Assembly: GCA_963728045.1 (NCBI GenBank)
Contig: CAVSIE010000003.1
Location: 2,231-66,230 of the forward strand
From: an uncultured Solirubrobacterales bacterium
GTDB lineage: Bacteria; Actinomycetota; Thermoleophilia; Solirubrobacterales; 70-9
Direction: 5' to 3'
Length of the DNA: 64,000 nucleotides
In this document: positions 1-64,000 of the stretch, piece by piece
Position numbering within the stretch: the stretch's first letter is position 1
How the letters are laid out: every line of letters begins with the position of its first letter
The notes under the pieces: model-generated
Database searches by the model: none
The model's input: only the letters and a program-made list of their open reading frames with translations
Told to the model about the DNA's origin: nothing
Translations under genes and position numbers: made by a program

Positions 1-102
1 GAGCTCGAGCGCAACTACCACCGGGTCGACGGCTATCCGCTCAAGGAGAAGCTGAAGGAGGCGCGTGAGCGAGCGGGCACAGCTGCTCCTGCCGATCGCT
101 GA
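1..102 (+). CDS. 3-prime end of an unidentified upstream CDS (partial)
   Basis: Frame 1 is open from the window edge to TGA at 100-102 and overlaps the paaC-like start. No motif recognised. Confidence 0.25.
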   Translation, partial: ELERNYHRVDGYPLKEKLKEARERAGTAAPADR

Positions 103-637
103 CGACGAGCTCGTCCTCGGCTGGCGTAACTCCGAGTGGACGGGCATCGCACCCTTCCTCGAGGAAGACGTGGCATTTTCGTCGATCGCCCAGAACGAGA
201 TCGGCCACGCACGGGCGCTCTACCAGCTCGTCGCCGAGGAGCTGGGCACGACCGCCGACGAGCTCGCCTTCGACCGCAAGCCCGAGGAGTACCGCTGCTC
301 GGCGTTCGTCGAGCTCCGCTTCGTGCCGGACTGGGCGAAGACGATCGCGCGGCACTACCTCTACGAGCAGGCCGACGAGAAGCGCATCCGGGCGCTGATG
401 GATTCGGATGACGCCGAAGTCGCAGGCCTCGCGGCGAAGATCGACCGCGAGGAGGCCTACCACCGGATGCACGCGCAGATGTGGTTCGACCGGCTGAAGG
501 ACGAGCCCCGTTTCGTCGAGGCAGTCGAGGAGCTGCGACCGCTGGTGGACGATCGAGGAGAGCACACGCCCGAGTTCGCCGAGCTCTGGGACGAGATGAC
601 GATGGTGCGTCGCAGCGTTCCGGGTGCGACGTGGTAA
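65..637 (+). CDS. paaC: Phenylacetate-CoA oxygenase subunit PaaC/PaaI-like
   Basis: The 190-aa ORF resembles the ferritin-like PaaC fold (LVLGWRNSEW..., AQNEIGHARALY, C-terminal ...GATW like E. coli ...GQQW). A paaD-like gene follows with a start/stop overlap. Confidence 0.7.
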   Translation: MSERAQLLLPIADDELVLGWRNSEWTGIAPFLEEDVAFSSIAQNEIGHARALYQLVAEELGTTADELAFDRKPEEYRCSAFVELRFVPDWAKTIARHYLYEQADEKRIRALMDSDDAEVAGLAAKIDREEAYHRMHAQMWFDRLKDEPRFVEAVEELRPLVDDRGEHTPEFAELWDEMTMVRRSVPGATW

Positions 638-1116
638 CCGTCGAGCGCGTCTGGGAGGCCCTGGCCGAGATTCCCGACCCGGAGATCCCGACGATTTCGC
701 TCGTCGACCTCGGCGTCGTGCGCGACGTCGCCGTCGAGAACGGCCACGTGCGTGTCGAGTTCACGCCGACCTTCCTCGGCTGCCCGGCGCTCGAGGTGAT
801 GCGCGACCAGATGGCCGAGTCGATCCGCGCGCTCGGCGGCGAGCCCGACGTCCAGGTGATCCTCGACGACTCGTGGTCGACGGACCGCATCACGCCGGAA
901 GGGCGCGAGAAGCTCCGCCGCTCCGGTTTCGCACCGCCGGCGCCGCGCGAGGCCGCTCCGCCCCAGCTCGTCCAGCTCCAGAGCGCCGCCTTCAAGTGCC
1001 CGTACTGCGGCTCGAAAGACACCCGTCTCGAGAACATCTTCGGCCCCACCCCGTGCCGGTCGATCCGCTACTGCGCGAGCTGCCGGCAGCCGTTCGAGCA
1101 GTTCAAGACGATCTGA
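631..1116 (+). CDS. paaD: Phenylacetate-CoA oxygenase subunit PaaD/PaaJ-like (SUF-T-like N-terminal domain plus C-terminal zinc ribbon)
   Basis: GTG at 631 overlaps the paaC stop (635-637). The protein contains EIPDPEIPTISLVDLGVVR and C-terminal CPYCGS...CASCRQPFEQFK. Confidence 0.8.
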   Translation: MVTVERVWEALAEIPDPEIPTISLVDLGVVRDVAVENGHVRVEFTPTFLGCPALEVMRDQMAESIRALGGEPDVQVILDDSWSTDRITPEGREKLRRSGFAPPAPREAAPPQLVQLQSAAFKCPYCGSKDTRLENIFGPTPCRSIRYCASCRQPFEQFKTI

Positions 1117-1136
1117 GCATCCGATAGCTTTTCGGC

Positions 1137-1370
1137 GTGGCGCGGATCAGCATCCTCTACTGCCCGGTCTGAGACGGCTATGACGAACGGGCCGCGAGTC
1201 TCGCGGCCGAGTTGAACGCCGAGACGGAGCACGAGGCGATCGCCGAGGAGGGCGCCAAGAGCCAGTACGACGTCGTCGTCGACGGCGAAGTCATCTTCTC
1301 GAAGCAGGAGCAGGGCCGCTTCCCGGAGCACGACGAGGTGCGGCAGCTGCTCAGTGGCCGATCCCCATAG
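1137..1370 (+). CDS. SelW/Rdx-family selenoprotein with in-frame TGA (Sec) at 1170-1172
   Basis: Manual translation from GTG 1137 gives VARISILYCPV-TGA-DGYDERAASLAAEL...SQYDVVVDGEVIFSKQEQGRFPEHDEVRQLL, ending at TAG 1368-1370. It has the YCxxU-GY redox motif near the N-terminus and the G.F.V.VDG.LIFSK..GRFP signature of Rdx/SelW proteins. It is missing from the ORF track because the frame is split by TGA and has no downstream ATG. Confidence 0.6.
1188..1209 (+). promoter_or_regulatory. Candidate bacterial SECIS hairpin
   Basis: A 7-bp GC stem GGCCGCG (1190-1196) / CGCGGCC (1202-1208) carries a 5-nt AGUCU loop. The stem starts 17 nt after the TGA. Confidence 0.4.
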
Positions 1371-1650
1371 ACACCCAGGCAATGAACCACGAGAACGCGT
1401 AGACCGGCGCCGCGACAAACAGGACGCGCCCGGACGAACGGGTGCTGCTCGGGAGGGCGCGCGTGAACACCCAGAGCGTCGCCAGCGCAGCAACGACGCC
1501 GGCGACGAGGACGAGCGGTTGCGAACCCAACCGCCCTGCGTGATCCCAGTGCGAGGTGCCGTCCCCGTAGTACGGATCGTCTGAGGCAGCATTGATCACG
1601 AGCCCCGCCAATCCCGCAACCATCACGAAACCGGCGATGAGGTATCTCAT
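1351..1650 (-). CDS. Hypothetical small membrane protein
   Basis: The 99-aa ORF has about three hydrophobic segments. It is convergent with the SelW-like gene and overlaps it by 20 nt. Confidence 0.45.
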   Translation of the reverse strand: MRYLIAGFVMVAGLAGLVINAASDDPYYGDGTSHWDHAGRLGSQPLVLVAGVVAALATLWVFTRALPSSTRSSGRVLFVAAPVYAFSWFIAWVSMGIGH

Positions 1651-1676
1651 GTTTGCTATTATAGCGGAGATGCGAT

Positions 1677-1955
1677 ATGCCTCCTGAGGCCTTCGAGCGG
1701 CTGCGCGAGCGGCTCGCGCACGTCGATCCCGACCAGGGCTGGTTCTTCACGCAGGTCGCCGAGCAAGTTGCCACGCAGCGCAAGGCACGGGATCTGTCCC
1801 AGGCCGAGCTCGCCGAGCTGACCGGGACGACGCAGTCGGCGATTGCCCGCCTCGAGGGCGGCGGGCGGCCACCCCGGATCGACACCCTGCTCCGGATCGC
1901 GGAGGCGCTCGATTGCGAGTTGGTCGTCGACCTCCAGCCGCGCAAGGCCTCCTGA
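1677..1955 (+). CDS. XRE-family helix-turn-helix transcriptional regulator
   Basis: Contains LSQAELAELTGTTQSAIARLEGG, a classic Cro/C1 HTH. Confidence 0.75.
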   Translation: MPPEAFERLRERLAHVDPDQGWFFTQVAEQVATQRKARDLSQAELAELTGTTQSAIARLEGGGRPPRIDTLLRIAEALDCELVVDLQPRKAS

Positions 1956-1969
1956 GTAGAGTCTTCAGC

Positions 1970-2420
1970 GTGCGGTTGGTCTTGGCCTGCGTCGCGTTGC
2001 TCGCTGTGCTCGGCTTCGCTGGGTGCGGGGGCGGCGACGGAGAGAACGAGGAGTCGTTCGTCGAGCGGGCGGACGTCGTCTGCTCGGAGGCCGAACAGGA
2101 GATCAGTCGAGTGCCCCAGCCGCAGGATCCCACCGATCCACTCCAGCTCGCGAGCTTTCTCGAACGCGCGGTGCCGGTGGCGCAGAAGCAGAACGAGGAG
2201 CTGAAGAAGCTCGAGCGGCCCGCCGAGCAGGAGGCACAGATCGACGGGTTGATCGCCGCGCTCGATGCTGAAGTCGATGCGGCCGAGCGAATGTTGGCCG
2301 CCGCGAAGAGTCGAGGACCGCCAGGCCATTCAGCAACTCCTCACGGAGTCCGGCCTCGCGAGCGCTCAGGCCAAACGCGCCGCCGAGGAGCTGGACATGG
2401 CGGTCTGCGGGGCCAGTTAG
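1970..2420 (+). pseudogene. Putative lipoprotein with an apparent +1 frameshift near 2310-2316
   Basis: GTG 1970 gives VRLVLACVALLAVLGFAGCGGG, a lipobox. After ...ERMLAAAKS the plausible continuation EDRQAIQQLLTESGLASAQAKRAAEELDMAVCGAS* is in another frame and ends at 2418-2420. The original frame runs antisense through the next gene. Confidence 0.45.
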
Positions 2421-3187
2421 CGGCCGCTGAAGCGGGGGTCGCGCTTCTCGAGAAAGGCCGCGACGCCTTCTCGAAAGTCCTCGGTCTTCGTCGCCGCCGC
2501 CTGCAGCTGGGCCTCGAGCTCGAGCTGTTCCTCGAGAGTCGCGTGCGGCGTGTGGTCGAAGAGCCGCTTCGTCATCCCGATGCCGCGCGTCGGCAGCTGC
2601 GCGTAGGTCTCGGCCAGCTCGGCGGCGCGTGCGGCCAGCCCTTCGGCTTCGACGACTTCGGAGACGAGCCCCCAGGCGTGGGCCTCGGCCGCTGAGAGAC
2701 GCCGCCCCGAGCTCATCCACTCGAACGCCCGCGCGGGGCCGAGGAGTCGCGAGATGAAGTAGGTGCCCCCGCCGTCGGGGACGAGGCCAATGTTGATGAA
2801 GGCGGGCACGAAGGTGGCGCTGTCGGCGGCAATCCGCAGGTCGCACGCGCACGCAAGCGAGAGGCCGGCTCCGGCGGCGGCGCCGTTGACGGAGGCGATC
2901 ACGGGCTTCTCGAGTGAGCGGATCGCGAGCACCGTGGGGTGGTAATTCGCCCGCAGCCGTTCGGAGATGTCGTCGGCGCCCTCGCGGAACTCGGTCAGGT
3001 CCTGGCCGACGCAGAACCCGCGACCCGCGCCGGTGAGGACGACAGCCCGTACGTCGTCGGCGCGAGCTTCTTTGAGCGCGCCCACGAGCTGCTTCTGCGC
3101 GTCCCGCGTCAACGCGTTGAGCACCTCAGGCCGGTTGAGCGTGATCGTCAGCACCCCGCCCTCGCGCCCGGTCTCGACTTCTGCCAT
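2417..3187 (-). CDS. Enoyl-CoA hydratase/isomerase family protein (PaaG-like)
   Basis: 256-aa crotonase fold: LTITLNRPEVLNAL, VVLTGAGRGFCVGQDL, C-terminal EGVAAFLEKRDPRFSG. Confidence 0.85.
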   Translation of the reverse strand: MAEVETGREGGVLTITLNRPEVLNALTRDAQKQLVGALKEARADDVRAVVLTGAGRGFCVGQDLTEFREGADDISERLRANYHPTVLAIRSLEKPVIASVNGAAAGAGLSLACACDLRIAADSATFVPAFINIGLVPDGGGTYFISRLLGPARAFEWMSSGRRLSAAEAHAWGLVSEVVEAEGLAARAAELAETYAQLPTRGIGMTKRLFDHTPHATLEEQLELEAQLQAAATKTEDFREGVAAFLEKRDPRFSGR

Positions 3188-3378
3188 CGCTCACGCCTCC
3201 TCACCCGTGTGGACGAACCGGCTCCATCTTGGCGCATTTCGGCGCGCCACTCGTGCGCCTGTCCTCGATAGCCTCAGCGCCGGAGGCGGAGCGGGTCAAG
3301 AACCCCGGGTGGGTGGGGTCTAAAGTGCCGCGCTCCCGCGTGCGACGTAGCCCGATACCGCGGTGCTAGCTTGGAGCG

Positions 3379-4392
3379 ATGGCAGGCATCAGCTTCGTCG
3401 ACGCCCTCCTCGACCCGCAATCCGGCAATGAAGCGGCCGATCGCGACGGGCAGCGCGCTGACGACGACGCGCTCGACGCCTACTCGCGCGCGGTGACCTC
3501 GGTCGCCGACCGGCTCTCTCCCTCGGTCGCGAGCCTGCGTGTCTCGCGGCGTGTACGCGGCGGACGACGGCTCGACGGGGCCGGGAGCGCCGTCGTCATC
3601 ACGCCGGACGGTTTCATGCTCACCTCCGCGCACGTGGTCGCCCAGGCCGACGGCTCGGGGCGCGCGTCCTTCGTCGACGGGCGCGAGCACGAGTTCCGTG
3701 TCGTGGGAGCGGATCCGCTTTCCGATCTGGCCGTGCTGCGGCTCGACGGCAGCGATCTCACCGCTGCCGAGCTCGGAGACGCCGAGCGCCTCCGCGTCGG
3801 CCAGCTCGTGGTCGCCATCGGAAACCCACACGGCTTCACGGGCTCCGTCACCGCGGGCGTCGTGTCGCAGCTCGGCCGCTCGCTGACCGTGGCCGCAGGC
3901 CGGATCGTCGACAACGTGATCCAGACCGACGCGGCGCTCAACCCCGGGAACTCGGGCGGTGCGCTGTCCGACGGCCGTGGCCGGGTGGTCGGGATCAACA
4001 CCGCCGTCGCCGGCGTCGGCCTCGGCCTCGCCGTGCCGGTCAACGGCGCGACGAGGAAAATCATTGCGGCGCTGATGACGGAGGGGCGCTTCCGACGCGC
4101 CTATCTCGGTATCGCAGGCGGGCCGCGCCCGCTCCCGCCCCGTCTCGCCGCGAGGCTCGGACGCAAGAACGCAGTCGAGATCGTCGAGATCGTCGAAGAC
4201 AGCCCGGCCGCGGTCGCGGGTCTGCGGCCCGAGGACCTGATCGTCGAGGTGAACGGGCTACCCGTCGAAGGGGTGAACGACCTTCAGCGGCTGATGGCCG
4301 GCGAGCTGATCGGGACCGACGTCAAGGCGCAGGTCTTCCGTGGTAGCCGCGAGCTCGAGGTCACGCTCGTCCCGCTCGAGCTCGTTACCTAG
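3379..4392 (+). CDS. HtrA/DegP-family trypsin-like serine protease with PDZ domain
   Basis: Contains TSAHVV, DLAVLRL and the catalytic GNSGGAL motif, with a C-terminal PDZ-like region. Confidence 0.85.
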   Translation: MAGISFVDALLDPQSGNEAADRDGQRADDDALDAYSRAVTSVADRLSPSVASLRVSRRVRGGRRLDGAGSAVVITPDGFMLTSAHVVAQADGSGRASFVDGREHEFRVVGADPLSDLAVLRLDGSDLTAAELGDAERLRVGQLVVAIGNPHGFTGSVTAGVVSQLGRSLTVAAGRIVDNVIQTDAALNPGNSGGALSDGRGRVVGINTAVAGVGLGLAVPVNGATRKIIAALMTEGRFRRAYLGIAGGPRPLPPRLAARLGRKNAVEIVEIVEDSPAAVAGLRPEDLIVEVNGLPVEGVNDLQRLMAGELIGTDVKAQVFRGSRELEVTLVPLELVT

Positions 4393-4684
4393 TCAGTAGA
4401 CGAACCCCCACGTATGCGAGTGCGGCGATCGCGGCGAGCCGCGTCACGTCGATGGCGGGCTTCCAGCTCACGTCGCCGTCGCGAATGATCCACGCGCCGG
4501 CCGGCCGGCCGGCGAGGCCGAAGCCTGCGCCACCTTCTCCATCCGCATCGCCGCCGCCTCCGGTACCGCCGATCACGGACGCCGCCGGCACGATCGTGAC
4601 GCCGTCGCGCTCGACGGGGTCGCCGTAGATCCTGCGCACCGTGATCGCGTCTCTGTGTCCCTGCAAGAGGGCGTCGAGATCCAT
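4385..4684 (-). CDS. GerW/YtfJ-family protein
   Basis: 99 aa with the pattern GDPVERDGVTIVPAASV.GG.GGGG...GGAGFGL..RPAGAWII, typical of YtfJ/GerW. Confidence 0.55.
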   Translation of the reverse strand: MDLDALLQGHRDAITVRRIYGDPVERDGVTIVPAASVIGGTGGGGDADGEGGAGFGLAGRPAGAWIIRDGDVSWKPAIDVTRLAAIAALAYVGVRLLTR

Positions 4685-4687
4685 CGT

Positions 4688-5458
4688 CTACCTCCCTTTG
4701 AACTCGGGCTTGCGCTTCTCGAGAAACGCGTTCAACCCCTCCTTCGCGTCCTCGGAGGCGAACGCGAGGGCGAGCAGGCGCCGCTCGTATTCCACGCCCA
4801 GCGCGAGCGTGCTTTCGAAAGACCTGTCGACCGCCTCTTTCGCCAGCCGCGTCGCGACCGGCGGCTTCTCGGCGATCGCGCGAGCCACTCGCTTGGCCTC
4901 GTCGAGCCAGGCCTCGCGTGCGACGACGCGCGCTACCAGCCCCGCCCGTAGAGCCTCTTCGGCCGACAGGAAGCGGCCGCTCAGGATGACGTCCATCGCC
5001 AGCGACTTGCCGACAGCTCGCGTCAAGCGTTGCGTCCCACCGGCGCCCGGAATCACGCCGACGCCGGTTTCCGGCTGACCGAACCGCGCCGTCTCGGAGG
5101 CGACGATCAGGTCGCACGCCATGGCCAACTCGCAGCCGCCACCGAGGCAGAAGCCAGAGACCGCCGCCACGAGAGGCGTCCAGAGGCCCGCAATCACATC
5201 CCAGCGCTCGACGCGCCGCTGGTAGTAGAGGTCGATCGGCGAAGACTTCGCGAGCTCGGCGATGTCGGCGCCCGCCGCGAAGGCGCGCTCGGAGCCGCCG
5301 AGCACGATGCAGCGCACGTCCTCTTCGCGATCCAGCTCCGTCAGCTTCGTGACGAGCTCGTCCATCAGCTCGTCGGAGAGCGCGTTCAGCGCTTCCGGGC
5401 GATTGAGCAGGACGACACCGATCGGGCCGTCGCGCTCGACGAGGACGAGCTCGCTCAT
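4688..5458 (-). CDS. Enoyl-CoA hydratase (crotonase)
   Basis: ATG 5458 (MSELVLVERDGPIGVVLLNRPEALNAL...) overlaps the upstream stop as ATGA. The C-terminal EGLNAFLEKRKPEFKGR signature is present. The N-terminal extension in the ORF track is not used. Confidence 0.85.
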   Translation of the reverse strand: MSELVLVERDGPIGVVLLNRPEALNALSDELMDELVTKLTELDREEDVRCIVLGGSERAFAAGADIAELAKSSPIDLYYQRRVERWDVIAGLWTPLVAAVSGFCLGGGCELAMACDLIVASETARFGQPETGVGVIPGAGGTQRLTRAVGKSLAMDVILSGRFLSAEEALRAGLVARVVAREAWLDEAKRVARAIAEKPPVATRLAKEAVDRSFESTLALGVEYERRLLALAFASEDAKEGLNAFLEKRKPEFKGR

Positions 5459-5814
5459 GTCACGCGGGTGGAGATCCGCCAGGCCGCTTTCCAGCTGTCG
5501 CCCTCGCGCTTGAACACGTCGGCGACCACATACTCCCCGGTCAGGTCGCGATCGCCCATGGACGCCGCCCACCGGAGCCGCGCTCTGACGACGGCTACGT
5601 CGCCGAGCTCTCGAGCGAGGACGTCCGTGCATTCGAGCGACCGGGTGTCGAGGCCCGGCAGAGCGGCGAGCCATTCATCCCGCGGCATGTGCTCGCTCAC
5701 GCCGCCCGAGCTCGTCAGGACGAAGTCTTCGGCGAGGATCTCGCGCGCGGCCTCGACGTCGCTGTCGGCGACCGCCGCCGCCCACTCCTCCTCGATCCGC
5801 TGCAGCTCGCTCAC
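5455..5814 (-). CDS. SnoaL-like / NTF2-superfamily protein (DUF4440-like)
   Basis: 119 aa with an NTF2-like pattern. Its start and stop are 4-nt coupled to the flanking genes. Confidence 0.55.
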   Translation of the reverse strand: MSELQRIEEEWAAAVADSDVEAAREILAEDFVLTSSGGVSEHMPRDEWLAALPGLDTRSLECTDVLARELGDVAVVRARLRWAASMGDRDLTGEYVVADVFKREGDSWKAAWRISTRVT

Positions 5815-6608
5815 TTCTTGTCCAGAAAACGGCGCACAGCTCCCTGCGTTTCCTCGCTCAGCATCGAGAGCGAGAGCCAGTCGCGGGCGTGCCCGACGGT
5901 GCCGTGCCAGGCGAGGTCACGCCAGAAGTTGAGCTGCTGTTTTGCATAGCGGGTCGCCGTGGGCAGCTTCGTCGCCAGCTTGTCGACGATCTCGTCCACC
6001 TTCGCATCGAGCTCGCCCTCCGGGACGACCCAGTTGACGAGGCCCCAGTCGGCGGCCTTCGCCGCGGGGATCTCCTCGCACATGAAGATGATCTCCCGAG
6101 CGCGCCGGTCGCCCACCATGATCGGCAGCCACTGCGTCGCCCCGCCCGCCGGCACGGACCCGTGCTCGAGACCCACGTGGCGGATGAAAGCGCCCTCGAC
6201 CATCACCGCCAGGTCGCAGGCCATCTGCAGCTCGTTGCCGCCACCGACCGCGATGCCGTTGACTCGAGCCAGCGTCGGCTTGCCGATCTCGCGCAGCCGG
6301 TCGTGGGCGTCCTTGAACGCGCCGAACCACTTCCAGTAGCCGTCCGGATTGCCGAGGTACTCGTCGCCCCAGCTCTTCAGGTCGGCGCCGACGCAGAACG
6401 CGCGCCCGGCGCCGGTGAGGACGACGACGCGGATCTCGTCGTCCCAGGATGCGTCCTCGCAGGCGCGCGCGAGCTCCCGCAGCATCTGGAAGTCGAACGC
6501 GTTCAGCCGCTCGGGATGGTTGAGCGTGATCGTGGCCCGCGGGGCCGTCTTCTCGTAGACGATCCGCTCGAAGCCGAGCTCCTCGGGCGAGGACGGCTCA
6601 GGCTTCAT
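5811..6608 (-). CDS. Enoyl-CoA hydratase/isomerase family protein (ring-hydrolase/BadI-like subgroup possible)
   Basis: ATG 6608 (MKPEPSSPEELGFERIVYEK...). Crotonase motifs VVLTGAGRAFCVGADL and GIAVGGGNELQMACDL are present. Confidence 0.8.
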   Translation of the reverse strand: MKPEPSSPEELGFERIVYEKTAPRATITLNHPERLNAFDFQMLRELARACEDASWDDEIRVVVLTGAGRAFCVGADLKSWGDEYLGNPDGYWKWFGAFKDAHDRLREIGKPTLARVNGIAVGGGNELQMACDLAVMVEGAFIRHVGLEHGSVPAGGATQWLPIMVGDRRAREIIFMCEEIPAAKAADWGLVNWVVPEGELDAKVDEIVDKLATKLPTATRYAKQQLNFWRDLAWHGTVGHARDWLSLSMLSEETQGAVRRFLDKK

Positions 6609-6882
6609 TGACCTCGGCGAAATGGACGTGGAAGGGAATGCCCATCTCCATGGCATCCTTGCCCGTGGCCATGAACTCCTCGGTGCGGGCCGCGGACTTG
6701 AAAGCGTCCATGTCGAGGAACTCCCATTCGGCGTAGTACCGGTACCTCGGCTCACCCATCGGTGCGCCGAACACGCGGCCGTGCCGGAAGGTCGATCCGG
6801 GCACCTGGCGGCAGAGGTCGGCGTGCTGCCCGTACCGCTCCGGGTCGGGCTCTGTCTCGTAGACGACGAAAACGCGAATCAA
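6598..6882 (-). CDS. EthD-family (dimeric alpha/beta barrel) protein
   Basis: 94 aa, MIRVFVVYETEPDPERY...YYAEWEFLDMDAF, an EthD-like pattern. Confidence 0.55.
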   Translation of the reverse strand: MIRVFVVYETEPDPERYGQHADLCRQVPGSTFRHGRVFGAPMGEPRYRYYAEWEFLDMDAFKSAARTEEFMATGKDAMEMGIPFHVHFAEVNEA

Positions 6883-7511
6883 GCATCCTCCTTTCGACGC
6901 GAGGAGCGTAACCCGGCGTCTTCGAGCACCGCCTCGACGAGCGCGTCGTAGCGACCATCCTCGAGGTCCCCGAGGGGATCGCGCGTGTACGCGAGCAGCT
7001 GGCCGTACGGAAGCGAGAACGCCGCGCGCATGGCGATCAGACGCTGCCGCTCCGGGCTCTCACGCTCGAGCAGCACCCGTTGCGCGGCGGTCAGCTGCCG
7101 TACCTGAGTCAGCCGCGAGGGGACCACGAGGAACACCAAAAGCGTCGCCGGGACGAAGAAGGTGGCGAGCCCGAGGATGTCCGCCAGCTGGTGCGTCTTG
7201 TCCACGCCGTCCTGGCCGAGCTCCGCCACGTTGCCACCGGAGCCTTCGCCCGCCCCGCGCAGCCCATCGGCAAGGTCGCCTCCGACGATCGGAGTGCCGT
7301 CGACGGCATCCGCGGCGGACTCGAATCCGTTCTGGATCGACGAGCCCGCCTCGTTCACTCCCTCGCCGAGCACGGCCAGGCGGTCGACCGCGTCGTGCAC
7401 CTTGAGCGCGACCCACGCGAACAGCACGAGGAGCGCGATGGTGAGGAGATCGCGCGCGAGCGTCGAAACCCGGCGCGTCGGAATGTTCGGATAGAAGCGC
7501 ATGATCCCCAC
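6879..7511 (-). CDS. Hypothetical membrane protein
   Basis: 210 aa with two clear hydrophobic segments. It is the first gene of a start/stop-overlapping gene string. Confidence 0.45.
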   Translation of the reverse strand: MGIMRFYPNIPTRRVSTLARDLLTIALLVLFAWVALKVHDAVDRLAVLGEGVNEAGSSIQNGFESAADAVDGTPIVGGDLADGLRGAGEGSGGNVAELGQDGVDKTHQLADILGLATFFVPATLLVFLVVPSRLTQVRQLTAAQRVLLERESPERQRLIAMRAAFSLPYGQLLAYTRDPLGDLEDGRYDALVEAVLEDAGLRSSRRKEDA

Positions 7512-7576
7512 TTACCCGGTTTGGTCTCGGACCTCTCGGGGCACAACCGGGTCAAGCGAGAAAGGAGGACCGATAA

Positions 7577-7654
7577 GTGAGCTTGCTCTACATCATCCTC
7601 ATCGTTGTCATCGTGCTCCTGCTGCTCGGCTTCTTCACGCGCGGGCGCTGGTAA
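7577..7654 (+). CDS. Small hydrophobic peptide (25 aa)
   Basis: GTG 7577 is preceded by AAAGGAGGA (7561-7569). It encodes VSLLYIILIVVIVLLLLGFFTRGRW* and is followed by a hairpin. It is below the ORF-track size cut-off. Confidence 0.4.
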   Translation: MSLLYIILIVVIVLLLLGFFTRGRW

Positions 7655-7684
7655 CAACTAGGACCTGGAAACACTCGAACTAGG

Positions 7685-7706
7685 CCGCCCGGCACTTGCC
7701 GGGCGG
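7685..7706 (+). terminator. Stem-loop downstream of the small peptide ORF
   Basis: CCGCCCGGC-ACTT-GCCGGGCGG forms a 9-bp GC stem with a 4-nt loop. The U-tract is weak. Confidence 0.35.
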
Positions 7707-7732
7707 TCTCATGGTCCGGCAGGGTTAGAGGA

Positions 7733-8518
7733 GTGTCCGGGGTCGCCGCCGCCACCGCATTCCTCACGCGGGCCGATAAGGCTTCGCTGCCGACGCTTGG
7801 CGGAATGGCGAGACCCGACGGAATCGTGATCGCAAGCGAACGCTTCTGGGCCTTTGCCCGCGCCGATGGGACCGTCTTCGAAGGCAAGATGCCTGCGGCT
7901 TCGACCGCCTTCCGCAGGATCCCGATCCTGCGCGGTATCGCTCGGCTGGGAGCGTCCATGTCGCCGCTCTTCCGCGGCGGAGGTGTCGCCGGCAAGCGCG
8001 AGAAGCTCTTTCTCACCGCGGCGCTACTCGCGCCGTGCGTGTTCGTGTTCTTCTCCGAGACCGCGACCCTGATCGCCGGGATCGTGCTCAGCGTGGCTCT
8101 ACTCGCCTGGCTCCTGCGCGGACGCACGCTCTACCTGCACGGGGCCGAGCACCGCGCGATCGCGGCCGCCGAGCAGGGAACCCTGGCGGCGACCTGGCGA
8201 GGTGACGCGCGGCCGTCTCGGTTCTCGCTGCGCTGCGGCTCGAACTTCGTCGCGCTCGTCTTGCCGGTCGGCCTCGTCGCCGACCAGTTCTGGCCGTTCG
8301 CGCCGGCAATCTGGACGCCTGTCGTCGTCGCGCTGCTGACGATCGGCGTCTCGATGGAGATCTGGCGCGTCGTCCAGGGAACGACTTGGTCGAGCATCAA
8401 AGGCCTGCTGCTGCCGGGTCTCGCGCTCCAGCGCCTGACGACGCGCGAGCCACGCCTGGAGGAGACCCGGATCGCGCTCACCGCGGTCGCGTCAGTCCTC
8501 CGGCGCGAACTGGCCTAG
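7733..8518 (+). CDS. DUF1385-family membrane protein
   Basis: N-terminal GGMARPDGIVIAS and the conserved LHGAEHRAIAA motif (YHGAEHK-like), followed by TM segments. Confidence 0.65.
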   Translation: MSGVAAATAFLTRADKASLPTLGGMARPDGIVIASERFWAFARADGTVFEGKMPAASTAFRRIPILRGIARLGASMSPLFRGGGVAGKREKLFLTAALLAPCVFVFFSETATLIAGIVLSVALLAWLLRGRTLYLHGAEHRAIAAAEQGTLAATWRGDARPSRFSLRCGSNFVALVLPVGLVADQFWPFAPAIWTPVVVALLTIGVSMEIWRVVQGTTWSSIKGLLLPGLALQRLTTREPRLEETRIALTAVASVLRRELA

Positions 8519-8552
8519 CAAACTCGTCCTCCGCATCGGCGACGATCTGCCG

Positions 8553-9803
8553 ATGATCCGCGGTCTCTGGCCTGAGCTCCGCAATGGCCCACTGGGCCGG
8601 CGCGACTTCCGGTTCCTCTTCCTGGGCCGGACGACATCGTTCATCGGCAACGCGTTCGCCAACGTGGCGCTCGCCTTCGCGGTCCTCGAGTTGACCGGCT
8701 CCAAAGCGGACCTCGGCTACGTGCTCGCCGCGCGAACGGTGCCACAGGTGATCTTCCTTCTCGTCGGCGGAATCTGGTCGGATCGCCTGCCGCGGAATCT
8801 CGTGATGGTGACCGCGAACGTCGTCAGCGGCCTCAGCCAGGGCGCGATCGCGGTGCTCCTCCTCGCGGGCCACGCGCAGATTTGGCACCTGATGGCACTC
8901 GGCGCCGTCAACGGCATGAGCTCGGCGTTCTTCTTCCCGGCCGCATCCGGCATCGTCCCCCAGACCGTCCCGACGCGCATGCTGCAAAGCGCGAACGCGC
9001 TCCTTCGACTCGGAACGAGCGGAAGCTGGATCGTCGGCGCCGCGCTCGGCGGTCTCATCGTGGCCGCCACGAGCCCGGGTGTTGCGATCGCGGTCGACGC
9101 AGCCACCTTCCTGCTCGCGGCGCTCTTCACGGCGATGATCCGCCTTCCGTCCGAACTGAAGATGGAAGCCTCGAACTTCTTCGCCGAGCTGGGCGAGGGC
9201 TGGCGGGAGTTCCGCGCTCGGACGTGGCTGTGGGTGATCGTCCTCCAGTTCAGCTTCGTCAACGCGATCGAGCAGGGCTCCCAGAGCGTCCTTGGTCCGG
9301 CGATCGCCAAGGATCACTTCGGCGGAGCGGCCGGCTGGGGCCTGATCCTGACGGCCCAGTCCCTGGGCCTCGTTGCAGGCGGACTGATCCTCCTCCGCCT
9401 CCGCCCGCGCCGCATTCTGCTCGCCGCGACACTCGGCTTCCTGCTGACGATCCCGTTCCTGTTGGCTCTGGCAGGCCCCCTGCCGCTGGCGGCGGTCGTC
9501 GCCCTGGCGGCGCTGGCCGGGATCGGCCTGGAGGTCTTCGGCGTCTTGTGGGACACGGCCATGCAGCAGGAGATCCCGGCGGAGAAGCTCTCGCGGGTCT
9601 ATTCCTACGACGCGCTGGGCTCATTCGCGCTGATTCCGCTCGGCCTCGCCGTTGCCGGCCCTATCTCGGAGGTTTTCGGGACGCGACCGACGATCCTGGG
9701 CGCGGCCGCGATCAGCACGACCGTGACGCTCGCCGTTCTCTTAGTCCGCGACGTGCGCACGCTCCCGCGTCGTGAGTCCACGCCTCTCCTCGAGCCCTCC
9801 TAG
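8553..9803 (+). CDS. MFS transporter
   Basis: 416 aa with about 12 hydrophobic segments and an N-terminal RDFRFLFLGRTTSFIGN pattern. Confidence 0.8.
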   Translation: MIRGLWPELRNGPLGRRDFRFLFLGRTTSFIGNAFANVALAFAVLELTGSKADLGYVLAARTVPQVIFLLVGGIWSDRLPRNLVMVTANVVSGLSQGAIAVLLLAGHAQIWHLMALGAVNGMSSAFFFPAASGIVPQTVPTRMLQSANALLRLGTSGSWIVGAALGGLIVAATSPGVAIAVDAATFLLAALFTAMIRLPSELKMEASNFFAELGEGWREFRARTWLWVIVLQFSFVNAIEQGSQSVLGPAIAKDHFGGAAGWGLILTAQSLGLVAGGLILLRLRPRRILLAATLGFLLTIPFLLALAGPLPLAAVVALAALAGIGLEVFGVLWDTAMQQEIPAEKLSRVYSYDALGSFALIPLGLAVAGPISEVFGTRPTILGAAAISTTVTLAVLLVRDVRTLPRRESTPLLEPS

Positions 9804-10869
9804 GAGCCACCAGCCCGCGAGCGGCGCCGCGGCAAAGACCGCGAAACCCGTGCGCCACGACGATGCGTCGACGAGCGCGGCAAACAGCGGCGCTGCGACG
9901 AAGCCGACGATCGAGAGCGTCATCTGCTGAAAGCCGATGGCGGCGCCGCTTCGCGAGCGTCCGGCCAGCTCGGCGGCCGCCGTGTACGAGAGGCCGTTCC
10001 ACATCATCGAGAAGGCCGTCGCCACGACCAGCGTCGGGATGAGAATCTCGAGCGGAACCGTGACGAGCGCCGCCGAGAGTGCGAGCGTGGCGAAGATCGC
10101 CAGCCCGACGAGCCGCAAGGGGCGGATGCGCGCGCGTGCGCGGTCCGACCAGCGGCCGACGCCGATCCGCAACGCGATCGCGATCACCTGCGCTACGGCG
10201 AGCACGGCGGCGGCCTCACCGGTCGAGAGCCCGCGCGCGTCGTGGAGGAAGAGGACGAGGAACCCGGTCAGCGCGATCTGGGCGACCAGAAACAGGCTGC
10301 TGCCGGTGCTCAGGCAGCCAGAGACGCCGGTCGCGAAGCGTCCACGGCTCGAGCTCCTCGGCGGTTACGGTCGCCGGCCGATCGCGGACGACGAGCGCCG
10401 AGACCAGCGCCGCCACCAGGCAGAGCACCGCGAGGAAGAGCAGCGCCCCGTGCAGAGAGCTCGCCCCGACGATCGCCGGCAGCGTCACGGCCGTCAGCGC
10501 GCCGCCGAGCGGTAGCGACGCCTGGCGCAGCCCGAGCGCGAACCCGCGCTCCTCCGCGGGGAACGAGTGCATGACCGCGCGCCCGCTCGCGGAGTTGACG
10601 CTCGACCCGGCTGCGCTCGCGAGGCCGAGCAACCCGACGAACGCGTAGAAGTCGTCAACGGCGGCCGCGGCACCGACCAAAAGGCCCATGGCAGTCAGAC
10701 CGACAGCGAGAGCCAGCCGCTCTCCCCACCGGTCGGCCGCCAGCCCCCAGGGGAGCAGCGTGAAGATCGGCCCGACCCAGACGCTGGCGAGGACGATGCC
10801 CACCTCCGTGAGCGTGAGGTCGAACTCCTCGCGGAGGATCGGGGCCAAAACGGGCAGGCCGAGCAACAC
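9741..10869 (-). pseudogene. MFS transporter, frameshifted (about 10312-10316) and apparently truncated at the N-terminus
   Basis: Two ORFs (10216-10869 and 9741-10205) are the two halves of one MFS protein. The bridging sequence LSTGSSLFLVAQIALTGFLVLFLHDARGLSTGEAAAVLAVAQVI reads in the downstream frame. An in-frame stop lies just upstream of GTG 10869, where a first TM helix would be expected. Confidence 0.6.
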
Positions 10870-10883
10870 GGTGCGCCAGCCTC

Positions 10884-11486
10884 GGCTTCAAGCCCAAGCT
10901 CTCCTTCCGCCTCTATGGCGGCACGAAGAGGGGAGGTCACCCGAGGCTGAAAGCGATGGTCCGCATGCCCGCAGGAGGCGCCAACATCGCCAAAGCCGCC
11001 GTGGCGCTGCCGAGATCCGAGTTCCTCGACCAGAGCCACATCGGCACCGTCTGCACCAGGGTCCAGTTCAAAGAAGACGCTTGCCCTGCAGCCTCGGTCT
11101 ACGGCAAAGCCTCGGTGAAGACCCCGCTTCTGGATGAAGTACTGAGCGGACCGATCTACCTGCGCTCTTCCGACAATCTGCTCCCCGATCTCGTCGTCGC
11201 CTTCCGGGGAGGCAGGGTCGACTTCAACCTCGTAGGCCGCATCGACTCGATCAGGGGAGGGATCCGCAACACCTTCGACTTCGTTCCCGACGCCCCAGTG
11301 ACCTGGGCCTCCTTCGACTTCCTCGGCGGCAAGAAGGGCCTGCTGATCAACAGCAGAGATCTCTGCAAAAAGACCTACAGGGCAACGGCCAAATTCAGGG
11401 CCCAGAACGGCGAGGCGCTCACCTTGCGTCCGGAGATGCAGAACAGCTGCGGCAAGGTGCGCAAAGCCAAGAAGCGTCGCCACTAG
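10884..11486 (+). pseudogene. C-terminal fragment of a larger extracellular protein (5-prime truncated)
   Basis: GFKPKLSFRLYGGTKRGGHPRLKAMVRMP...GPIYLRSSDNLLPDLVV...GGKKGLLINSRDLC...RKAKKRRH reads like the tail of a large protein. The frame has a stop at 10815-10817 and no credible N-terminus. Confidence 0.45.
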
Positions 11487-11503
11487 GGATTAGAAGCAGA
11501 AGC

Positions 11504-11546
11504 AACCAGTCAACCACCCAACCAGTACCAAACCAGTCAAACCAGT
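11504..11546 (+). repeat. Four AACCAGT(C) direct repeats in a C/A-rich leader
   Basis: AACCAGT occurs at 11504, 11520, 11531 and 11540, upstream of the large secreted protein gene. Confidence 0.6.
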
Positions 11547-11599
11547 CAGGCCCGGTGCGAAGCAGTAGCCCGGTCCATCACAAGCAGGGGGTAGAGAGA

Positions 11600-14500
11600 A
11601 TGTCAAGCACTCACCAGTGGCGGACCAGCCTGGTCTGGAACTTCATGCTAATCGTGGCAGTCCTAGCTGCCGTATTGGCTATTGCTCCGACGGCTTCCTT
11701 TGCGCACCCAGGCCATGACCACGGCCTCAGCAGCGCTACGGGCCGCATGCCGGGGGTGCCCGACTACCAGAAGATCGACGGTGTGGTGAGCCGCTTCGAC
11801 CCCCAGTCGAGGGAATACATCCTGCGCAAGCCGGGGGAGCCGGCAGCGAGAGCCCACGTCGAGAGCGACGTGCGCCCCGTCTCCGAAGGCGTGGCGGCAA
11901 ACGGCGGCTACTCCTCCCTACCGTCGGGGGAAATCCAGCCGTCTTGTGCCACCAGCGGGCACCGCATCGTCGTCGTGAACGCCTATGACGCCGGCACCAA
12001 AACAGCCGACGCCGGAGACGCCCACATCCGCTCGCTGGTCAAGCGCATGAACTGGAAGTTCGTGCAGCAGTCCCAGCTCTCGAGCCAGCCGGACCGCACG
12101 CTGCAGATGAAAGTCGACTGCGACGGCTCCGGCGCTACGACGGTTACCGACGTTGCCGTGCCCTTCGGCTACAAAAGCGAAGGGATCGACACCACCGACG
12201 GCGACATCGGCGTGCTCGACACGATGCTCTACGTCGAACAGAAACTCGGCGAGCCAGAAGGCGCCAACTCGGTCAAGTACCTGATCTTCAATGACAAGAA
12301 TCGCTATCCCAGCTTCGTCGGAGTCGGATACAAGTACTCCGACGCAACCAAGAGCAGCAGCAACATCAACCTCAAATACACGTCCAGCGCATTCATCTCC
12401 CGCAACCCCAAACACACGCTGGACGGCAAAGACTCCTGGGAATCGACGATCCCGGTCCACGAGCTTCTCCATGTGATGGGCGCAGCGCTCAACTACGAGT
12501 CGGAACCAGGCAAATGGATCGCGGCCCCCTATGCGACCACCGGCTCGCACTGCATCGACGGCATCGACATCCTCTGCTACTCAGACGGCGGAACCTCTCC
12601 CGACGGATCCTACTCAGAGGGCCGCTGCCCAGCCGAAGCCGGCCACGAATCAGCCGAGCGGGTCACCCTCGACTGTGGCTTCGACACCTACTTCGACGCC
12701 GAAACCGAGTCCGGTGAGTGGCTCAGCAAATGGTGGAATGTTGGCGGATCGGAGAACCCGTTCCTTGTCTACACCCCGGGGACGCCGCCGGTGGCGACGG
12801 CGCCGCAGGCGTTCACCACCGCGGCGGACTTCGAAACTTACAGCGCCACCCTCAAGGGCCTCGTCAACCCCGGCGGCGTCGCGACCACCTACAAATTCGA
12901 ATACGGCACCACGACCTCCTACGGCAGCAGCGTCCCCGCCTCACCGAAAAGCATCGGCTCGGGAATCGACGACGTCCAAGTCAGCGAGACGATCAAAACC
13001 GAACCCGAAGTGACCTACCACTACCGGGTGGTCGCGACCAACAGCAAAGGCACCTTCTACGGGGAAGACAAGACCGTAACGACGTCTCATTGGGAAGTCC
13101 AGCCTATTGAAGGACCAAGTAGCAGTAAAGGGCGGGGCGAACTCAGCGACATCTCCTGCTCATCCTCAATCCACTGCGTTGCGGTTGGCAGTAACAGCAA
13201 AGGGGCCCCTCTCTCTGAGCAGTGGGACGGCAGCCAATGGACGATCATGGCGAACGTCAAACTGGAAGGCGGCTTGGAAAGGGTGTCCTGCAGCTCTGCC
13301 AGCTTCTGCATGGCGACTGGCAAGACTGGCTCTACTCTCTTCTCGGAAAGCTGGAACGGTAGTAGTTGGTCGTCTGTGAGCTTCCCGATACCAGTCGGAT
13401 CGAATGGCTCCGCGATAGAAGCTATCTCCTGCACTTCTTCGACCGCCTGTGTCGCAGTGGGACGCTACTCGGGCTCGAAAGGGGAAGCTTTCGAAGCGAA
13501 CACGCTAATCGAGCGCTGGAACGGCAGCGAATGGACGATCGTGCCCTCCCCCAACGTCGAAGGCAACGCTTTCAGCCGACTGTGGGGAGTCTCCTGCACC
13601 TCGGCCACCTCGTGCCTTGCTGTGGGGTCAACCAATAAAACGCTTGGAAGCGCGCTTTCGCCACTCGTGCAGAAATGGGACGGCAGCAAATGGACGATCG
13701 TCTCTGCTCCCACCCCGCCGGGAGGCAGCGGTTCCCTTCAATCCGTCTCCTGTCCTGCCGCGAACTTTTGTATGGCAAGTGGAGCCGGAGGCGAAAATCT
13801 GGCCTTTGCGGCATCGTGGGATGGTGTCGGCTGGAAAGCCCAGGGCAGCGGGCTGCCCAACGGCCTCCGCTCTATCTCCTGCGCCACGCAGAGCTCTTGC
13901 GAGCTGGTCGGCAGCCTAACGAAGGGACAACACTGGAACGGCTCAAGTTGGACCACCCAGGATCTGGCCGCAGTGCCAGGGGGCGAAAATTTCGATGGGC
14001 GGCGCGTTTCCTGTCCAGGGCCGTCACTATGCACAGCTGTCGGGAGATATACAGGTGTGCCGTTCTTCAGTCCTGGAACCAGGCCATTGGCAGAGCGTCT
14101 TATACCGTCTCCTCACGTCAAGTTTCGGGCTGAAAAATACATCTCGGAAGAATTTTCCGAAAAATATTCCTCCACAGCAACAGCTGAACAGAGTGGATCA
14201 CATAAATTCACCAACGAAAAAAGCCAAACTCTGACATGCAGTAAAGCCACGGCCGCCGGAGCCATGTCAGAACCGTCTATCACCTTGGCGTTGGCCCCGG
14301 CATATAAAGAATGTAATTTCCTCGGCACGGCTGCTTCGGGAAAAGCCAACAGCTGCAAGTATGTGTTCCTGAGCACCAATGACAAAGAACCGTTCACCGG
14401 CAGTGTAGATATCGCCTGCAGCAAAGAAAACGACGGAATCGAATTCACGACCGCTTTCTGCACCCTGAAGATCCCGGCGCAGAAAGCCCTCGGCACCCTA

Positions 14501-15325
14501 ACTCTCGCTAACACCGGCAAAAAAAGTCGCGGTCGCACGATCACTGCGACCCTCAGCCTGAGTGGGGTCGAACACATTGAAACCAGTAAAATTGGAGCCT
14601 GTGGAGGAACGTATAAAGCTGGCACCTACGTCGGCACCTACGTGATCAGTGGCTCCGAGGCGCCCGAAGGGTATCCTGAAGAGAAAGAACCGGTCGGTCT
14701 CTATATGGCCAATGAACAGGTTGTGGTCCCACCGTTGGTCGAAGCCGAAAAATATTCGGCGGTTGTCGGCGCGGAAGGGGGCACAATGGCGATCTCCATG
14801 GGTTCCTCTATGTCGTTCAACTGTGCGTCGACCGGCAAAGGCCAAGGCTTGCTCGGCGGTCCCTCCAAAGAAGCTAACCTGATATTCCAGAAATGGACTG
14901 GCTGTTATTGGGGGGGCGGATTCAGCATCAGCATGAACGGCTGCTCCTTCGTCCTGCGCCCCCTGGTCGGCCAGCTGCCGTACACCACCGGCTCTCTGGG
15001 CATCACCTGTCCTACAGGGAAAGAAATCATGTTCACGACTCCCGGCGGGTGCGAAGTTAAAATCCCATCACAGAGCAACCTCAGCTCGATCAAAACCGAG
15101 AACGTTGGCAGCGGCACCTCGCGTGCGATCAACGCGAACCTGGTTGTGAAAGGTCTGACCTACACACAGGGCGCGAAAGGCGTGTATTGCCAACCGGGAA
15201 CGCGTAGCGATGGCTCTCTTGGCGGCACTTGGAACCTCAAAGGGTATGCAAACCTCGGCACACAGGTCGTGGAAGGAGAACTGAAATACATCGAGGGTGC
15301 CCAGCGCGGCATCTGGGCCGAATAG
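11600..15325 (+). CDS. Large secreted multidomain protein: signal peptide, HExxH region, FN3-like domain, W-x-G-S-x-W / SC..S...C.AVG repeats, two Cys-rich C-terminal modules
   Basis: ATG 11600 gives MSSTHQWRTSLVWNFMLIVAVLAAVLAIAPTASFA. HELLH lies at about 12458-12472. TYKFEYGTTTSYG is FN3-like. Six WDGSQW/WNGSSW-type repeats lie at about 13200-13960. Two homologous 6-Cys modules lie at about 14230-14650 and 14800-15250. The ORF-track start at 11555 is less likely. Confidence 0.7.
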   Translation: MSSTHQWRTSLVWNFMLIVAVLAAVLAIAPTASFAHPGHDHGLSSATGRMPGVPDYQKIDGVVSRFDPQSREYILRKPGEPAARAHVESDVRPVSEGVAANGGYSSLPSGEIQPSCATSGHRIVVVNAYDAGTKTADAGDAHIRSLVKRMNWKFVQQSQLSSQPDRTLQMKVDCDGSGATTVTDVAVPFGYKSEGIDTTDGDIGVLDTMLYVEQKLGEPEGANSVKYLIFNDKNRYPSFVGVGYKYSDATKSSSNINLKYTSSAFISRNPKHTLDGKDSWESTIPVHELLHVMGAALNYESEPGKWIAAPYATTGSHCIDGIDILCYSDGGTSPDGSYSEGRCPAEAGHESAERVTLDCGFDTYFDAETESGEWLSKWWNVGGSENPFLVYTPGTPPVATAPQAFTTAADFETYSATLKGLVNPGGVATTYKFEYGTTTSYGSSVPASPKSIGSGIDDVQVSETIKTEPEVTYHYRVVATNSKGTFYGEDKTVTTSHWEVQPIEGPSSSKGRGELSDISCSSSIHCVAVGSNSKGAPLSEQWDGSQWTIMANVKLEGGLERVSCSSASFCMATGKTGSTLFSESWNGSSWSSVSFPIPVGSNGSAIEAISCTSSTACVAVGRYSGSKGEAFEANTLIERWNGSEWTIVPSPNVEGNAFSRLWGVSCTSATSCLAVGSTNKTLGSALSPLVQKWDGSKWTIVSAPTPPGGSGSLQSVSCPAANFCMASGAGGENLAFAASWDGVGWKAQGSGLPNGLRSISCATQSSCELVGSLTKGQHWNGSSWTTQDLAAVPGGENFDGRRVSCPGPSLCTAVGRYTGVPFFSPGTRPLAERLIPSPHVKFRAEKYISEEFSEKYSSTATAEQSGSHKFTNEKSQTLTCSKATAAGAMSEPSITLALAPAYKECNFLGTAASGKANSCKYVFLSTNDKEPFTGSVDIACSKENDGIEFTTAFCTLKIPAQKALGTLTLANTGKKSRGRTITATLSLSGVEHIETSKIGACGGTYKAGTYVGTYVISGSEAPEGYPEEKEPVGLYMANEQVVVPPLVEAEKYSAVVGAEGGTMAISMGSSMSFNCASTGKGQGLLGGPSKEANLIFQKWTGCYWGGGFSISMNGCSFVLRPLVGQLPYTTGSLGITCPTGKEIMFTTPGGCEVKIPSQSNLSSIKTENVGSGTSRAINANLVVKGLTYTQGAKGVYCQPGTRSDGSLGGTWNLKGYANLGTQVVEGELKYIEGAQRGIWAE

Positions 15326-15364
15326 CTCGGTCCTAGCAGGAAGGGAGCCTCTCCTTCGTGGAAC

Positions 15365-15399
15365 ACCGCGCCCCGGAGCACTCCGGGGCGCGGTTGTTT
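15365..15399 (+). terminator. Rho-independent terminator
   Basis: ACCGCGCCCCGGAG-CA-CTCCGGGGCGCGGT forms a 14-bp stem followed by TGTTT, 40 nt after the stop. Confidence 0.65.
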
Positions 15400-15445
15400 G
15401 AGGGGATGGGGTTGAAGGCAACTCAGGCTTCGCGCAAGGCTGGCG

Positions 15446-15523
15446 CTTGCTATCTTTCCCGGTCGGCCCATTGGGCCGTTTGGCCGTGCCTGTCGCCCGT
15501 CTCCTGGGGCGTGCAGGAGCCCT
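15446..15523 (+). promoter_or_regulatory. Leader-like repeat, copy A (upstream of rpmJ)
   Basis: CTTGCTATCTTTCCCGGTCGGCCC... is about 88% identical by eye to 16662-16738. Confidence 0.6.
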
Positions 15524-15548
15524 GCAGTCGATACGAGATTCCGGAGCG

Positions 15549-15662
15549 ATGAAGGTCCGAGCTTCAGTCAAGCCGATGTGCGAAAAGTGCAAGATCATCC
15601 GCCGTAACGGGGCGGTCCTCGTGATCTGTCAGAACCCCCGCCACAAGCAGCGTCAGGGCTAG
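15549..15662 (+). CDS. rpmJ: 50S ribosomal protein L36
   Basis: [37 protein letters not shown]. Confidence 0.95.
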
Positions 15663-15675
15663 GGGAGAGGCCAAG

Positions 15676-16059
15676 ATGGCACGTATCGCAGGCATCAACA
15701 TCCCGGTCGGCAAGCGGGTCGAGATCGGTCTTACTTATGTCTTCGGGATCGGCCGCTCTACGGCGCAGGAGATCCTCGAGGAGACGAAAATCGACCCCAA
15801 CACCCTGGTCAAGGACCTGACCGAGGACGAGGTCGTGCGCCTGCGCGAGGCGGTGGAGCAGCGCGAGGTCGAGGGCGACCTGCGCCGCGACCGCTCCCAG
15901 AACGTCAAACGGCTGATGGAGATCGGCGCCTACCGCGGCCTGCGGCACCGCCGCGGCCTGCCGGTACGGGGCCAGCGGACCAAGACCAACGCGCGCGGCC
16001 GCAAGGGCCCGCGTCGTCTCAGCGTGGCTGGCAAGCGCAAAGCGCCCCAGCCTAAGTAG
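15676..16059 (+). CDS. rpsM: 30S ribosomal protein S13
   Basis: [26 protein letters not shown]..., a canonical S13. Confidence 0.95.
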
Positions 16060-16137
16060 CGACGTCTGTCTCGCGATTTACCTGAGTCGTGGCCCCGGAT
16101 CGGGGGAGAAAGTTGCGTGTTCAGCTCTTAACGGAGC

Positions 16138-16350
16138 ATGCGCTTCAGTCGGCATGCGAAGAACCGGATGCGACTGTGCGGTGTTTCCGGCGACGAGGTC
16201 CTGGAGATCATCTCCGATCAGAACCGAGCTGGAGAGGATCCGAACGGGAATCTGCTCTATGCCGGGACCATCCAGGGTCTCTCGCTCTGCGTAGTGCTTG
16301 CGCTCGATGACCTGACCACCGTGATCACCGTCTACGATCTGGAGGCATGA
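16138..16350 (+). CDS. DUF4258-domain protein (putative toxin)
   Basis: MRFSRHAKNRMRLCGVSGDEVLEII...TVITVY pattern. It overlaps the next ORF by 4 nt. Confidence 0.65.
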   Translation: MRFSRHAKNRMRLCGVSGDEVLEIISDQNRAGEDPNGNLLYAGTIQGLSLCVVLALDDLTTVITVYDLEA

Positions 16351-16643
16351 TGCGAGCCGACTACGACAGCGAGGGCGACACGATCCAGATCGAATTGGGG
16401 CGTGTTCGGAAGCTCGGACATAGCGAGTTGGTCGAGAACGGTGCCGTCATCATCGGAATCCATGAGGATCGACCGGTGATGGTCGATGTGATCGGGACGC
16501 GCAACGGCTTCGAGGAGCCGCTTCGAGTCGCCGCGGAGCGCTACGAGCTCGACGCCGAAGCGCTGATTGCTGCCGCGAATGCGGCCCTTGCGGCCCCCGA
16601 CCGGACCGTGACGCTGGACGTCGGCGTCCGGGCCGCGGCCTGA
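16347..16643 (+). CDS. DUF2283-domain protein (putative antitoxin)
   Basis: N-terminal ADYDSEGDTIQIEL signature. It is start/stop coupled to the DUF4258 gene. Confidence 0.65.
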   Translation: MMRADYDSEGDTIQIELGRVRKLGHSELVENGAVIIGIHEDRPVMVDVIGTRNGFEEPLRVAAERYELDAEALIAAANAALAAPDRTVTLDVGVRAAA

Positions 16644-16661
16644 GCCCGCGCACGCCTGACC

Positions 16662-16738
16662 CTTGCTATCTTTCCCGGTCGGCCCTGAGGGTCGTTGACC
16701 GTGCCCGTCGCCCGTTTCCTGGGGCGTGCGGGAGTCCT
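16662..16738 (+). promoter_or_regulatory. Leader-like repeat, copy B (upstream of rpsK)
   Basis: The first 24 nt are identical to copy A. The differences include G-C to G-U changes within the putative helices. Confidence 0.6.
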
Positions 16739-16751
16739 TGAGGAGATACGA

Positions 16752-17153
16752 ATGGCAGCAGCGAAAAAACCTGCGAAGGGCCGCGCGCGGCGACGCGTCA
16801 AGAAGAACGTCGCTTACGGGCAGGCGCACATCAAGACTTCGTTCAATAACACGATCGTCACCCTGACCGACACGCAGGGCAACGTGATCGCCTGGGAGTC
16901 GGCCGGCTCGGCGGGCTTCAAAGGCTCGCGCAAGTCGACGCCGTTCGCCGCCCAGGTCACCGCCGACGCGGCCGCCAAGAAAGGCATGGAGCACGGCCTG
17001 GAAAAGGTCGAGGTCTTCGCCAAGGGCGCCGGCTCCGGTCGCGAGACTGCGATCCGCTCTCTGCAGGCGGCCGGGCTCGAAGTGACGACGGTCAAGGACG
17101 TCTCCCCGCAGGCCCACAACGGCTGCCGGCCGAAGAAGCGGAGGCGCGTCTAG
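16752..17153 (+). CDS. rpsK: 30S ribosomal protein S11
   Basis: ...[30 protein letters not shown]...[12 protein letters not shown]. Confidence 0.95.
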
Positions 17154-17773
17154 TGGCCCGCGATACCTCTCCCCAGTGCAAGCAGTGCCGCCGCGAGGGC
17201 CAGAAGCTCTTCCTCAAGGGCGAGCGCTGCTTCACCGACAAGTGCGGGGTTGAGCGTCGCTCCTACCCGCCCGGCGACCACGGCCGCGGCCGCATGCGCC
17301 AGTCCGAGTACCGCGTGCAGCTGCGCGAGAAGCAGAAGACGCGCCGCTACTACCAGGTGCTGGAGAAGCAGTTCCGCGCTTACTACGACAAGGCCTCGCG
17401 CCAGGACGGCGTCACCGGCGAGAACCTGCTGCGCCTGCTCGAGTCGCGCTTCGACAACGTGCTCGTGCGCCTCGGCTTCGCCGCCTCGCGGCGCCAGGCC
17501 CGGCAGCTGATCCGCCACGGCCACTGGCTGATCAACGGCCGCCGCGTCGACATCCCCTCCTACCAAGTCCGTCCCGAGGACGTGATCTCGATCAAATCCG
17601 GCTCGGCCGCCAACGACACGATTCGGCGGGCAACCGAACTGGTTTCGACCGTGCCGGCCTGGCTGCAGGCCGACCACGATTCCCTTACCGCCAAGGTCCT
17701 GCGCTACCCGGAGCGCTCCGAGATCTCGGCCCCGGTGCAGGAGCAGCTGATCGTCGAGCTGTACTCCAAGTAA
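17153..17773 (+). CDS. rpsD: 30S ribosomal protein S4
   Basis: [30 protein letters not shown]... GTG overlaps the rpsK stop by 1 nt. Confidence 0.95.
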
Positions 17774-17809
17774 CCGGCCCCTATTCCGTAACACGCAACG
17801 AAGGAATCC

Positions 17810-18790
17810 ATGACCACTGACTTTCAGGTCCCCCGCATCAGCTCAGAGAAGGTGGACGATCGCCGCGGCACCTTCACCATCGAGCCCCTAGACAAGGGGT
17901 TCGGGTACACGTTCGGCAACAGCCTCCGCCGCGTCCTGCTCTCCTCGCTCGGCGGAGCTTCCATCACCAGTGTCCGCATCGAGGGGGTCGCGCACGAGTT
18001 CTCGACCGTGCCCGGCGTCAAGGAGGACGTCACCGACATCGTCCTGAACCTGAAGGACCTCGTCGTCCGCATGCACACCGACGCCGACGAGGTTGAGGCG
18101 CCGCTGGTGGCCACCGGCCCCGGCGAGGTCAAGGCCAAGGACATCGACCTGCCGTCGGGGGTGGAGATCCTCAACCCCGACGCGCCGATCGCGACGCTGG
18201 AGAAGAAAACCAAGCTCGAGGTCTACCTGACGATCGGCCGCGGTCGCGGCTACTCGGCGGCTGAAGACAACAAGTCGGACGACCAGCCGATCGGCGTGAT
18301 TCCGATCGACTCGATCTTCTCGCCGATCCGGCGCGCCTCTTACTCGGTCGACACCGCTCGCGTCGGTCAGCGCACCGACTTCGACAAACTGACTCTCGAC
18401 CTCGAGACCGACGGCTCGATCGAGCCGGGGGCGGCGCTGCGCGAAGCCTCCGAGATCCTGATCAAGAGCCTGGCGATCTTCACCGACGCCGACCGGGTCG
18501 AGGAACTGACCGCGCGTGATCCGGTCGTTTCCCACACCGCCGATGCGGTGGCCGGGCTCGCCGGCGAAGGGATCGCCGAAAGCAACGGGCTCGATGAGAT
18601 CCTGATCGAGGAGCTGGAGCTGGGCGTGCGCTCCTACAACTGCCTGAAGCGGGCGGGAGTGCAGACGGTCGGCGACCTGGTGCGGAAGTCCCGCGCCGAG
18701 CTGAACGCGATCCCCAACTTCGGCCAGAAGTCGATCGAGGAAGTGATCGAAACCCTCCAGTCCCGCGGCCTCGACCTGCAGCCGGACTAG
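17810..18790 (+). CDS. rpoA: DNA-directed RNA polymerase subunit alpha
   Basis: GFGYTFGNSLRRVLLSS in the N-terminal domain and ELELGVRSYNCLKRAG in the C-terminal domain. Confidence 0.95.
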   Translation: MTTDFQVPRISSEKVDDRRGTFTIEPLDKGFGYTFGNSLRRVLLSSLGGASITSVRIEGVAHEFSTVPGVKEDVTDIVLNLKDLVVRMHTDADEVEAPLVATGPGEVKAKDIDLPSGVEILNPDAPIATLEKKTKLEVYLTIGRGRGYSAAEDNKSDDQPIGVIPIDSIFSPIRRASYSVDTARVGQRTDFDKLTLDLETDGSIEPGAALREASEILIKSLAIFTDADRVEELTARDPVVSHTADAVAGLAGEGIAESNGLDEILIEELELGVRSYNCLKRAGVQTVGDLVRKSRAELNAIPNFGQKSIEEVIETLQSRGLDLQPD

Positions 18791-18821
18791 GAGCGCGAGG
18801 GAGCAGGGGAGAGCAGAGCCG

Positions 18822-19175
18822 ATGCGTCACCGCAAGAAGCGCAACAAGCTCAGTCGCGACGCGTCGCATCGCGAGTCGCTGCTCTCCAACCTCTGCAAGC
18901 AGCTGATCGACCACGAGCGGATCGAAACCAGCCAGGCCAAGGCGAAGGCGGTCAAGCCCGAGGTCGAGCAGCTGATCACGCTCGCCAAGCGGGGCGACCT
19001 GCACGCGCGGCGCCAGGCGCTGGCGACGCTGCACAACGACAAGTTCATCGTGCACAAGCTGTTCGAGGAGGTCGCGCCGCGGTATGTCGAGCGGCCGGGC
19101 GGGTACACCCGCATCGTCAAGTTGGGTCCGAGGCGTTCGGACTCGACTGAGATGGTTTATCTCGAGTTGGTGTAG
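18822..19175 (+). CDS. rplQ: 50S ribosomal protein L17
   Basis: MRHRKKRNKLSRDASHRESLLSNL..., a canonical L17. Confidence 0.95.
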   Translation: MRHRKKRNKLSRDASHRESLLSNLCKQLIDHERIETSQAKAKAVKPEVEQLITLAKRGDLHARRQALATLHNDKFIVHKLFEEVAPRYVERPGGYTRIVKLGPRRSDSTEMVYLELV

Positions 19176-19176
19176 G

Positions 19177-19267
19177 GGAGGCGGGATTTCCTCCCGCCCC
19201 GACAAGTGCCGCGCTAATTAGCGCGGCACTTTGAGTATCCGCCGGTTCGGGAGGAAATCCCGCCTCC
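19177..19267 (+). repeat. Nested-hairpin element, copy 1 (also a plausible bidirectional terminator for rplQ and truA)
   Basis: Perfect 20-bp outer stem (19177-19196 / 19248-19267). Perfect 28-bp inner palindrome (19204-19231). Unpaired CCCCGAC and TGAGTATCCGCCGGTT. Confidence 0.75.
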
Positions 19268-19288
19268 ATCACTCACAAGCGAACCCGC

Positions 19289-20023
19289 CTAGTCGTAGTT
19301 GACTGACTCCAGGTACAAGCCGTGCGGGGGTGCTGTGTCGCCGGCTGCTGACCTAGGTGCGCCGGCTAGGAGCTGGGTGAAGTCCTCGACTGTGCGTCTT
19401 CCGGAAGCTGCTTCGAGCATGGTGCCTACTAGGGCGCGGACCATGTTGCGCATGAAGGCGTCGGCGGTGATGCGGAAGGAGAGGATGTCGCCTTCGGCGG
19501 TCCAGGCTGCGGTGAGGACGTCGCGGTCGAAGCGGACGTGGTCGGTCTGGGTCGGGGTGAAGGCGGTGAAGTCGTGCGTGCCGATGAGAGCCTCCGCGCA
19601 GGCGTCAAGGGCGTCGCGGTCGACGCGGTGCGGCCACCAGAGCGCGCGACCCTGCTCAAAGGGGCTCGGGGTGCTCCGCGCGAGCACGCGGTAGCGGTAG
19701 CTCCGAGACTTCGCGCCGCGCCGGGCGTCGAAACCATCCGCTACGACCGCAGCCGTGGTGACCGCGATGTCGTCGGGCCCGACCCCGTTCAACCGCCGTG
19801 CCAAATCCCCCGGCACCTCCGCTTCCGTCTCGAAGCTGGCCACCTGCCCCAGCGCATGCACCCCTGCATCGGTCCTCCCGGCCACGGTCAGCTGCACGGA
19901 TGCGCGCAGCACTGTCTCCAGCGCCGCCTCCAGCTCCCCCTGCACCGTCCGCAGCCCAGGCTGAGCCGCCCAGCCTCGGAATCTGCTTCCGTCATATTCG
20001 ACGTCGAGCCTTACGGTTGGCAC
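19289..20023 (-). CDS. truA: tRNA pseudouridine(38-40) synthase TruA
   Basis: VRLDVEYDGSRFRGWAAQPG...GRTDAGVHALGQV...FMRNMVR. GTG 20023 is chosen as the start, and the ORF-track N-terminal extension that crosses the repeat is rejected. Confidence 0.85.
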   Translation of the reverse strand: MPTVRLDVEYDGSRFRGWAAQPGLRTVQGELEAALETVLRASVQLTVAGRTDAGVHALGQVASFETEAEVPGDLARRLNGVGPDDIAVTTAAVVADGFDARRGAKSRSYRYRVLARSTPSPFEQGRALWWPHRVDRDALDACAEALIGTHDFTAFTPTQTDHVRFDRDVLTAAWTAEGDILSFRITADAFMRNMVRALVGTMLEAASGRRTVEDFTQLLAGAPRSAAGDTAPPHGLYLESVNYD

Positions 20024-20051
20024 GGGGCAGCAGTATGCAGCGACCGTGATA

Positions 20052-20144
20052 GCGACGCGGGGGACCTCCCGAACCGGCGGATACTCAAAGTCGTCGCGCC
20101 CATAAGCGCGACGACTTGTCGGGGCGGGAGGTCCCCCGCGTCGC
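20052..20144 (-). repeat. Nested-hairpin element, copy 2 (inverted relative to copy 1)
   Basis: Perfect 20-bp outer stem (20052-20071 / 20125-20144). 12-bp inner stem within 20088-20117. The same unpaired CCCCGAC and TGAGTATCCGCCGGTT blocks are present on the minus strand. Confidence 0.75.
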
Positions 20145-20181
20145 CCACGCGCGCGGGGCGAGGGATGCCCGCCCCGCCGCC

Positions 20182-20187
20182 TAGAAT
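20182..20187 (+). promoter_or_regulatory. Possible -10 box (TAGAAT) for a leaderless surE transcript
   Basis: TAGAAT lies 7 nt upstream of the surE ATG, and there is no Shine-Dalgarno sequence between them. Confidence 0.3.
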
Positions 20188-20194
20188 CGCTTCC

Positions 20195-23025
<2,831 letters not shown>

Positions 23026-23073
23026 CACATTCGGCGCGCCACGTATGCGTCGCGCTCCGTCAGGGTCCTCGGC

Positions 23074-23298
23074 ATGGAGCTTGCACAGATCGGACCCTTG
23101 ACATCTGCCTTCGAGACGACAGCGACGGCGGTTGGCGCTGGGATCGTTCTCGGTGGCTTTACCTTTGGAACTGCCCGCCATCTGGCCGGTTGGCCTCGCA
23201 AGGCGCTGGAGGCGCGTGTCCTCACGGATGGCTACGTCGGCGGTGTCGTCGGGGTAGTCGTGATCGTTGGGGACCTGATCCTGCGGTATGGTCTCTGA
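23074..23298 (+). CDS. Hypothetical small membrane protein
   Basis: 74 aa with two hydrophobic segments, in a stretch visibly lower in G+C than its flanks. Confidence 0.3.
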   Translation: MELAQIGPLTSAFETTATAVGAGIVLGGFTFGTARHLAGWPRKALEARVLTDGYVGGVVGVVVIVGDLILRYGL

Positions 23299-23321
23299 AA
23301 TGAGTTGTCTGCGAGGCCATC

Positions 23322-23537
23322 GTGAGCAAGCATAACTTTCGTTACGCAAATATCGGCATCGCCGTTGCGGCAGCGATTATCTGGGGTGGGGTGATCCTCT
23401 TCAGGAACTCCGAAGCGGCGATTCAGGCAGTCGGGCTGATTGGGTTCTGTTCGGCGTTCGTCGTCTACCACGTGCTCGACGAGAGGGCGTGTCGACGAGA
23501 GGGCATTTCGACACGAGAGGAAAAGCGCCCTCAGTAG
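23322..23537 (+). CDS. Hypothetical small membrane protein
   Basis: 71 aa with two hydrophobic segments. Confidence 0.3.
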   Translation: MSKHNFRYANIGIAVAAAIIWGGVILFRNSEAAIQAVGLIGFCSAFVVYHVLDERACRREGISTREEKRPQ

Positions 23538-24770
23538 CTGGCGATCGCGGCGGCGATGCGGTCCTGTTCGAGGTGGGCGCGGCCGAGGTCGTCGACGCTG
23601 CCCATCAGGATCGAGAAGATCATCACCTTGCCGCTGCGGTTGAAGCAGTAGCCGGAGAGGTTGCTGACCCCGGTCAGGGTGCCGGTCTTGACCCGGCAGC
23701 GGCCGGCGGCGGCGGTGCCGTCGATGCGCGAGGCGACGGTGCCCTCGCGCCGGTCAGGGCGAGCGACTGGATGAAGTCGTCGCCGATCTCCTCGCCTCGC
23801 ATCGACTGCAGGAAGCGGACGACCGCCGAGCGGCGAGGCGCGGTTGGAGCGGGTCAGGCCGGAGCCGTCGACGGCACGGACGCTGACTCCATGCTCGCGG
23901 GCGAAGCGCTCGACCACCGCCGCCCCGGCGGCGGTGGTGCCGGCGCTGCCGAAGTGGGCGCCGATCAGCTTCAGCAGCATCTCGGCGAAGAAGTTGTTGG
24001 AGTAGACGTTGGTCGCGTTGGCGAGCTGGGAGATGTTGGGGGAGCGGACGACCGCGAGCGTCTGTGCGTCCGTGGGGGCGGCCCGCAGCGCCACCTGGGG
24101 CGCGATCTGAACGCCGGCGCCTCGCAGCGAGCGGGCGAGCTTGCGGTCGCGACCTTGGCCGGGTCGGAGGCGAAGCTGCTGCCGCTGGAGCTGCTGTAGC
24201 CGGAGTTGAACGAGAGGCCCGAGAGGGGGCCGATGTAGGGGCTGGTCGCGTAGCCCGAGTCGGCGACGCCGCGCAGGCGGTCGAAGATCGTGTCGTCGGC
24301 GTAGAGGCGGCCGGTGACCGTGCGCACGCCCGCCGCGCGCAGCTGACGCCTTGAGCGCGAAGAGGTTGGTGCCGAGGCCGCCGAGGAAGCGGCCGTAGAA
24401 GGCGGGTGTGCCCAGCGCCGGGTCGCCGCCGCCCTGCAGGTAGAGGTTGCCGTGCAGGACGCCGTTGAGGTCGATGACCCCGTCGCTGAGGACTTTGGTC
24501 GCGATTCGCGTCGCGGCCCGAAGCGGGCGAGCGCCGTCGCCGTCGTGAACATCTTCATGTTCGAGGCCAGCGGCCGCGGCGTGCTTGCCGCCCGCGCGCA
24601 GAGGACCTCGCCGCTTTCGGCGTTGATCACGAAGAGCCCGCTGGCCGACCGCCGCCGCGGAGCAGCCGCGATTTCAGCGCTGCCGCAGAAATCGCCGCCG
24701 GGGCCGTCGCCGGCGAAAACGCGAGAACGGCGGCGACGAACGCGGCGAGTAGCGCGAGCGCCCGTCTCAT
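23531..24770 (-). pseudogene. D-Ala-D-Ala carboxypeptidase/endopeptidase (PBP4/S13, DacB-like) with multiple frameshifts
   Basis: ATG 24770 gives the signal peptide MRRALALLAAFVAAVLAF. S13-like segments are spread over all three frames: VINAESGEVL..PASNMKMFTT, KVLSDGVIDLNGVLHGNLYLQGGGDP, VTGRLYADD, LRAAPTDAQTLAVVRSP, DGSGLTRSNRASP, RVKTGTLTGVSNLSGY. I traced about six frame changes. Confidence 0.7.
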
Positions 24771-24785
24771 CTGCCTGAGATAATC

Positions 24786-26045
24786 ATGTTTATGGGCAAA
24801 GTTGTGGACCTCGAGCGAAGTTCTCGCCGAAACGCGGCCGAAGCCGCAAACGCCCCTCGAAGACCGCGCTCGTGCTCGGCGGCGGCGGCTTCACCGGCGG
24901 CGTCTACGAGATCGGCGCCCTGCGCGCCCTCGACCTGCTCGCGGTCAACAGCACCGTCAACGACTTCGACGTCTACGTCGGCACCAGCGCCGGCTCCTTC
25001 GTCGCCGGGATGCTCGCCAACGGCGTCACGCCCGATGAGATGATGCAGGTGATCAACAAGCGCGTGCCCTCGGAGCTCGAGGACCTCGACCTCGGCAAGG
25101 TGCTGAGGCCCAACTACCTCGGCTTCCTGCAGAAGGCGGCGATGCTGCCGCTGCGCACCGCGGAGCTGGCGCGCAATCTGGTGCGGATGGGCGAGTTCTC
25201 GGCGATCGACATCGGCGTCGGCCTCGCCGAGGCGCTGCCGACCGGCTTCTACTCGGGCAGCGGGATCTCCGACTACGTCGAGCGGTCGCTGGCCGACGCC
25301 GACGGCACCAACGACTTCCGCCTGCTCGAGAAGGAGCTCTACCTGACCGCCACCGACCTCGACACCTGCGAGCGGATCGTCTTCGGCGAGGAGGGCTGGG
25401 CCGACGTGCCGATCTCGAAGGCGGTCGAGTGCTCGACCACGCTGCCGATCGTCTACAAGCCGGTCGACCTGAAGGGCCGCCAGCTGATCGACGGCGGCAT
25501 CCGCTCGACCACCAACGTCGACATCGCGGTCGAGAAGGGCGCCAAGTTCATCGTCGTCGTCAACCCGCTGGTCCCCTTCGTCAACGACTTCGAGAAGACG
25601 ATCCCGACCGTCTTCGGCACCCGCGTGCGGCGCGTCTCCGACATGGGCCTGCCGGCGATCGCCAACCAGACCTTCCGGCTGATCGCCCACGCCCGCCTGC
25701 ACCAGGCGGTCGAGCAGTGGCGAAGAGAGCTACCCGGGCGTCGACATCATCCTGATCGAGCCCGAGCCCAACGACGAGCTGATGTTCGGCACGCCGATCA
25801 TGGACTACTCGCGGCGCCTGCGGATCGCCCGCCACGGCTTCGAGTCGGTCACCGCCACGCTGGCCCAGGACTACGACCGCTACAAGGAGATCGCCGAGCG
25901 CCACGGCCTCGAGATCTCCGAGCGCCGCGTCCGCCGCGTGGTCGAGCGGGCCGCCGAAGAGGAGCCCGAGCAGACCTCGGCCTGGCGGCGCGTGCTGGAG
26001 CAGACGACCTCGACCCTGCTGCGCCAGTCCGGCGAGGCCTCCTAG
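24786..26045 (+). pseudogene. Patatin-like phospholipase with two apparent frameshifts (about 24850-24871 and 25720-25730)
   Basis: It contains the VLGGGGFTGGVYEIGAL oxyanion motif and the GTSAGS nucleophile motif. The N-terminus MFMGKVVDLERS... and the C-terminus ...SYPGVDIILIEPEPNDELMFGTPIMDY... are in other frames. The first shift coincides with a CCCC run. Confidence 0.65.
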
Positions 26046-26144
26046 CCCCCCCGACCGGCACAGCCGGCTGTCTACGCGAGTCGTGCAGCTCGTCGAGCTT
26101 GTCTCTACTCAGCTTCGAGCGTAGAGCTGTGGCCTTGCAGCCGC

Positions 26145-27927
26145 CTAGCTCGCGTAGAGCTGCTCGATCTCCGGCTCGTGCTTGCTGGCGACGACCGCGC
26201 GCTTGACCTTCAGCGTCGGGGTCAGCTCGCCGGCTTCCTGGGAGAGGTCGCGGGGCAGGATCGCGATCTTCTTCACCTGCTCGACCCGGGCGAACTTCTC
26301 GTTGATCGTCTCCACGTGGTCTTCGATCGCCTTGCGGATCTCGTCGTTGGCGGCGAGCTGCTCGGGGTCCTCGGGCAGGCCGTGCTCCTTGGCGTAGGCG
26401 ACGACCTCTTCGGGGTCGAGCGTGACCAGCGCGACCAGGTAGGGCCGACGGTCGCCGACGACCACGCACTGGGAGACGAGCGGGTGCTGCTTGATCTCGT
26501 TCTCGAGGTTGGCGGGGGTGATGTTCTTGCCGCCCGCGGTGATGATGATGTCCTTCTTGCGGCCGGTGATCTTGATGAAGCCGTCCGAGTCGATCTCGCC
26601 GATGTCGCCGGTGTGCAGCCAGCCGTCGACGATCGTCTCGCGGGTCGCCTCCTCGTTCTTGTAGTAGCCCTGGAAGACGTTCGGGCCCTTGACCAGGATC
26701 TCGCCGTCCTCGGCGATCCTGACCTCGCAGCCCGGGAAGGGTTTGCCGATCGTGCCGACCTTGAAGTCGTCGGGGGAGGAGATCGTCGCCGCGGTCGAGG
26801 TCTCGGTCATCCCCCAGCCCTCGAGCACGAGGACGCCGGCGGCGTCGAAGAAGCTGAGGATCTCTGGGTTGATCGGCGCCGCGCCGGAGACCGCGAGGCG
26901 CAGGTTGCCGCCGAAGAGGCCGCGGATCTTGGAGAGCACCTGCTTGTCGGCGAAGTCGTACTGCTTGCGCAGCAGGAAGCCCGGCTGGCGGCCGCTGCGT
27001 TCGGCTGCGCGCATCTTCTTGCCGACGCCGATCGCCCAGTTGAAGATGGCCTTCTTCAGGCCGCCCTCTTTCTCGATGGCGCTGGTCGCGGCGGTGTAGA
27101 TCTTCTCGAAGATGCGCGGCACCGAGGGGAAGTAGGTCGGTTTCAGCTCGGCCAGGTTGGGCATGATCTTCAGCGGGTCGCGCTCCCAGTAGGCGAGCGT
27201 GGCGCCGAGGTCGAAGCTGCCGAGCTGGATCAGCAGGGCGAAGGAGTGGGCGAGGGGCAGGTAGAGGTAGGTGAGGTCTTCGTCTTCGATGACGCTGGTC
27301 TCGTTGACCATGTCGAGCATCGCCCGGTAGTTGCCGTGGGTGATGACGCAGCCCTTCGGCGGGCCGGTCGTGCCCGAGGTGTAGATGAAGGTGCAGATGT
27401 CCTCGGGGGTGACCGAGCTCCAGCGCGCCTCCCACTCGGCGGCGTCGCGGCCGGCGCCGCGGCTTCGCCAGGTCCTCGAACGAGATCGCGTCGTCGCTGG
27501 CGCCGGTCATCCGCACCACGTGCTCGAGCAGCGGCAGCTGGTCGCGGACCGCGCGGATCTTCTCCAGCTGCTCGTCGTCCTCGACGACGACGACCTTGGC
27601 GTCGGAGTTCTCCAGCACGTACTGGCACTCCTCGGGGGAGTTGGTCTGGTAGATCGGGACGACGATGGCGCCCGCCGAGAGCGCGGCGAAGTCGAAGTAG
27701 GTCCACTCCGGCCGGGTGTTGGCGAGGATCGAGACCTTGTCGCCCTTCTCGACGCCGAGGTCGATCAGGCCGAGCGAGAGCGAGCGGACCGTCTCGCGGA
27801 CCTCGTCGAAGCTGCGGCTGACCCAGTCGTCGTCCTCCTTGTAGCGGACGGCCGGCGCGGCGCCGTAGATCTCTGCCGCGCGCGGCAGCAGATCGGCCAG
27901 CGTCTTCGAGTTGGTTCCCCTCTCCAT
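26145..27927 (-). pseudogene. Long-chain acyl-CoA synthetase (AMP-dependent ligase, FadD-like) with one frameshift near 27460-27465
   Basis: The N-terminal part reads in the 27927 frame up to ...ISFEDLAK. The AMP-binding motif IYTSGTTGPPKGCVITH and the rest (TGDIG, GGKNI) are in the frame of ORF 26145-27320. Confidence 0.75.
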
Positions 27928-27940
27928 GCGGGGAGGAAGT

Positions 27941-28135
27941 CTAGTTGCTGGTTACGCGGCTTGGGTACGTCGTCGGGGCGTTCTTCGGCAGGCTGCGCAG
28001 CGAGGACTCGAAGAGGGACTTGTCGATGCGGCCGTGGAAGATCGGGACGCCCATCTCCATGCACTTGCCGATCACCTCCTGCCGCTTCATGTGCAGCTCG
28101 TCGGCAAGCTCGGAGGGGGTGAGGTGATTGGCCAC
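27941..28135 (-). CDS. Small hypothetical protein (IF2_N-like / HTH-like)
   Basis: GTG 28135 is preceded by GGGAGG. LTPSELADELHMKRQEVIGKCMEMGVPI resembles IF2 N-terminal-type motifs. Confidence 0.4.
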   Translation of the reverse strand: MANHLTPSELADELHMKRQEVIGKCMEMGVPIFHGRIDKSLFESSLRSLPKNAPTTYPSRVTSN

Positions 28136-28288
28136 TGGCGGACCTCCCGGGTAGTCGAAATCGGGTAGTGAGATATTTACCCCGGATCGGCGGACGTGTC
28201 AATCGCCAGCATCGCAGCTTGCGGAGATCGGCGGGCGAGGGATCGCGATAATGCCCGATGCGCTGTCCGAGACTGAGCCGTCGACGCC

Positions 28289-28998
28289 GTGCCCCGCCGC
28301 GGCCGCATCTGGGTCATCCTCGTCCTCGCCCTGGCCGTCGCCGCGCTCGGCTACGCGATCGTCGAGCATCTCCACCCGGGAGGCCGGCCCGCAGCGTGGT
28401 CCATGTCGCCGGCATCGCCGACGCCCAGCGGCTCTTCGGCGGCGTGCCGCAGGAAGGCGACCGGGTCGGCTCCGCCGACGCGCCGGTCTCGATCCAGGTC
28501 TTCAACGACGTGCAGTGCTCGAGCTGCCGCGCCGACTTCCTGGCGACGATTCCCGTCTCTTGTCGAAGGCTACGTCCGGCCCGGCGACGTGAAGCTGCTG
28601 ATGCGCCACTACTCGGTCGCCCGCAACCCGCTGGAGCTCGGCTTCTTCGGCGCCGAGGCCGCGGCGCGCCAGGGCTACGGCTGGCAGTACACCTACCTCT
28701 TCTTCCGCAACCAGGACGAGGCCGAGCGCTTCGGGATCGACGAAGAGCTCATGGACTCGCTGGCCGGATCCGATCGGCGAACTCGAGCGTGCCGGAGTGG
28801 AAGGAGACCCTCGATCGCGAAGGGGAGGCGCGGACGGGCCGATCGCCGAGCAGCTCGAAGGCTATGCGGAGCTGGGCGACGAGCTCGGAATCCGCACCGG
28901 CCGGCGCGATGATCGTCAACGGCCCGGGCGGCACCCGCACGCTTCAGGACGGCCCGAGCCTGGCCCAGATCGAACGGGCGATCGCCGAAGTCGAGTGA
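28289..28998 (+). pseudogene. DsbA-family thiol:disulfide oxidoreductase with several frameshifts
   Basis: The TM anchor is in one frame. APVSIQVFNDVQCSSCRADF (CxxC) is in a second frame. YVRPGDVKLLMRHYSV... is back in the first. VPEWKETLD, DGPIAEQLEGYAELGDELGIRTG and MIVNGPGGTRTL alternate frames. Confidence 0.55.
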
Positions 28999-29044
28999 AG
29001 GCGCGAGCTGGCTGCGCCGCTCGTCTGGGATAATCGCGCCCTCT

Positions 29045-29118
29045 CGGGGCGTGGCGCAGCCTGGTAGCGCGCACCGTTCGGGTCGGTGAGGTCCCCGGTT
29101 CAAATCCGGGCGCCCCGA
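29045..29118 (+). tRNA. tRNA-Pro (anticodon CGG)
   Basis: Full 74-nt cloverleaf traced by hand: acceptor CGGGGCG/CGCCCCG, D stem GCGC/GCGC, anticodon stem CACCG/CGGTG with loop TTCGGGT, T arm CCCGG-TTCAAAT-CCGGG. No encoded CCA. Confidence 0.9.
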
Positions 29119-29124
29119 TGCTTC

Positions 29125-29481
29125 TCACCGCATCGCTCTATGTGAGCTGTTCCTCTCCATAGCAACGGCACGCTGCTTTGCCGCAGCGGCGTGAGCATCG
29201 GCTTGCTCCAGGTGAAGCTGCGCGAGCGTTCGGAGGAGAGCAATCAATGAGTGAGCGAAACGAACCTTATAGGGGCCGTGACTTCGCTCTCGCGATACAA
29301 GTCCAGCATTTGAGAGCTGGGCCATGTGCTTGCTCATCGTTCCCGAATTAATCCCAAAGGTTGAAGTCAAGGCCTTCTGTGTCGCTGGCTTCTCTAGAAG
29401 CTTGCTCATGATTTCTAGTCGGAGGGGGTCTGCAAGGGCGAGCAAGACCTTGACTTCGTTTTGGGAGCTTATGTCGCTCAT
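29125..29481 (-). CDS. ArsR-family winged-helix transcriptional regulator
   Basis: LLALADPLRLEIMSKLLEKPATQKALTSTFGINSGTMSKHMAQLSNAGLV. Codon usage is AT-rich compared with the flanks. Confidence 0.65.
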   Translation of the reverse strand: MSDISSQNEVKVLLALADPLRLEIMSKLLEKPATQKALTSTFGINSGTMSKHMAQLSNAGLVSRERSHGPYKVRFAHSLIALLRTLAQLHLEQADAHAAAAKQRAVAMERNSSHRAMR

Positions 29482-29557
29482 AGCTTCAATTCTTCAATTA
29501 TTGCAGATTTTGAATTTTGGAAAACGCTGCTTTTAAAAACTGCTATCTTGACAAAGA

Positions 29558-29920
29558 ATGGGTTTTGATCTCCGCATCTTTGCCTTGCTATCCGAGGAGC
29601 CCTATGCAGATCTCTTGCAGATCCTGCTGCAAGAAGGAGAGCTGAATCAAAAGGAGATAGCTGAACGAATCGGGTCCGGGATGCCGTTGCTAGCTCGCCG
29701 CCTGTCTGAGCTCGAGTCGGTTGGGCTGATAGGTCGCATGAGTTCAGGGCGGTCGTACGTAGTTCTGCACCCGGAGCGCACAGCTACTCTCCTACGGGCT
29801 GCAGCCGATCTGGCAAGTGAGGTTCTCGGCCGCCAGGCAGCGGAAGCTGTACGGCGCTCCGAGCGTCTCAGCAGGACCCTCAAGCCCGACGAGGGCCGCA
29901 CCAAAATCGAGCCCTGGTAG
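29558..29920 (+). CDS. Winged-helix (ArsR/MarR-like) regulator
   Basis: LLQILLQEGELNQKEIAERIGSGMPLLARRLSELESVGLI. It is divergent from the ArsR-like gene across an AT-rich spacer. Confidence 0.5.
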   Translation: MGFDLRIFALLSEEPYADLLQILLQEGELNQKEIAERIGSGMPLLARRLSELESVGLIGRMSSGRSYVVLHPERTATLLRAAADLASEVLGRQAAEAVRRSERLSRTLKPDEGRTKIEPW

Positions 29921-29966
29921 AGACGTTGCGGCCGATTTCAACCCCAGAACTTGAGCATCGGCTCTG

Positions 29967-30122
29967 ATGGCTGGCCGCGTTGAGATCGCTCTCGCCCTTG
30001 TGGGCCTCACCTTGGGAGCGGTGGGGTTTCAGATGGGCTGGAAGGGGGCGGAGTTCGCAGGACTGCTGCTGGCGGCTGTGGCATGCGGCATCTTGCTCGC
30101 GCGCGGCAGGACCACCCTCTAG
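29967..30122 (+). CDS. Possible small two-TM peptide (51 aa)
   Basis: MAGRVEIALALVGLTLGAVGFQMGWKGAEFAGLLLAAVACGILLARGRTTL*. Found by hand. No clear RBS. Confidence 0.2.
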   Translation: MAGRVEIALALVGLTLGAVGFQMGWKGAEFAGLLLAAVACGILLARGRTTL

Positions 30123-30170
30123 ACCTTGGGGGGCGCTACTTTGGCGGGTGGGGAGGTTCCTCTGAAAGCC

Positions 30171-31262
30171 ATGATGCGAAAGCTTCTGCTCATCTGCGCT
30201 GCGCTGGTCGCGCTGGCGATGCCGGCCTCGGCCGGGGCCGCCCAGGCGCCGTGGAACTTCATCGGCATCGCGCCGCAGAACGCTGCCGAGGAGGCGGACT
30301 ACCGGCTGATGGAGCTGGCCGAGATCGACAACGTGCGGCTGCCCCTGGTCTGGGCCCAGGTCCAGCCCGGCGTCCCGCTCGTGAGCGAGCCCGACTGGTC
30401 GGGGTTCGACCGCGCCGTCCGCCTCGCGGCCGAGCACGAGCTCCGCGTCTTCCCCTTCCTCTGGGGCTCACCCCACTGGGTCGCCGCTCACCTCAGCTCG
30501 GAGCCCGTGGAAAGCGCCTGGCAGCGCCAGGCTTGGGCTGCCTTCCTGCGCGAAGCGGTCGGGCGCTACGGGCCCGAAGGCGAGTTCTGGGAAGAGAACC
30601 CCGAGCTGATTCGCCAGCCGATCCGGCGCTGGGAGATCTGGAACGAGCAGAACATCGTCACCTTCGCGCACCGGCCGAACCCGGAGCGCTTCGCGCACCT
30701 GATCCGGCTCACCGGACGAGTGCTCCACCGGGCCGACCCCGGCGCCAAGGTCATCGTCGGGGGCCTATTCGGCCGTCCGCTGCAGATCCCGCCGAACGTC
30801 GCCTCGGGGGACTACCTCGCGCGCTTCTACCGGGCCCAGCCGCTGAAGCGCTTCTTCGACGGCATCGCCCTGCACCCCTACGTGGCCGACGCCGGCGCGA
30901 TGCGGTCGCAGATCCTCAACCTGCGCCGCATCATGCGAATCAACGGCGATGGAGAGACCCCGCTCTACGTGACCGAGATGGGCTGGGGCTCCGACAGCTT
31001 CGAGTCGCGCTGGGAGCGCGGGCTCGACGGCCAGGCGCGCGAACTCGACCGCGCCTTCTCGATGCTGGTCAGGCAGCGCAAGCGCTGGCGCATCGGCGGG
31101 GCCTGGTGGTTCTCCTGGTCTGACGAGGGCGGCACCTGCCAGTTCTGCGACTCGGCGGGGCTGCTCACCGCTGGGCGCGAGGCGAAGCCCTCCTGGTACC
31201 GCTTCAACGCCTGGACCGGGGGCGACCCCGACACGGTTCCGCGCGCCGTCTTCGCCGAGTGA
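30171..31262 (+). CDS. Secreted TIM-barrel glycoside hydrolase-like protein
   Basis: Signal peptide MMRKLLLICAALVALAMPASAGA, and a WEIWNEQN motif (catalytic NE of GH clan A). Confidence 0.6.
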   Translation: MMRKLLLICAALVALAMPASAGAAQAPWNFIGIAPQNAAEEADYRLMELAEIDNVRLPLVWAQVQPGVPLVSEPDWSGFDRAVRLAAEHELRVFPFLWGSPHWVAAHLSSEPVESAWQRQAWAAFLREAVGRYGPEGEFWEENPELIRQPIRRWEIWNEQNIVTFAHRPNPERFAHLIRLTGRVLHRADPGAKVIVGGLFGRPLQIPPNVASGDYLARFYRAQPLKRFFDGIALHPYVADAGAMRSQILNLRRIMRINGDGETPLYVTEMGWGSDSFESRWERGLDGQARELDRAFSMLVRQRKRWRIGGAWWFSWSDEGGTCQFCDSAGLLTAGREAKPSWYRFNAWTGGDPDTVPRAVFAE

Positions 31263-31343
31263 CGGCGGGCGGGCCGAGAGCCGCCGGGCGCTAGGCTCCA
31301 ACTCGATTTCGACCAGCCCAGTCCGACCAGGAGGAGACCCCCG

Positions 31344-31949
31344 ATGGCTTTCTCGGTTCCCGACCTTCCCTACGCATACGACGCGCTCGAGCCGCACATC
31401 GACGAGGCGACGATGCGCGTCCACCACGACAAGCACCACCAGACCTACGTCGACAAAGCGAACGAAGCCCTGGAGGGAACCGAGTGGGCCGACCGCGACG
31501 TCGAGGACGTGCTGCGCAACCTCTCCAGCCTGCCCGGCGACAAGCAGGGGCCGGTCCGCAACAACGCCGGCGGCCACTACAACCACACGCTGTTCTGGCA
31601 GATGCTCAGCCCGGACGGTGGCGGCGAGCCCAGCGGCGACCTCGGGGCCGCGATCGGCGAGACCTTCGGCTCCTTCGACTCCTTCAAGGACGAGTTCAAG
31701 AAAGCCGGCCTGACCCGCTTCGGCTCCGGCTGGGCCTGGCTAATCAAGGACAGCTCCGGGCTCGCAGTCGTCTCGACCCCGAACCAGGACTCGCCCGTCT
31801 CCGACGGCAGCGTGCCGCTGCTCGGCTGCGACGTCTGGGAGCACGCCTACTACCTCAAGTACCAGAACAAGCGCCCCGACTACATCGACGCCTTCTGGAA
31901 CGTCGTCAACTGGGACTACGTCGCCCAGCGCCTCGCCGAGGCGGGCTGA
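31344..31949 (+). CDS. sodA: Fe/Mn superoxide dismutase
   Basis: [28 protein letters not shown]...[13 protein letters not shown]. Confidence 0.9.
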
Positions 31950-31952
31950 GCG

Positions 31953-33600
31953 CTAAGAGGCGACTGGTGTCGCCGGCCGCGCCGCCTCCGGCAGGTGGCG
32001 CGGCTCGGCGCCCTCCTTGGGAGGGATCAGGCTCATCGCGTGCTCGGCCTTGGCGGTGATCGTCAGGCTCGGGTTGACGCCGGGGTTGGCTGGTATCGCC
32101 GCCCCGTCGCAGACCAGCAGGTTCTCGTAGCCGAAGACGCGGTTGCCAGCGTCGACGACGCCGGTGTCGGGGTCGGCGCCGACCACGGCGCCGCCGAGGA
32201 TGTGGGCGGTCGAAGGGATGTTGCGGACCGACTCCGTGATCGCGCTCTGGGCGACCCCGCCGGTGCGCTTCTCGAACCAGCGCGCTACCTGCTCGGCAGC
32301 TGGGAGGTAGGTCGGATTGGGCCTCCCCGCGTCCTGCTCCGTGGTCAGGCGCACTCCGTTGCCGAACAGCTTCCGCTTCGGGCGGAAGTGCATCGCGGCG
32401 TCTACGGTCTGCATCACCAGCAGGATCACGGTGCGCTGCGACCAGCGGTGCGGGATCAGCATCCGCGCGGTGCGCAGCGGGTGGCGCAGGATCGCCGCCA
32501 GCCACTTCAGCGGCCGCGTTAGTTTCGTCCCCGGCCCGGTCATCGCGGTGAAGGTGCTGGCCATCGCGTCGCCGCCCTGGCCGTAGGTGACGACCTCGAT
32601 GTGGGTGTCGGGATCGGGGTAGATGCTGGAGGTGATCGCCACCGAACGGCTGAAGTCGCGCTCGTCGTCGGGGGCGGTGACTGCCTGGATCGACTCCGAG
32701 TTGGTGCGGACCAGGTCGCCGAGCCGCCCGGAGACCCGCGGCAGGGCGCCGCTGTGACGGCAGTTGGCGAGCAGGTTGTTGGTGCCGAGGGCGCCGGCGG
32801 CGACGATCACGCCCTTCGCAGTCAGCGTTCGACGCTGCTTGCGCAGCCAGGAGCCGGAGCGCTCGCTGCTGACCGCGTAGCCGCCCGAGCCATCGGCGGC
32901 GCCGAGCGGGCGGATCTCGGTCACCTGGCGCTCGGGCACGATCTCGACCCCGAGCTTCTCGGCGAACCAGAGGTAGTTCTTCATCAGCGTGTTCTTGGCG
33001 CCGTGCCGGCAGCCGACCATGCAGCTGCCGCAGCGCATGCAGCCGGTGCGGCTCGGGCCCTCGCCTTCGAAGAAGGGATCGGGCACCTCGACGCCCGGGC
33101 TGGTCGAAGAAGACGCCGACCTGGGTGTTGGTGAAGGTCTCGCCGACGCCGATCTCCTCGCCGTATTCCTGCAACAGCTTGTCGGCCGGGCCTATGCCCT
33201 CGTACTCGACGACGCCGAGCATTCGCTCGGCGGTGTCGTAGTGGGGAGCGAGGTCGGTCTCCCAGTTGCCCAGCTCAGACCACTGCGGATCACGGAAGAA
33301 GGCGGGGCGGGCGCGGTAGAGGGTGTTGGCGTAGCCGAGGCTGCCGCCGCCGACGCCGCTGCCGGAGACGATGAAGACGTCCTTGAAGAAGGTCATGCGC
33401 AGCACCCCCCGCATCCCCAGCCGCGGCATCCAGAAGTAGCGGCGGGGGTGGCGCAGGTTCGACTCGGCGAAGTCCTCGTCGCGGAAGCGGCTGCCGCACT
33501 CGAGCACGGCGACCGAGTAGCCCTTTTCCGCCAGGCGCAGGGCGGAGACCGACCCACCGAAGCCGGAGCCCACCACGATCCAGTCGTAGTCGTGCGTCAC
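31953..33600 (-). pseudogene. GMC-family (cholesterol oxidase-like) FAD oxidoreductase with one frameshift at about 33087-33096
   Basis: The N-terminus DWIVVGSGFGGSVSALRLAEKGYSVAVLE (Rossmann) is in the frame of ORF 31906-33600. The remainder is in ORF 31953-33086. The junction lies at a CCCGGG run. Confidence 0.7.
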
Positions 33601-33619
33601 GGCGGGCCTTCGGAGTGGC

Positions 33620-33811
33620 CTAGGCCTCGCCCGGCTCGAGCGGCCTGAAGTCGCTGGTCCGGGCGCCGCAGACGGGGCAGAACCAGTCCTTGGGGATGTC
33701 CTCGAAGGCTGTTCCGGGGGGGATCCCGCCGTCCGGATCGCCCTCCGCGGGGTCGTAGATGAACCCGCAGCTCTCGCAGATCCAGAGCGTCGCTTCCTTG
33801 GTGGCGGTCAT
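33620..33811 (-). CDS. Rubredoxin
   Basis: [12 protein letters not shown]...DWFCPVCGA, two CxxC knuckles. Confidence 0.85.
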
Positions 33812-33833
33812 CTCGGAAAAAGCTTAGAGGCGC

Positions 33834-34409
33834 TCAGTCTTTGCTGAAGCTGACCGAGACCGGCTCACGCTCGGTGGCGTCCTCGATCTCGAAGAACTCA
33901 CGTGCTTTGAAATTGCCCTGGTTGGCGATGATCGACCCCGGGAACTGTTCGATGTCGGTGTTGTAGGCCTGCACGTTGGAGTTGTAGATCCGGCGCGAGG
34001 CCTGGATCTCGTCCTCGAGCTGGGAGAGCTCGCGGCTGAGCTGCTGGAAGTTCTCGGTGGCGCGCAGCGTCGGGTAGTTCTCGGCGACCGCTTTCACGTC
34101 CGCCAGCGCCTGAGTCAGCCTCTGCTCGGCTTTGGCGGTGTCCTCGACACTCGAGGCAGCCATCGCCTCGGCCCGCGCCTGGGTCGTCCGCTCGAACGTC
34201 TGACTCTCGTGCTCGGCGTAGCCCTTGACCGTCTCGACCAGGTTGGGGACGAGGTCGTGGCGGCGCTTCAGCTGCACGTCGATCCCACTCCAGGACTCGT
34301 CGACCCGGTTGCGGGCGGCGATGATCGAGTTGCGCTTGGCGATGAAGTAGAGGACCGCGATGACGACGATCGCTACCACCGCGATGATGACCCAGGTCAT
34401 TGCAGGCAA
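33834..34409 (-). CDS. LemA-family protein
   Basis: N-terminal TM segment, then NSIIAARNRVDESWSGIDVQLKRRHDLVPNLVETVKGYA..., typical LemA. Confidence 0.85.
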   Translation of the reverse strand: MPAMTWVIIAVVAIVVIAVLYFIAKRNSIIAARNRVDESWSGIDVQLKRRHDLVPNLVETVKGYAEHESQTFERTTQARAEAMAASSVEDTAKAEQRLTQALADVKAVAENYPTLRATENFQQLSRELSQLEDEIQASRRIYNSNVQAYNTDIEQFPGSIIANQGNFKAREFFEIEDATEREPVSVSFSKD

Positions 34410-34450
34410 TCCTACTTGGCTCGCCGGCCAACTGCATAGGATCGGGCTCG

Positions 34451-35122
34451 ATGGGGGCCAAACAGGAAGCGCAGCAGTGGACCGAGGTCGTTAGCGGGTA
34501 TGGCGAGCGCCACGACCTCCGCTACGAGTCCGTCGGTGGGATCAATCCCAAGGACGGCCCAGTGGCCCTCTGTGTGGGCGGCTCCAACCGGCTCACCGGG
34601 CAGCTCGCCGAGGGCTTCTGGGGGTCATCGTGCGATGCCGACGAGAAGGAGGTCGGCGGTTTCCTCAGCAAGGCGGTGCTGCCGACCGCGATCCTCGCCA
34701 AGGCACACATGCCCGACCTCGCCAGGGTGGCGCCGGCTTTCAACGTCGAGTCGATCGAGGGTCACGAGGCGCTCACCCAGCGCTTCGCCCGCAAGGTCGA
34801 GTTCGAGTCGATCGAGTTCAACCGCCGCTTCATCGCCACGGTCCCGCGCGAGTACGACCCGGTGGCGCTGCGGGAGCTGTTCGGCCCCGGCTTCCTCGAG
34901 TGGACGACGACGATGACCGGCGAGATCGACTTCGGCGTCAACGACCGCCAGCTCTGGTTCCTCTGGCGCCTACGGGAGCGCAGCGAGGCGGAGCTGGAGG
35001 AGGCGCTGCGCAACGCCGGCCAGCTGTTCAAGCGGTTGCAGGCGGAGATGGACGAGAGCGGCATCAACACCTATCCGCCCGGCCCTTGGCACGCGGGGCT
35101 GGAGCCTTTTCCCAGCAGCTAG
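34451..35122 (+). CDS. Hypothetical protein
   Basis: Coding-like codon bias. The start is chosen at the internal ATG (MGAKQEAQQW...). No recognised domain. Confidence 0.45.
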   Translation: MGAKQEAQQWTEVVSGYGERHDLRYESVGGINPKDGPVALCVGGSNRLTGQLAEGFWGSSCDADEKEVGGFLSKAVLPTAILAKAHMPDLARVAPAFNVESIEGHEALTQRFARKVEFESIEFNRRFIATVPREYDPVALRELFGPGFLEWTTTMTGEIDFGVNDRQLWFLWRLRERSEAELEEALRNAGQLFKRLQAEMDESGINTYPPGPWHAGLEPFPSS

Positions 35123-35760
35123 GCCGGGTAGTCGGGATCGCCGGGGAGGACGACCCGGTGGTCCTCACGGGCGCCGATCACCTTGGGCAGGATCGGCTCG
35201 ACCTCGCGCCCGCGGTAGGCCTCGATCGCCTCCTGCGAGGTGGCGAACGGCGTCAGCTCCTGTAGCTGGCTGATCGTGGGGAAGGCAAGGACCAGCTCGC
35301 CTGCCTCCTGCGCCTGCAGTGCGGCCTGGGGCTCGAACCAGCGCGCTTCGGTCGTCTCCACCCCGTCCGGCTTCGGCGGGGAGTGGGCGGGGGCGAGCGC
35401 GAGGAAGAACCAGGCGTCGAAGCGCCGCGAGATCACCTCGGGCGTGATCCAGCGCGAGAACAGCACCAGCTCCTCGTCTGCGGGCAGCTCGATCCCGGCC
35501 TCCTCGGCCAGCTCGCGCACCGCGCAGGCCCGGTGGCCGGCCTCGTCCTCGCCGTCCTCGGGATCGACCGCGCCGCCGGGGAAGACCCACACACCCGGCA
35601 TGAACTTCGCCTTCTCGGTCCGCTTCATCAGCAGCACCTCGAGCGCCCGGTCGGCATGCTTGCCTCCTCTTCTCAGCAGCACTACAGAAGCCGATGGCCG
35701 GGGCACGGCCGGTGTTCCCAGATTGGGAGCCTCCGCCGGTCCACGATGCCGCTCGGTCAC
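35119..35760 (-). CDS. NUDIX hydrolase
   Basis: The Nudix box GGAVDPEDGEDEAGHRACAVRELAEEAGI is present. Confidence 0.75.
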   Translation of the reverse strand: MTERHRGPAEAPNLGTPAVPRPSASVVLLRRGGKHADRALEVLLMKRTEKAKFMPGVWVFPGGAVDPEDGEDEAGHRACAVRELAEEAGIELPADEELVLFSRWITPEVISRRFDAWFFLALAPAHSPPKPDGVETTEARWFEPQAALQAQEAGELVLAFPTISQLQELTPFATSQEAIEAYRGREVEPILPKVIGAREDHRVVLPGDPDYPA

Positions 35761-35859
35761 GCGGCCAGCGTATCTCGCGCCGTAGGGGGGCCCACCCCTG
35801 AGGAAGCTTTAGCTACCGGAAGGGGTGGGGGGTCCCCTGCGGCGACAGGACCCGCGCGC

Positions 35860-37164
35860 CTACGCCGCTTGCGCGAGCGGTGCTTCCACTGCGCACGCGG
35901 CCCGAATCGAATCAGCGGTAATTGAGGTGAGCCGGCGCAAATCCCGCTCGGAGATCGAGAGCGGGGGCATGAGGACGACGACGTCGCTGAGCGGGCGGAT
36001 GATGGCGCCGCGCTCGCGCGCCTCCAGCGTCACCCTGTGCCCGAGGCGCTGGGCGGGATCGTGCTCGCCGAGGTCGATTCCGACCATGAAGCCATAGCCA
36101 CGCACCTCTGCCACCTCTGGCATCGCCCCGACCTCGGCCAGCAGCTCCTCCAGCAGCTCGATCTTGGGCTGGAGGCGCTCCAGGGTCCGCTCCCGCTCGA
36201 AGGCGTCGAGGCTGGCGATCGCGGCGGCGCAGGCGAGCGGGTTGCCGGTGTAGGTGTGGCCGTGGAAGAAGGTGCGGAACTCCTCGGGGTCGCCGAGGAA
36301 GCCCTCGTAGATGCGTTCGGTCGCCAGCGTCGCCGCCAGCGGCAGGTAGCCGCCGGTGAGCCCCTTGGCGACGCAGAGCAGGTCGGGGGAGATCTCTTCG
36401 TGGTCGCAGGCGAACATCGTCCCGGTGCGGCCGAACCCGGTCGCCACCTCGTCGCAGATCAGGAGCACGCCGAAGCGGTCGCAGAGCTCGCGCACGGCGC
36501 GCAGGTAGCCCGGCGGCTGGATCAGCATCCCGGCAGCGCCCTGGACCAGCGGCTCGACGATCACCGCGGCGATCTCCTCCTCGTGGGCGGCGAGCACCCG
36601 CTCGAGGTCGCCGGCGTCGCCGGGCTCGGCGGCGTGGTTCTCGAAGAGCAGCGGCCTGTAGGTGGAGTGGAAGAGCTCGATCCCCCCGACGGCGACGGCT
36701 CCGAGCGTGTCGCCGTGGTAGGAGTGCCGCAGGTGGACGAAGGAGGTGCGGCGGGTGTGCTGGCCGCCACGCTGCTGCTGGTACTGGAAGGCCATCTTCA
36801 GCGCGATCTCGACCGCGGTCGAGCCGGACTCCGAGTAGAAGACGCGCGAGAGCCCCTGCGGCGCGATCTCGACCAGACGGGCGGCGAGCTCCGTGGCGCA
36901 GGGGTGGGCGAGGCCGAGCGTGGTCGAGTGGGCGACCTTGGCGAGCTGCTCGCGCACGGCCGCGTCGATGTCGGGGTGGCGGTGACCGTGGACGTTGCAC
37001 CAGAGCGAGGAGACGCCGTCGATGTAGCGACTCCCGTCCGTCGCGATCAGGTCCGTGCCCTCACCGCGCTCGATCGTCAGCGGCTCTTCCTCGCACCAGC
37101 CCTGCTGCTGCGTGAACGGGTGCCAGAGATGGTCCCGATCGAGCTGCGCGTGGTCCACCGACAT
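35860..37164 (-). CDS. bioA: Adenosylmethionine-8-amino-7-oxononanoate aminotransferase
   Basis: [11 protein letters not shown]..., [34 protein letters not shown] (PLP lysine). Confidence 0.9.
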
Positions 37165-37205
37165 CGCCGCCACCGACCCTAGCCCCGCGCTCGGCGGCAA
37201 GACAC

Positions 37206-37256
37206 GAAGCGCGCCGCTTCACGCTGGGGCCAAGTGGGTAGGAAGCGTGCGGCTTC
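37206..37256. promoter_or_regulatory. Two similar 15-bp palindromes (GAAGCG-N3-CGCTTC type) in the bioA / reductase divergent region
   Basis: GAAGCGCGCCGCTTC at 37206-37220 and GAAGCGTGCGGCTTC at 37242-37256. Confidence 0.4.
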
Positions 37257-37295
37257 GCACAAACCTCTACACCGATAGCTGTAATCATTTACCCA

Positions 37296-38393
37296 ATGGC
37301 CGAGAGTGGAGCACCCCCGCAGGTCCCGCCGATGCGCCGCCGGGCGCTGCACGTCGTCCGCTCCCTCTTCACCCCGCTGCTCCCGGACGACTACCTCGAA
37401 CTGATCAACCCGCTCTGGTCGACGCGCGAGCTGCGCGGGAGGATCGAGCGGATCGACCGGGAGACGCCCGACGCGGTCACGGTGCTGATCCGCCCCGGCT
37501 TCGAGTGGCCCGGGCACCGGCCGGGGCAGTACCTGCGGATAGGAGTCGTCGTCGACGGGGTGCACCACTGGCGCGCCTACTCGCTCACCTCGGAGCCCGG
37601 GCGCCCGGACGGGTGCATCAGCATCACCCCGAAGCTGGTCGAGGCCGGCAAGGTCTCGCCCTTCCTGGTCGCCGCAGCCAGGCCAGGGGACGTCGTCCGC
37701 CTCGGCGGGGTCGAAGGGACCTTCGTCCTGCCGGAGCCGCTGCCCGACAAGCTGCTCTTCATCAGCGCCGGCAGCGGGATAACGCCGATCATGAGCATGC
37801 TGCGCAGCCTGCACCGCGACGATGCGCTCGGCGACGCGGTCCACCTCCACTCGGCGCGCAGCGCCGACGGGGTGATCTTCTCCGACCTCCTGGGCAAGAT
37901 CGCCGCGGCCCAGCAGGGCTACGAGCTGCACCTGCGCCTCACCGGCGAGCAGGGCAGGCTCGCCCCCGAGGACCTCGACCGGCTCTGCCCCGACTGGCGC
38001 GACCGCCACACCTTCCTCTCGGGCCCGGCGGAGATGCTCGACGCGATGAGCGAGCGCTGGGAGCGCGACGGCGATCGGGACCTGCTCCACATGGAGCGCT
38101 TCCAGCCGGTGATCGGCGGCGAGCCGGGCGAAGGGGAGGGCGGCCGCGTTCGGTTCACGAAAAGCGGCGTCGAGGCCACCTGCGACAGCGGCACGCCGAT
38201 CCTCGTCGGCGGCGAGGAGGCCGGCGCGACGCTTCCCTTCGGCTGCCGCATGGGGATCTGCCACACCTGCGTCGGCCGGCTCTGCAAGGGCGAGGTGCGC
38301 GACCTGCGCACCGGTGAGGTCCACGGCAGCGAGGGGGAGATGGTCCGCACCTGTGTCAACTCCCCCGAGGGCCCGATCGAGATTGCGCTTTGA
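37296..38393 (+). CDS. Ferredoxin-NAD(P) reductase-type flavoprotein with C-terminal 2Fe-2S domain (desaturase partner)
   Basis: RAYSLTS (FAD-binding), FISAGSGITP (NAD-binding), C-terminal CRMGICHTC...C cluster. Resembles the M. tuberculosis Rv3230c-type partner of DesA3. Confidence 0.8.
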   Translation: MAESGAPPQVPPMRRRALHVVRSLFTPLLPDDYLELINPLWSTRELRGRIERIDRETPDAVTVLIRPGFEWPGHRPGQYLRIGVVVDGVHHWRAYSLTSEPGRPDGCISITPKLVEAGKVSPFLVAAARPGDVVRLGGVEGTFVLPEPLPDKLLFISAGSGITPIMSMLRSLHRDDALGDAVHLHSARSADGVIFSDLLGKIAAAQQGYELHLRLTGEQGRLAPEDLDRLCPDWRDRHTFLSGPAEMLDAMSERWERDGDRDLLHMERFQPVIGGEPGEGEGGRVRFTKSGVEATCDSGTPILVGGEEAGATLPFGCRMGICHTCVGRLCKGEVRDLRTGEVHGSEGEMVRTCVNSPEGPIEIAL

Positions 38394-38412
38394 AAGCTAA
38401 GAAAGGGAAACG

Positions 38413-39651
38413 ATGAACGCAACGAGTGCCGAGGTCGCGAGCCCGCTCGCGCACCTCTCGGCGGAGCAGCTCGACGAGCTTGCCCGCGAGCTCGACGAGA
38501 TCCGCGACCGGACGTTCGCCGACCTCGGCGAACGCGACCGCCGCTACATCGAGAGCATGATCGCGATGCAGCGCCGCCTGGCGGTGATGGGGCGCGTGCT
38601 GCTGCTCGGCGCGCGCTACCGCCCCGCCAAGGTCGCCGGCGCCGCCGCGCTCTCGATGGCGAAGATCCTCGAGAACATGGAGATCGGGCACAACGTCCTG
38701 CACGGGCAGTGGGACTGGATGAACGACCCCCAGATCAACTCCTCCACCTGGGACTGGGACACCGCCTCGACCGCGGAGGCGTGGAAGCACTCGCACAACT
38801 ACGTGCACCACACCTTCACCAACATCCTCGGCAAGGACAAGGACCTCGGCTACGAGATCATGCGGATCGACCCGCAGCAGAAGTGGCGCCCCGTCTACCT
38901 CCTGCAGCCGCTCTACAACCTCCTGCTGGCGGCGTTCTTCGAGTGGGGCGTGGCGGTCCACGACCTCGACTTCGAGGCGATCCGGACGGGCCGCAAGTCC
39001 AAGGCGCAGATCAAGCGCGAGCTCGCCGGCATCCGCGAGAAGGCGAAGAACCAGGTAGTCAAGGACTACATCGCCTGGCCGCTGCTGAGCGGCTTGGCGA
39101 TGGCGGCCCTGGACGCCGGTCTCGAGGTTCGTAGTGGCGGCGGGCGGCGACGGGGCGGCCTGGCAGGGGTCCTAAAGCGGGCTCTTCGTGGCGGGGGGCG
39201 CTCCTACCGCGCGGCGGCGTCGGCAAACGCGACCGCGAACATCGCCCGCAACGTTTGGGCCTACGCGATCATCTTCTGCGGCCACTTCCCAGACCAGACC
39301 CACACCTTCAGGCCCGAGGAGGTCGAGGACGAGAGTCGTGGCGGCTGGTACGTGCGCCAGCTGACCGGGGCGGCGAACATCGAGGGCAGCCCGCTCTTCC
39401 ACGTCGCCAGCGGCAACCTCGGCTACCAGGTCGAGCACCATCTCTTCCCGGACCTGCCGAGCACCCGCTATGCGGAGATCGCGCCCCAGGTCAAGCAAGT
39501 CTGCGAGCGCTACGGGCTTCCGTACAACAGCGGCCCCTTCGGCCAACAGCTGGGGATGGTGCAGCGGACGATCCTGCGACTCGCCTTCCCGGGAGGCGCG
39601 CCGCGGCCGAAGCCCGGCCCCTACCGTGGGGAGGACCACCCGGCTCTGTGA
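38413..39651 (+). CDS. Membrane fatty-acid (acyl-CoA) desaturase, DesA3-like
   Basis: Three histidine boxes are present: HNVLH, HNYVHH and QVEHHLFP. Confidence 0.85.
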   Translation: MNATSAEVASPLAHLSAEQLDELARELDEIRDRTFADLGERDRRYIESMIAMQRRLAVMGRVLLLGARYRPAKVAGAAALSMAKILENMEIGHNVLHGQWDWMNDPQINSSTWDWDTASTAEAWKHSHNYVHHTFTNILGKDKDLGYEIMRIDPQQKWRPVYLLQPLYNLLLAAFFEWGVAVHDLDFEAIRTGRKSKAQIKRELAGIREKAKNQVVKDYIAWPLLSGLAMAALDAGLEVRSGGGRRRGGLAGVLKRALRGGGRSYRAAASANATANIARNVWAYAIIFCGHFPDQTHTFRPEEVEDESRGGWYVRQLTGAANIEGSPLFHVASGNLGYQVEHHLFPDLPSTRYAEIAPQVKQVCERYGLPYNSGPFGQQLGMVQRTILRLAFPGGAPRPKPGPYRGEDHPAL

Positions 39652-39662
39652 TATCGCTCACA
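39647..39662 (+). repeat. Direct repeat, left copy (TGTGATATCGCTCACA)
   Basis: Identical to 44720-44735. It contains the desaturase stop codon and has the form TGTGA-N6-TCACA. Confidence 0.9.
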
Positions 39663-39790
39663 TATATCCCTTCTCTGTAGAAGCGGAATCCATCCCTGAT
39701 CGGCCCTAGCTTCCTGCCTCGTCCAGATCAAAACGGCCGGGGCGCCGCGCTAACGGCCCCCGGCCTGGCACCGAAAGGCGGAACCTTCCG

Positions 39791-40036
39791 ATGCAGGCCA
39801 ACCTTAGTCCGCGCTGCGAGCGCGAGGATGAAGCGGTTCAGCGCGCCGTTCTCAGTCTCGTCCTCGCTGCGCATCCAGAGTCCCTGACGATCCCCGAACT
39901 TGCCGCCGAGATAGATGAAGGGGACACCGCAGAGCGCGCCGTGGTCGCTCTCGTCGGCGTCGGCTTGCTCGACTGCGGTGGCATCTCTGTCCAGCCCAGC
40001 GCCGCTGCTATCCGCTTCGACCAGCTCGGCGTATGA
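39791..40036 (+). CDS. Small hypothetical protein (possible winged helix)
   Basis: 81 aa. Its stop overlaps the next start as ATGA. LTIPELAAEIDEGDTAERAVVALVGVGLL is wHTH-like. Confidence 0.4.
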   Translation: MQANLSPRCEREDEAVQRAVLSLVLAAHPESLTIPELAAEIDEGDTAERAVVALVGVGLLDCGGISVQPSAAAIRFDQLGV

Positions 40037-40293
40037 CTGTCGCGGAGCGGTTCGGCGCGAACCTTCGCGACTGCCGGAAGCGAGTCGGCCTATCTCAGGA
40101 AGAGACCGCCGTGCGCGCCTCGCTGCATCGCACCGCCGTCGGGCAAATCGAGCGGGCCGAACGGGTCTGCCGCATAGACACCCTTGTGAAGCTCGCCGGG
40201 GCGCTGGAGGTTGAACCCGGCGAGCTGCTCACCCGCCTCGAATGGGAGCCGGGCGAGATGCGGGCGGGCTCCTTCAAGGAGGCACCAGCGTGA
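40033..40293 (+). CDS. XRE-family HTH protein
   Basis: LSQEETAVRASLHRTAVGQIERAERVCRIDTLVKLAGAL. Confidence 0.7.
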   Translation: MTVAERFGANLRDCRKRVGLSQEETAVRASLHRTAVGQIERAERVCRIDTLVKLAGALEVEPGELLTRLEWEPGEMRAGSFKEAPA

Positions 40294-41057
40294 CCCGACG
40301 ACTGCTCGCGTACCCTGCTCCCAGAATGGCGTCGAGCGTTCTTCCCTCCAAGGAACGAGTCAATAAGGCGGGGCGAATGCTCGCCAGATGGCTAGACGGC
40401 GAGGTTGTGCTGTCCGACAACGAATTGCAGGAGTTAATCGTCCCGGTTCTTCAATGGCGGGCGCAGCACACCTATCCGATGTCGCTCGCGATGCCGAGCC
40501 TTCGAAAATGGGCGGAGCGATACTCGACCACCGACGTTCAGCCTTCTCAGCGCTTGAAGCGGCTGCCGCAGATCATCAACAAGCTTCAGCGCCATCCCGA
40601 CATGAAGCTTGCTCGCATGCAGGACATTGGAGGCGCTCGGGTCGTGCTTTCAAGCCGGGATGAGGTCGAAAAGATGCATCAACGCATTCGGCTGTATTGG
40701 GAGATCGAGCGCGTTAAGGACTGGCGAGAGGAGGGCCGGCCAGACACCGGCTACCGAGCGCTGCACCTCATGGTGCCGAAGCGGGACGATCTCAGCGGCG
40801 AGGAGCGGATCATCGAGCTTCAGCTTCGAACAAAAACTGAGCACCGCTGGTCGCAGGTCATCATGGCCACCGGGGAGCGCCTCGGCTACTCTCTGAGAGA
40901 TGGATATGGACCGCCTGACTTGTTGCTCTACTTCAAGCTGGCGGCAGAGATCCTTGCCATCCGGGATACAGGGGCCGAGCCGGAGAGGGATCTCCGGAAA
41001 CGCTTCATCGCCGCTCGTCGGGAGGCGAGTCCCTACTTCGTGTCGAAAGAAGGCTAG
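40290..41057 (+). CDS. RelA/SpoT-domain small alarmone synthetase-like protein (toxSAS candidate)
   Basis: All four synthetase motifs are visible: RLKRLPQIINKLQR, MQDIGGARVV, GYRALHLMV and ELQLRTKTEHRWSQV. GTG 40290 overlaps the XRE stop as GTGA. ATG 40326 is an alternative start. Confidence 0.75.
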   Translation: MTRRLLAYPAPRMASSVLPSKERVNKAGRMLARWLDGEVVLSDNELQELIVPVLQWRAQHTYPMSLAMPSLRKWAERYSTTDVQPSQRLKRLPQIINKLQRHPDMKLARMQDIGGARVVLSSRDEVEKMHQRIRLYWEIERVKDWREEGRPDTGYRALHLMVPKRDDLSGEERIIELQLRTKTEHRWSQVIMATGERLGYSLRDGYGPPDLLLYFKLAAEILAIRDTGAEPERDLRKRFIAARREASPYFVSKEG

Positions 41058-41059
41058 CG

Positions 41060-41308
41060 ATGCCAGACCACCAATTTCTGCTGATTTACAACGCAAAGAC
41101 CCAGCGTCTGATCGACGCAAAGGATCTCGGTAGCGATACGCCGTTGGCTGTTGAGGCCTACGCAGAATGCGAGCGGCGCTACAGCGGCAATCAGGACATC
41201 GAGGTTCTTCTGATCGGCTCGGACTCACTCGACACGATCAAGAAGACCCATGGCCACTATTTCGGGAATGTCGATCCAGTTGAGTTCTTCCGGTCAGTCA
41301 CGGTCTAA
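41060..41308 (+). CDS. Small acidic protein, candidate cognate antitoxin/immunity partner
   Basis: The 82-aa ORF starts 2 nt after the RSH stop. No recognised domain. Confidence 0.45.
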   Translation: MPDHQFLLIYNAKTQRLIDAKDLGSDTPLAVEAYAECERRYSGNQDIEVLLIGSDSLDTIKKTHGHYFGNVDPVEFFRSVTV

Positions 41309-41373
41309 GCAGAAGACGGCCAAAGGGCTTGAGATTCCGGTCCCGACCAAAGGCGACTTCGATGACGCCCTGT

Positions 41374-41580
41374 CTAAGGTCGCTCCGCCAGCAAGTCGTA
41401 AACGCCCTGGCGAGAAAGATCGGCCTCAGAAGCGATCTGGGTGATCGAGACTCCCGCCTTCTGCGCTTGCTGACAGAAGCCCCGTAGGTCTTCGGTCGCC
41501 TGTCGCTTGGCGGCATCGGCCCTCTCGCGCCGCTTGGCAGCGCCGCGGATGCTTCGCAGGATGCTGGCCTGCTCGCTCAT
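41374..41580 (-). CDS. Small HTH protein coupled to the transposase
   Basis: ATG 41580 overlaps the transposase stop as ATGA. GVSITQIASEADLSRQGVYDLL is an HTH. Confidence 0.5.
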   Translation of the reverse strand: MSEQASILRSIRGAAKRRERADAAKRQATEDLRGFCQQAQKAGVSITQIASEADLSRQGVYDLLAERP

Positions 41581-42521
41581 CGGCCAGCCGCCGTATCGAG
41601 CAACGAGTGGAACATCGACCGCTCGCCCCGGAATCGTTCGTTGTAGCGCCAGGCGTACTCGTCTAGATAGGACTGAAGCCACTTCTGGGAGACCTTCTTG
41701 TAGGTGCCTCGCATCCCGGTCTTGAGGTTGCCGAAGAAGCCCTCGATCGTGTTCGTATGAACGTCTCCGCGCACGTAGAGGCCAGCGGAGTGATTGATGA
41801 CGCTATGGCCCGCGTATTCGCGCCCGACCGGCCTGTAGGGCCGCCAGTCGTCCGTGAAGAGGATCGAGTCCGGGTTGACGTTGGCCCGCACGGCTCCACT
41901 TAGCGGCTCACCTCGGCGCGATTTGATGATTCGCAGCTTGACCCGCCCGCCTCGCTCGACCATGCCGAGAACCGAGACCTGACGCTCGCGCCACTGAGCG
42001 GCTTCGGTCTGAGTCATCTTCGGCCCACGGGGGCGGCCATGCACACCGGTCTCGTCTACCTCGACCTTGCCCCTCAGCGGTCGGGCATCGTCTTTCATCA
42101 GCTCGTTGCGAATCTTGTTGAACATGCGCCAGGCGGTCTTGTAATGGACTCCAAGCTCCCGCTCTAGCTGCTTGGCAGATATGCCGCAGCGAGTGCTTGT
42201 CATCAAGTACATCGCGTGAAACCAGAGCCGCAGCGAAGTCGATGACTTGGCGAAGATCGTCCCCGCCGTGGGATGAACGTGGTGTCCGCAGCCGGTGCAA
42301 GTCCAAGACTGGCGGCCCTGCTTGGTCGCGTAGCGCTTGAAGACGCGCTCTGAGCCGCACTTGGGGCAATGGGCGTGTTCCCCGTCGCGGGAGTAGCGGG
42401 TGCGCCACAGATGCTCCAGGCAGGCGGCATCATCGGGGAACTCAGCCAGAAACTCGGTGACCGAGTAGTCCGAGGTCGAAGACTTGGCTCGACGCGGTTG
42501 GTGGCGATTGGCGGGCGGCAC
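41577..42521 (-). CDS. IS1595-family (ISXO2-like) DDE transposase
   Basis: N-terminal zinc ribbon CPKCGS...CTGCGH, then GISAKQLERELGVHYKTAWRMFNKIR and the VEVDETGVHG... DDE core. Confidence 0.85.
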   Translation of the reverse strand: MPPANRHQPRRAKSSTSDYSVTEFLAEFPDDAACLEHLWRTRYSRDGEHAHCPKCGSERVFKRYATKQGRQSWTCTGCGHHVHPTAGTIFAKSSTSLRLWFHAMYLMTSTRCGISAKQLERELGVHYKTAWRMFNKIRNELMKDDARPLRGKVEVDETGVHGRPRGPKMTQTEAAQWRERQVSVLGMVERGGRVKLRIIKSRRGEPLSGAVRANVNPDSILFTDDWRPYRPVGREYAGHSVINHSAGLYVRGDVHTNTIEGFFGNLKTGMRGTYKKVSQKWLQSYLDEYAWRYNERFRGERSMFHSLLDTAAGR

Positions 42522-42523
42522 GG

Positions 42524-42567
42524 TGTCAAGCTACTTGACATCAAGACGTTTGTCAAGCCGCTTGACA
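42524..42567. promoter_or_regulatory. Two 17-bp palindromes TGTCAAG-N3-CTTGACA upstream of the transposase
   Basis: Located at 42524-42540 and 42551-42567. Each half is a TTGACA -35-like hexamer. Confidence 0.5.
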
Positions 42568-42729
42568 GTCCAAGCGCTCGAACTCCATTCGAGACGCTTC
42601 CGAACGCGTGTTTGCAGCGCAAACGCTTCAGGCCCATAGCCGCCCCTGGATTGGCTATGCTCTTGAAAGCTCATCCGCCTTAGGCGGAAGGAGTTCTAGG
42701 AGCCGTCTCGAAAGGGGCGGCTCCGGTCT

Positions 42730-43221
42730 TTAGAGAGAGAACGGACCTGCGGCGACGTAATCGCGCTGAAGCTTTTCCCGCTGCCTGCTGCTTGGGCAGA
42801 ATGCCGTAACGAGCATGGCGTAAGGGTCCTCCCGCTTCCTGCGAATCCTCAAGATCACGAGGAACTCAAAGGTGGGCAAAGCCACGGCAATGCTGTTACC
42901 CCCCTTGCTGGCAGGCCGCTCTTGCTCCCAGCACAGGACACGCTCGCTGCCGCAGGCAGAAATCATGGGTCCGATCCAAGGAACTCGCTCGCACCTTCTT
43001 AGATCTGGATTGCGGTCCTCGCTCGAACGGTCTACCTGCTCTGAGATCACATGCCAGAAGCCGTCTGGCTTGCCCTTGACTACAGGCATTTTGCGGCGCC
43101 CAACATTCAGGCCAAAGAAGGACGCCTGGCGAAGGTCGCTCTCAAAGCATCGGTAGAGAGCATCGCAATAGTCATCCCAGTCGCCGTCCAGCGACACCAC
43201 CTCGGGAAGCCAATCGGTCAA
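42730..43221 (-). CDS. Hypothetical 163-aa protein coupled to the DUF3800 gene
   Basis: Its start overlaps the DUF3800 stop by 4 nt. No domain recognised. A hairpin lies just downstream at about 42695-42725. Confidence 0.55.
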   Translation of the reverse strand: MTDWLPEVVSLDGDWDDYCDALYRCFESDLRQASFFGLNVGRRKMPVVKGKPDGFWHVISEQVDRSSEDRNPDLRRCERVPWIGPMISACGSERVLCWEQERPASKGGNSIAVALPTFEFLVILRIRRKREDPYAMLVTAFCPSSRQREKLQRDYVAAGPFSL

Positions 43222-43952
43222 GCATCCACTCCTGGCCGGCCATGCCAGTGGAACAGGTTGAACTTTGCCTCCGTTTTGGCGGTGTTGAACTTGAAGCGCG
43301 CGCCGGAGCGAGCTTCGATCCGCCGAGCGATGGCCCGCTTGGCTTGGCTGCTTCCTCCGTCGCGGTTGCCGTGGGAAACGGCTCCGAGAAGAATGTCGGC
43401 AAGCTGGATGGCTTGGACTTCATGCGAGCGAACGGTTTGGACCCGCTTCACCGTCTCGCCGCTGAAGTCATGCAGGCCCGAACGAAGGATCTCCTCAAGC
43501 TTGCGGACCTTCGGGCCGCCTTGGGTGTCCTTGATATCGAGGTAGATACGGAACTCCTCATCTCGGCTTAGGAGCTGGGAGAGGAGCAGGTAATACATCT
43601 TGTAATACCACTCGTCGTGAGTCTGGGAAAAAGCGCTGTGGTCGAGTGACGTCTTGTCTGCAATAACCGCTCGAAAGCGAAGATCCGTCGTGTCGAAGAA
43701 GAAGTCGACCAGAGCCTCGTAGAGCGGCAGCCACTTCGGGGAAGCCTTGCCCCACTTGACCTCCGCCTGGGCCGGGATGCCGGCGGCCTGCTTGATTTCG
43801 CCGATTCGAGCAGCGATCTCGCGCGCTTGACCTGCGGGGACCACAAGAGCACCGAGAACCATGATCGGCTGCCCGTCCGTGGGAAGGTGGCAACTCTCGT
43901 CGCAAAAAATGCTGAATGCAGGCGTCAATGTGCGAGCAACTGTATCCAGCAC
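43218..43952 (-). CDS. DUF3800-domain protein
   Basis: N-terminal IFCDES acidic motif and C-terminal HEVQAIQLADILLGAV motif, both characteristic of DUF3800. Confidence 0.65.
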   Translation of the reverse strand: MLDTVARTLTPAFSIFCDESCHLPTDGQPIMVLGALVVPAGQAREIAARIGEIKQAAGIPAQAEVKWGKASPKWLPLYEALVDFFFDTTDLRFRAVIADKTSLDHSAFSQTHDEWYYKMYYLLLSQLLSRDEEFRIYLDIKDTQGGPKVRKLEEILRSGLHDFSGETVKRVQTVRSHEVQAIQLADILLGAVSHGNRDGGSSQAKRAIARRIEARSGARFKFNTAKTEAKFNLFHWHGRPGVDA

Positions 43953-43979
43953 TGCGCTTTGAATATCCGGAAGTACCCT

Positions 43980-44594
43980 ATGTGCGCTTTGAGCAGAGCA
44001 GGGCCAGCTAAGCAGTCGGCAGAAGCGACGGCGGTCTATCGGGCCATTGGCCGCTACACGGTCGCGTTCTCCTACCTCGTCTCTGAAATGCGCGCCGGAA
44101 TCGAAACCCGCTTCGATTCTGACTCAGAGATCGCGCAACTTGCCCTAGGCGAGGCTTTCGCGTCGCAGATCACCAACGCATTCTTCGCGATCTGCGAATA
44201 CTCGGTGGAACTGGATGACGAAGAGCGGCAGGTAGCTATTCGCCTCAAGAAAGAAGTCAATGACGCCATCAAGGAGCGCAACGACATCGCCCATGGCGAC
44301 TGGCACGTCCGTTCGTGGCGAAAGCCGGAGCCTCACATGGTCCGGACTAAGCCCGGCCGAAGAGCTGGGGCAGTCGTAGAAAAGGCGCTGCCGGTTGACG
44401 AACTTGAAGAGCTTTCGGACGCGCTCGAAGACCTGGCTGAGACTGTCATCGAGTTTGCCCTTCTCTGCTTTGCCATTCATCCCCACGCAGACAACATCGA
44501 GGGCGAGGTCCGGGTCAGGGACGTTTACCGCTTCCGGAATCACCGGGTTGTGAGAGAGGGACGCTACGCCGCTTCCCACCCCTGGGACGACTAG
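43980..44594 (+). CDS. HEPN-like protein (Rx4H motif)
   Basis: KERNDIAHGDW contains R-x4-H in a predicted helical context. The start is uncertain because only 27 bp separate it from the divergent DUF3800 start. Confidence 0.5.
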   Translation: MCALSRAGPAKQSAEATAVYRAIGRYTVAFSYLVSEMRAGIETRFDSDSEIAQLALGEAFASQITNAFFAICEYSVELDDEERQVAIRLKKEVNDAIKERNDIAHGDWHVRSWRKPEPHMVRTKPGRRAGAVVEKALPVDELEELSDALEDLAETVIEFALLCFAIHPHADNIEGEVRVRDVYRFRNHRVVREGRYAASHPWDD

Positions 44595-44719
44595 CCGGGG
44601 CTTTTCCTCCCGCTCCCAATCCGCCTCGATCTCAGCTTCTGCCTCGGCCTGTTCTAGCCAGGTTTCATCGTCTTCGGGCTCCAAAGCGCGGTCCTCAGCT
44701 TCTACAGAGAAGGGATATA

Positions 44720-44735
44720 TGTGATATCGCTCACA
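44720..44735 (+). repeat. Direct repeat, right copy (TGTGATATCGCTCACA)
   Basis: Identical to 39647-39662 and immediately follows the right IR. Confidence 0.9.
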
Positions 44736-44736
44736 T

Positions 44737-44768
44737 GAGCAACTATTTCGTTTGAGAAATAGTTGCTC
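44737..44768. promoter_or_regulatory. Perfect 13-bp-arm palindrome upstream of marR (candidate MarR operator, or terminator of the desaturase operon before the insertion)
   Basis: GAGCAACTATTTC-GTTTGA-GAAATAGTTGCTC, ending 19 nt before the marR ATG. Confidence 0.5.
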
Positions 44769-44786
44769 TAGTGCAAATATATTCGC

Positions 44787-45326
44787 ATGCAAGCGAGCGA
44801 GATCGCCGCGATCGTCGATGAGGTGGCCACACCCGAAGCGACCCCGGCTGAGCAGGAGACGGCGGCGCGGCTGAGCGCGCTGCTGCGGCACCTCTTCCTC
44901 TACGACCGCGGAAACATGCTGCGGGTGATCGAGGAGAGCGGCCTCTCGGCGACCCAGTGCAAGGTGCTGCTGGAGCTGGGCGGCCTTGGCGAGGCGACCG
45001 CTCCGCGGCAGGTGAGCGACCTGGCGGAGGCCTTCGGCGTCTCGGTTCCCTCGATGAGCAGGGCGATCGACGGCCTGGTCAAGAAGCGGTTGGCGACCAG
45101 GGTCGAGGACGCAGAGGACCGGCGCGTGCGTCGCGTCGCGATCACCGCCAGGGGCAAGCAGCTGGTCGACACCATGCTGGTCGTCCGCCAGGCGGGGATG
45201 GAGGCTTTTGCCGCGAGCCTGACGGCGGCCCAGCGGCGCAAGCTCGACGCCGCGGTCGACTCGCTGATGGACCGCGAGGACATCGCCGAGGCCTACGAGC
45301 TGCTCAAGGAGGTGAAGCCGGCTTGA
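44787..45326 (+). CDS. MarR-family transcriptional regulator
   Basis: LSATQCKVLLELG...VSDLAEAFGVSVPSMSRAIDGLVKKRLATRVEDAEDRRV. Confidence 0.85.
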   Translation: MQASEIAAIVDEVATPEATPAEQETAARLSALLRHLFLYDRGNMLRVIEESGLSATQCKVLLELGGLGEATAPRQVSDLAEAFGVSVPSMSRAIDGLVKKRLATRVEDAEDRRVRRVAITARGKQLVDTMLVVRQAGMEAFAASLTAAQRRKLDAAVDSLMDREDIAEAYELLKEVKPA

Positions 45327-46795
45327 CCCGCTACCGCCACCTGATCACCGACGAGAACCGCAAGTGGTGGACGCTCGGGGCGATGTGCTTCGCCCTGTTC
45401 ATGATCATGCTCGACAACACGGTCGTGAACGTGGCGCTGCCCTCGATCCAGCGCGACCTCGGCGCCTCGCTCTCCGCCCTGGAGTGGACCGTCAACGGCT
45501 ACACGCTCTCCTTCGCGGTGTTGCTGGCGACCGGCGGACGGCTCGGCGACATCTTCGGCCGCCGCCGCATGTTCATCTTCGGCGTCGTCATCTTCGCCCT
45601 CTCCTCGGCGACCGCGGGCCTGGCCGCCGACACGACCTCGCTCGTGGTCAGCCGCGTGGTGCAGGGCGTCGGCGCCGCGTTGATGATGCCGGCGACGCTC
45701 TCGATCGTCACCGACGCCTTCCCGCCGAGCGAGCGCGGCAAGGCGATGGGCACCTGGGCCGGGGTCTCGGCTCTGGCTCTCGCCGTCGGTCCGGTCCTCG
45801 GCGGCTTCCTCACCGAGCACGTCAGCTGGCGGGCGATCTTCTATCTCAACATCCCGGTCGCGATCGGCGCCGTGCTGGCGGCGCTGTTCGCGGTGCGCGA
45901 GTCACGCGACACCACGGTCGGGCGGGAGGTCGACTACGCCGGCGTGGCGGTGCTGACCGCGTCCCTGACGGCGCTGATCCTCGCCCTGGTCGAGGGCAAC
46001 GCCTGGGGCTGGGGTTCACCCGAAGTCGTCGCCCTGCTGGTCGGCGCCGGGTTGGGGCTGGCGGCCTTCGTCGCGATCGAGCTGCGGGTCAAGGCGCCGA
46101 TGGTCGAGTTCCACTTCTTCTCCGACCGCAACTTCGTCGGCGCCGTCGTGGTGGCGCTGATCGTCTCCTTCGCGATGCTGGGCGTTTTCTTCTTCCTCGC
46201 CCTCTACATGCAGAACATCCTCGGCTACTCCGCGCTGGAGGCGGGGATCCGGTTCCTGCCTTCGACCCTGATGATCGTCATCGTGGCGCCGCTCGCCGGG
46301 CGGTTCTCCGACCGGATCGGCCCGCGCTGGCTGATCGTCGCCGGGCTCGTCGTGGTCGCCGCCTCACTGCTCAGCTTCAGCGGCATCGCGGTCGACTCCA
46401 GCTACGGCGAGCTGCTGCCGGGCTTCATGCTGCTAGGCATCGGCATCGCATTGACGATGTCACCAATGACCAGCGCCGCGATGAACGCGGTTCCGGTGGA
46501 AAAGGCCGGAATCGCCTCCGGCGTGCTCTCGATGTTCCGGATGGTCGGCGGCAGCCTCGGCGTCGCAGTCACCGGCGCGATCTTCCAGGGCGCCGTCGGC
46601 AATCCGGAGACGGCTTCACCAGTCGACTTCGTCGACGCGCTCGGCCACGCGATGACGGTCTCCGCCGCGGTCGCTCTCAGCGGCGCTGTCGTGGCGGCGC
46701 TCGCGATCCGCGCCAGGCGGGAGGGGATCAGCATCGAGACTGCCGAGGCGGAGGTCCAGCCCGGTGGCGCGCTAGCCGCGCGCGGGGCCGAGTAG
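45323..46795 (+). CDS. MFS drug:H+ antiporter (DHA2/EmrB-QacA type, 14 TM)
   Basis: TTG 45323 overlaps the marR stop. The protein contains WWTLGAMCFALFMIMLDNTVVNVALPSIQRDLGAS. Confidence 0.85.
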   Translation: MTRYRHLITDENRKWWTLGAMCFALFMIMLDNTVVNVALPSIQRDLGASLSALEWTVNGYTLSFAVLLATGGRLGDIFGRRRMFIFGVVIFALSSATAGLAADTTSLVVSRVVQGVGAALMMPATLSIVTDAFPPSERGKAMGTWAGVSALALAVGPVLGGFLTEHVSWRAIFYLNIPVAIGAVLAALFAVRESRDTTVGREVDYAGVAVLTASLTALILALVEGNAWGWGSPEVVALLVGAGLGLAAFVAIELRVKAPMVEFHFFSDRNFVGAVVVALIVSFAMLGVFFFLALYMQNILGYSALEAGIRFLPSTLMIVIVAPLAGRFSDRIGPRWLIVAGLVVVAASLLSFSGIAVDSSYGELLPGFMLLGIGIALTMSPMTSAAMNAVPVEKAGIASGVLSMFRMVGGSLGVAVTGAIFQGAVGNPETASPVDFVDALGHAMTVSAAVALSGAVVAALAIRARREGISIETAEAEVQPGGALAARGAE

Positions 46796-47440
46796 CCCCC
46801 ACTCGCCGGGCCAGCTGTCCGGGTCGGAGGGATCGACCCAGGGGAGCGTCGCTACGTCGATGCCGCCGAGGGTGGCGATCGTCTCGCGGTTGGACAGCTC
46901 GATCTCACCAGGATCCTCTGGCCAGGGCGTAAAGATGACACTGGTGACCCGCAGGCCCGCGGACCGCGCCGCCTCGATCGTCAGCAGGGTGTGGTCGATC
47001 GCGCCCAGGCCGGGCGGGGAGGCGATCGCCACCGGCATCGCCAGGTCGACGATCAGGTCCCTGACCAGGTAGTCGAGGCTGAGCGGCGTGAGCAGGCCGC
47101 CGACCCCCTCGCAGATGAAGGTGTCCGCTCCCTCCTGGGCGATCCGGGCTGCCTCGAGCAGGGCCTCTCGCTCGATCTCCTCGCCCACCATCGCGGCGGC
47201 GAGGTGGGGTGAGACGGGGGGCCCGTAGCGAAAGGGAGCGATCTCCTCGTCGCTCTGGTCCGAGCGGGCGGCGCGGCGCAGGATCGCGTGATCGGGTTCA
47301 CCCGGCTCGTCGAGGCCGGTCAGCGCAGGCTTGAAGACCTTCACCCGCTGGCCCTCCGCGGCGAAGCTGTGCGCGACCATGGCGGCGGCGTAGGTCTTGC
47401 CGACCTCAGTCCCCGTGCCAGTTACGAAGACGCCGCGCAT
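46772..47440 (-). CDS. bioD: Dethiobiotin synthetase
   Basis: VFVTGTGTEVGKT P-loop, at the end of the bioB-bioF-bioD string. Confidence 0.85.
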   Translation of the reverse strand: MRGVFVTGTGTEVGKTYAAAMVAHSFAAEGQRVKVFKPALTGLDEPGEPDHAILRRAARSDQSDEEIAPFRYGPPVSPHLAAAMVGEEIEREALLEAARIAQEGADTFICEGVGGLLTPLSLDYLVRDLIVDLAMPVAIASPPGLGAIDHTLLTIEAARSAGLRVTSVIFTPWPEDPGEIELSNRETIATLGGIDVATLPWVDPSDPDSWPGEWGLLGPARG

Positions 47441-47445
47441 CGCCG

Positions 47446-48648
47446 CTAGGCGGCGGCGAGCGCCGGCGACTCGGAGGGCCGTGCGGGGGTGATCTCCAGC
47501 TCCCGTGCCGCGGCGCCGACCAGCTTCGCCGCCCGCTCCAGCTCACCGCTGCGGTGGGTCGCCATCGCGGTGAAGCGCAGCCGCGAGGAGCCCTCGGGCA
47601 CCGTCGGCGGGCGGATTCCCTGTGCGAAGACCCCACGCTCGAGCGCCCGTTCGCTCAACTCCATCGTCGGCGCGGCGTCACCGATCTCCACCGGGACGAT
47701 CTGGGTCGATGAGCCGCCCACGGTGAGGCCCTCGCCGGCGAGCGCGTTGCGCAGCGTCTCCGCGTTGGCCTGCAGGCGCTCGACCCGGTGGGGATGGGAC
47801 TCGAGCAACTCCAGCGCGGCCAGCGCCGCGGCGGCCGCGGTCGGCGGCGGCGCCGTCGAGAAGATGAAGGGACGGGCGGTGTTGAGGAGGTACTCGACCA
47901 GCTCTCCGCTCCCACAGACATAGGCCCCGTAGGAGCCCAGCGCCTTTCCGAGCGTGCCGACGACGACATCGACCTCCTCGCTGAGACCGGCGGCGGCGAC
48001 CGAGCCGCGGCCGCCCGGGCCGAGCGCGCCGGTGGCGTGCGCCTCGTCGACCATCAGCCTGCACCCGTGCCGGCGGGCCAGCACCACCAGTTGCTCCAGC
48101 GGCGCCACGTCGCCGTCCATCGAGAAGACGCCGTCGGTGACGACCAGCGAGGCCCGCTCGCCGGCCTCGCGCAGCCCCCAGGCGAGGTGCTCGAGGTCGC
48201 CGTGGCGGTAGACGAAGGTCTCGGCGCGGGAGAGGCGGCAGCCGTCGACGATGCTGGCGTGGTTGAGCTCGTCGGAGAAGACCACCTCATCACGCCCGGC
48301 AAGCGCTGCGATCGTGCCGGTGTTCGCCAGGTAGCCGGAGCCGAACAGCAGCGAGGCCTCGTAGCCCTTGAACTCGGCGAGCCGCTCCTCGAGGCTGCGA
48401 TGCGGCTGCATGTTGCCGGAGATCAGCCGCGAGGCGCCGGCGCCGGCTCCCCAGCGCATCGCCGCCTCGGCCGCGGCGCCGCGGACACGCGGGTGGTCGG
48501 CCAGCCCCAGGTAGTTGTTCGAGCAGAGCAGCAGCACCGGCCGCCCGTCGAGCAGCACGCGCGGTCCTTGCGGGCCGCTGACGAGTCGCAGCCGCCGATG
48601 GAGCCCCTGGTCGCGGAGCTCCTCCAGCCGATCTGCGATGTCGGTCAT
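47446..48648 (-). CDS. bioF: 8-amino-7-oxononanoate synthase
   Basis: SNNYLGL, DEAHATG, TLGKALGSYG (PLP lysine). Confidence 0.9.
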   Translation of the reverse strand: MTDIADRLEELRDQGLHRRLRLVSGPQGPRVLLDGRPVLLLCSNNYLGLADHPRVRGAAAEAAMRWGAGAGASRLISGNMQPHRSLEERLAEFKGYEASLLFGSGYLANTGTIAALAGRDEVVFSDELNHASIVDGCRLSRAETFVYRHGDLEHLAWGLREAGERASLVVTDGVFSMDGDVAPLEQLVVLARRHGCRLMVDEAHATGALGPGGRGSVAAAGLSEEVDVVVGTLGKALGSYGAYVCGSGELVEYLLNTARPFIFSTAPPPTAAAAALAALELLESHPHRVERLQANAETLRNALAGEGLTVGGSSTQIVPVEIGDAAPTMELSERALERGVFAQGIRPPTVPEGSSRLRFTAMATHRSGELERAAKLVGAAARELEITPARPSESPALAAA

Positions 48649-49769
48649 GCCGCCTGTGGGTAAGGCGGGGGCTTCTTGGTCTTCTTGATCACCCGCAGCT
48701 GGGTCGAGGGGTCCCAGAAGTTGGCCTCGTCCTGGCGGTCGATCAGCTCGTCGACAGGCGTCGCCGGCGCATCGCCCTCAAGCCAGCCGGAGCGGTTGTC
48801 GGGGCGGGGGTTGGCGCCGTTGTCGGGCTGGCGGGCCACGTTCAGGCCCAGCTCCTCGAACATCGCCCGGTCCTCCTCCGGCTCGGCGCCGAGGGTGGTG
48901 AGGAAGTTGCCCATCATCACTCCGTTGAGCCCCGCCTTGACCGCCAGTGGTTGCAGGTCGCCGAGGTTCTCGACCCGGCCGCCGCAGAGGCGGAAGAGCG
49001 CGCCGGGGATGACCAGGCGGAAGACCGCCACCCACTTGACCACCTCCCAGGCGTCCATCAGGGGCCTGTCGCCGAACTTGGTGCCCTCACGCGGGTTGAG
49101 CAGGTTGATCGGCACCGAGGTCGGGTTCAGCTCGGTGAGCTCGAAGGCCATCTCGACCCGCTGCCGCGGCGACTCGCCGAGGTTGAGGATGCCGCCGACG
49201 CAGGTCTCCAGGCCGGCCTCCTTGACCGCGTCGATCGTCCGCAGCCTGCCCTCGTAGCGGACCGTGGTCGTGACCTCGGGGTAGTAGGAGCGGGCCGACT
49301 CGACGTTGTGGTGGACGCGCTGGACTCCTGCCTCCTTCAGCTGTTTGGCTCGCTCCCCCGACATGTGGCCGATCGAGGCGCAGCGCTTCAGGTTGGTCTG
49401 CTCGGCGACCAGCCTCGTCCCTTCGAGGATCTTCTGGAAGTCCCGTTTGGAGAGCCCCTGCCCCTGGGTGACCATGCAGAAACGATGGGCGCCCGCGGCC
49501 TCGGCCGCCTTGGCATGCTCGAGGATCTGCTCGGGCTCCATCATCGCGTGCATCGGCGTGTCCGCCTCGGCGTAGCGCGACTGGGCGCAGAAGCCGCAGT
49601 CCTCGGCGCAGCCGCCCGACTTGGCGTTGACCAGCGAGCACATGTCGGTGGAGTCGCCGAAGTTCTCTTTGCGCACCTGCCAGGCACGCTCGACCAGCGT
49701 GCCGATCTCCTCGTGGCTGGACAGTTCGCCCAGCGACAGGGCTTCGTCGAACGAGATCAGGGAAGGCAT
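48645..49769 (-). CDS. bioB: Biotin synthase (radical SAM)
   Basis: CAEDCGFCAQS CxxxCxxC motif, with a C-terminal extension. Confidence 0.9.
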   Translation of the reverse strand: MPSLISFDEALSLGELSSHEEIGTLVERAWQVRKENFGDSTDMCSLVNAKSGGCAEDCGFCAQSRYAEADTPMHAMMEPEQILEHAKAAEAAGAHRFCMVTQGQGLSKRDFQKILEGTRLVAEQTNLKRCASIGHMSGERAKQLKEAGVQRVHHNVESARSYYPEVTTTVRYEGRLRTIDAVKEAGLETCVGGILNLGESPRQRVEMAFELTELNPTSVPINLLNPREGTKFGDRPLMDAWEVVKWVAVFRLVIPGALFRLCGGRVENLGDLQPLAVKAGLNGVMMGNFLTTLGAEPEEDRAMFEELGLNVARQPDNGANPRPDNRSGWLEGDAPATPVDELIDRQDEANFWDPSTQLRVIKKTKKPPPYPQAA

Positions 49770-49822
49770 TCGGGCGCAAGGCTAGGAATTGAGCCGGACG
49801 TGCCGGCGACTAGCCTCACGGG

Positions 49823-50926
49823 ATGAAGAGACGCAGGCAGATCGCCCTGGTGGCGTGCTGCGCGCTCGCCGCGGGCGCCTTCGCTTTTGGCGTCACGCTG
49901 GGCGATGGGGCAGCGCCGCCGCGACCGAGCGTCGCCAGCCAGCTCACACCTGAGCGGCTCGCCGGCCAGCGGATCGTCGTCGGGTTTTCCGGCGTGGAAG
50001 CTCCTCGCCCGGTCAAGTGGATGATCCGCGAGGGCCGTGTCGCAGGGGTGATCCTCTTCGACGAGAACCTCGCCGGTCGCAATGCCGACCGCCGGCTCAT
50101 ACGCCGCCTGCAGTCGGTTCCACGGCCGCCCGGCCTGCGCGACCCGCTGCTGGTGATGATCGACCAGGAGGGTGGGCTGGTGAAGAGGGTCGGCGGCGCG
50201 CCGACCGCCTCCGCCCGCGAGATGGGCGCGCGCGGCGCCGCCTTCAGCCGCGCGCAGGGGCTGCGCACGGCGCGCAACCTGCGCAACCTCGGCGTCAACG
50301 TCGACCTGGCGCCGGTCCTCGACGTCGCCCGCCCCGGCGGCACGATCGCCGAGACCGAACGCGGCTTCGGCTCGAGCGCCGAGCAGGTGGAGAAGACCGC
50401 TGTGCCCTTCGCCGCAGGGCTGCAGGATGGTGGGGTGGCGGCAACGGCGAAGCACTTTCCCGGGCTCGGCGCGGCCCGCCTCAACACCGACTTCGCGGTC
50501 GAACGAGTCGATCTCTCCAGGCAGGAGCTGCGACAGGTCGACGAGGCGCCCTACAGGCGATTCATCGCGGGCGGCGGCGAGCTGGTGATGCTGAGCACTG
50601 CGATCTACCCTGCTTTCTCACCCAGGCCCGCCGCCTTCGCCCGCTCGGTAGCGACCGGCGAGCTGCGCGGCCGGCTCGGCTTCGACGGTGTCTCGATCAC
50701 TGACGCTCTCGAGACCGTCGCCGTGCGCGACTTCGGCGGCTCGGCCAAGGCCGCCCTGGCGGCGGCGGGCGCCGGCGTCGACCTTCTCCTCTTCACCGAC
50801 TACAGGGCTGGCGCCCAGGCCCAGCGCGCCCTGGGGCGCCGAATCCGCACTCGGGCGGTCGTTCGGGTCGCCGCGGAAGACTCGGTGAGCCGCATCCTGC
50901 GCCTGCGTCACCATCTCGCCCGCTAG
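49823..50926 (+). CDS. Secreted glycoside hydrolase family 3 N-terminal domain protein (NagZ-like)
   Basis: Signal peptide, then LLVMIDQEGGLV, NVDLAPVLDV and KHFPGLG. Confidence 0.75.
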   Translation: MKRRRQIALVACCALAAGAFAFGVTLGDGAAPPRPSVASQLTPERLAGQRIVVGFSGVEAPRPVKWMIREGRVAGVILFDENLAGRNADRRLIRRLQSVPRPPGLRDPLLVMIDQEGGLVKRVGGAPTASAREMGARGAAFSRAQGLRTARNLRNLGVNVDLAPVLDVARPGGTIAETERGFGSSAEQVEKTAVPFAAGLQDGGVAATAKHFPGLGAARLNTDFAVERVDLSRQELRQVDEAPYRRFIAGGGELVMLSTAIYPAFSPRPAAFARSVATGELRGRLGFDGVSITDALETVAVRDFGGSAKAALAAAGAGVDLLLFTDYRAGAQAQRALGRRIRTRAVVRVAAEDSVSRILRLRHHLAR

Positions 50927-50943
50927 ACGCGCGCGGAGCCGCC

Positions 50944-51591
50944 TTACTCGACCGGCGTCGCCGCCAGCGACTCCCAGAGGTAGAGCGAGGCGAGGCTGCG
51001 GTGGGGGCGCCAGGGCTCGCCGATCTCCAGCACCTGGGCTGGGGGAGGCATCTCCTCCAGCTCGTACTCGACCTGCACCGCCTTGCGGATGCCGAGGTCG
51101 CCGCCGGAGAGCACGTCCGGGCGCTCGAGGTGGAAGAGCAGGAACATCTCGGCGGTCCACTGGCCGAGGCCGCGGACGGCGACGATCTCCTCGATCACCT
51201 CCTCGTCGGGGAGCCGGTCCAGCCGGTCGACCTCGAGCTCGCCGGCGATCACATGGGAGGCGAGGTCGCGGACATATTCGACCTTGCGCCCGGAGAGGCC
51301 GGCGCCGCGCAGGTCCTGCTCACTGGCTTCGAGCAGCTCCTCCGGGCTCGGCGTGCGGCCGCCGAAGATCTCGATCACGCGGCCGTAGATCGTCCGCGCC
51401 GCCTTGGTCGAGAGCTGCTGGCCGACGATCGCCCGCAGCAGCGCCCCGTAGGCGTCGGCGGGCCGCTCCTCGCTGCGCCGTTTCAGCCGCGTCTTCACGT
51501 CGAGCTTGCCGATTCGCTCGATCAGGTCCGCCATCACGGGGTCGGAGGCGCTCAGCGCTTTGCGGGCGGCTGCGCTCACTTCCCCTGCCAT
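50944..51591 (-). CDS. HhH-GPD DNA glycosylase (AlkA-like 3-methyladenine glycosylase II)
   Basis: IVGQQLSTKAARTIYGR, VRGLGQWTAEMFLLF, GDLGIRKA. Confidence 0.75.
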   Translation of the reverse strand: MAGEVSAAARKALSASDPVMADLIERIGKLDVKTRLKRRSEERPADAYGALLRAIVGQQLSTKAARTIYGRVIEIFGGRTPSPEELLEASEQDLRGAGLSGRKVEYVRDLASHVIAGELEVDRLDRLPDEEVIEEIVAVRGLGQWTAEMFLLFHLERPDVLSGGDLGIRKAVQVEYELEEMPPPAQVLEIGEPWRPHRSLASLYLWESLAATPVE

Positions 51592-52382
51592 TCCGGCTTG
51601 CGTTTCTCGGCGAAGGCGCGGATCCCCTCGCGCAGGTCCTCGGAGGAGAAGCAGGACTCGCGGAGGGCGATCAGGCCGGCCTCTTGCTGCTCGGTGAGCA
51701 CGGGGGAGGCGTTGAGCAGCTCGATCGCGCTCTTGTTGCCGCGCATCGAGAGCGGCGCGTTGGCGGCGACTTCGGCGGCCAGCGCGACCGAGAGCTCCTC
51801 GAGCCGCTCGCCGGCGACGACTTCGTGGACCAGCCCGATCTCCGCGGCGCGGGTGGCCTCGAAGTTGCGCCCGGTCAGGAACAGCTCCTTGGTCCGCGCC
51901 AGGCCGACCGTGTCGAGGAACTTGCGCAGCCCGGTGTGGCCGTAGACGAGGCCGAGCTTTGCCGGCGGCATTCCCAGCTTGGCACCGGTGGCGCAGATCC
52001 GCAGGTCGCAGGTGATCGCCAGCTCCAGCCCGCCGCCGAGGCAATGGCCGTTGATCGCGGCGACCGTCGGCCAGGGGTGGGCGGCGAGCGCCTCCAGGGC
52101 GCGGTGGAAGGGGTGGGCGACGAGCGCCTCGGCATCCCGCTCGAAGGTCTCGGCGGGGAAGGAGGCGATGTCGTAACCCGCCGAGAAGACCGGCGGCGCG
52201 CCGGTGATCAACAGGCAGCGGGTCTCGATGCCGCGGTCGAGGCGCGGCAGGGTCTCGGCCAGCGCGTCGAGGATCTCGTGGTCGAGCGCGTTGCGGCGCT
52301 CGGGGTTGGAGAGGCGGATGCGGACGACCGCCTCGGCCGGGGAGTCGAGCAGGAGCTTGCCGCCGGCGAGCTGCTCGCTCAC
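51576..52382 (-). CDS. Enoyl-CoA hydratase/isomerase family protein
   Basis: NPERRNAL, ITGAPPVFSAGYD, NGHCLGGGLELAITCDLR, EGIRAFAEKRKPEW. Confidence 0.8.
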   Translation of the reverse strand: MSEQLAGGKLLLDSPAEAVVRIRLSNPERRNALDHEILDALAETLPRLDRGIETRCLLITGAPPVFSAGYDIASFPAETFERDAEALVAHPFHRALEALAAHPWPTVAAINGHCLGGGLELAITCDLRICATGAKLGMPPAKLGLVYGHTGLRKFLDTVGLARTKELFLTGRNFEATRAAEIGLVHEVVAGERLEELSVALAAEVAANAPLSMRGNKSAIELLNASPVLTEQQEAGLIALRESCFSSEDLREGIRAFAEKRKPEWQGK

Positions 52383-52594
52383 TCGAGCACTACGAGGACG
52401 TCGCCTTCGCTGACCGACTGGCCCTCCTCGCAGCGGATCTCCTTGACGGTCCCGTCGTCCTCGGCCTCGACCGGGATCTCCATCTTCATCGACTCGAGGA
52501 TGACGACGGTGTCGCCGTCTTCGACTTCGTCGCCGACCGCCACCTCGACTTTCCAGACGTTGCCGGTGATGTGCGCCTCGATGTCAGTGCTCAT
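52379..52594 (-). CDS. Small biotin/lipoyl-attachment carrier protein (BCCP-like)
   Basis: 71 aa with the ILESMKMEIPV biotinyl-lysine motif. The longer ORF-track N-terminus is rejected. Confidence 0.75.
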   Translation of the reverse strand: MSTDIEAHITGNVWKVEVAVGDEVEDGDTVVILESMKMEIPVEAEDDGTVKEIRCEEGQSVSEGDVLVVLE

Positions 52595-52739
52595 GTCGGC
52601 CGTCCTGTTCGTTTCTGGACGTGCGAGAACCGAGCATGGCGAGGACGCAGGGAGCGAAGCGTGCTGTAAGCACGCGAGCGACTGAGGACAAAGCCAGGCG
52701 AAGGTTCGCAGCCGTCCAGGGGCGGACAGGGCTGTCGAC

Positions 52740-53474
52740 ATGAGCACCTCATGGGCGGGGACAATATCCGCCGTGCAGGACTCCCTTGCCGTGATCGTCG
52801 CCGCCCGCAACGAGGCGGACCGGGTCGGCGCCACGGTCGCGGCGTTGCGCGAGGCTTTCCCCGGCGCGGCGATCTGGGTCGCCGACGACGCCTCTGACGA
52901 CGGCACCGCGGAGACGGCGCTGGCGGCCGGGGCCCAGGTGGTCAGCCGCGGCCGTCCGCACGGCAAGGGCGCCAACGTGACGGCGGCGGCCGAGGCGGCG
53001 CTGGGCGCCGATCCCGCGCCGCGGCTCTTCCTGCTCTGTGACGGCGACCTCGGCGCCTCGGCGGGCAGGCTGGCGCCCCTGGTCGAGGCGGTCGAGGACG
53101 GCGAGTGCGACCTCGCCGTCGCCGCCTTCGCCCGCCGGGTTGGCGGTGGCTTCGGCGTTGCCCTGGGCTTCGCCCGCTGGGCAATCCGTCGCCGCTGCGG
53201 CCTGGAGGCGACCGCGCCGATCTCCGGCCAGCGGGCGATGCGGGTCGAGGCCCTATGCGCGGCGCTTCCCTTTGCCCGTGGCTACGGGATGGAGGTGGGG
53301 ATGACGATCGACGCCGTCCGCGCCGGCTACCGGCTGCGCGAGTACGAGCTCGACCTCAGCCACCGTGCCACTGGCCGCTCCGCAGCCGGCTTCCTCCACC
53401 GGGGCCGCCAGCTGCGCGATTTCGCCCGGGTGTACTTCGTCAAGGGGGGAGAGCCTCGACGCTCTGGCTCTTAG
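52740..53474 (+). CDS. Family 2 glycosyltransferase
   Basis: LAVIVAARNEADRVGATV...VADDASDDGT...LCDGD (DxD). Confidence 0.7.
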   Translation: MSTSWAGTISAVQDSLAVIVAARNEADRVGATVAALREAFPGAAIWVADDASDDGTAETALAAGAQVVSRGRPHGKGANVTAAAEAALGADPAPRLFLLCDGDLGASAGRLAPLVEAVEDGECDLAVAAFARRVGGGFGVALGFARWAIRRRCGLEATAPISGQRAMRVEALCAALPFARGYGMEVGMTIDAVRAGYRLREYELDLSHRATGRSAAGFLHRGRQLRDFARVYFVKGGEPRRSGS

Positions 53475-53540
53475 GTGGGCATGAGCCAATCTGTCGCCCC
53501 CGCTCCTGCTACCTTTACCTCAACCACTCTAGGTAAAGCA

Positions 53541-53759
53541 ATGCCAAAGCTCTCTCGCAAGAACCAGGTGACGATCCCCGTCGAAGTGCTGCGCAAGTCT
53601 GGCCTCGAGCCGGGGGACGAGCTGAATGTGCGGGCGGTTGGGCGGGGGCGGCTGGAGCTTGAGCGCCGCCCTGATCTGGTCAATCAGTTCGCCGGCAGCC
53701 TGCCTTCCGCATATCCACCCGGCTACCTCGAGGGGCTGCGGTCCGAGTGGGAGCGGTAG
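53541..53759 (+). CDS. vapB: AbrB/MazE-family antitoxin (VapB-like)
   Basis: MPKLSRKNQVTIPVEVLRKSGLEPGDEL, a SpoVT-AbrB fold. It overlaps the PIN gene. Confidence 0.7.
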   Translation: MPKLSRKNQVTIPVEVLRKSGLEPGDELNVRAVGRGRLELERRPDLVNQFAGSLPSAYPPGYLEGLRSEWER

Positions 53760-54112
53760 TCCTCGACGCCAGCGTCGCGATCGGCTTCCTCGATCCGACC
53801 GACGCGCATCACGAGCGCGCAGTCGCGAGCCTGCGCGAGACCGACCAGGACGAGCTGCTGATCGCGGCCAGCGCCTACAGCGAGATCCTCGTCTGGCCGC
53901 TCGCCAAAGGGCACGGCGACCTGGTCGAGGAGTTCATCGACGGCCTCCGTGTGGAGGTTGTCCCCCTAAGCCGCGAGATCGCGAGAGGCGCAGCCGAGCT
54001 GCGGGCCAAGCACCGTGCCCTGCGCCTCGCCGACGCCTTCGTGCTAGCGACGGCCCGGTACCGCGACGCTGCCCTGCTCACCTTCGACGACCGCCTGAGC
54101 CGCTTCGCGTAG
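53747..54112 (+). CDS. vapC: PIN-domain toxin VapC
   Basis: VLDASVAIGFLD..., ...LADAFVLATA..., ...LLTFDD acidic residues. Confidence 0.8.
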   Translation: MGAVVLDASVAIGFLDPTDAHHERAVASLRETDQDELLIAASAYSEILVWPLAKGHGDLVEEFIDGLRVEVVPLSREIARGAAELRAKHRALRLADAFVLATARYRDAALLTFDDRLSRFA

Positions 54113-54115
54113 GCC

Positions 54116-55558
54116 CTAGGCCGAGTGCTCCCAGGGCGCCTGCGGCCAGCCGTCGCCGGCGCGCTCGAGGGCGCCGGCCAGTTCCAGCAGGGTCGCCTCG
54201 TCGTTTTCGCGACCGAGCAGCTGGGCGCCGATCGGCAGGCTCGATGCCGTCAGCCCGGCCGGGACGCTGATCCCGGGCCAGCCGGTCACGTTCCAGGCGA
54301 AGGCGAACGGGCAGGTGGCGCTGGCAACCGTGCTGGTGCCCCAGTAGCCGCGTCCCTCGAGGGCCCCGATCCGGGGCGGCGGCTTCGCTGTGGTCGGGGT
54401 GAGGACGACGTCGAAGCGGTCGAAGACGCGGCCGACCCGGCGGCGCAGGGCGGGCTCGGCGGCGCGGGAGAGCCGCAGCGGGACTCCGCTGAGTGCCTTG
54501 CCCATCCTGGCGTGGACGCGGGTGCGCGGCTCCAGGCAGGAGCGGTCCTCGACGTTGGCGTTGAGCCAGGCGTCGACCCCGGCCATGCCGCGGGGGATGA
54601 TCGCCGGGCCGACGAGGCCGTAGTCGGGATCGGCCGGCGTGACGTCGTGGCCGAGCTCGGCGAGCCGGTCAGCCGTCGCTTCGATCGCGCGGCGGTGCTC
54701 GTCGTCGACGGCGCCGGAGAGACCGAAGGGGGTGGCGAAGGAAACCGCGACGCGCAGGCGGCGCGGCTCGCGGGCGGCCGTCTCCGAGAACGGCTCCGCC
54801 GGCACCGGCGGGCGGTGGAGGTCGGCCGGCACGTTGCCGTGGATCGCGTCGAGGAGCAGGGCCGCGTCGGCGACGTTTCGCGCCAGCGGCCCGTAACAGC
54901 TGAGTCCGTTGAAGGCCTCTGCGTCCGGCCAGGTGGAGACGCGACCGCGCTGGGGCTTGAGGCCGATCAGGCCGGTCCAGGCTGCGGGGATGCGGATCGA
55001 GCCCGCCCCGTCCGAGCCGACGGCGGCGGCCACGATTCCGGCGGCTACCGCAGCCGCCGCGCCACCGCTGGAACCGCCGGGCGTGTGATCGGTGTTCCAG
55101 GGGTTGCGGGTGGCGCCGTAGGTCGGGGTCTCGGTGAAGTGCCACTGGCCGACCTCCGGGGCGTGGGTCTTGCCGATCACGATCGCCCCCGCCTCGCGCA
55201 ACCGCCGCACCATCTCTGCGTCACGTACTGCGGCCTCATGCTCTCCTGCGCACCCGAAGGGGGAGGTACACCCGGTCAGGTGGACGTCGTCCTTGATCGC
55301 CACCGGGACCCCGAGCAGCGGCGCCCCGTTCCCTTCGCCGAGCCGGGCATCTGCCGCGTCGGCCTCTGCCAGGGCCTCCTCTGCGCGCAGCAGGCGGAAG
55401 GCGTTGAGGTCCGGCTGCGCTGCCCCCGCCCGCTCCAGCGCGGTCTCGACCAGTTCGCGGGAGGACACCTCGCCCGCGACCAACAGTGCTGCCTGCTCGG
55501 CCAGCCCGTGAGCCTCGCTCGCGGTCTCCGGCGTTTTCGAAATCGTCTCGCTGGGCAT
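54116..55558 (-). CDS. Amidase-signature family amidase
   Basis: GGSSGGAAAAVAAG and the Ser-cisSer-Lys context. Confidence 0.85.
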   Translation of the reverse strand: MPSETISKTPETASEAHGLAEQAALLVAGEVSSRELVETALERAGAAQPDLNAFRLLRAEEALAEADAADARLGEGNGAPLLGVPVAIKDDVHLTGCTSPFGCAGEHEAAVRDAEMVRRLREAGAIVIGKTHAPEVGQWHFTETPTYGATRNPWNTDHTPGGSSGGAAAAVAAGIVAAAVGSDGAGSIRIPAAWTGLIGLKPQRGRVSTWPDAEAFNGLSCYGPLARNVADAALLLDAIHGNVPADLHRPPVPAEPFSETAAREPRRLRVAVSFATPFGLSGAVDDEHRRAIEATADRLAELGHDVTPADPDYGLVGPAIIPRGMAGVDAWLNANVEDRSCLEPRTRVHARMGKALSGVPLRLSRAAEPALRRRVGRVFDRFDVVLTPTTAKPPPRIGALEGRGYWGTSTVASATCPFAFAWNVTGWPGISVPAGLTASSLPIGAQLLGRENDEATLLELAGALERAGDGWPQAPWEHSA

Positions 55559-55624
55559 GGGGCCTCCTCGCAGGCACTAGTTCGTTCGAACGAACAATAA
55601 GCTAAACGAGTACTCTGGCGCAGC

Positions 55625-56200
55625 TTGACTCCCGCAACCGCCACCGACACCCGAGACCGCATCCTCCGCACCACGCTCGAGCTGATCGGGCGCGAGGGGA
55701 TAGCCGCGGTCACCAACCGCAGCGTCGCCGCGGCGGCCGGCGTCTCTCTCGGCTCGCTCACGTACCACTTCGAGAGCCAGGTGGACCTGCTACGCGAGAG
55801 CCTGCTGCTGTTCGTCGGCGAGGAGGTCGAGCGGCTGGAGGCGATCGCGGCCGACATGCGCAGTCGCCGTCCCAGCGTCGAGGAGGTTGCCGGCGAAGTG
55901 GAGCGGATCGTCGAGGAATCGACCAACCGGATGCAGCAGCTGGCCGAGGTCGAGCTGCACCTGCGTGCCGCTCGTGACCCCGAGCTGCGCGACGCTTCGC
56001 GCCGCTGCTTCGAGGCGTACGAGGGTGTTGCCGCGACCGCCCTGGAGATGCTCGACGTCCCCGACCCCGAGCGCCACGCGTCCGCGGTCGTGGCGTTGCT
56101 CTACGGACTGGGATTGCGCAGGCTCGGCACCGGAGACGAAGACGCGGCCGGCACCGCCGAGGCGCTGCTGACACTCGTGCGGGGCGCGCGCCGGTCGTGA
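55625..56200 (+). CDS. TetR-family transcriptional regulator
   Basis: TRDRILRTTLELIGREGIAAVTNRSVAAAAGVSLGSLTYHF. Confidence 0.8.
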   Translation: MTPATATDTRDRILRTTLELIGREGIAAVTNRSVAAAAGVSLGSLTYHFESQVDLLRESLLLFVGEEVERLEAIAADMRSRRPSVEEVAGEVERIVEESTNRMQQLAEVELHLRAARDPELRDASRRCFEAYEGVAATALEMLDVPDPERHASAVVALLYGLGLRRLGTGDEDAAGTAEALLTLVRGARRS

Positions 56201-57669
56201 TCCTCGCGATCGACCAGGGGACGACCGGCACCACCTGCCTCGTCTTCGATGCCGAGGGGCGGATCACCGGCCGCGCCTACTCGGAGTTCGAGCAGCACTT
56301 CCCGCAGCCGGGCTGGGTCGAGCACGACGCGGGGGAGATCTGGACGACGACGCGCCGGGTGGCGATCCAGGCGATCACCGATGCGGGGATCCAGGGGGCG
56401 GAGCTGGACGCGATCGGGATCACCAACCAGCGCGAGACAGTGGTCGCCTGGGACCCGGCGAGCGGCGAGCCGGTGCACCGAGCGCTGGTCTGGCAGGACC
56501 GCCGCACGGCGGCACGCTGCGACGAGCTGCGCGCGGAGGGCCGCGAGGCGCTGGTGCGGGAGCGGACCGGCCTCACGCTGGACCCCTACTTCTCCGGGAC
56601 CAAGGTCGAGTGGCTGCTGCGAAACGTCGAGGATGCCGACCGGGCTGTCTTCGGCACGATCGATTCCTGGCTGCTCTTCAAGCTGACCGGTCGCCACGCG
56701 ACCGACTACACGAACGCCTCGCGGACGATGCTCTTCGACATCCGGCGGCTGGCCTGGGACGAGGAGCTCTGCGCGATGCTCGGCATCGACCCGCAGCGCC
56801 TGCCCGAACCCTTGCCTTCCGCTCACGTCTACGGGACGACGTCGGAGTTCGGCGGCGAGGTGCCGGTGGCCGGGATCGCCGGCGATCAGCAGGCGGCCTT
56901 GTTCGGCCAGGCCTGTCATACCGCGGGGAGCGCCAAGAACACCTACGGGACGGGCAGCTTCGTCCTGCTCAACACCGGGCCCGAGGCGCCGCAGCCGGGG
57001 GAGGGGCTGCTCGCCACGGTCGCCTGCGCTCCCGGCGAGGAAGCGGCCTATGCGCTCGAGGCCTCGATCTTCGTCACCGGCGCCGCGATCCAGTGGCTGC
57101 GCGACGGCCTCGGAATCCTCACGGAGGCGGGCGAGAGCGAGGCGATGGCCGCCTCGCTCGACGGCAACGACGGCGTCTACTTCGTACCGGCCCTGACCGG
57201 GCTCGGCTCTCCGTACTGGGACCCCTATGCGCGCGGGACCGTCGTCGGCCTCACCCGCGGCACCCGCCGCGAGCATCTGGCGCGCGCCGCGCTGGAGGCG
57301 ATCGCCTGGCAGACGGTCGACGCCGTGCGCGCCCAGGAGGCGGCCGCCGGCGAGCGGCTGGAAGAGCTGAAGGCCGACGGCGGCGCCGTCGCCAACCGCT
57401 GGCTGATGCAGTTCCAGGCCGACGTCCTCGGCGCCTCGGTCGTAGTGCCCGAGGTCTCTGAGACGACGGCGGTGGGCGCCGCCTACCTGGCCGGGATCGC
57501 GACCGGGCGCTGGAGCGGCGAGCAGGTGCGGGAGATGTGGCGGGAGGCGGCCCGCTACGAGCCGGCGATGGGGGAGGACGAGCGCGAGTCGCTGCTCCGG
57601 GAGTGGCGCCGGGCGGTCGAGCGGGCGAAGGGCTGGGCGTCTCCTGAAGCGGCGAAACCGATCGCGTAA
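56197..57669 (+). CDS. glpK: Glycerol kinase
   Basis: ILAIDQGTTGTTCLVFD, ITNQRETVVAWD, GDQQAALFGQ. Confidence 0.9.
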   Translation: MILAIDQGTTGTTCLVFDAEGRITGRAYSEFEQHFPQPGWVEHDAGEIWTTTRRVAIQAITDAGIQGAELDAIGITNQRETVVAWDPASGEPVHRALVWQDRRTAARCDELRAEGREALVRERTGLTLDPYFSGTKVEWLLRNVEDADRAVFGTIDSWLLFKLTGRHATDYTNASRTMLFDIRRLAWDEELCAMLGIDPQRLPEPLPSAHVYGTTSEFGGEVPVAGIAGDQQAALFGQACHTAGSAKNTYGTGSFVLLNTGPEAPQPGEGLLATVACAPGEEAAYALEASIFVTGAAIQWLRDGLGILTEAGESEAMAASLDGNDGVYFVPALTGLGSPYWDPYARGTVVGLTRGTRREHLARAALEAIAWQTVDAVRAQEAAAGERLEELKADGGAVANRWLMQFQADVLGASVVVPEVSETTAVGAAYLAGIATGRWSGEQVREMWREAARYEPAMGEDERESLLREWRRAVERAKGWASPEAAKPIA

Positions 57670-57729
57670 CCGTCTCGTCCGGAGGGGGTACGCACCAGCG
57701 ACGGCCGGCCCGAATCCGGCCCTGCGCCG

Positions 57730-58503
57730 ATGCCAGATCTCAAACCACAGGTCTACAAGGACGAACGTCCTGCCGAGTACTTCGACCAGTTCCACGCCTT
57801 GGCGCGAAAAGGAGTCGGCTGGACCTACCCGCTGGTCCGCGGGATCATCACGCTGCCGGCGCTTGTGCCCTACCGGACGCGGGCGATCGGGGTCGGCAAC
57901 GTGCCGAAGTCAGGACCGGTGCTTCTCGCCCCCAATCACTTCAGCCAGATGGATCACTTCTTCACGGGCCTCTACCTGCGCCGCCAGGTCCGCTTCATGG
58001 CAAAGTCGCAGCTCTTCGGCCCGCGGGTTCTCACCTACCTCTACAAGCACGGTGGCGTCTTCCCGGTTCGCCGCGGCCATCACGACGAGGAGGCGTTCAA
58101 GACCGCCTTCACGGTTCTCGAGCGGGGGGAAATGCTGCTGGTCTACGCCGAGGGCGGCCGCTCGCGGAGCGGCGAGCTGGGGCAGGTCAAGCCGGGTATC
58201 GGGCGGATAGCGTTGGAGTCCGGCGTGCCGGTGGTGCCGGTGGCGATCCACGGCTCGGCCGCGGTGCGCAGATGGAAGCGGCTGCGCTTCCCGAAGGTGA
58301 CCGTGCAGTTCGGCGAGCCGCTGTCCTTCCCGGTCGAGGCCGAGCCGAGCCGCGAGCGCCAGCTCGAAGCGGCGACTGAGGTGTTCGACAAGGTGCGGGC
58401 GATGTACACGCGGCTCGATGAGCAGGGCCGCCGCAACGTGATCCGCGCCTTGCGCGAGGGTCTGCCCACGCCCGAGCCCGGCGAGCCCTCGCCGCGCGGC
58501 TGA
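57730..58503 (+). CDS. plsC: 1-acyl-sn-glycerol-3-phosphate acyltransferase
   Basis: NHFSQMD (HX4D) and the YAEGGRS motif. Confidence 0.8.
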   Translation: MPDLKPQVYKDERPAEYFDQFHALARKGVGWTYPLVRGIITLPALVPYRTRAIGVGNVPKSGPVLLAPNHFSQMDHFFTGLYLRRQVRFMAKSQLFGPRVLTYLYKHGGVFPVRRGHHDEEAFKTAFTVLERGEMLLVYAEGGRSRSGELGQVKPGIGRIALESGVPVVPVAIHGSAAVRRWKRLRFPKVTVQFGEPLSFPVEAEPSRERQLEAATEVFDKVRAMYTRLDEQGRRNVIRALREGLPTPEPGEPSPRG

Positions 58504-58509
58504 CGGCCG

Positions 58510-59421
58510 CTACTCGTAGAGCGCTTCGAGGCCCGCGTAGAAGTCCGGGTCGTGGCCCGGGGTGACGATCGCGTTGGGGAACTGGCCGCGGAAGAGCTTC
58601 AGCTCCTGCAGCGAGCGGCGGTAGTTGTGGGCGTCGAAGGGGCGGGGCGCCAGCGGAGCGCTGCCGTCGAGCTGGCCCTGGGTGTAGGTGGCGTCGCCGC
58701 CGATCACGAAGTCGTTCTCCTCGAGATGCGCGATCACGGACATGTGGCCGGCGCTGTGCCCCGGCGTGTAGGCGAGACGGACAGAGCCGTCGCCGAAGAG
58801 GTCGAAGGTGCGCCCGAAGCTCGCGTAGGAGGTGATCCCGCCACGGTCGAAGTCGACCGTGCGGTAGTCGAATGCATAGTTGAAGTGCGGGCGCCGGTAG
58901 CCGTTGAGAGCGGGCTGCCTACCGCTCGTGGCGGCCTCCCACTCGGTCTCGCTGACGACGAAGGTCGCCTGCGGGAACTCGGAGATCGCAGAGGTGTGGT
59001 CGATGTGGAGATGGGTCATGACGACGATTGGGATCTCGCCGGGGTCGAGGCCGCGTTTGCGCAGCTGCGCTGGGAGGTCTTCGCCCGGCGCCAGCGCGGG
59101 CTTGCCGATGCGAGTCGCGATGCGGCCGAAGTTCTCGTCCCCGTCGGTGGCGATCGAGGGGTGCAGGCCGGTGTCGACCAAGATCGCCCCGGCGCTCGGG
59201 TGGCGGATCAGGAAGGCGGGGACCGGCACGGTCATCGAGGGCTCGCCGCTGAGCAGGGCTCGCAGCAGCTTCAAGGTGAGGAAGCGGCCGCCGGGGCTCT
59301 CCATCATCGAGCGCGACCATGTGACGGCGCCGGCGATGATCGGCTCGACGGTCACGGTCGCTCCCGCCGTCCCCCCGGCCAGCGGCTCGTGCAGCGGTTT
59401 CGGCTCCACGTGGACGCTCAT
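58510..59421 (-). CDS. MBL-fold metallo-hydrolase (lactonase-like)
   Basis: The MTHLHIDH motif is present. Confidence 0.8.
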   Translation of the reverse strand: MSVHVEPKPLHEPLAGGTAGATVTVEPIIAGAVTWSRSMMESPGGRFLTLKLLRALLSGEPSMTVPVPAFLIRHPSAGAILVDTGLHPSIATDGDENFGRIATRIGKPALAPGEDLPAQLRKRGLDPGEIPIVVMTHLHIDHTSAISEFPQATFVVSETEWEAATSGRQPALNGYRRPHFNYAFDYRTVDFDRGGITSYASFGRTFDLFGDGSVRLAYTPGHSAGHMSVIAHLEENDFVIGGDATYTQGQLDGSAPLAPRPFDAHNYRRSLQELKLFRGQFPNAIVTPGHDPDFYAGLEALYE

Positions 59422-59467
59422 CGCGAGTCAGGTTATGCCAGGGGGCCGTCTATAGGCTTGAGCTCGC

Positions 59468-60316
59468 ATGGCTGAGAGCGATCCCTCGCGCATATTCAGG
59501 CCCGGCCTGCTCGAGGGACAGGTCTGCCTGGTCTCCGGCGCCGGCAGCGGCTTGGGGCGGGAGACGGCCCTGGAGCTGGCCCGGCTCGGCGCCACCGTGA
59601 TCGGCTGTGGCCGGCGCGAGGAGCCGCTGGCGGAGACGGCGACGCTGGCCGCGGGCCTGCCCGGCTCCTTCGAGCACGAGGCGGTCGACATCCGCGACGA
59701 GGAGGCGGTCGAGCGGTTCTTCGATGGCCTACTGGAGCGCCACGGCCGCCTCGACACGCTGGTCAACAATGCCGGTGGCCAGTTCCTCGCTCCGGCCGAG
59801 TCGATCACGCCGAAGGGCTTCCGCACTGTGATCGAGCTGAACGTGCAGGGGACCTGGCTGATGACCCATGCGGCGGCGACCAAGTTCTTCATCCCCCAGG
59901 GAGGGGGCAAGGTGCTCAGCGTCACCCTCTCCCCCCACCACGGAATGCCTGGGATGGTTCACTCTGGGGCCGCCCGCGCCGCGGTCGAGAACATGATGCG
60001 GACGCTGGCGATCGAGTGGGCGCGGTTTGGGATCAAGACGTGCGCGCTGGCGGCGGGTCAGTTCGCGACCGAGACGCTGATGACCAAGTATCCGAAAGTC
60101 GTGATCGACAACCTCGAGCGCTCGATCCCGATCGGCCGTGCCGGGCGGGCGGAGGAGATGGCCTGGCTCGTCGCCTACCTGGCCTCGCCGGCAGGTGACT
60201 TCTTCTCCGGCACGACGATCACGATCGACGGCGCCCGCGACAACTGGGCCGGCCCCTGGCCGCCCGAAGCGATCGTGAGCGAGTCAGGCGAGCCGATCGC
60301 CGAGGAGCGCCGCTGA
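59468..60316 (+). CDS. SDR-family oxidoreductase
   Basis: VSGAGSGLGRE (TGxxxGxG), NNAG. Confidence 0.8.
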   Translation: MAESDPSRIFRPGLLEGQVCLVSGAGSGLGRETALELARLGATVIGCGRREEPLAETATLAAGLPGSFEHEAVDIRDEEAVERFFDGLLERHGRLDTLVNNAGGQFLAPAESITPKGFRTVIELNVQGTWLMTHAAATKFFIPQGGGKVLSVTLSPHHGMPGMVHSGAARAAVENMMRTLAIEWARFGIKTCALAAGQFATETLMTKYPKVVIDNLERSIPIGRAGRAEEMAWLVAYLASPAGDFFSGTTITIDGARDNWAGPWPPEAIVSESGEPIAEERR

Positions 60317-60410
60317 CCGGCCGGAGGCGCCGTCGGGCGGCGTCCTCGGTCGCTCGCGTGCAGAGCACGCCACGCTCCCTGTGTCCTGGCCTGACGATCC
60401 CTCCGGCCGG

Positions 60411-60818
60411 TCAGTTGGGCCGTGGCTCGAGGATGACGAGCGGGATTTCGCGACCCTTGCTGCGCACCTGGTAGTCGGCGTAGCCGTGGTAGGACTTGAC
60501 CGCCTCGGGCCAGAGGCGCTCGCGCTCCTCCGCGGTGGCGACCCGAGCGTGGACCGGCACGTGGTGCGACCCGACCTGGACCGTCGTGTCGGGATTGGCC
60601 TTGAGGTTGTAGTACCAGGCCGGATTCTTGGGGAAGCCTCCCTTGGAGGCGACGATGACCATGTCGTCACCGTCGCGGAAGTAGAGCAGGGGGGCGGTGC
60701 GCTTGGCGCCGCTCTTGGCGCCGACGTGGTCGAGCAGCAGCATCTTGCCCGGCACGCCGGGGATCGTGTGCCCGAGCCGCCCGCCGCTGATTTTGTAGAG
60801 CGCGGTGTGCAGGCCCAT
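60411..60818 (-). CDS. Deazaflavin (F420)-dependent nitroreductase-family protein
   Basis: LLLDHVGAKSGAKRTAPLLY...VVASKGGFPKNPAWYYNLKANP...ERERLW. The N-terminus is uncertain. Confidence 0.65.
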   Translation of the reverse strand: MGLHTALYKISGGRLGHTIPGVPGKMLLLDHVGAKSGAKRTAPLLYFRDGDDMVIVASKGGFPKNPAWYYNLKANPDTTVQVGSHHVPVHARVATAEERERLWPEAVKSYHGYADYQVRSKGREIPLVILEPRPN

Positions 60819-60898
60819 GAAGCGACGGAGGGCAGGCCAGATCCTGTCCGCTACGTCGAGGTAGCGGGGTGGGCGCCTGCCCTCTGTCGCCGTGGTGC

Positions 60899-61729
60899 TC
60901 AGGTGTACATCCCCCCGAACATGCCGCCGGTGACGTTCAGCACCTGGCCGTGAACGTAGTTGGAGAGTGGCGAGGAGAGGAAGAGCACCGGGGCGGATGC
61001 CTCCTCTGGAGTGGCGGGACGGCCGAGCGGGATGATCGCCGAGGCCATCGCCCGCATCTGCTCGGGGATGCCGAGCTCGATCTTCTCGCCGCCGGGGGTG
61101 GTCATCTCGCCGCCGGCCTCCTTGGCCGCGGTGAGGCGGGTTTCGACGAAGCCGAAGGCGACCGCGTTGACGTTGATCTTGAACTGGCCCCACTCCTTGG
61201 CCAGCGTTTTGGTCATACCGACGACGGCCATCTTCGCCGCCGAGTAGTTGACCTGGCCCGCGTTGCCCATCATCCCGGAGGTCGAGGAGATGTTGACGAT
61301 CTTGCGGAAGACCTCTTTGCCTTCGTTGCGCTCGGTCTTGGCTGCCTCGCGCCAGTGCGGCGCCAGCGCCCGCGCTACGCGGAAGGGGACGATCGTGTGG
61401 ATGTCGAGCATCGCCTGGAACTGCTCGTCGGTCATCTTGTGCGCGACGTTGTCCCAGGTGTAGCCAGCGTTGTTGATGACGATGTCGAGGGCGCCGAAGG
61501 CGTCGACGCCGGCGGCAATCAGCTTGTCGGCTGCGTCGGGCTCGGTCAGGTCGCCGGCGAAGACCGCGGTCTCGCCATCGATCTCATTCGAGGCCTGTTC
61601 GGCGATGTCGGCGTCGAGGTCGTTGATCAGCACCTTGGCGCCCTCGCTGACGAACAGCTCGGCGGTCGCCCGGCCGATTCCGCGTGCCGATCCGGTGACG
61701 ATCGCCGCTTTCCCATCGAGAAGTCCCAT
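60899..61729 (-). CDS. SDR-family oxidoreductase (FabG-like)
   Basis: ATG 61729. Contains VTGSARGIGRA, NNAG and YSAAK. Confidence 0.8.
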   Translation of the reverse strand: MGLLDGKAAIVTGSARGIGRATAELFVSEGAKVLINDLDADIAEQASNEIDGETAVFAGDLTEPDAADKLIAAGVDAFGALDIVINNAGYTWDNVAHKMTDEQFQAMLDIHTIVPFRVARALAPHWREAAKTERNEGKEVFRKIVNISSTSGMMGNAGQVNYSAAKMAVVGMTKTLAKEWGQFKINVNAVAFGFVETRLTAAKEAGGEMTTPGGEKIELGIPEQMRAMASAIIPLGRPATPEEASAPVLFLSSPLSNYVHGQVLNVTGGMFGGMYT

Positions 61730-61890
61730 CGGTATTTCGCTCTCCTTTTGGCTTGTGAAGTCGGCGGGGAAGGCTACAGGGAACCGCGTAGCACTGGTTG
61801 ACTGGCCAGTCGGTCGCTCGGCTCGCACGGAAGCTTGCCGCCGGAGCGTCGACCCGCGTGATCTTCGGTGGCGGAGGGTGTCTCTCTGGC

Positions 61891-62625
61891 ATGCTGAGGG
61901 AGATGCCGGCCAGCAGGGGTTGGACGCGCGCATTGCGGTTCGTCGTCGCTGCGGCACTGGCCGCGGCGGCGTTGCTCGCCTGGGCGAGCCCGAGCTCGCC
62001 GGCTGAGCGGATCGTCGTCCACGGCGCCGCCTCCGGCTCGCACCTGAAGCTGAGCGTCGAGGGCGAACAGATCGTGGTCGACGGCTTCATGAGCAGCGCC
62101 GCGCCAACTGGATGCCGCTTCACACGAGAGCGCTTGGTCGCCGTCTGCCCGCTGCGCGGAGCCTCCGCGATCGAGCTGGAGATGGGCCCCTCGGGTGACA
62201 TGGTCGAGGTGCTCGACCCCCTGCCGATCCCGCTGACGATCTATCTCGGCAACGGCTCGGACAAGTTCATCGGCAACGGCGAGCGCGACACCTGCTATCC
62301 GGGCGGCGCCCGGCGCAACCGGTGCATCGGCGGGGCGGGCGACGACGTCTGCATCACCGGGCCGCGGAACAGCGACTGCGTCGGCGGTCCCGGCAACGAC
62401 TACTGCCAGCACGGCGGTGGCAGCGACGGCTGCTGGGGTGGGCCGGGCCGGGACGTTTGCCGCATGGGCTCCGGCGAAGACGGTTGCCATGGCGACGGTG
62501 GTCGCGACCGTCTCTTCGGCGGCGCCGATCCCGACCAGCTCTACGGAGGCCGCGGCTTCGACTACTGCGACGGCGGTCGCGGCTGGGGCCGCTCGCACAC
62601 CTGCGAGGCCGGTCCGCGCCGCTGA
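61891..62625 (+). CDS. Secreted Gly/Cys-rich protein with RTX-like GGxGxDxC repeats
   Basis: Signal-like N-terminus, then about eight tandem GG.G.D.C units. Confidence 0.5.
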   Translation: MLREMPASRGWTRALRFVVAAALAAAALLAWASPSSPAERIVVHGAASGSHLKLSVEGEQIVVDGFMSSAAPTGCRFTRERLVAVCPLRGASAIELEMGPSGDMVEVLDPLPIPLTIYLGNGSDKFIGNGERDTCYPGGARRNRCIGGAGDDVCITGPRNSDCVGGPGNDYCQHGGGSDGCWGGPGRDVCRMGSGEDGCHGDGGRDRLFGGADPDQLYGGRGFDYCDGGRGWGRSHTCEAGPRR

Positions 62626-62647
62626 GCGCCGCGTCGGGTCGCTGCGC

Positions 62648-63424
62648 TCAGCCCTTCGGCGGCGAGCACATCAACAGCTGGTACTCGTAGATCGTCTCGA
62701 AGCGCATCCGGCGATACACCGGCTCACCCATCGGCGAGGCCTGCAGCGAGGCGATCTCGGCGCCGAGGTCGAAGCCGGCATTGATCGCGGCCGCCGTCAC
62801 CGCTTCACCGATGCCCTTGCCGCGGGCTCCGGCAAGCGTGCCCACCCAGTAGATGCCGGCCACGCCGTGGCTGACGATCGTCATCGCGATGCCGACCGGC
62901 TTGCCGTCGAGGTAGGCGAGGAGGGCGACGGCGTTGTCGGCGGTCAGGCCGGAGTAGTCCTCGTAGTAACGGAAGATTTCGGGCGGAAAGCCGTTGTCGG
63001 CGTAGGCGCTGGTTGCGACCTCCCAGAAGCGGTCCGCGTCGGCGGCGGTTCCGAGCCGCCGCAGCTCGACCCCCTCGGGCAGGGGACGTTCCTCGGCTCG
63101 CTGGTTGAGGGTCATCTCCGGCATCGCAAAGACCTGATCGAGGCCGGCTGAGCCTGCTGCCTCGATCAGGTCGCTGTCCTCGGGCACGCCTCCCCGCACC
63201 CAGAGGCTGAAGCCGCGGCTGCGAGCGCCGAAGAACTCACGCGCCTTGGTCAGTAGCTCCTCGGGGTCGGCATCTCCGGTGCGGAAGGCCGCGTTGGAGA
63301 TCGCCGGATGTGAGGAGCGGCCGGCGCCGAACAGCCAGTTTGACCCCGCCTCGATCTCCGCGCCGGGGTCCAGTTCGAACAGCTGTCGTGAGCTGTCGAC
63401 CAGGTTGAGATGGATGTCTCGCAC
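62648..63424 (-). CDS. GNAT-family N-acetyltransferase
   Basis: VGTLAGARGKGIGEAVT acetyl-CoA binding motif. Confidence 0.7.
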   Translation of the reverse strand: MRDIHLNLVDSSRQLFELDPGAEIEAGSNWLFGAGRSSHPAISNAAFRTGDADPEELLTKAREFFGARSRGFSLWVRGGVPEDSDLIEAAGSAGLDQVFAMPEMTLNQRAEERPLPEGVELRRLGTAADADRFWEVATSAYADNGFPPEIFRYYEDYSGLTADNAVALLAYLDGKPVGIAMTIVSHGVAGIYWVGTLAGARGKGIGEAVTAAAINAGFDLGAEIASLQASPMGEPVYRRMRFETIYEYQLLMCSPPKG

Positions 63425-63427
63425 GGC

Positions 63428-63850
63428 TCAGGGCTTGCCGATGCCGGCCAGGTACTCGTCGAGAGCCTCGGTTTTCTGAGTGTCCTCGTAGACCTCGTAC
63501 TCGCGCAGCTTGCCCCAGGCGATCCGGCCCCAGATCACGTAGCGGTTCTCGTAGACCCGCCTGCCGTCGGGCGCGTCGAGATGGTCGGTGCCGCGGACGC
63601 AGATCGTCTGGTTCCAGGGGAAGCCCTTGAGGATGACCTCGTCGGGATAGATCTGGAGGCCGACGTCGGCGAAGCGCTGCAGCCAGGGTTCGAGCTCGTC
63701 CTTGCCTTCCAGTTCGACCGCCCAGGAGCTGTCGCCGGGAAAGCGGAACCTGACGTCCTCGGCGTCCATCTGCAGAGTCGGCCCGATGTCGCCTTCACGA
63801 GCCTTCGCCATGTTGCGGGAGATCATTTTCTTGGCGAGCCAGGACAGCAT
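63428..63850 (-). CDS. SnoaL-like / NTF2-superfamily protein
   Basis: 140 aa with an NTF2-like pattern. Confidence 0.5.
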   Translation of the reverse strand: MLSWLAKKMISRNMAKAREGDIGPTLQMDAEDVRFRFPGDSSWAVELEGKDELEPWLQRFADVGLQIYPDEVILKGFPWNQTICVRGTDHLDAPDGRRVYENRYVIWGRIAWGKLREYEVYEDTQKTEALDEYLAGIGKP

Positions 63851-63892
63851 CGGCGCCTCCTCGGGTCTGGGGTCGGGGCCGGAGGGACGCTA

Positions 63893-64000
63893 CTACCGGC
63901 CGGCGAGCCGTACGCCGCCGTCCTCGGTGATCGTCCAGTGCGGATTGTGGGCGATCTCCCAAGGATGTCCGTCGGGGTCGACGATCACCGAGGTGTACCC
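63893..64000 (-). CDS. VOC (glyoxalase/bleomycin-resistance) family protein, 3-prime end only
   Basis: The tail ...VIVDPDGHPWEIAHNPHWTITEDGGVRL is present. The 5-prime end is outside the window. Confidence 0.5.
   Translation of the reverse strand, partial: GYTSVIVDPDGHPWEIAHNPHWTITEDGGVRLAGR

Follow-up and report, generated by a model that had tools for sequence, protein, structure and literature searches.

Introduction

SelW-like proteins with a CXXU motif are an established and abundant family of bacterial selenoproteins that is found in several bacterial phyla, has few Cys-containing homologues and outnumbered all other selenoprotein families in the Sargasso Sea data (PMC1088965, PMC1794560). 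The members described by Zhang and Gladyshev from the Sargasso Sea, from GOS and in genome surveys (PMC1088965, PMC1794560, PMC2398784) share a common domain in which CXXU comes directly after the first beta strand (beta1). Their genes carry an in-frame UGA and, within the coding region, a SECIS hairpin with a G in its small apical loop, and they are routinely mis-annotated, the UGA being taken as a stop. Similar structures with Cys in place of selenocysteine (Sec) include SAV_2001 of Streptomyces avermitilis (PDB entry 3DEX), Atu0228 (2FA8), a SelW-related protein of V. cholerae (2P0G), 2OBK, 2OKA, 2OJL and human MIEN1 (2LJK). This Rdx structure group is thioredoxin-like, with an exposed redox motif of the CXXC/CXXU type (PMC3527542).

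The signal that directs Sec insertion differs between domains of life. Eukaryotic SelW relies on a SECIS in the 3'-UTR together with SBP2 and eEFSec, whereas the hairpin described below lies inside the open reading frame, 17 nt past the UGA. In fdhF of E. coli and fdhA of Moorella thermoacetica, the systems of Bock, Huttenhofer and Yoshizawa, the SECIS elements are hairpins of the coding region that are located 3' of the UGA and recognised by SelB.

The gene analysed here comes from a 64-kb stretch of DNA, referred to below in its entirety as the window. A first-pass annotation had claimed a hidden SelW/Rdx-like selenoprotein gene at positions 1137–1370. The family assignment, the fold, the conserved TGA, the coding conservation on both sides of it and a hairpin under selection all support this interpretation, and we consider it highly probable that 1137–1370 is a genuine Sec-encoding SelW-like gene. 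The remaining doubt concerns the Sec machinery and the incorporation of selenium, both of which we infer, the latter from the established bacterial Sec pathway.

The locus resembles the known bacterial SelW-like selenoproteins in the domain, the place of CXXU, the in-frame UGA and the coding-region hairpin with its G in a small apical loop, as well as in the scarcity of Cys homologues and the routine mis-annotation. It differs from them in its host, which belongs to the Gaiellales/Thermoleophilia, a group of aerobic soil actinobacteria, in the motif CPVU, and in its putative SECIS, which lies within a conserved RAASLAAE helix and hardly varies across the order. The predicted protein is also minimal, with 77 aa, the bacterial Cys forms of solved structure having ~95–105 aa. 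The Cys-containing Rdx proteins, besides having Cys for Sec, are without a SECIS and owe their greater length to extra N- and C-terminal segments.

Results and discussion

A 77-codon reading frame with an internal UGA

Read on the plus strand from the GTG at 1137 through the TGA at 1170–1172 to the TAG at 1368–1370, the frame has 77 codons counting the UGA, as the first-pass annotation had proposed. Its translation is VARISILYCPV, the UGA, then DGYDERAASLAAEL...GRFPEHDEVRQLLSGRSP and the terminal stop; the full reading is VARISILYCPV-TGA-DGYDERAASLAAELNAETEHEAIAEEGAKSQYDVVVDGEVIFSKQEQGRFPEHDEVRQLLSGRSP-TAG. The in-frame TAG at 1125–1127 leaves GTG 1137 as the sole possible start, and the start-codon column of the 84-sequence alignment described below alternates between GTG and ATG. 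No in-frame ATG exists 3' of the UGA, which bears out a further remark of that annotation, though an in-frame TTG at 1212 opens a 52-aa ORF. The features of the gene and its upstream neighbour are as follows.

481–1116, plus strand: paaD-like gene (phenylacetate-CoA oxygenase subunit) upstream, with a genuine TGA stop at 1114–1116; Pfam Zn_ribbon_PaaD and FeS_assembly_P
1137–1370, plus strand: predicted complete Rdx/SelW-like selenoprotein gene, 77 codons including Sec12, GTG start, TAG stop at 1368–1370; based on translation, Pfam Rdx, TIGR02174 and a frame kept in 84 homologous sequences
1137–1139, plus strand: GTG start codon, 20 nt past the paaD stop and preceded by the in-frame TAG; GTG or ATG in the closest homologues
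1161–1172, plus strand: putative redox motif Cys9-Pro-Val-Sec12 (TGC CCG GTC TGA, the Cys9 codon TGC being at 1161–1163); based on the alignment of 84 sequences, the CxxC of PDB Rdx proteins and the structural model
1170–1172, plus strand: in-frame UGA, predicted Sec codon; TGA in 83/84 sequences, TGT in L002
1190–1208, plus strand: SECIS-type hairpin within the CDS, stem GGCCGCG (1190–1196) with CGCGGCC (1202–1208), loop AGTCT, that is AGUCU (1197–1201); encodes R-A-A-S-L-A-A
1212–1370, plus strand: short 52-aa ORF with a TTG start, the output of ordinary gene callers; database homologues of 48–62 aa begin at the equivalent point

The first reading had placed a C-x-x-U motif, followed by GY, near residue 10, and the motif is indeed C9-P-V-U12, in the context YCPVUDGY. 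The mammalian SelW motif, YCGAUGY, likewise has G-Y after CxxU.

Family assignment and fold

The full-length protein, with U changed to C, matched the Pfam Rdx profile (PF10262) with 49.7 bits (E=4.4e-13, cut-off 22.6) over residues 3–72 and profile positions 1–72 of 74, and it also passed TIGR02174 (CXXU_selWTH) with 43.8 bits against a cut-off of 34.2. Alignment to these profiles thus upholds the Rdx/SelW architecture that had been proposed from the motif and core residues. The NCBIfam equivalog NF041051 (SelTWH_Campy) scored 59.5 bits, below its cut-off of 88, which marks the protein as related to the Campylobacter-type subfamily and a non-member of it.

A sequence search of the PDB returned Rdx-family proteins only, namely 3DEX, 2LJK (MIEN1), 2FA8, 2P0G, 2OKA and 2OBK. 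The best match was 3DEX (E=1e-4), and CPV-U aligned with the CxxC of these proteins (3DEX, 2LJK). The fold was assessed on the AlphaFold model of a Cys-form orthologue, P0001, which is ~73–74% identical to the window protein and stands in for it here. The model (pLDDT 92.2) has the elements E-H-E-E-E-H, and the CxxC/U motif falls in the loop connecting beta1 (3–8) with alpha1 (15–29). In a Foldseek search of the PDB with this model, the top 22 matches were all SelW-related or Rdx proteins with TM values up to 0.87, and the best structural matches comprised 2P0G, 2OBK, 2FA8, 3DEX, MIEN1 and mouse SelW (TM 0.7–0.87). Mouse SelW (2NPB), which represents mammalian SELENOW, ranked 24 with a TM of 0.71; it has the GxFxV...G.LI.SK core in common with the window protein, although the identity is only ~19%. 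Taken together, the motif and the membership in the Rdx family suggest a thiol- or selenol-dependent redox activity.

The codon at the Sec position and probable Sec decoding in the lineage

A protein search yielded 91 homologues, mostly of 48–62 aa, which begin just past the TGA position, and a scan in which each GTDB species was represented by one genome recovered 374 relatives. The best 80 of these 374 loci are nearly all labelled as Gaiellaceae, Gaiellales, Thermoleophilia or uncultured Actinomycetes, and identities range from 58 to 91%. The set of 84 sequences that was aligned consists of the window, L001, L002 and L003–L083; almost all are Gaiellales/Thermoleophilia MAGs, and they represent different species-level genomes. 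TGA occupies the Sec position in 83 of the 84 sequences, the exception being TGT (Cys) in L002, which encodes P0001; with L002 set aside, the codon is TGA in 83/83 (window, L001 and L003–L083). The first-pass annotation had raised the question of Cys at this codon in orthologues: such a form exists, as TGT and in this one sequence, and elsewhere in the set the TGA is retained. Within the motif, Cys9 is TGC in 84/84 sequences and Val is GTC in 79/79 Val codons.

Database entries for this family carry several kinds of flaw. The full-length JGI homologues read 'YCPVW...', and the DNA of L001 reveals their W to be a TGA translated with code 4. One contig of 1.1x coverage has TTA at the Sec position, which probably reflects an error or else a lesion of very recent origin (TTA usage in window genes is 0%), and one ENA contig appears to be frame-shifted.

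We found no selA, selB, selC or selD in the 64-kb window or in the 10 kb on either side of 80 related loci. ARAGORN detected no tRNA-Sec in the window or in L003–L083, Pfam scans of ~34 window ORFs revealed no SelA, SelB or SelD domains, and tblastn with approximate E. coli query sequences gave no match for SelA or SelD in the window or the loci. The related loci cover ~20 kb per genome (~1.3 Mb in total), or ~0.5–2% of each genome, so that failure to find the Sec machinery in them is uninformative. Full-text searches of the accessible literature for a link between Gaiella or Thermoleophilia and selenocysteine returned nothing relevant.

Evidence of another kind came from a scan for in-frame TGA codons with coding-like flanks that cluster across loci, which detected a second such gene in six related loci (L054, L057, L060, L061, L062 and L073). 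This gene encodes a 152-aa peroxiredoxin of the AhpC/TSA type (Pfam E=1.1e-25) and has its TGA at the position of the peroxidatic Cys (FYLFDWSST-U-T). A 7-bp hairpin with a 5-nt loop, GCUCCUG-CGUGA-CAGGAGC, follows 14 nt past the TGA, with G-U at loop positions 2–3. Selenoproteins of the peroxiredoxin family are known from bacteria (PMC1088965, PMC1794560). Two unrelated redox genes, each with a TGA at the catalytic Cys and a similar hairpin, would be hard to explain without Sec insertion, and the presence of the peroxiredoxin in related genomes argues that Sec machinery exists in the lineage.

The second TGA cluster of the same scan was the stop of paaD, which we ruled out because the sequence 3' of that TGA is not conserved between loci. 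A pattern scan (TGA, 10–23 nt, a GC stem and a GU loop, with a coding signal on both sides) gave no other candidate in the window and four unconvincing singletons in other loci.

These observations bear on the possibility that the UGA is read through by some means other than Sec insertion: as Trp or Gly through a reassigned code, by near-cognate suppression, or as Cys carried on tRNA(Sec). JGI pipelines did score such contigs better with code 4 and accordingly wrote W, and the lack of Sec machinery in the window and the related loci examined speaks for this explanation. However, TGA is the functional stop of paaD and of many other window genes, which led us to reject genome-wide reassignment of UGA. 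The codon moreover corresponds to the second Cys of CxxC, so that a Trp or Gly inserted there would abolish the redox site. Readthrough of this kind would also leave a SECIS-type hairpin conserved at the expected distance, and a peroxiredoxin TGA placed exactly at the peroxidatic Cys ahead of a similar hairpin, without an explanation. We therefore regard it as very unlikely. Misincorporation of Cys by the Sec machinery under selenium limitation may occur, but it presupposes the same mechanism as Sec insertion.

Coding conservation upstream of the UGA

The first-pass annotation had made its reading depend on the 11 codons upstream of the UGA being conserved as coding sequence, and the reading withstood this comparison. 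All sequences conform to the consensus xVxIxYCPV, and the codons of its Pro, Val, Ile and Tyr residues vary synonymously (for Pro, CCC 61, CCG 15, CCT 7 and CCA 1). Nucleotide diversity upstream of the TGA is 0.169, 0.125 and 0.210 at the first, second and third codon positions. Judged by this pattern of substitution, the 11 codons are evidently conserved as coding sequence.

It is this segment that would be non-coding if the real product were the 52-aa ORF (TTG 1212 to 1370) and 1137–1211 served as a leader with a regulatory hairpin or a small uORF. Gene callers give products of 48–62 aa for most homologues, and the part after the UGA passes the Pfam Rdx cut-off by itself, with 30.7 bits. Yet beta1, half of alpha1 and the active site with CxxU would be missing from such a product. 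The Pfam alignment, moreover, starts at position 1 of the profile, and the TGA position and the 11 codons upstream of it account for ~19 bits of the score. The internal start varies as well, being TTG, GTG or ATG at differing positions and giving products of 48, 52, 57, 58 or 60 aa, whereas the upstream codons are conserved as protein. There is accordingly very little chance that the short ORF is the actual gene, and the longer frame, with Sec at the UGA, remains the preferred reading.

A conserved hairpin within the coding region

The hairpin was found as the first-pass annotation had described it, with a GC stem of 7 bp and a loop of 5 nt that contains G and U. Its stem starts exactly 17 nt past the UGA, and its apical loop 24 nt past it. 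The bSECIS consensus of Zhang and Gladyshev from 2005 is said to place the loop roughly 16–37 nt from the UGA and to demand a small apical loop with a G, and the hairpin (5-nt loop AGUCU, 24 nt after the UGA) agrees with it when these criteria are applied by hand. Like the SECIS elements of fdhF and fdhA, it combines an upper stem rich in GC with a small apical loop that exposes G-U; the loop sequences compared are GGUC in fdhF, AGUCU in the window and CGUGA in the peroxiredoxin of the Gaiellales. It differs from that of fdhF in that the apical loop lies ~6 nt further from the UGA, and its 7-bp stem shows no obvious bulged U. The likeness is thus to SECIS elements recognised by SelB, and binding by a Gaiellales SelB is putative.

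In the 84-sequence alignment, 99.7% of the stem cells are paired and only 2 are unpaired, compared with 28–58% pairing in shifted registers. Compensatory changes affect 2/7 pairs. In six sequences the outermost G-C pair has become A-U by two third-position changes, both of them synonymous (CGG to CGA, GCC to GCT), and in L081 an inner G-C pair is replaced by A-U through GCG to ACG and GCG to GTG, which change Ala to Thr and Ala to Val while keeping the pair. Wobble pairs also occur in the stem, with a G.U intermediate in 4 sequences and U.G in 16. The covariation score was reached by 0/500 column shuffles.

Codon choice in the hairpin is equally constrained. Ser is encoded by AGT in 84/84 sequences, as against 2% of the Ser codons in window genes, Leu is CTC in 84/84, and Ala is GCG in 83/83 and 79/79 cases at its two positions, whereas four-fold codons elsewhere in the Rdx gene vary freely. 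Third-position diversity is 0.088 in the hairpin and 0.356 in the C-terminal core. The loop follows the consensus AGU(C/U)U, with G-U at loop positions 2–3. In L084, a distant low-GC homologue (46% identical), the TGA is kept and is followed, in the same codon register, by a 7-bp stem (CGCAGUU/GGCUGCG) with the loop AGUUU, in which both partners of 3 pairs differ from the Gaiellales consensus. In this comparative pattern the hairpin behaves as an RNA structure under selection.

The folding stability of the hairpin alone is unexceptional for GC-rich sequence (z = -1.4 to -1.6), so its significance rests on the comparative data. Single-sequence RNA folding of the region was rejected as proof of the hairpin, the z values being only -1.4 to -2.7 in GC-rich DNA. 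At gathering thresholds, Rfam gave no match at the hairpin site; its one hit type was tRNA-Pro.

A selected hairpin could in principle be maintained for reasons that have nothing to do with Sec, such as mRNA stability, attenuation or a RAASLAAE peptide with biased codons. The weak folding z-scores and the conservation of RAASLAAE as a peptide of helix alpha1 are in line with this, as is the Cys form L002, which still has an identical hairpin. On account of L002, some of the conservation might stem from the RAASLAAE peptide; alternatively, the switch from Sec to Cys in L002 may be recent. A constraint on the peptide, however, cannot account for AGT in every sequence at 2% usage or for the invariant GCG and CTC codons, and the compensatory changes of L081 alter the peptide and preserve the pair. 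The absence of a U-tract 3' of the hairpin means that it is not an intrinsic terminator. On balance, a role unrelated to Sec seems highly improbable.

Lastly, we give practically no credence to a pseudogene or sequencing error, in which an ordinary CxxC Rdx gene would carry a nonsense TGA and nothing functional would be made: the TGA is one base away from TGT or TGC, one orthologue has TGT, and the low-coverage TTA and the frame-shifted ENA contig show that errors and decay do occur in the data set, but the TGA recurs at the identical codon throughout the remaining species-level genomes, whose identities of 58–91% mean that the assemblies do not derive from one erroneous template, the frame is intact with amino-acid conservation and synonymous variation on either side of the TGA, and the downstream hairpin is under RNA-level selection.

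Genomic context

Apart from the paaD-like gene, two features adjoin or lie close to the Rdx gene.

65–637: paaC, part of the gene context
1351–1650, minus strand: hydrophobic ORF of 99 aa, convergent with the Rdx gene and sharing 20 nt with its 3' end; conservation limited to 7 loci

The convergent ORF had no Pfam match. PaaD is encoded upstream of the Rdx gene on the same strand in 62 loci, at distances from ~0.5 kb to 9 kb, and a homologue of enoyl-CoA hydratase is present in 66 loci, in 58 of them less than 3 kb from the Rdx gene. The window shares synteny with loci L003 and L004, whose PaaD is 100% identical. An enoyl-CoA hydratase protein of the window also occurs on a contig of ENA sample ERZ25039550, an accession neighbour of ERZ25039510, the sample that contains L003.

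The paa/enoyl-CoA hydratase neighbourhood may reflect only vertical inheritance within one order, and a functional link of the Rdx gene to it is speculative. One such link can be formulated as follows: the SelW-like protein would be a Sec user present throughout the Gaiellales lineage and passed on vertically, with a functional tie to the paaABCD/enoyl-CoA hydratase neighbourhood, where its gene is nearly always located. It might serve as a dedicated redox partner of the selenol type or give protection from reactive intermediates (ring epoxides or aldehydes). We consider this proposal improbable as it stands. If it were true, soil aromatic catabolism in this Gaiellales clade would be selenium-dependent.

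Proposed mechanism

In the model that we favour, in which the UGA specifies Sec, the ribosome would initiate at GTG 1137 and would not terminate at the UGA at 1170–1172, where the mRNA hairpin at 1190–1208 would recruit the SelB-GTP-Sec-tRNA(Sec) complex. The AGUCU loop atop the 7-bp GC stem would present G-U for binding by SelB, and selenocysteine would enter as residue 12. Cys9 and Sec12, located in the beta1–alpha1 loop, would presumably alternate between the selenolate/thiol and selenenylsulfide states, making the protein a small thiol-dependent oxidoreductase. Sec insertion and SelB binding are proposed here by analogy with the established bacterial Sec pathway.

Implications

The locus reveals neither a new mechanism nor a new family. 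What is new is limited to the host clade, the near-universal Sec form within that clade and the consistent mis-annotation in public databases. The analysis recovers a gene that standard annotation misses or cuts short, its public homologues being either 48–62-aa fragments or full-length proteins with a spurious Trp. The gene is also an instance of dual coding, in that one 19-nt stretch specifies both the helix peptide RAASLAA and the stem of the putative SECIS, and two amino acids have sometimes been changed to save one pair.

The distribution of the gene indicates that the Gaiellales, a very common and poorly cultured order of soil actinobacteria, almost universally retain the ability to decode Sec, serving at least one small redox protein and, in part of the order, a peroxiredoxin as well. 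The finding matters for genome annotation, for estimates of the selenium dependence of the soil microbiota and for the question of how Sec use evolved in deep-branching Actinomycetota.

A candidate second selenoprotein in related loci

In six related Gaiellales loci, an AhpC/TSA peroxiredoxin gene located ~6–9 kb away from the Rdx gene carries a TGA in frame at the position of the peroxidatic Cys (FDWSST-U-T), with a 7-bp hairpin (loop CGUGA) 14 nt 3' of the UGA, which makes its product a candidate second selenoprotein of these loci. No peroxiredoxin with an in-frame TGA is present in the window.

In-frame TGA codons of the peroxiredoxin genes
L054 15931–15933, minus strand
L057 8021–8023, minus strand
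L061 16005–16007, minus strand
L073 15935–15937, minus strand
L062 18286–18288, minus strand
L060 19336–19338, minus strand

Other features of the window

Two stretches of the window have lower GC content. The first (0.59–0.61, compared with the window mean of 0.68) contains a 1256-aa ORF that has no Pfam match; just downstream of it starts an ORF block including, at 15676, an N-terminal sequence that we take to resemble ribosomal protein S13. The second, at 40000–44600 (GC 0.60–0.62), encodes three of the proteins listed below and is probably a mobile insertion. The sole tRNA gene of the window is that for tRNA-Pro (CGG).

11555–15325, plus strand, 1256-aa ORF
29044–29119, plus strand, tRNA-Pro (CGG)
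40242–41057, plus strand, RelA/SpoT-domain protein
41577–42521, minus strand, IS1595/ISXO2 transposase
43218–43952, minus strand, DUF3800 protein

Atypical and miscalled Rdx homologues

Locus L065 (JAGWRZ010000042.1) comes from a MAG labelled Acidobacteriota and is a typical Gaiellales-type Rdx locus (Rdx 67% identical, hairpin unchanged, PaaD ~0.5 kb upstream), which suggests a mis-binned contig. In P0029, a called protein of 95 aa from a 91-kb ENA contig, RAASLAAEL is preceded by SSTAPSETATTT, which corresponds to the usual ILYCPV-TGA-D.YD. stretch translated in the +1 frame; as read from the called protein, this implies a 1-nt insertion just 5' of the hairpin, an indel that probably arose during assembly. 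One homologue (L085 203–430), on a 507-nt contig with ~1.1x coverage, has TTA (Leu) where TGA is expected. Since TTA is essentially unused in its clade, this codon probably reflects either an error in sequencing or a recently arisen inactivating mutation.

With genetic code 4, the gene calls made by JGI for short contigs have Trp at the Sec TGA, as in the call at L001 1288–1506 and in proteins P0003, P0006, P0010 and others. Public protein collections thereby hold 'CPVW' proteins that are complete in length and wrong at Sec.

Follow-up and report, generated by a model that had tools for sequence, protein, structure and literature searches.

Two hairpins flanking truA as probable members of a palindromic repeat family dispersed in uncultured Solirubrobacterales

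In a 64-kb stretch of DNA from an uncultured Solirubrobacterales bacterium (the window), truA lies between two inverted copies of a long nested hairpin, which raises the questions of what these hairpins are and whether they have ever turned the gene between them. Copy 1 (91 nt, 19177-19267, + strand; 107 bits with the full model) lies between the rplQ and truA stop codons; it begins 1 nt past the TAG of rplQ (L17; 18822-19175, + strand, PF01196) and ends 21 nt from the stop codon (19289-19291, - strand) of truA (244 aa, 19289-20023, - strand, PF01416). Copy 2 (93 nt, 20052-20144, - strand; 95.5 bits) lies 28 nt from the truA GTG start at 20023, in the truA-surE spacer, and these distances agree with those first reported. 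In the same spacer, closer to surE, 27 nt survive of an older copy (20155-20181, - strand), which sequence comparison identifies as one arm and the beginning of the core; directly adjoining is a TAGAAT box (20182-20187) 7 nt before the ATG of surE (20195-21007, + strand, PF01975), which is directly followed by ligA (21004-23025). No third copy was found in the 64-kb window, either with 3 mismatches allowed or with the full covariance model and filters off.

A preliminary description of the sequence had assigned both copies a single architecture, a perfect outer stem of 20 bp enclosing an inner hairpin of 12-13 bp, and this holds. Two blocks, CCTCCCGCCCCGACAAGT (18 nt) and ACTTTGAGTATCCGCCGGTTCGGGAGG (27 nt, chance expectation 0.00), each occur exactly twice in the window, once per copy, and the distal stem halves differ in sequence between copies with complementarity kept within each. 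The loops had been called unpaired; their layout stands, with the refinement that they contain a short helix, C-N-G paired with C-N'-G, extensible to 5 bp with an A.C mismatch, so that a 2x2 loop (CC/TT) and a 9-nt bulge, TGAGTATCC, remain. In copy 1 (+ strand) the outer stem P1 (19177-19196/19248-19267) leads to the 2x2 loop (CC at 19197-19198 facing TT at 19246-19247), P2 (19199-19201/19243-19245, 5 bp if 19202-19203 pair with 19241-19242 via the A.C mismatch), P3 (19204-19215/19220-19231), the apical loop AATT (19216-19219) and the bulge (19232-19240), which reads GGATACTCA on the opposite strand. The counterparts in copy 2 (- strand) are P1 at 20144-20125/20071-20052, P3 at 20117-20105/20100-20088 and the bulge at 20087-20079. 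Predicted fold energies are -73 to -86 kcal/mol, with z-scores of -9 to -12 on either strand and as RNA or DNA (0 of 200 shuffles as good), and the strand reading GGATACTCA is the better folder.

The two copies are far from alone. When one genome per species was scanned for the exact pattern, the matches listed comprised more than 117 stretches from more than 90 genomes, nearly all titled as Solirubrobacterales MAGs, with several per genome on different contigs. Among these matches the family is limited to one uncultured lineage within the Solirubrobacterales (class Thermoleophilia), whose genomes measure about 2.5-3 Mb; a scan of viral contigs gave no match, with the CCGYC core variant allowed. 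A literature search found no earlier description, and this family of 90-100-base palindromic repeats is previously undescribed. The matches listed represent about 60 distinct sites beside housekeeping genes (infB, acn, ftsH-folP, a class-I tRNA synthetase gene, surE-ligA and rplQ), and because most sites are common to several species, activity is rare or ancient. Orientation classes relative to genes are even (34/27/24/23), with 23 copies between convergent and 27 between divergent genes, and many copies begin 0-7 nt past a stop codon. Orientation is weakly biased relative to local GC skew (76:53) and stands at 74:55 relative to gene strand, the observations in both cases not being independent. 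About five secondary copies were present in roughly 1 Mb of flanks, which extrapolates to a low copy number of some 10-20 per genome, and neither within-genome homogenisation nor a recent burst was seen (0.614 within versus 0.594 between genomes).

Across the family the unit is 89-101 nt long, lacks an ORF of its own and keeps the same layout: an outer stem of 19-25 bp, a 2x2 loop, a 5-bp helix, the 9-nt bulge, an inner stem of 12-13 bp and an AATT-type loop. The arms are inverted repeats within each copy, their distal 13-16 bp being free to vary from copy to copy. In 122 distinct copies 96.4% of stem cells are paired and double changes are seen at 29 of 35 pairs, giving a covariation score of 0.64 against 0.17 for shuffled and 0.09-0.12 for slid alignments; the N/N' position of the short helix covaries too, as C-G, T-A or G-C. 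Since G-U accounts for only 0.8% of cells, pairing is essentially strict Watson-Crick. Wobble-type mismatches at site level are split unevenly, 54 on the GGATACTCA strand against 18 on the reverse (p=2.6e-5). The bulge is the best-conserved part among the copies seen and is invariant in the 122 pattern-selected copies, where the search pattern itself accounts for part of the invariance of the core; pattern-independent copies (L022, L028, L081, L128 and L129) retain the bulge as well, and it is presumed to be the recognition site of the element. A dispersed family with such massive compensatory variation supports the earlier suggestion of a structure under selection, of REP/MITE-like type.

The repeat occupies intergenic spacers in any orientation and also lies in frame within coding sequences. 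Three gene sites are well documented, in the linker of EgtB, in a PMT_2-like membrane protein and in an unknown protein of 540-680 aa, and a fourth rests on an automatic call. One of the three genes carries its copies in sense and the other two in antisense orientation; three different frames and strands are read, giving three different peptides and no common one. In EgtB the element falls in the linker between the DinB_2 and FGE-sulfatase domains and is extra sequence relative to PDB 4x8b. In the PMT_2-like protein the peptide ..LERADTQSAGLIRPALVRARG.. is present in all 120 homologues of at least 78% identity and missing from aligned homologues of 62% identity or less, and DTQ, the in-frame reading of the bulge, is kept in about 115 of the 120. 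From these protein alignments the inserted unit in the PMT_2-like protein is the whole element with its arms, extra relative to homologues, and the same is probably true of EgtB. Insertion of the core into pre-existing host hairpins was considered and rejected, as the arms too are extra in the PMT_2-like protein and probably in EgtB. Compensatory changes continue inside genes: 14 orthologous copies within one gene are 99.4% paired with 21 of 35 pairs doubly changed, and the perfection of the hairpin is kept in this way, even where it is translated, over a divergence of about 20% in the host proteins.

The family turns over: new copies appear, old ones are eroded by deletion and others take their place, with Watson-Crick pairing maintained by compensation even within genes. 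L002 has a short hairpin because copy 1 has suffered a deletion between 5-nt direct repeats (CGGGA), the copy in L009 has decayed, and solo arms remain in L004 and L005. The remnant beside the full copy 2 in the window is orthologous to copy 2 of L001 and L003 and to the solo arm in L004 and L005, and an element is also present at the copy-2 position in L022 and L041. Occupancy differs between close relatives with identical L17, and the L005 copy at the rplQ site is 94% identical over variable columns to the L060 copy at the aconitase site, differing at only two stem pairs, which speaks for copying of the element together with its arms.

A search for a mover in 127 loci of about 8 kb each revealed neither a transposase nor a RAYT or recombinase gene next to the copies. 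All-against-all BLASTP clustering of 1032 flanking proteins, with Pfam assignment of representatives, turned up nothing but housekeeping genes and no recurrent neighbour, the most widespread cluster occurring in at most 20 of the 127 loci. Target-site duplications were likewise not found, border direct repeats being at or below chance (4 nt or longer in 0 of 121), and a flank motif search gave only a slight preference for T (57/121) as the base immediately following the element. The lack of a mover beside these loci, the missing target-site duplication and the low copy number all weigh against the reading preferred below, as does a resemblance between copies that is hardly greater inside one genome than across genomes (0.61 versus 0.59).

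Taken together, we think it probable that the two hairpins are members of a palindromic interspersed repeat family, a REPIN/RPE-like DNA element that is likely recognised as a folded single strand. The rarity of G-U pairs, the even orientation classes, the presence of sense and antisense copies in genes and the lack of a T-tract or promoter consensus point to action at the level of DNA and not of one transcript. The element would thus act and be maintained as a folded single strand, the better-folding strand being the one reading GGATACTCA, and a trans-acting, structure-specific enzyme or binding protein may read the invariant bulge and apical loop, with the stems needing only to pair. The two copies beside truA are independent residents of the two short spacers and have not inverted the gene; any effect on the expression of rplQ, truA or surE would be incidental, for example if the convergent rplQ and truA transcripts end in a strong 3' hairpin.

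By analogy, the proposed logic parallels that of REPIN/RAYT systems, IS200/IS605 ends and integron attC sites. At attC sites and IS200/IS605 ends a folded single strand is recognised, extrahelical bases and geometry count and the sequence of the stem is free. One strand also seems favoured here, judging by the wobble asymmetry, although the likeness to attC is one of logic only: the R''/R' boxes (RYYYAAC/GTTRRRY) are absent, with GTTCGAG after the helix, no integrase or TnpA lies nearby, and the copies are solitary beside housekeeping genes and not in cassette arrays. REPINs form hairpins of roughly 100 nt that combine invariant motifs with a variable part conserved for pairing alone, in which compensatory changes are common; they are inherited vertically, persist for long periods in one lineage and have been proposed to fold as ssDNA (PMC3116915; bioRxiv 10.1101/2021.07.10.451892). 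The present element shares the size, the combination of invariant motifs with compensatory change elsewhere, and the vertical inheritance with long persistence in a single lineage, and ssDNA folding is proposed for it as well. However, REPINs are extragenic, usually number hundreds, have conserved REP arms and flank a RAYT gene, whereas here the arms are variable, copies are few, at least three sites lie within genes and a RAYT is absent from the surroundings of every copy in the 127 loci.

Rickettsia palindromic elements (RPEs) offer a second precedent. As outlined in PMC10969869 (citing Ogata 2000 and 2002), they are about 100-150 bp long, present in tens of copies, both intergenic and in frame in unrelated genes, translated as extra loop peptides and largely shared by related species; that account gives no transposase as known for them. 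Set beside this outline, the family described here is also palindromic, in frame in unrelated ORFs and largely shared among species. It differs in its host phylum, Actinomycetota, and presumably in sequence ancestry, the host lineages being unrelated, in being read in several frames and on both strands with no single conserved peptide, and in stems that vary freely around a fixed internal 9-nt bulge. MITEs such as Correia/nemis, ERIC and BOX/RUP/SPRITE are short, non-coding, bounded by inverted repeats and co-transcribed with their neighbours, are in some cases read in frame within ORFs, and form clusters or insert side by side (PMC10969869). The present element is likewise short, non-coding and multi-copy, with a remnant and a full copy adjoining at 20052-20181. 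Unlike MITEs it has no target-site duplication, no related autonomous element was found, and its terminal inverted repeats are not conserved from copy to copy, which rules the arms out as the sites where the transposase of a parent IS would bind.

A non-mobile, host-domesticated DNA site at some 10-20 chromosomal positions, where a host protein binds the hairpin, a cruciform or the double-stranded palindrome GGTCTAATTAGACC, would account for several of the same observations: positions conserved across species beside core genes, long maintenance of pairing, bulge and apical loop even in coding sequence, low copy number and copies that are not homogenised within a genome. Possible roles would be nucleoid organisation, topoisomerase action or replication, as proposed for enterobacterial REP/BIME. 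Long retention with perfect pairing is also to be expected of a site that benefits its host. We regard such domestication as unlikely, as copies have been lost without visible consequence (L002, L004, L005 and L008-L010), close relatives with identical L17 differ in occupancy, insertion accounts for the in-frame copies in genes more readily than design does, and a candidate binding protein is lacking.

No better odds can be given to a cis-acting structured RNA, be it a U-less 'I-shaped' terminator, a 3'-end stabiliser or an RNase III site, that spread or was recruited for helping the expression of its neighbours, for instance by insulating the convergent rplQ and truA messages. The great stability of the predicted hairpin, the many copies immediately past stop codons, the 23 copies between convergent genes, a compensatory pattern typical of RNA structures and a wobble asymmetry implying that one strand matters more are all in keeping with such an RNA. 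Conserved hairpins at gene ends are known from L17DE of Rfam and from U-less actinobacterial terminator repeats such as TRIT, and copy 1, directly downstream of rplQ, is just such a hairpin. However, the element is not specific to rplQ, having about 60 other sites, and a scan against Rfam 15 at E<=10 gave no match to L17DE, ribozymes or any terminator family; the best match, to MIR6297 (30 bits against a gathering score of 114), is spurious, and the rest (E>=0.8) are chance-level matches to miRNA, snoRNA and similar families. Orientation shows no preference and 27 copies lie between divergent genes, copies sit in coding regions in both senses, where termination or cleavage would be harmful, and G-U pairs make up only 0.8% of cells. 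Between 18700 and 20400 there are no terminator-like sites, the element flanks having no T run, and no sigma-70 promoter.

The weakest candidate is the one that the locus first suggested, an inverton-like switch in which the inverted copies serve as recombination substrate and flip the truA segment. Inverted orientation with identical blocks of 18 and 27 nt invites this reading, as does truA being convergent with rplQ, unlike the arrangement in Mycobacterium. That truA is antisense to rplQ was correctly noted for the window, and it is so in 16 of 16 related loci holding both genes, whether both copies are present (the window, L001, L003 and L022), only the rplQ-side copy (L004-L007, L009, L021 and L116), only the upstream copy (L041) or no copy (L002, L008 and L010), the two stop codons even overlapping as CTAG in L008 and L010. 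The preliminary description had proposed an inversion of truA between the copies and had named a single orientation in all relatives, regardless of the elements, as evidence against it; a single orientation is what the comparison of relatives with and without elements returned. As element content varies from locus to locus, the two truA-flanking sites are occupied independently. With no invertase or recombinase gene among the neighbours, and with every arm seen being complementary where homologous exchange in the cores should have left non-complementary arms, a truA flip is most improbable, and a tempting story is thereby removed from the original finding.

The recombination idea survives only in a weaker form, for the neighbouring genes. 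Synteny is lost precisely at the copy-2 spacer, which holds one breakpoint of the surE-ligA inversions seen in L022, L041, L085 and L097; these inversions could be cited in favour of a flip, but their breakpoints lie at element borders and not inside. Elements are present at both ends only in L085, where the two are dissimilar and one is without the bulge. Inversion of surE-ligA by exchange between flanking elements, or by their replicative transposition, was also considered and is not supported, since all arms are complementary and the L085 pair is unlike.

More tentatively, at odds well short of even, the element may be the cis-site, and not junk, of a hitherto undescribed and long-lived ssDNA system in Thermoleophilia, in which a structure-specific enzyme unrelated or distantly related to RAYT/HUH proteins would read the bulge GGATACTCA between arbitrary helices. 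The host would keep some 10-20 hairpins at fixed places, including genes, perfect pairing would be enforced by selection or by arm-to-arm correction within the folded strand, and the sites would be preferred breakpoints of local inversions such as that of surE-ligA.

The family can mislead annotation: it adds insertions of 30 aa to proteins, may pass for a terminator or an RNA gene, and marks synteny breaks. It also provides a clean, well-sampled case outside Rickettsia of palindromic DNA colonising protein genes in frame, in a group of abundant, uncultured soil Actinomycetota. Furthermore, its strand-asymmetric wobble signature points to one folded strand, and the question of whether such hairpins are kept up by selection, by a dedicated enzyme or by repair of a folded strand has become testable.

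Two nested hairpins flank truA in the window, and direct inspection agrees with the preliminary description of their sequence. Copy 1 (91 nt, 19177-19267, + strand) lies directly after rplQ (18822-19175, + strand), from which it is separated by 1 nt. Copy 2 (93 nt, 20052-20144, opposite strand) lies between truA (19289-20023, - strand, GTG start, PF01416), whose start is 28 nt away, and surE (start at 20195), and a 27-nt remnant of the element (20155-20181) stands beside the complete but different copy 2. The 18-nt and 27-nt blocks are the same in both copies and absent elsewhere in the window, where the 27-mer has a chance expectation of 0.00, and alignment of the two copies confirmed that their distal stems are unrelated yet self-complementary, with the conserved blocks in register. 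Folding gave z = -9 to -12 on either strand, as RNA or as DNA. No Rfam family match was obtained for the window copies, and no T-tract or promoter consensus was found at them. The proposal that truA had been inverted by its flanking elements did not hold: truA is antisense to rplQ in all 16 of the 16 loci holding both genes, with both copies, with one on either side or with none, and its orientation is therefore independent of the elements.

The element lies immediately 3' of rplQ in seven of ten contigs (L001-L010) whose encoded L17 is identical to that of the window, and two of these seven carry a second, inverted element upstream of truA. A degenerate pattern scanned across one genome per species gave more than 117 stretches among the matches listed; nearly all of these records are titled as Solirubrobacterales or Thermoleophilia MAGs, a few have broader or other bin names, and several genomes have listed matches on different contigs. 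The viral contigs scanned contained no element. A covariance model (R1), as the preliminary description had suggested, was built and recovers only copies 1 and 2 in the window, along with five additional, more divergent copies in ~1 Mb of fetched flanks; extrapolated roughly, a genome of 2.5-3 Mb would hold 10-20 copies. A literature search found no paper on this palindromic repeat family.

In an alignment of 122 distinct copies (A3), 96.4% of 4259 cells are standard pairs (72% in shuffled alignments, 40-52% in slid ones), both sides have changed in 29 of the 35 pairs, and the covariation score of 0.64 (0.17 in shuffles) was reached by 0 of 500 shuffles. The element totals 89-101 nt and is built, from its base, of an outer stem, P1 (19-25 bp), a 2x2 loop of CC opposite TT, a short helix, P2 (C-N-G-A-C with G-C-C-N'-G, in which the written strand has an A.C mismatch), a 9-nt bulge (TGAGTATCC), an inner stem, P3 (12-13 bp), and an apical loop, usually AATT, with T-A or C-G as closing pair. 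The supposed loops also covary: copies from L001-L010 read CCC-N-GAC ... CCGCC-N'-GTT, where N/N' is C-G, T-A or G-C. Pairing is essentially strict Watson-Crick, since G-U pairs make up just 0.8% of cells in A3. Furthermore, mismatches are strand-asymmetric (A.C 54 versus G.U 18, each event counted once per site, p = 2.6e-5), and each A.C of the written strand corresponds to a G.T wobble in its complement, where the invariant A.C likewise becomes G.T and the CC/TT loop AA/GG. It follows that the GGATACTCA strand folds better, and selection apparently acts on it. The search pattern accounts for part of the core invariance in A3; in copies independent of that pattern (L022, L028, L081, L128 and L129) the 9-nt bulge is kept and its surroundings changed, with P2 a perfect CTGAC/GTCAG in L022 and L128. 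Another pattern-independent copy, cut by a contig end (L085 6339-6413), forms a perfect palindrome (..CCCGCTCTGACAAATGCCGGCCTAATTAGGCCGGCATTTGTCAGAGCGGG..): the 9-nt bulge is missing, the loops are converted to pairs, and this symmetric form may be ancestral or derived.

Genes were called with our own GC3-based caller, which gave the same result as the reference calls for L001. Orientations relative to flanking genes are approximately even (>E> 34, <E> 27, <E< 24, >E< 23). Elements fill short spacers, many of them beginning within 0-7 nt of a stop codon and some overlapping it, and no target-site duplication is present at their borders. Clustering of 1032 flanking proteins, at loci from the matches listed, defined ~60 sites beside housekeeping genes such as rplQ/truA, surE-ligA, ftsH-folP, infB, aconitase, a class-I tRNA synthetase and biotin carboxylase; these proteins include no transposase, RAYT or otherwise, and none is encoded repeatedly next to the element.

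Long ORFs enclose approximately 21 pattern copies; on both sides of the copy the ORF keeps one frame, with GC3 typical of coding sequence (0.74-0.97). In EgtB (L117 1511-2692) the element, in the sense orientation, separates the DinB_2 domain from the FGE-sulfatase domain and encodes ..GPLSPGQAPGQLARRFEYPPVRERPR.., residues that PDB 4x8b lacks; the site is also occupied in L031, L039 and L047 and, judging by flanking sequence, in L029. In a PMT_2-like membrane protein of ~510 aa it is antisense and read as ..PLERADTQSAGLIRPALVRARG.., and in an unannotated protein of 540-680 aa it is antisense in a different frame and read as ..GRGYPPNGRILKAPSQLARRLSGRG... A fourth, putative site was called in an amidotransferase-like ORF (L078). 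The loop variants agree with how each gene is read: just one frame is open in CTAATTAG, and the remaining two gene sites have CCAATTGG or CCTAATGAGG as loop. The insertion is present in every one of the best 120 PMT_2-like homologues, all at 78% identity or above, from a collection of 5.8 billion proteins; representatives sharing 50% identity or less mostly align in two stretches that skip query residues ~180-222, and homologues at 62% identity or less lack the insertion in an 18-sequence alignment. Across 14 orthologous PMT_2-like copies 99.4% of cells are paired and 21 of 35 pairs have changed on both sides, so the hairpin is upheld in situ by compensatory change within a translated region. 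The best Pfam match of this protein, PMT_2, is sub-threshold (21 bits), and its gene adjoins dnaX in two genomes (L128 1-254, L129 1-265).

Copies are also lost and replaced. The rplQ-truA spacer of L002 equals window copy 1 less everything between two CGGGA direct repeats, the L009 copy has small deletions, and in L008 and L010 there is no element and rplQ and truA overlap (CTAG). A single arm is left in the truA-surE spacer of L004 and L005, similar to the window remnant, and copy 2 matches the position of the truA-proximal element in L022 and L041. Same-site copies are moderately more alike than different-site ones (0.69 versus 0.59), and resemblance between copies is no greater within a genome than between genomes. 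The L005 rplQ-site and L060 aconitase-site copies, at different sites, are 94% identical over variable columns and differ at two stem pairs only, which indicates, from sequence comparison, that the arms travel with the core when an element is copied.

The spacer upstream of truA (window 20024-20194) is a synteny breakpoint among relatives with identical L17, at which three arrangements meet. surE and ligA follow on the + strand in the window, L001, L003-L007, L021, L052, L108 and L116; the pair is inverted in place, ligA and surE on the - strand, in L022 and L041, with the other end seen in L085 and L097; and an ABC transporter follows in L002 and L008-L010. Corresponding intervals in relatives are L022 3940-4140, L041 3940-4065, L085 3380-3490 and 6335-6413, and L097 4928-5035. 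L085 has inverted-orientation elements at both ends of the surE-ligA inversion; breakpoints fall at element borders and none inside elements, the arms are complementary in all, and the two L085 elements are unlike each other. The elements thus coincide with rearrangement junctions, and recombination through them is at most hypothetical.

Other features of these loci were noted. A TAGAAT box (window 20182-20197), 7 nt before the surE ATG, is kept in L003, L005, L052, L085 and L097 (as GATTCTAGG on the opposite strand) and is directly abutted by the surE-proximal element in relatives, an arrangement that suggests surE mRNA is leaderless or near-leaderless. Between rpsM (end at 16059) and rpsK (ORF called from 16695), two small ORFs (16138-16643) encode 70 aa, with a weak DUF4258 match just below cutoff (23 bits), and 98 aa, with no family match. 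ORFs of ~75-98 aa likewise separate these genes in L002 and L004-L007, and the genes are adjacent, with a gap of ~10 nt, in L001, L003 and L008-L010; this looks like a small cassette, possibly toxin-antitoxin-like, inserted in the ribosomal protein operon. Downstream of ligA, a Peptidase_S13 gene (23531-24630) is represented by two ORFs that overlap in different frames (23531-24094, profile positions 257-427; 23971-24630, positions 104-163) and is a single 411-aa ORF in L001; either a frameshift has made the window gene a pseudogene or the assembly is wrong here.

Neither an inverton nor a transcript-level element fits the dispersal, orientations, genic copies, strict pairing and turnover. What fits is an interspersed palindromic DNA element behaving like REPINs and Rickettsia palindromic elements (RPEs; PMC3116915, PMC10969869): arms and core are dispersed together, no rule governs orientation with respect to genes, in-frame genic copies occur on either strand, pairing is strictly Watson-Crick, and copies decay and are replaced. 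The element does not appear to belong to these families, and it is not a MITE. MITEs have a conserved TIR plus TSD and REP/REPINs an extragenic, high-copy placement, neither of which describes this element, and no single conserved peptide or lineage relationship connects it with RPEs. In the favoured mechanism, a structure-specific protein acting in trans would recognise the folded GGATACTCA strand via its bulge and apical loop, and perfect pairing may be kept by selection or by arm-to-arm correction.

Follow-up and report, generated by a model that had tools for sequence, protein, structure and literature searches.

A transporter insertion sequence of the IS1595 family at a GTGA-N6-TCAC palindrome in a Solirubrobacterales genome

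Introduction

Between a fatty-acid desaturase gene and a marR-family regulator gene of an uncultured Solirubrobacterales bacterium lies an island bounded by inverted repeats (IRs), with the same palindromic 16-mer immediately outside each end. A reading made from the sequence alone had taken it for a mobile, cargo-carrying IS1595-family element that had duplicated all 16 bp, raising the question of what the element is, how much of the repeat was duplicated on insertion and why the site resembles an operator. The answer that we consider highly probable is an intact 5065-bp, palindrome-targeting transporter insertion sequence (tIS) of the IS1595 family, with an 8-bp duplication and exchangeable cargo in two slots. 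Positions refer to the window, the whole 64-kb stretch of DNA that was analysed.

Ends and genes of the element

The 22-mer TATATCCCTTCTCTGTAGAAGC at 39663-39684 recurs as its exact reverse complement at 44698-44719, and none of 100 shuffles matched this inverted repeat with three mismatches tolerated. The 16-mer TGTGATATCGCTCACA is exact at both 39647-39662 and 44720-44735, the genes are where they had been placed and G+C is lower inside the element (0.57-0.62) than in the flanks (about 0.70), so that the earlier description of the locus was confirmed on all these points. The direct repeat around the element is, however, 17 nt long (TGTGATATCGCTCACAT) and not 16, and the inverted repeat extends outward into it (arms 39658-39687 and 44695-44724, 30 nt, 97%). 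The insertion sequence (IS) spans 39659-44723 with 26-bp IRs (Table 1). It is the single copy in the window; its IRs and its duplication are perfect, and its transposase open reading frame (ORF) is intact. The TGA stop of the desaturase gene (39649-39651) lies within the left TGTGA of the target palindrome and is preserved, as had been proposed. On the other side, the palindrome between the target and marR is probably the MarR operator/promoter region, and the insertion leaves it intact.

Table 1 Features of the element and its flanks (positions in the window)
Feature	Position	Strand	Basis
Flanking fatty-acid desaturase gene	38413-39651	+	PF00487 homologues
Outer left target bases TGTG, chromosomal, not duplicated	39647-39650	.	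Junction comparison and empty sites
Predicted left copy of 8-bp target-site duplication, ATATCGCT	39651-39658	.	Family junctions, ISAcr1 register
Terminal IR, 26 bp, CACATATATCCCTTCTCTGTAGAAGC, distal to transposase start (IR-R in transposase orientation)	39659-39684	+	
Backbone gene, 81-aa protein	39791-40036	+	Sub-threshold HTH_20; in about 60/78 family members
Backbone gene, 86-aa XRE/Cro-type HTH regulator	40033-40293	+	HTH_3 E 5e-11; in about 65/78 family members
Slot B: RelA/SpoT-domain nucleotide pyrophosphokinase	40242-41057	+	PF04607 E 4.5e-15; PDC-S33 E 7.7e-46
Slot B: 82-aa ORF, C-terminal part of PDC-S33 profile	41060-41308	+	E 1.2e-6, profile 264-332/349
Backbone gene orf68, 68 aa, coiled-coil and C-terminal HTH	41374-41580	-	Family alignment
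IS1595-family DDE transposase, 314 aa, N-terminal zinc ribbon	41577-42521	-	Profile and alignment
Slot A: PDC-M04B-like protein, 163 aa	42730-43221	-	E 2.2e-35
Slot A: DUF3800/PDC-M04A-like protein, 244 aa	43218-43952	-	PF12686 E 1.5e-13; PDC-M04A E 9.2e-81
Slot A: 204-aa ORF, R-x4-H motif (ERNDIAH)	43980-44594	+	Recurrence in family
Terminal IR, 26 bp, exact reverse complement of 39659-39684 (IR-L in transposase orientation)	44698-44723	-	
Predicted right copy of 8-bp target-site duplication, ATATCGCT	44724-44731	.	
Outer right target bases CACA, chromosomal, not duplicated	44732-44735	.	Junction comparison and empty sites
18-bp-arm palindrome, GAGCAACTATTTC...GAAATAGTTGCTC, between target and marR	44732-44773	.	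Kept in empty-site relatives
Flanking marR-family regulator gene, then MFS transporter gene	44787-45326	+	Gene calls and profile matches

Related elements were collected at 80 genome loci where transposase identity is 72-94%, all from Solirubrobacterales or Actinomycetota metagenome-assembled genomes (MAGs), and 114 metagenome junctions served as a second sample. Both IR ends were located in 79 of the 81 copies (80 loci and the window).

The transposase matched PF12762 (DDE_Tnp_IS1595) with an E-value of 5e-34 over positions 2-153 of 153, NF033547 with 192.5 bits (cutoff 75) and the zinc ribbon PF12760 with 26.6 bits (cutoff 25.4). In an alignment with its relatives the four cysteines are invariant, and the D156, D224/D225 and E-x7-K motif positions are intact in the window copy. 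There is one transposase per element across the family, with the exception of L062.

The sequence-only reading was right in assigning a single transposase to the island, but not in treating the remaining 4 kb or so as passenger genes, as about 1.2 kb is conserved: the 81-aa ORF, the XRE gene and orf68, all small genes of DNA-binding type, form with the transposase a four-gene family backbone. The ATG of orf68 overlaps the transposase stop codon (ATGA), a 4-nt overlap by which the gene is translationally coupled to the transposase in 77 of 78 elements. Its helix-turn-helix (HTH) is more than 90% conserved across elements, with a weak HTH_7 profile match, and in L094 it was independently called as a 68-aa gene. 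The 86-aa protein resembled a restriction-modification control protein in the defence-profile search, and the 81-aa protein possibly has a winged-helix fold.

Length of the duplication

The junctions indicate that insertion duplicated not 16 bp of target, as had been claimed, but the canonical 8 bp, here ATATCGCT, and that the extra bases are the IS tips CACA/TGTG lying beside identical target bases. Duplications of 8 bp are usual in the IS1595 family (PMC8101967). The IS tips, 5'-CAC...GTG-3', are invariant in the 79 elements and the 114 metagenome junctions, although the inner tip is mutated in L033 and L066, which counts against the present reading. The duplication does not include the first base of the left 16-mer or the last base of the right one (37 and 44 matches out of 79), whereas base counts agree between the inner copies (left R: G 51, A 28; right Y: C 51, T 28), the pattern predicted for bases that extend the inverted repeat. 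The non-consensus bases common to both copies are all in positions 5-12.

The metagenome junctions, with 68 distinct N8 sequences, were canonical in 95 cases out of 114. A CAC tip was kept beside a non-GTG outer triplet, in some cases two or three bases off, at eight of the 114, and the reverse pattern was seen at only two, both single-base changes of CAC to CAT. Among the genome loci, L013 has the non-canonical target cccg/CCGATTTG/gacg, yet perfect CACG/CGTG tips; a mismatch in L027, at position 1 of the 8-mer, is a point against. Of four sites read for ISAcr1, a distant relative in the IS1595 family, three have clear 8-bp duplications and the fourth does not. Counting from the tip, TATCC lies at positions 7-11 both in its IR (CTTGCCTATCC) and in that of the window element (CACGCCTATCC).

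If the element ended instead at the 22-bp IR, a target of 14-16 bp (GTGA-N6-TCAC) would have been duplicated, which is unusually long for a DDE transposase. This would account for the identity of the two 16-mers in the window and of at least 14 of the 16 positions in most of the 79 elements, and it predicts the empty site equally well. However, it would leave the last three bases of the IS free to vary (R-N-N), unlike typical IS ends, whereas CAC is invariant, and it does not fit the failure of positions 1 and 16 to be duplicated family-wide. In L013, L027 and L185 and at five metagenome junctions the CAC/GTG tips stand beside non-matching outer triplets, L067 has an unrelated right flank and still keeps TGTG, and the ISAcr1 register, with its 8-bp duplication, makes CAC the tip, all of which argue against the longer duplication and leave it improbable. 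The case for 8 bp is built on the ISAcr1 register, on precedent in the family and on about ten junctions that are non-canonical; as nearly all targets have GTG/CAC, an 8-bp duplication with 3-bp tips is not formally separable by sequence from a 14-bp one. An 8-bp duplication would look like a 16-17-bp direct repeat because each junction recreates GTGA-N6-TCAC.

Target specificity

The family is strongly specific for YGTG/A-N6-T/CACR palindromes, the target being almost always of this form in the 79 elements from Solirubrobacterales genomes and at the 114 metagenome junctions. In the target logo of the 79 elements the outer GTG bases are present in 76-79 and the outer CAC bases in 77-78, while the N8 begins with A in 73 and ends with T in 71. 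As YGTG-N8-CACR targets and CACR...YGTG tips match, the tips recreate the palindrome at both junctions. No report of this target specificity was found.

A weak preference combined with selection, such that the survivors are those in harmless intergenic palindromes, could also produce a biased set of sites. The examined insertions are all between genes or at gene ends, and some selection against gene disruption must act. Yet within the same 1.1 Mb both A and T were present at 130 of 152 IS-adjacent GTG-N8-CAC sites and at only 24 of 207 free ones; the full A...T pair was missing from 183 of the 207 free sites, whereas none of the 152 IS-adjacent sites lacked both bases. Vast numbers of harmless, non-palindromic intergenic positions are never used, and second insertions abutting a first reuse the regenerated palindrome exactly. 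Selection as the only source of the bias is therefore very unlikely.

Mobility and empty sites

Eight relatives with an 83-97% identical desaturase have the desaturase gene, then one GTGA-N6-TCAC, then marR; at the empty site of L086 marR is absent and an MFS transporter gene is in its place. The empty site that had been predicted exists as written in the 97% identical L084, where it is exactly TGTGATATCGCTCACA and reads ...GGCTCTGTGATATCGCTCACATGA...; the seven further relatives are also empty. A search for other copies, proposed along with it, found many at other sites, among them a 96%-identical transposase with different cargo and the target-site duplication ATCGCCGT. L001 has a 94%-identical transposase at the same site in the opposite orientation, its backbone being 88-89% and its flanks 91-95% identical to those of the window. 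Opposite orientations at one site could in principle also come from recombination between the IRs, a reported phenomenon (PMC3004938). The landing sites fall into about 22 orthologous groups, occupied repeatedly and in either orientation, which takes no fewer than 29 independent events.

An old, vertically inherited island, fixed and no longer mobile, with palindromes and IRs that are simply conserved chromosomal features, would explain why each genome shows only one or two of the copies collected and why the same 22 or so sites recur. It is hard to reconcile with the empty sites of the closest relatives, the two orientations at one site, the near-identical transposase elsewhere with other cargo, the perfect ends and intact transposase ORF of the window copy, and a G+C content 10 points below that of the flanks, and is very unlikely. 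A site-specific integrative island, whose recombinase exchanges a shared att core so that the direct repeats are attL and attR, would likewise be repeat-flanked, sequence-specific and recurrent at orthologous sites, but it is the least likely reading of all, since no ORF has a tyrosine or serine recombinase domain, the DDE transposase is the one enzyme that all members have in common, the repeated 8-mer differs at every site, whereas an att core needs identity between element and target, and the terminal IRs are typical of an IS. The sequence comparisons thus indicate that the element, as had been suspected, is a recently mobile, IR-bounded and cargo-carrying member of the IS1595 family, and it belongs to a large family of such elements in soil bacteria.

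Cargo

Each element has two cargo slots with highly variable contents, and 129 cargo clusters were distinguished among 78 elements. Defence assignments were made with PADLOC and Pfam profiles; the PDC systems of PADLOC are 145 candidates found by guilt-by-embedding (bioRxiv 10.1101/2024.01.29.577857). In slot B the true start of the RelA/SpoT gene is probably downstream of 40293, and RelA/SpoT cargo is also present in L020 and L005. The PDC-S33 system is a single protein, whereas here the 271-aa product covers positions 6-219 and the 82-aa ORF positions 264-332 of the 349-position profile. In slot A the PDC-M04 A and B genes form the expected adjacent pair, with a 4-nt overlap. The 204-aa ORF is found beside the same IR in 6-10 other elements and had no significant profile match, the HEPN_RiboL-PSP hit (E 0.012) being below threshold.

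The cargo therefore includes candidate anti-phage and toxin modules and may protect against phage. The broader claim that all of it is toxin- or defence-like goes too far, as the PADLOC matches are to candidates and one ORF has no significant match.

Proposed mechanism

The DDE transposase would bind the conserved inner part of the 26-bp IRs and cut at the CAC/GTG tips, and the ends would be joined to the target with an 8-bp stagger, duplicating ATATCGCT. Insertion into YGTG/A-N6-T/CACR rebuilds a full GTGA-N6-TCAC at each junction, leaving the neighbouring desaturase stop codon and marR promoter region intact. The regeneration of a usable target explains the abutting second insertions. The target might be chosen by the transposase reading the tip-like GTG^; other candidates for this role are the coupled 68-aa HTH protein and a CRP-type protein of the host.

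At the level of sequence the logo YGTGA-N6-TCACR of the targets agrees with the CRP/FNR-family consensus, the CRP/GlxR-type operator consensus being TGTGA-N6-TCACA (PMC4117774). At the eight empty orthologous sites the half-sites are conserved and the spacer is not, as expected of a CRP-type operator. An Rpf-like transglycosylase gene follows one of the landing sites, and in M. tuberculosis CRP is known to target rpfA (PMC2844151). A search of the sequence examined from these organisms gave no CRP homologue. The target may be a CRP-family operator, and an element-encoded protein could equally read the motif. That the element homes to CRP-type operators and rebuilds the operator at each junction, captured by the 68-aa HTH protein or host CRP and not by the transposase alone, is a tentative proposal that we consider rather unlikely. 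If it were true, operator-homing elements could enter promoters without breaking host regulation, the regulatory operon of the element and its candidate defence and toxin cargo would be placed beside a cAMP/CRP-responsive site, and each genome would offer about 20 regenerating landing pads for the swapping of defence cargo among soil Actinomycetota.

Comparison with known systems

The element is a tIS of the IS1595 family, a known kind with an apparently unreported target specificity. A composite transposon, which has an IS copy on either side of its cargo, was considered and rejected, as the element has only one transposase gene and one pair of IRs. The tISs are passenger-carrying elements of the ISNwi1/ISNha5 type, described by Siguier, Gagnevin and Chandler (2009, cited in PMC3129680), and here too passenger genes lie within one IR pair with one transposase. 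The shared features are a DDE_Tnp_IS1595 transposase with a zinc ribbon, terminal IRs and, on the reading preferred above, an 8-bp duplication. The window family differs in its near-absolute specificity for a 14-16-bp palindrome matching its own tips and in its two defined slots, whose cargo has a very high turnover, and its members so far come only from MAGs of Solirubrobacterales and other Actinomycetota. The IS1595 family usually has the transposase as its only transposition-related ORF (PMC8101967), whereas three accessory genes are also conserved here.

The window transposase shows E-x7-K and E288-x3-R292, and the element ends read CACGCCTATC. The catalytic signatures of the ISNwi1 and ISSod11 subgroups are DDEK+ER4 or DDHK+ER4R7, with the end consensus nnnGcnTATC/ggnnatTAT. 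The D-D-E-x7-K and E-x3-R of the window transposase may resemble the ISNwi1 group. A zinc ribbon is expected in all IS1595 groups except IS1016. ISAcr1, from Acidiphilium plasmids, is alike in its transposase (35-39% identical), IR register and 8-bp duplication, but it is only about 1.1 kb long, has a transposase and no cargo, has its third acidic residue replaced by histidine and had GTG/CAC flanks at none of the four targets inspected.

Homing to short, repeated intergenic palindromes, which limits damage to the host, is also seen in IS1397 and ISKpn1 (REP/BIME sequences) and in IS621, although these have transposases of other families (IS3, IS110), other motifs and no cargo, and we know of no case among them in which tip mimicry regenerates the full motif at both junctions. 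Tn7-like elements are site-selective beside conserved genes without disrupting them, carry variable defence cargo and have dedicated DNA-binding target selectors. Tn7 depends on a machinery of several proteins, TnsABC with TnsD/E or CRISPR, makes a 5-bp duplication and has one or few attachment sites, whereas the family described here relies on a single DDE transposase, perhaps aided by the 68-aa HTH protein, and has about 20 or more palindromic sites per genome.

Mobility and boundaries of the element

The element is mobile. Relatives were reached through homologues of the flanking desaturase, which gave eight contigs with desaturases 83-97% identical to that of the window. In all eight the next gene, marR in seven and an MFS transporter gene in the other, follows about 47-65 bp after the desaturase with no insert between, and a single GTGA-N6-TCAC overlaps the desaturase stop codon. 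The empty site that a sequence-only reading had predicted, TGTGATATCGCTCACA, was found exactly in a relative, L084. The other copies that it had proposed looking for were also found: a 96%-identical transposase lies at a different site in a soil-metagenome contig, with different cargo and a duplicated 8-mer, ATCGCCGT. In a further relative, L001, a 94%-identical transposase occupies the same desaturase/marR site in reverse orientation relative to the window; the backbones are 88-89% identical and the flanks 91-95%. An exact-sequence look-up of the window transposase and desaturase gave no match, although homologue searches succeeded. In the relative with the MFS transporter gene (L086:4243-4288) marR is absent and TGTGA-N6-TCACG is retained past the desaturase stop.

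An old fixed chromosomal feature, a composite transposon and an integrase island were each considered and rejected. A scan of viral contigs for the IR pattern gave one match, in AT-rich DNA without the palindrome; this is attributed to chance, and phage carriage is therefore unsupported by the evidence.

Most of what had been read from the sequence at the ends holds. The 22-mer at 39663-39684 is the exact reverse complement of 44698-44719, and no such match, with 3 mismatches permitted, was reproduced in 100 shuffles. TGTGATATCGCTCACA is indeed present at both 39647-39662 and 44720-44735, the true extent of this direct repeat being 17 nt. The G+C content does fall, from about 0.70 outside to 0.57-0.62 within, and within the element lie the gene for a single zinc-ribbon DDE transposase of IS1595 type and 8 more credible ORFs. 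A repeat finder extended the inverted repeat past the 22-mer, outward into the "direct repeat", giving 30-nt arms (39658-39687 and 44695-44724, 97%).

A scan of one genome per species yielded 377 confirmed relatives, and the clade has thousands of homologues in metagenomes; databases give only the generic name "IS1595 family transposase". The best 80 of the 377 (72-94% identical) are all from MAGs of Solirubrobacterales or other Actinomycetota. The same IR was found at both ends in 79 of the 81 copies examined (these 80 loci and the window), and (Y)GTGA-N6-TCAC(R), with six central bases that vary by site, lies directly outside the IRs. Element lengths across the family range from 2.5 to 5.8 kb.

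A 1.6-kb element (L185:8395-9999) has the same IRs and palindrome and a single 289-aa ORF; the transposase is absent, and it is therefore a non-autonomous, cassette-type (MIC-like) derivative. One locus among the 80 (L062:4204-6936) carries two head-to-head transposase copies, 64% and 76% identical to that of the window. In five metagenome loci (L161, L211, L212, L174 and L197) the inner IR sequence ATCCCTTCTCTGTAGAAGC is preceded by ...GACGGGAAGT and not by the CAC tip and palindrome; such copies may be internal IR-like repeats or may belong to a related element whose ends differ.

Extent of the target duplication

The 16-bp duplication ascribed to a DDE enzyme is explained away by the family: the IS tips, CAC and GTG, adjoin target bases like themselves, and the duplication is 8 bp. 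The 16 bases outside the 22-mer were numbered 1-16 and counted over 79 elements. The outer GTG is present in 76-79 and the outer CAC in 77-78 of the 79; 73 have A at position 5, and 71 have T at position 12. The copies do not share the base at position 1 of the left one or at position 16 of the right one (37/79 and 44/79 matches). The inner-copy counts do agree (left G 51, A 28; right C 51, T 28), as expected if the inner bases extend the inverted repeat. Non-consensus bases found in both copies all fall inside positions 5-12 (e.g. L044, L051, L054, L058, L061, L074, L076 and L077), and multi-base half-site deviations fall on the outer, chromosomal side while the inner side stays CACR/YGTG.

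Individual junctions are of the same kind. That of L013 reads cccg|CCGATTTG|gacg with IRs matching at 22/22, and in L027 and L185 the outer half-site likewise deviates beside a retained inner tip, the outer right triplet of L185 being CGC, not CAC. L067 still has TGTG although its right flank bears no relation to the left. Of 114 additional metagenome junctions 95 were canonical; 8 kept the CAC tip beside a non-GTG outer triplet, and only 2 showed the reverse pattern, both single-base changes of CAC to CAT.

From these junctions, from ISAcr1 and from the usual layout of IS ends (below) we infer that the IS tip is CAC and that the duplication comprises positions 5-12. The window element is thus 39659-44723 (5065 bp) with perfect 26-bp IRs, and its target duplication is the 8-bp ATATCGCT, at 39651-39658 and 44724-44731. 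The other bases that match, TGTG at left and CACA(T) at right, belong to the chromosome; they are identical to the IS tips as a result of the family's choice of targets. Target-tip mimicry of this type can inflate the apparent duplication of any IS that prefers targets like its own ends.

At an IS end an invariant terminal trinucleotide is usually followed by three variable bases and then by a conserved block for binding, the layout obtained here with CAC as the tip. Plasmid copies of ISAcr1, whose transposase is 35-39% identical, served as an empirical reference for IS1595-family ends. Its boundaries are unambiguous (four copies on different plasmids, three with a perfect 8-bp duplication). 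Its IR starts CTTGCCTATCC... and that of the window family, from CAC, CACGCCTATCC...; with the two aligned at their tips, TATCC is therefore conserved at positions 7-11 in both. A duplication of 8 bp is also the norm for the IS1595 family (PMC8101967).

Target specificity

In 1.12 Mb of compared loci there are 152 IS-adjacent GTG-N8-CAC sites, and in 130 of them the 8-mer begins with A and ends with T, against only 24 of 207 free sites, so the preference exceeds GTG...CAC alone. Grouped by orthologous chromosomal site, the 78 well-defined genomic elements form 22 sets; both orientations are seen in most sets with several members, and at least 29 independent events are therefore needed. Metagenome junctions supply 68 more distinct 8-mers. 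The landing sites examined are intergenic: between desaturase and marR-MFS genes, between TetR and MMPL genes, beside purU and an Rpf-like transglycosylase gene, and adjoining PAS, acyltransferase, Rieske and DUF1802 genes.

A simple mechanism can be proposed. The transposase would cleave each IS end after ...YGTG-3'; in the target both strands would be cut after GTG, 8 bp apart. Donor and target scissile sites would therefore be alike in local sequence, and intrinsic recognition of tip-like DNA would thus account simply for part of the specificity. The additional need for A/T, together with the dyad symmetry, points to a dimeric reader, for which the transposase-coupled orf68 product or a host CRP-type protein would be candidates.

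Since the palindrome is rebuilt by the tips, the same site can serve again for a second element. The arrangement IR-R, 16 bp, IR-L with the same 8-mer repeated was found at 10 genome loci and on several metagenome contigs. Tandem complete elements were rejected as its explanation, there being no second transposase except in L062. Most abutting partners also have no backbone genes and are remnants or non-autonomous derivatives. On one metagenome contig (Ga0157370_10393456; L122:110-166) the GTG and CAC tips of abutting IR ends are separated by 5 bp rather than the usual 8, the junction reading GGGATAAG TGTG ACGCC CACA CTTATCCC; a small deletion could account for this, as could the junction of an IR-IR circle or dimer. 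At L007:4760-7975 the right-junction 8-mer is the reverse complement of the left (GAGTCAGGTC and GACCTGACTC) and a second and third IR-L then follow, which suggests inversion or recombination between elements in one site. Paired chromosomal GTGA-N6-TCAC sites 3 bp apart, only one of them occupied, were seen at L046:8092-8140, L055:8190-8238, L056:8798-8846 and L051:4380-4411.

The target logo, YGTGA-N6-TCACR, equals the CRP consensus TGTGA-N6-TCACA, to which the mycobacterial CRP motif is similar (PMC4117774). Across the eight empty orthologous sites the half-sites are kept and the spacer is scrambled (TATCGC, TAGTGC, TGTGGG, CGTAAC, TATAGC, TTAGAG), as is expected where a dimeric transcription factor binds. 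The Rpf-like gene follows one landing site, and in M. tuberculosis CRP targets rpfA (PMC2844151). A tblastn search with E. coli CRP found no homologue in the window or the loci compared. The likeness to a CRP operator is suggestive only, and the operator putative.

Insertion at the family target disrupts neither neighbouring gene and restores the target at both junctions each time. In the window the insertion leaves the stop codon of the desaturase in place and an intact site upstream of the marR promoter region and its palindrome (44732-44773), and about 130 bp separate the element's regulatory operon from a regenerated site. A palindrome with 18-bp arms (GAGCAACTATTTC-N-GAAATAGTTGCTC) and a TATATT box directly 5' of the marR ATG (44732-44786) are kept in the marR-bearing relatives. 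They probably form a MarR auto-operator, the transcript being leaderless or having a very short leader. The centre of the CRP-like site is about 60 bp 5' of the same ATG. The island sits in a conserved biotin-synthesis neighbourhood (35860-37200 and 46772-48648) with genes for a class III aminotransferase (bioA-like), a dethiobiotin synthase-like AAA_26 protein and a bioF-like aminotransferase, and a radical-SAM BATS (bioB-like) gene just past 48648; it is syntenic in all relatives inspected.

Backbone and cargo

Read in the direction of the transposase, an element consists of IR, cargo slot A, transposase, orf68, cargo slot B, XRE-HTH and 81-aa genes, and IR, the last two genes being on the strand opposite to the transposase. 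The C-terminal helix-turn-helix of orf68 is >90% conserved, and the gene was also predicted by an independent gene caller. For orf68, orf204 and the 81-aa and 82-aa ORFs, Pfam searches at relaxed thresholds yielded no more than sub-threshold hints of HTH or HEPN.

Genes of the window element and its neighbours (PDC, PADLOC phage-defence candidate profile)
Feature	Position	Strand	Remarks
Desaturase	38413-39651	+	neighbouring gene
RelA/SpoT protein and 82-aa ORF			slot B; jointly cover PDC-S33
orf68	41374-41580	-	ATG or GTG start; 4-nt overlap with transposase stop in 77/78 elements
PDC-M04A (DUF3800)			slot A; E 9e-81
PDC-M04B			slot A; E 2e-35
orf204 (204 aa)	43980-44594	+	slot A; R-x4-H motif, sub-threshold HEPN
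marR	44787-45326	+	neighbouring gene

Cargo is extremely variable (129 clusters in 78 elements), and most of 86 representative proteins had no Pfam match. Recognisable domains among them are DNA methylase, NYN (PADLOC HEC-09), HNH, SocA/Panacea, Clp protease, GAF, DUF3800 and RelA/SpoT. Three of the 86 are rve-type (IS481/IS3) transposases, i.e. other ISs nested in the elements. The cargo modules of the window recur in three other loci (L020, L005 and L055), sometimes in the other slot and inverted. The description of the element as a mobile defence-gene shuttle was largely right: it is a mobile cargo carrier, but the PDC systems are candidates only (bioRxiv 10.1101/2024.01.29.577857).

These elements are natural vehicles of small size, in which cargo occupies two slots and has a very high turnover. 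As most cargo has no known domain and the rest includes methylases, NYN/HNH/HEPN-like nucleases, RelA/SpoT proteins and PADLOC candidates, the cargo list forms a ready catalogue in which to look for new defence or toxin systems. The 26-bp ends and transposase, with or without orf68, could be a site-directed insertion tool for high-G+C Actinomycetota.

Comparison with known systems

No description of an IS targeting TGTGA/TCACA or CRP sites was found in the literature searched, a comparison made without ISfinder; the nearest reports concern only IS5 and CRP-regulated promoters. The window element has the defining features of the IS1595 family and those of a transporter IS, as the latter are given in the part of PMC3129680 that cites Siguier et al. 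(2009). The IS1595 family is usually described as single-gene (PMC8101967), and the conserved multi-gene backbone is therefore a departure. A large, uncharacterised IS1595 clade with a clear target rule is defined in abundant, little-studied soil bacteria. It differs from known IS1595 elements and transporter ISs in its stringent palindromic targeting with tip mimicry, its accessory gene set and its two-slot cargo organisation.

Follow-up and report, generated by a model that had tools for sequence, protein, structure and literature searches.

[quoted passage not shown] The locus was analyzed in a 64,000-nt stretch of contig CAVSIE010000003.1 from an uncultured Solirubrobacterales bacterium (the window). 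Its features are the following.

39658–39687, no strand: left terminal inverted repeat (TIR) of a mobile element of about 5.07 kb
39791–40036, + strand: ORF1, small conserved protein of 81 aa, transposon core gene next to one TIR, paired with the XRE gene
40033–40293, + strand: XRE-family helix-turn-helix (HTH) regulator of 86 aa, transposon core gene
40290–41057, + strand: predicted toxSAS toxin of 255 aa, unfused CapRel-subfamily RelA/SpoT synthetase (toxSYNTH)
41060–41308, + strand: predicted type II antitoxin of 82 aa, ATcapRel/ATphRel family (free pseudo-zinc-finger-like domain), with H64-G-H-Y67
41374–41682, − strand: small HTH gene overlapping the transposase gene, transposon core gene
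41577–42521, − strand: IS1595-family (ISXO2-like DDE) transposase of 314 aa
42730–43952, − strand: second cargo module, PDC-M04B (163 aa) and PDC-M04A (DUF3800, 244 aa), a PADLOC candidate pair
44695–44724, no strand: right TIR, partner of the left one

The ORF listing contains the four + strand ORFs of 39791–41308 at the coordinates given in the initial annotation, and the junctions reported there (ATGA, GTGA, and a 2-nt gap) are borne out by the sequence. The ATG of the XRE gene (40033–40035) overlaps the TGA of ORF1 (40034–40036), the GTG of the RelA/SpoT homolog (RSH; 40290–40292) overlaps the TGA of the XRE gene (40291–40293), and the TAG of the RSH gene (41055–41057) is followed after 2 nt by the ATG at 41060 in a different reading frame. 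A perfect Shine–Dalgarno (SD) sequence AAGGAGG (40276–40282) is located 7 nt 5′ of GTG 40290, inside the end of the XRE gene, and GAAGG 6 nt 5′ of ATG 41060 gives the 82-aa gene its own SD. The start of the RSH gene is not fully certain: the strong SD belongs to GTG 40290, and an alternative ATG at 40326 (243 aa) is the start used for the RSH homolog P0002 (87% identical). The 226-aa version proposed by the gene caller (P0001) would drop the conserved PSKxxVNKAG helix. The packing of the four genes is tight and would allow co-translation. In 39600–41750, no sigma-70-like promoter was found and terminator-like sites were no commoner than in shuffled sequences, both scans being uninformative for a high-GC actinobacterium.

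RelA_SpoT (PF04607, 4e-15) is the sole Pfam domain of the 255-aa protein. Neither an HD hydrolase domain nor regulatory domains of long RSH proteins were detected in it by Pfam, and the long Rel of the same genome is encoded as a separate 814-aa frame on contig 4. All synthetase motifs are intact (R88-x-K90-R91, D112-x-x-G115-x-R117, G154-Y155-R156-x-x-H159, E176-x-Q178-L-R180-T181, and W187), so that the earlier description of an RSH protein with a complete synthetase and no hydrolase domain holds. Residues R88, K90, D112, G115, R117, Y155, H159, E176, Q178, and R180 are invariant or near-invariant among 28 aligned homologs. R88, R117, and Y155 align with R79, R116, and Y155 of CapRel-SJ46, the two adenine-stacking arginines and the G-loop tyrosine, with roles as described for that protein (PMC9712102).

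The assignment to the toxSAS type was likewise upheld, with CapRel-SJ46 as the closest characterized relative by sequence and predicted fold. Structures 7ZTB and 9ERV of CapRel-SJ46 were the top PDB sequence matches (5.5e-13, phmmer), with RelQ and RelP ranking below, and FaRel2 and Tas1 were not matched at E<=1 in this search. The AF2 model of the toxin (pLDDT 93) had 7ZTB_B as its best Foldseek match (E 8e-14, TM 0.72, 250 columns), followed by RelQ and RelP as next-best structural matches, with FaRel2 (8PU3) at rank 50. A quick-search tree, which had no references for FaRel, PhRel2, or GRel, placed CapRel-SJ46 and the other fused proteins (34 in all) in a single clade (SH-aLRT 99). Next to this clade but outside it were split forms of Actinomycetota, Chloroflexota, and Dormibacterota, the window toxin among them, and gp29 of phage Phrann was far more distant from the window toxin, on a very long branch. 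As judged by phmmer, Foldseek, and the tree, the predicted toxin is closer to CapRel than to the other RSH and toxSAS subfamilies compared.

The 82-aa protein has no Pfam match. It matched positions 264–332 of the PADLOC model PDC-S33 (1.2e-6), and the toxin matched positions 6–219 (6e-46), so the two products correspond to consecutive parts of one model of 349 positions. PDC-S33 is an untested candidate that models one fused protein and evidently corresponds to fused CapRel-like proteins, whereas in the window the match is split over two ORFs. An HMM of the 82-aa family matched the C-terminus of 30 fused homologs (residues ~266–334). In hhalign, the family profile was aligned with C-termini of fused homologs (97.3%, E 1.9e-11) and with Phrann gp30, which is ATphRel (96.9%, E 1.4e-10), and the fused-homolog profile was aligned with residues 12–368 of CapRel-SJ46 (100%, E 1e-50). 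Direct alignment of the family with the single CapRel-SJ46 sequence was weak (probability 5.8%, E 0.0066), and the link between the antitoxin and CapRel-SJ46 therefore runs via the intermediate fused homologs.

The 82-aa protein is collinear with residues 335–356 of CapRel-SJ46, with THGHYF opposite AYPNYF, and H64-x-x-Y67 is thereby aligned with the neutralizing Y352-x-x-Y355. The second tyrosine of this motif does not vary. At the first position, at least 90% of split antitoxins have His, as does the validated Phrann gp30 (THSRYF), and fused CapRel has Tyr. The AF2 model of the 82-aa protein (pLDDT 80) has the order beta-beta-alpha-beta-alpha with a short helical turn at residues 65–67, and by eye, as a visual argument only, its beta-beta-alpha-beta(-alpha) order fits the published description of the pseudo-zinc-finger domain (pZFD). 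Foldseek of this model against PDB gave nothing significant (best E 0.38, PaaB and HORMA) and retrieved neither 7ZTB nor ATfaRel2. Among PDB sequences, the family HMM had chance KRas matches only, without 7ZTB, and the single sequence had none.

The label "orphan" given previously to the 82-aa protein is not appropriate, as the protein is a member of the ATcapRel/ATphRel family, with a homolog encoded directly 3′ of the toxin in 45–46 of 80 related loci. Because a member of an antitoxin family lies next to the toxin, the two genes would represent an ordinary bipartite toxSAS TA pair. The neutralizing component, considered open in the initial annotation, is then not really so, and from homology and linkage it is likely the 82-aa protein. 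The antitoxin profile was present in 14 of 61 related genomes, which indicates an accessory character.

Among the 80 loci from other genomes, 45–46 have a split toxin accompanied by a gene of ~83 aa and 34 have a fused protein. Practically every locus with a homologous toxin has the 82-aa gene or domain, and in nearly all split loci the gene starts between −17 and +34 nt from the toxin stop, often with an ATGA overlap. When the flanking ORFs of 81 loci were clustered all against all, no conserved neighbors other than the antitoxin emerged, except IS1595-type transposases in six loci. The split pair is also carried by the cultured bacteria Rhodococcus aetherivorans DSM 44752, Klenkia terrae JCM 17786, Nocardioides sp. 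J54, and Solirubrobacter phytolaccae KCTC 29190.

The two genes upstream belong to the transposon and are outside the TA system. The TIRs (inverted pair I1) are 30 nt long and 97% complementary, and the window contains two occurrences of their 21-nt core (0 expected). A target duplication TGTGATATCGCTCACAT is located at 39647–39663 on the left, with its second copy at 44720–44736 on the right (direct repeat D9, 17 nt, 100% identical). The G+C content inside the element is 0.56–0.62, down from about 0.70. The transposase was recognized by DDE_Tnp_IS1595 (5e-34) and Zn_ribbon_IS1595 (6e-6), and the second cargo module by PADLOC (2e-35 and 9e-81) and Pfam DUF3800 (1.5e-13). Nine TIR-bounded copies of IS1595-type elements were found, with insertion sites resembling TGTGA-N6-TCACA. 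Their core consists of ORF1, the XRE gene, the small HTH gene, and the transposase, while the cargo varies. The transposase and the small HTH gene are present in all nine copies, as are homologs of ORF1 (42–68% identical), and the XRE gene is present in eight and was not detected in the copy L094. Directly 3′ of the XRE gene, there is a slot occupied by the CapRel pair in the window and in L003, by an NYN-domain protein in L092, and by a GAF-domain protein in L097.

The XRE HTH label of the second gene was confirmed (Pfam HTH_3, 4.9e-11). Its product also matched the PADLOC "control protein" model, which is like the C-protein of restriction–modification (RM) systems (9e-15), and weakly the NCBIfam models of HipB/Y4mF-type and HigA antitoxins. 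The winged-HTH-like label of ORF1 could not be confirmed. A profile of nine homologs searched against PDB, and the nine members searched singly against Pfam, gave no significant match, only sub-threshold hints to HTH_20 (E 0.12), DUF2551 (E 0.056), and ribosomal eS25 (E about 0.6–1.5).

That all four genes constitute a dedicated toxSAS system, with one or both upstream DNA-binding proteins as antitoxin, sensor, or obligatory regulator and the 82-aa protein as an accessory, is regarded as very improbable. The tight or overlapping junctions speak for such a unit, as does the strong SD of the RSH gene within the end of the XRE gene. Moreover, HTH proteins of the XRE type frequently serve as type II antitoxins, to which the weak HipB/Y4mF-type and HigA matches would correspond, and the same four-gene order is repeated in the closest relative, L003/L091. 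However, ORF1 and the XRE gene accompany the CapRel pair in 3 of 81 loci and are missing from the other 78, and one of the three, L005, has the pair in another slot, in convergent orientation to ORF1–XRE and with the transposase in between. Six of the nine element copies have the upstream core genes (XRE undetected in L094) without any CapRel. Even between the window and L003, where toxin and antitoxin are 88% and 93% identical, ORF1 and XRE share only 47% and 58%. The survey of consistent partner linkage had been set beforehand as a refutation test of the earlier four-gene unit around the RSH; in it the downstream 82-aa gene holds and the two upstream genes fail, and since these are not consistently linked to homologous toxins, the four-gene reading fails for them, although the packing itself is real. 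DNA-binding genes directly 5′ of a toxSAS also recall PANGU, in which a nucleoid-associated protein is paired with a GRel toxSAS (2026 preprint, 10.64898/2026.04.06.716658), and the small DNA-binding protein would then be an infection sensor that activates the toxSAS instead of neutralizing it. But the predicted toxin is CapRel-like and not GRel-like, lacks the C-terminal acidic DNA-mimic domain, ends after a helical region, and has a pZFD antitoxin of its own, and the upstream genes are not conserved together with it. PANGU type I was rejected on the absence of an extra toxin domain and of co-conserved upstream DNA-binding genes and on the presence of the pZFD antitoxin, and an arrangement of this kind is hardly conceivable here. 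A FaRel-type tripartite module was rejected too, as Pfam detected no HD or SAH domain in nine neighboring proteins.

For the two-gene module itself, the division into two ORFs might be taken as a recent frameshift or nonsense mutation in a fused CapRel, that is, a decaying single-gene defense system. Both ORFs do match consecutive parts of the fused-protein model, in different frames and 2 nt apart. This explanation is extremely improbable and was rejected, since the C-terminus of the toxin (R-x-x-V-x-P-Y-F, then stop) and the N-terminus of the antitoxin are conserved in the 45–46 split loci across three phyla, the ~30-residue linker of fused proteins is missing from the split forms, which are outside the fused clade, each gene has its own SD, and both are under purifying selection (dN/dS against the nearest relative 0.10 for the toxin and 0.09 for the 82-aa gene). 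A TA pair whose toxin does not modify tRNA but makes a toxic nucleotide, either (pp)pApp (the product of FaRel and Tas1) or (p)ppGpp (that of GRel/Pag1B), deserves somewhat more credit but is still unlikely. The synthetase motifs are common to RSH enzymes in general, RelQ and RelP follow as structural matches, and no clear sequence signature marks tRNA-accepting toxSAS (10.1101/2021.04.30.441581). On the other hand, the nearest characterized relative by sequence, fold, and tree is a tRNA pyrophosphokinase, tested members of CapRel and PhRel inhibit translation specifically, the antitoxin is of the pZFD type, with blocking of the ATP donor site as its mode of neutralization, which is coupled to translation-targeting toxSAS (PMC11782079), and an SAH hydrolase antitoxin is absent nearby.

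Family placement settles for the most part the question of the substrate, which the initial annotation left open between ppGpp/ppApp synthesis and tRNA pyrophosphorylation. Translation is the specific target of inhibition by the CapRel and PhRel subfamilies (10.1101/2021.04.30.441581), CapRel-SJ46 pyrophosphorylates tRNA (PMC9712102), and the toxin of the window probably blocks tRNA as well. As no sequence signature is known to separate tRNA-modifying from alarmone-making toxSAS, the substrate is assigned by subfamily placement only.

According to the literature, CapRel of Actinobacteria mostly occurs in the unfused form, and such systems were noted by Zhang et al. 2022 (PMC9712102, Extended Data Figs 1-2). 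The CapRel:ATcapRel of Mycobacterium sp. AB308 and other unfused actinobacterial CapRel are, by description, like the pair of the window: an actinobacterial host, a bicistronic order of toxin and then small antitoxin, an antitoxin homologous to the C-terminus of fused CapRel, and a hydrolase-less synthetase clustering with CapRel. ATcapRel neutralizes the AB308 CapRel, as gp30 neutralizes gp29, and toxicity in Escherichia coli was only weak for the one actinobacterial unfused CapRel put to the test (Jimmy et al. 2020, PMC7229694). The window pair differs from these systems in being cargo of an IS1595-type transposon, probably joined in both transcription and translation to the XRE gene of the transposon. 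CapRel-SJ46 (Salmonella phage SJ46) is a fused toxSAS TA protein sensing a phage capsid protein. It is the best match in sequence and structure, with catalytic and ATP-site residues kept and the antitoxin segment collinear including Y355, but it is one polypeptide of 373 aa, not two genes, with about 25–29% identity in the toxin domain, a Y-x-x-Y motif instead of H-x-x-Y, and ~30 linker/anchor residues that are absent from the split form. As the pair of the window is split, neutralization must be in trans, and the triggering mechanism may differ from that of CapRel-SJ46.

Phrann PhRel:ATphRel (gp29:gp30) shares with the window the T-H-x-x-Y-F motif in gp30 and the bicistronic order, with a gap of 7 nt between gp29 and gp30, and was shown by experiment to be a toxin and antitoxin and to confer superinfection immunity. 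It is phage-borne, however, whereas the window pair is transposon-borne, and gp29 is much farther from the window toxin than is CapRel-SJ46 (tblastn 7e-5, 131 residues). FaRel2:ATfaRel2 of Coprobacillus sp. D7 (8PU3; PMC11782079) is bipartite and translation-targeting. Its small, pZFD-like antitoxin neutralizes the toxin in trans by inserting a YXXY 3-10 helix where the ATP donor binds, and the system offers the best structural model of the expected action of the 82-aa protein, although FaRel2 belongs to a different toxSAS subfamily and ATfaRel2 has a circularly permuted topology and no detectable sequence homology to the 82-aa protein.

By analogy with characterized family members, the toxin would transfer pyrophosphate from ATP onto the 3′-CCA of uncharged tRNAs, and translation would stop. 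The 82-aa protein, as the free counterpart of the C-terminal pseudo-zinc-finger domain of fused CapRel, is predicted to bind the toxin and to insert the H64-x-x-Y67 turn between the adenine-stacking R88 and R117, by which the ATP donor site would be blocked. Most likely the pair acts in abortive infection or superinfection exclusion, or as an addiction module, as CapRel-SJ46 and Phrann gp29/gp30 do. Since it lies directly downstream of the XRE gene in the cargo slot, it is probably transcribed from the XRE-controlled promoter of the transposon, and the GTGA overlap and the strong SD suggest translational coupling. The XRE protein probably controls a promoter that also reads into the cargo. Going further, ORF1–XRE may act as a controller cassette of the RM C-protein kind that times and sets the expression of toxic or defense cargo placed directly downstream, an idea that is put forward tentatively and is rather doubtful at present.

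As posed, the pair offers little new, being a further unfused CapRel:ATcapRel from an actinobacterium, here of an uncultured Solirubrobacterales lineage, and its interest is mainly as transposon cargo. For annotation, it cautions that overlaps such as GTGA are no proof of a functional unit, since in this locus they link core genes of a transposon with its cargo. The series of split and fused forms (45–46 versus 34), with H-x-x-Y versus Y-x-x-Y motifs, is relevant to the published model in which the ATP site is blocked and to triggering in trans, and the cultured carriers of the split pair would make experiments possible. A small IS1595-type transposon with swappable defense or TA cargo is more unusual than the CapRel that it carries. 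If its ORF1–XRE genes do form a controller cassette, the element would be a plug-and-play vehicle that spreads toxSAS and other defense genes among Solirubrobacterales.

The four genes lie on the + strand as follows, and the last two of them are an unfused CapRel:ATcapRel-type toxSAS toxin-antitoxin pair, an already known kind:

39791–40036, + strand: ORF1, 81 aa
40033–40293, + strand: ORF2, 86 aa, XRE-type HTH (Pfam HTH_3, 4.9e-11)
40290–41057, + strand: ORF3, toxin, 255 aa, RelA_SpoT as sole domain (4e-15)
41060–41308, + strand: ORF4, antitoxin, 82 aa, no match in the Pfam scan

Coordinates and junctions are as described in the initial annotation. ORF1 and ORF2 overlap by ATGA (40033–40036), ORF2 and ORF3 by GTGA (40290–40293), and the TAG stop of ORF3 (41055–41057) is followed by 2 nt and the ATG of ORF4 at 41060, all read from the sequence. 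A canonical Shine–Dalgarno sequence, AAGGAGG, is located 7 nt upstream of the GTG of ORF3, and GAAGG 6 nt upstream of the ATG of ORF4. The HTH_3 domain agrees with the earlier XRE assignment of ORF2, whose best PADLOC match is to restriction-modification "control protein" models (9e-15). The label "wHTH-like" for ORF1 was not confirmed, as a nine-sequence profile gave only sub-threshold matches.

ORF3 is an RSH protein with intact synthetase residues, invariant across an alignment of 28 homologues, and without hydrolase domain, as had been claimed. Its top matches among PDB sequences are the CapRel-SJ46 entries 7ZTB and 9ERV (5.5e-13, residues 20–229), followed by RelQ and RelP at 1e-5 to 1e-2; neither FaRel2 nor Tas1 was among the matches of this search. 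Structure prediction gave the same placement. The confident AlphaFold2 model computed from the homologue alignment (pLDDT 93.1) has 7ZTB_B, "Salmonella tRNA pyrophosphokinase CapRel", as the closest structural neighbour (E 8.4e-14, TM 0.72, 250 columns), with RelQ and RelP next and FaRel2 (8PU3) at rank 50. R88, R117, and Y155 of ORF3 are aligned with R79, R116, and Y155 of CapRel-SJ46, which are the arginines that coordinate adenine and the tyrosine of the G-loop needed for activity (PMC9712102). The gene model on record, P0001 (226 aa), begins at an ATG at about 40377 and lacks the conserved N-terminal helix PSKxxVNKAG, in which K21 is near-invariant and G28 invariant; its start is therefore probably called too short.

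The 82-aa product of ORF4 had been called an orphan, but homologues of it are the partner of the toxin in 45–46 of 80 loci, and it is homologous to known antitoxins. ORF3 covers positions 6–219 of the 349 of PADLOC model PDC-S33, a fused single-gene candidate (6e-46), and ORF4 matches the rest of it at positions 264–332 (1.2e-6), which suggests that ORF4 is the separately encoded counterpart of the C-terminal domain that fused CapRel-type proteins have. An HMM built from the small proteins matches residues of about 266–334 in 30 of the fused proteins. In profile–profile comparisons, the small-protein family was aligned with the C-terminal region of the fused set (97.3% probability, E 1.9e-11) and, over the full length, with gp30 (ATphRel) of Mycobacterium phage Phrann (96.9%, E 1.4e-10), while the fused set was aligned with full-length CapRel-SJ46 including its pseudo-ZFD (100%, E 1.2e-50). 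Phrann gp30 is an antitoxin validated by experiment, and a putative antitoxin is homologous between PhRel and CapRel (PMC7229694).

When toxin plus antitoxin were aligned collinearly with the fused proteins, I47–F68 of ORF4 (IEVLLIGSDSLDTIKKTHGHYF) corresponded to L335–F356 of CapRel-SJ46 (LIAVLLATNNIKSLKKAYPNYF), so that H64-x-x-Y67 is the counterpart in ORF4 of the published YXXY motif. The same segment contains V338, L339, A341, A351, Y352, and Y355, substitution of any one of which makes CapRel-SJ46 constitutively toxic (PMC9712102). In the split family, the His of the motif is near-invariant and the second Tyr invariant; gp30 has the His at the same place (THSRYF). The AF2 model of ORF4 (pLDDT 80) has a beta-beta-alpha-beta core, then a helix, and makes a short turn at the motif, a predicted topology that agrees with the pZFD as described in the literature; Foldseek found no significant neighbour of this model in the PDB.

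The 80 loci come from a search in which each species was represented by a single genome. In the 45–46 split loci, a toxin of about 240–250 aa precedes an ORF4 homologue of about 83 aa on the same strand, and the antitoxin starts from −17 to +34 nt from the toxin stop in nearly all, often with an ATGA overlap. The other 34 have the toxin domain inside a protein of about 340–375 aa or longer. That the pair arose as a pseudogene event in a fused gene is contradicted by synteny, domain, and selection data. The split point corresponds to the linker of fused proteins, about 30 residues of which are missing from split forms, and the toxin C-terminus and stop position are conserved in the split family. 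The dN/dS against the nearest relative is about 0.1 for both genes. In the maximum-likelihood tree, the 34 fused proteins including CapRel-SJ46 are one clade (SH-aLRT 99), and the split forms, which come from Actinomycetota, Chloroflexota, and Dormibacterota, are outside it, with only two changes of state on the tree. This agrees with the literature, in which CapRel of Actinobacteria is usually unfused. A broken fused gene was thus ruled out by the conserved stop, dN/dS, and tree. In a Solirubrobacteraceae homologue (L014:2992–3813, a 273-aa frame), the toxin match ends at query residue 184 and an antitoxin gene or domain was not detectable; this copy is possibly degraded.

All four genes are inside a 5.07-kb segment of low G+C content (0.56–0.62 versus about 0.70 around), flanked by a perfect 17-nt direct repeat, TGTGATATCGCTCACAT. 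This element also encodes an IS1595-family transposase and an overlapping small HTH gene. Its other features are:

39647–44736: whole TIR-bounded, IS1595-type element including target duplications
39658–39687: left TIR, 30 nt, 97% complementary to the right TIR
42730–43952, − strand: overlapping pair PDC-M04B/PDC-M04A (DUF3800), PADLOC 2e-35/9e-81, second cargo module
43827–44594, + strand: 255-aa protein near the right TIR, distinct from ORF3, weak HEPN_RiboL-PSP match (E 0.018)
44695–44724: right TIR, 30 nt

In ten genomes of the window's genus, copies of the TIR core form forward/reverse pairs with 2.9–5.8 kb between them. Nine copies were compared (the window, seven fetched elements, and L005), all from Solirubrobacterales MAGs of one genus. 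ORF1, the small HTH gene, and the transposase are constant in 9/9 copies and an XRE homologue is present in 8/9, none being detected in L094. ORF1-XRE adjoins one TIR in every copy with both. A duplicated 14-nt GTGA-N6-TCAC stands on either side of every copy, with N6 varying among copies and 17 nt identical in the window; this target resembles a CRP/FNR-type operator-like palindrome. IS1595 elements usually duplicate 8 bp, and 14 nt is far longer.

The initial annotation proposed one unit around the synthetase. However, in all-against-all clustering of flanking ORFs, ORF1 and XRE occurred with the CapRel pair only in the window, L003, and L005, and in a survey the four-gene order was not kept, with ORF1 and XRE also present in elements without CapRel. 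They are rarely with the pair because they are transposon core genes and CapRel is cargo. In L005 (919–4007), the pair is at the opposite element end, past the transposase and convergent to XRE. Given the nine-copy core, varying cargo, this layout, and discordant identities, the row is a juxtaposition of core and cargo and not a conserved system. XRE as the antitoxin and a PANGU-like sensor arrangement (10.64898/2026.04.06.716658) are both contradicted by synteny, domain, and selection data. From the GTGA overlap and Shine–Dalgarno sequence, the pair is likely co-expressed from an ORF1-XRE promoter in the window copy; a scan of 39600–41750 recognised no promoter.

The 2.9-kb copies have no recognisable cargo. 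L097 carries a GAF protein, and L092 (1811–3511) carries a NYN protein, a DUF433 protein, and a type IIG-like fusion of an N6/N4 DNA methylase with an Mrr-like endonuclease domain. The L094 element contains, at 791–2494, the reverse transcriptase/maturase of a group II intron. The CapRel pair is cargo in the window, L003/L091 (the same element), and L005. Between the window and L003, identity is 88% (86% in the locus survey) for the toxin and 93% for the antitoxin, but only 47% for ORF1 and 58% for XRE, implying that cassettes were exchanged between transposon backbones that had diverged; the window ORF1 is 67–68% identical to copies from elements without CapRel. The window and L097 elements occupy the same orthologous desaturase-marR site with different cargo. 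Two fragments with 45% identity to the protein at 43827–44594 lie at the corresponding end of L097, where L093, L095, and L096 hold an unrelated protein of about 300 aa with no assigned function. In another genome of the genus, an open frame of 372 aa of the fused CapRel type (antitoxin-profile match at G010:C1:255618–255821, E 6e-10) and a single, perfect TIR copy (256723–256743) are about 1 kb apart, so this element family may carry CapRel in fused as well as in split form.

The toxSAS type proposed earlier stands, but the questions of neutraliser and substrate, described as open, are readily answered from homology and family placement, respectively. Representatives of CapRel and PhRel specifically inhibit translation (10.1101/2021.04.30.441581); CapRel-SJ46 acts as a tRNA pyrophosphokinase (PMC9712102). 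Beyond the observed family membership, partner identity, residue conservation, selection, and mobility context of the pair, the characterised relatives suggest that the toxin would use ATP to pyrophosphorylate tRNA 3'-CCA ends and block translation. The antitoxin would bind it in trans and keep ATP out by inserting the H-x-x-Y turn between residues R88 and R117. Such exclusion by the antitoxin turn was seen in the crystal structure of FaRel2:ATfaRel2 (PMC11782079), whereas for the YXXY element of CapRel-SJ46 it was predicted. A toxin synthesising (pp)pApp or (p)ppGpp rather than modifying tRNA is disfavoured by family placement and antitoxin type. The pair probably serves to defend against or exclude phages, and/or to stabilise the element, which fits its patchy distribution (antitoxin profile in 14/61 related genomes) and the neighbouring defence candidates. 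The main interest is in the vehicle, a cargo-swapping IS1595-type transposon at CRP-site-like palindromes.
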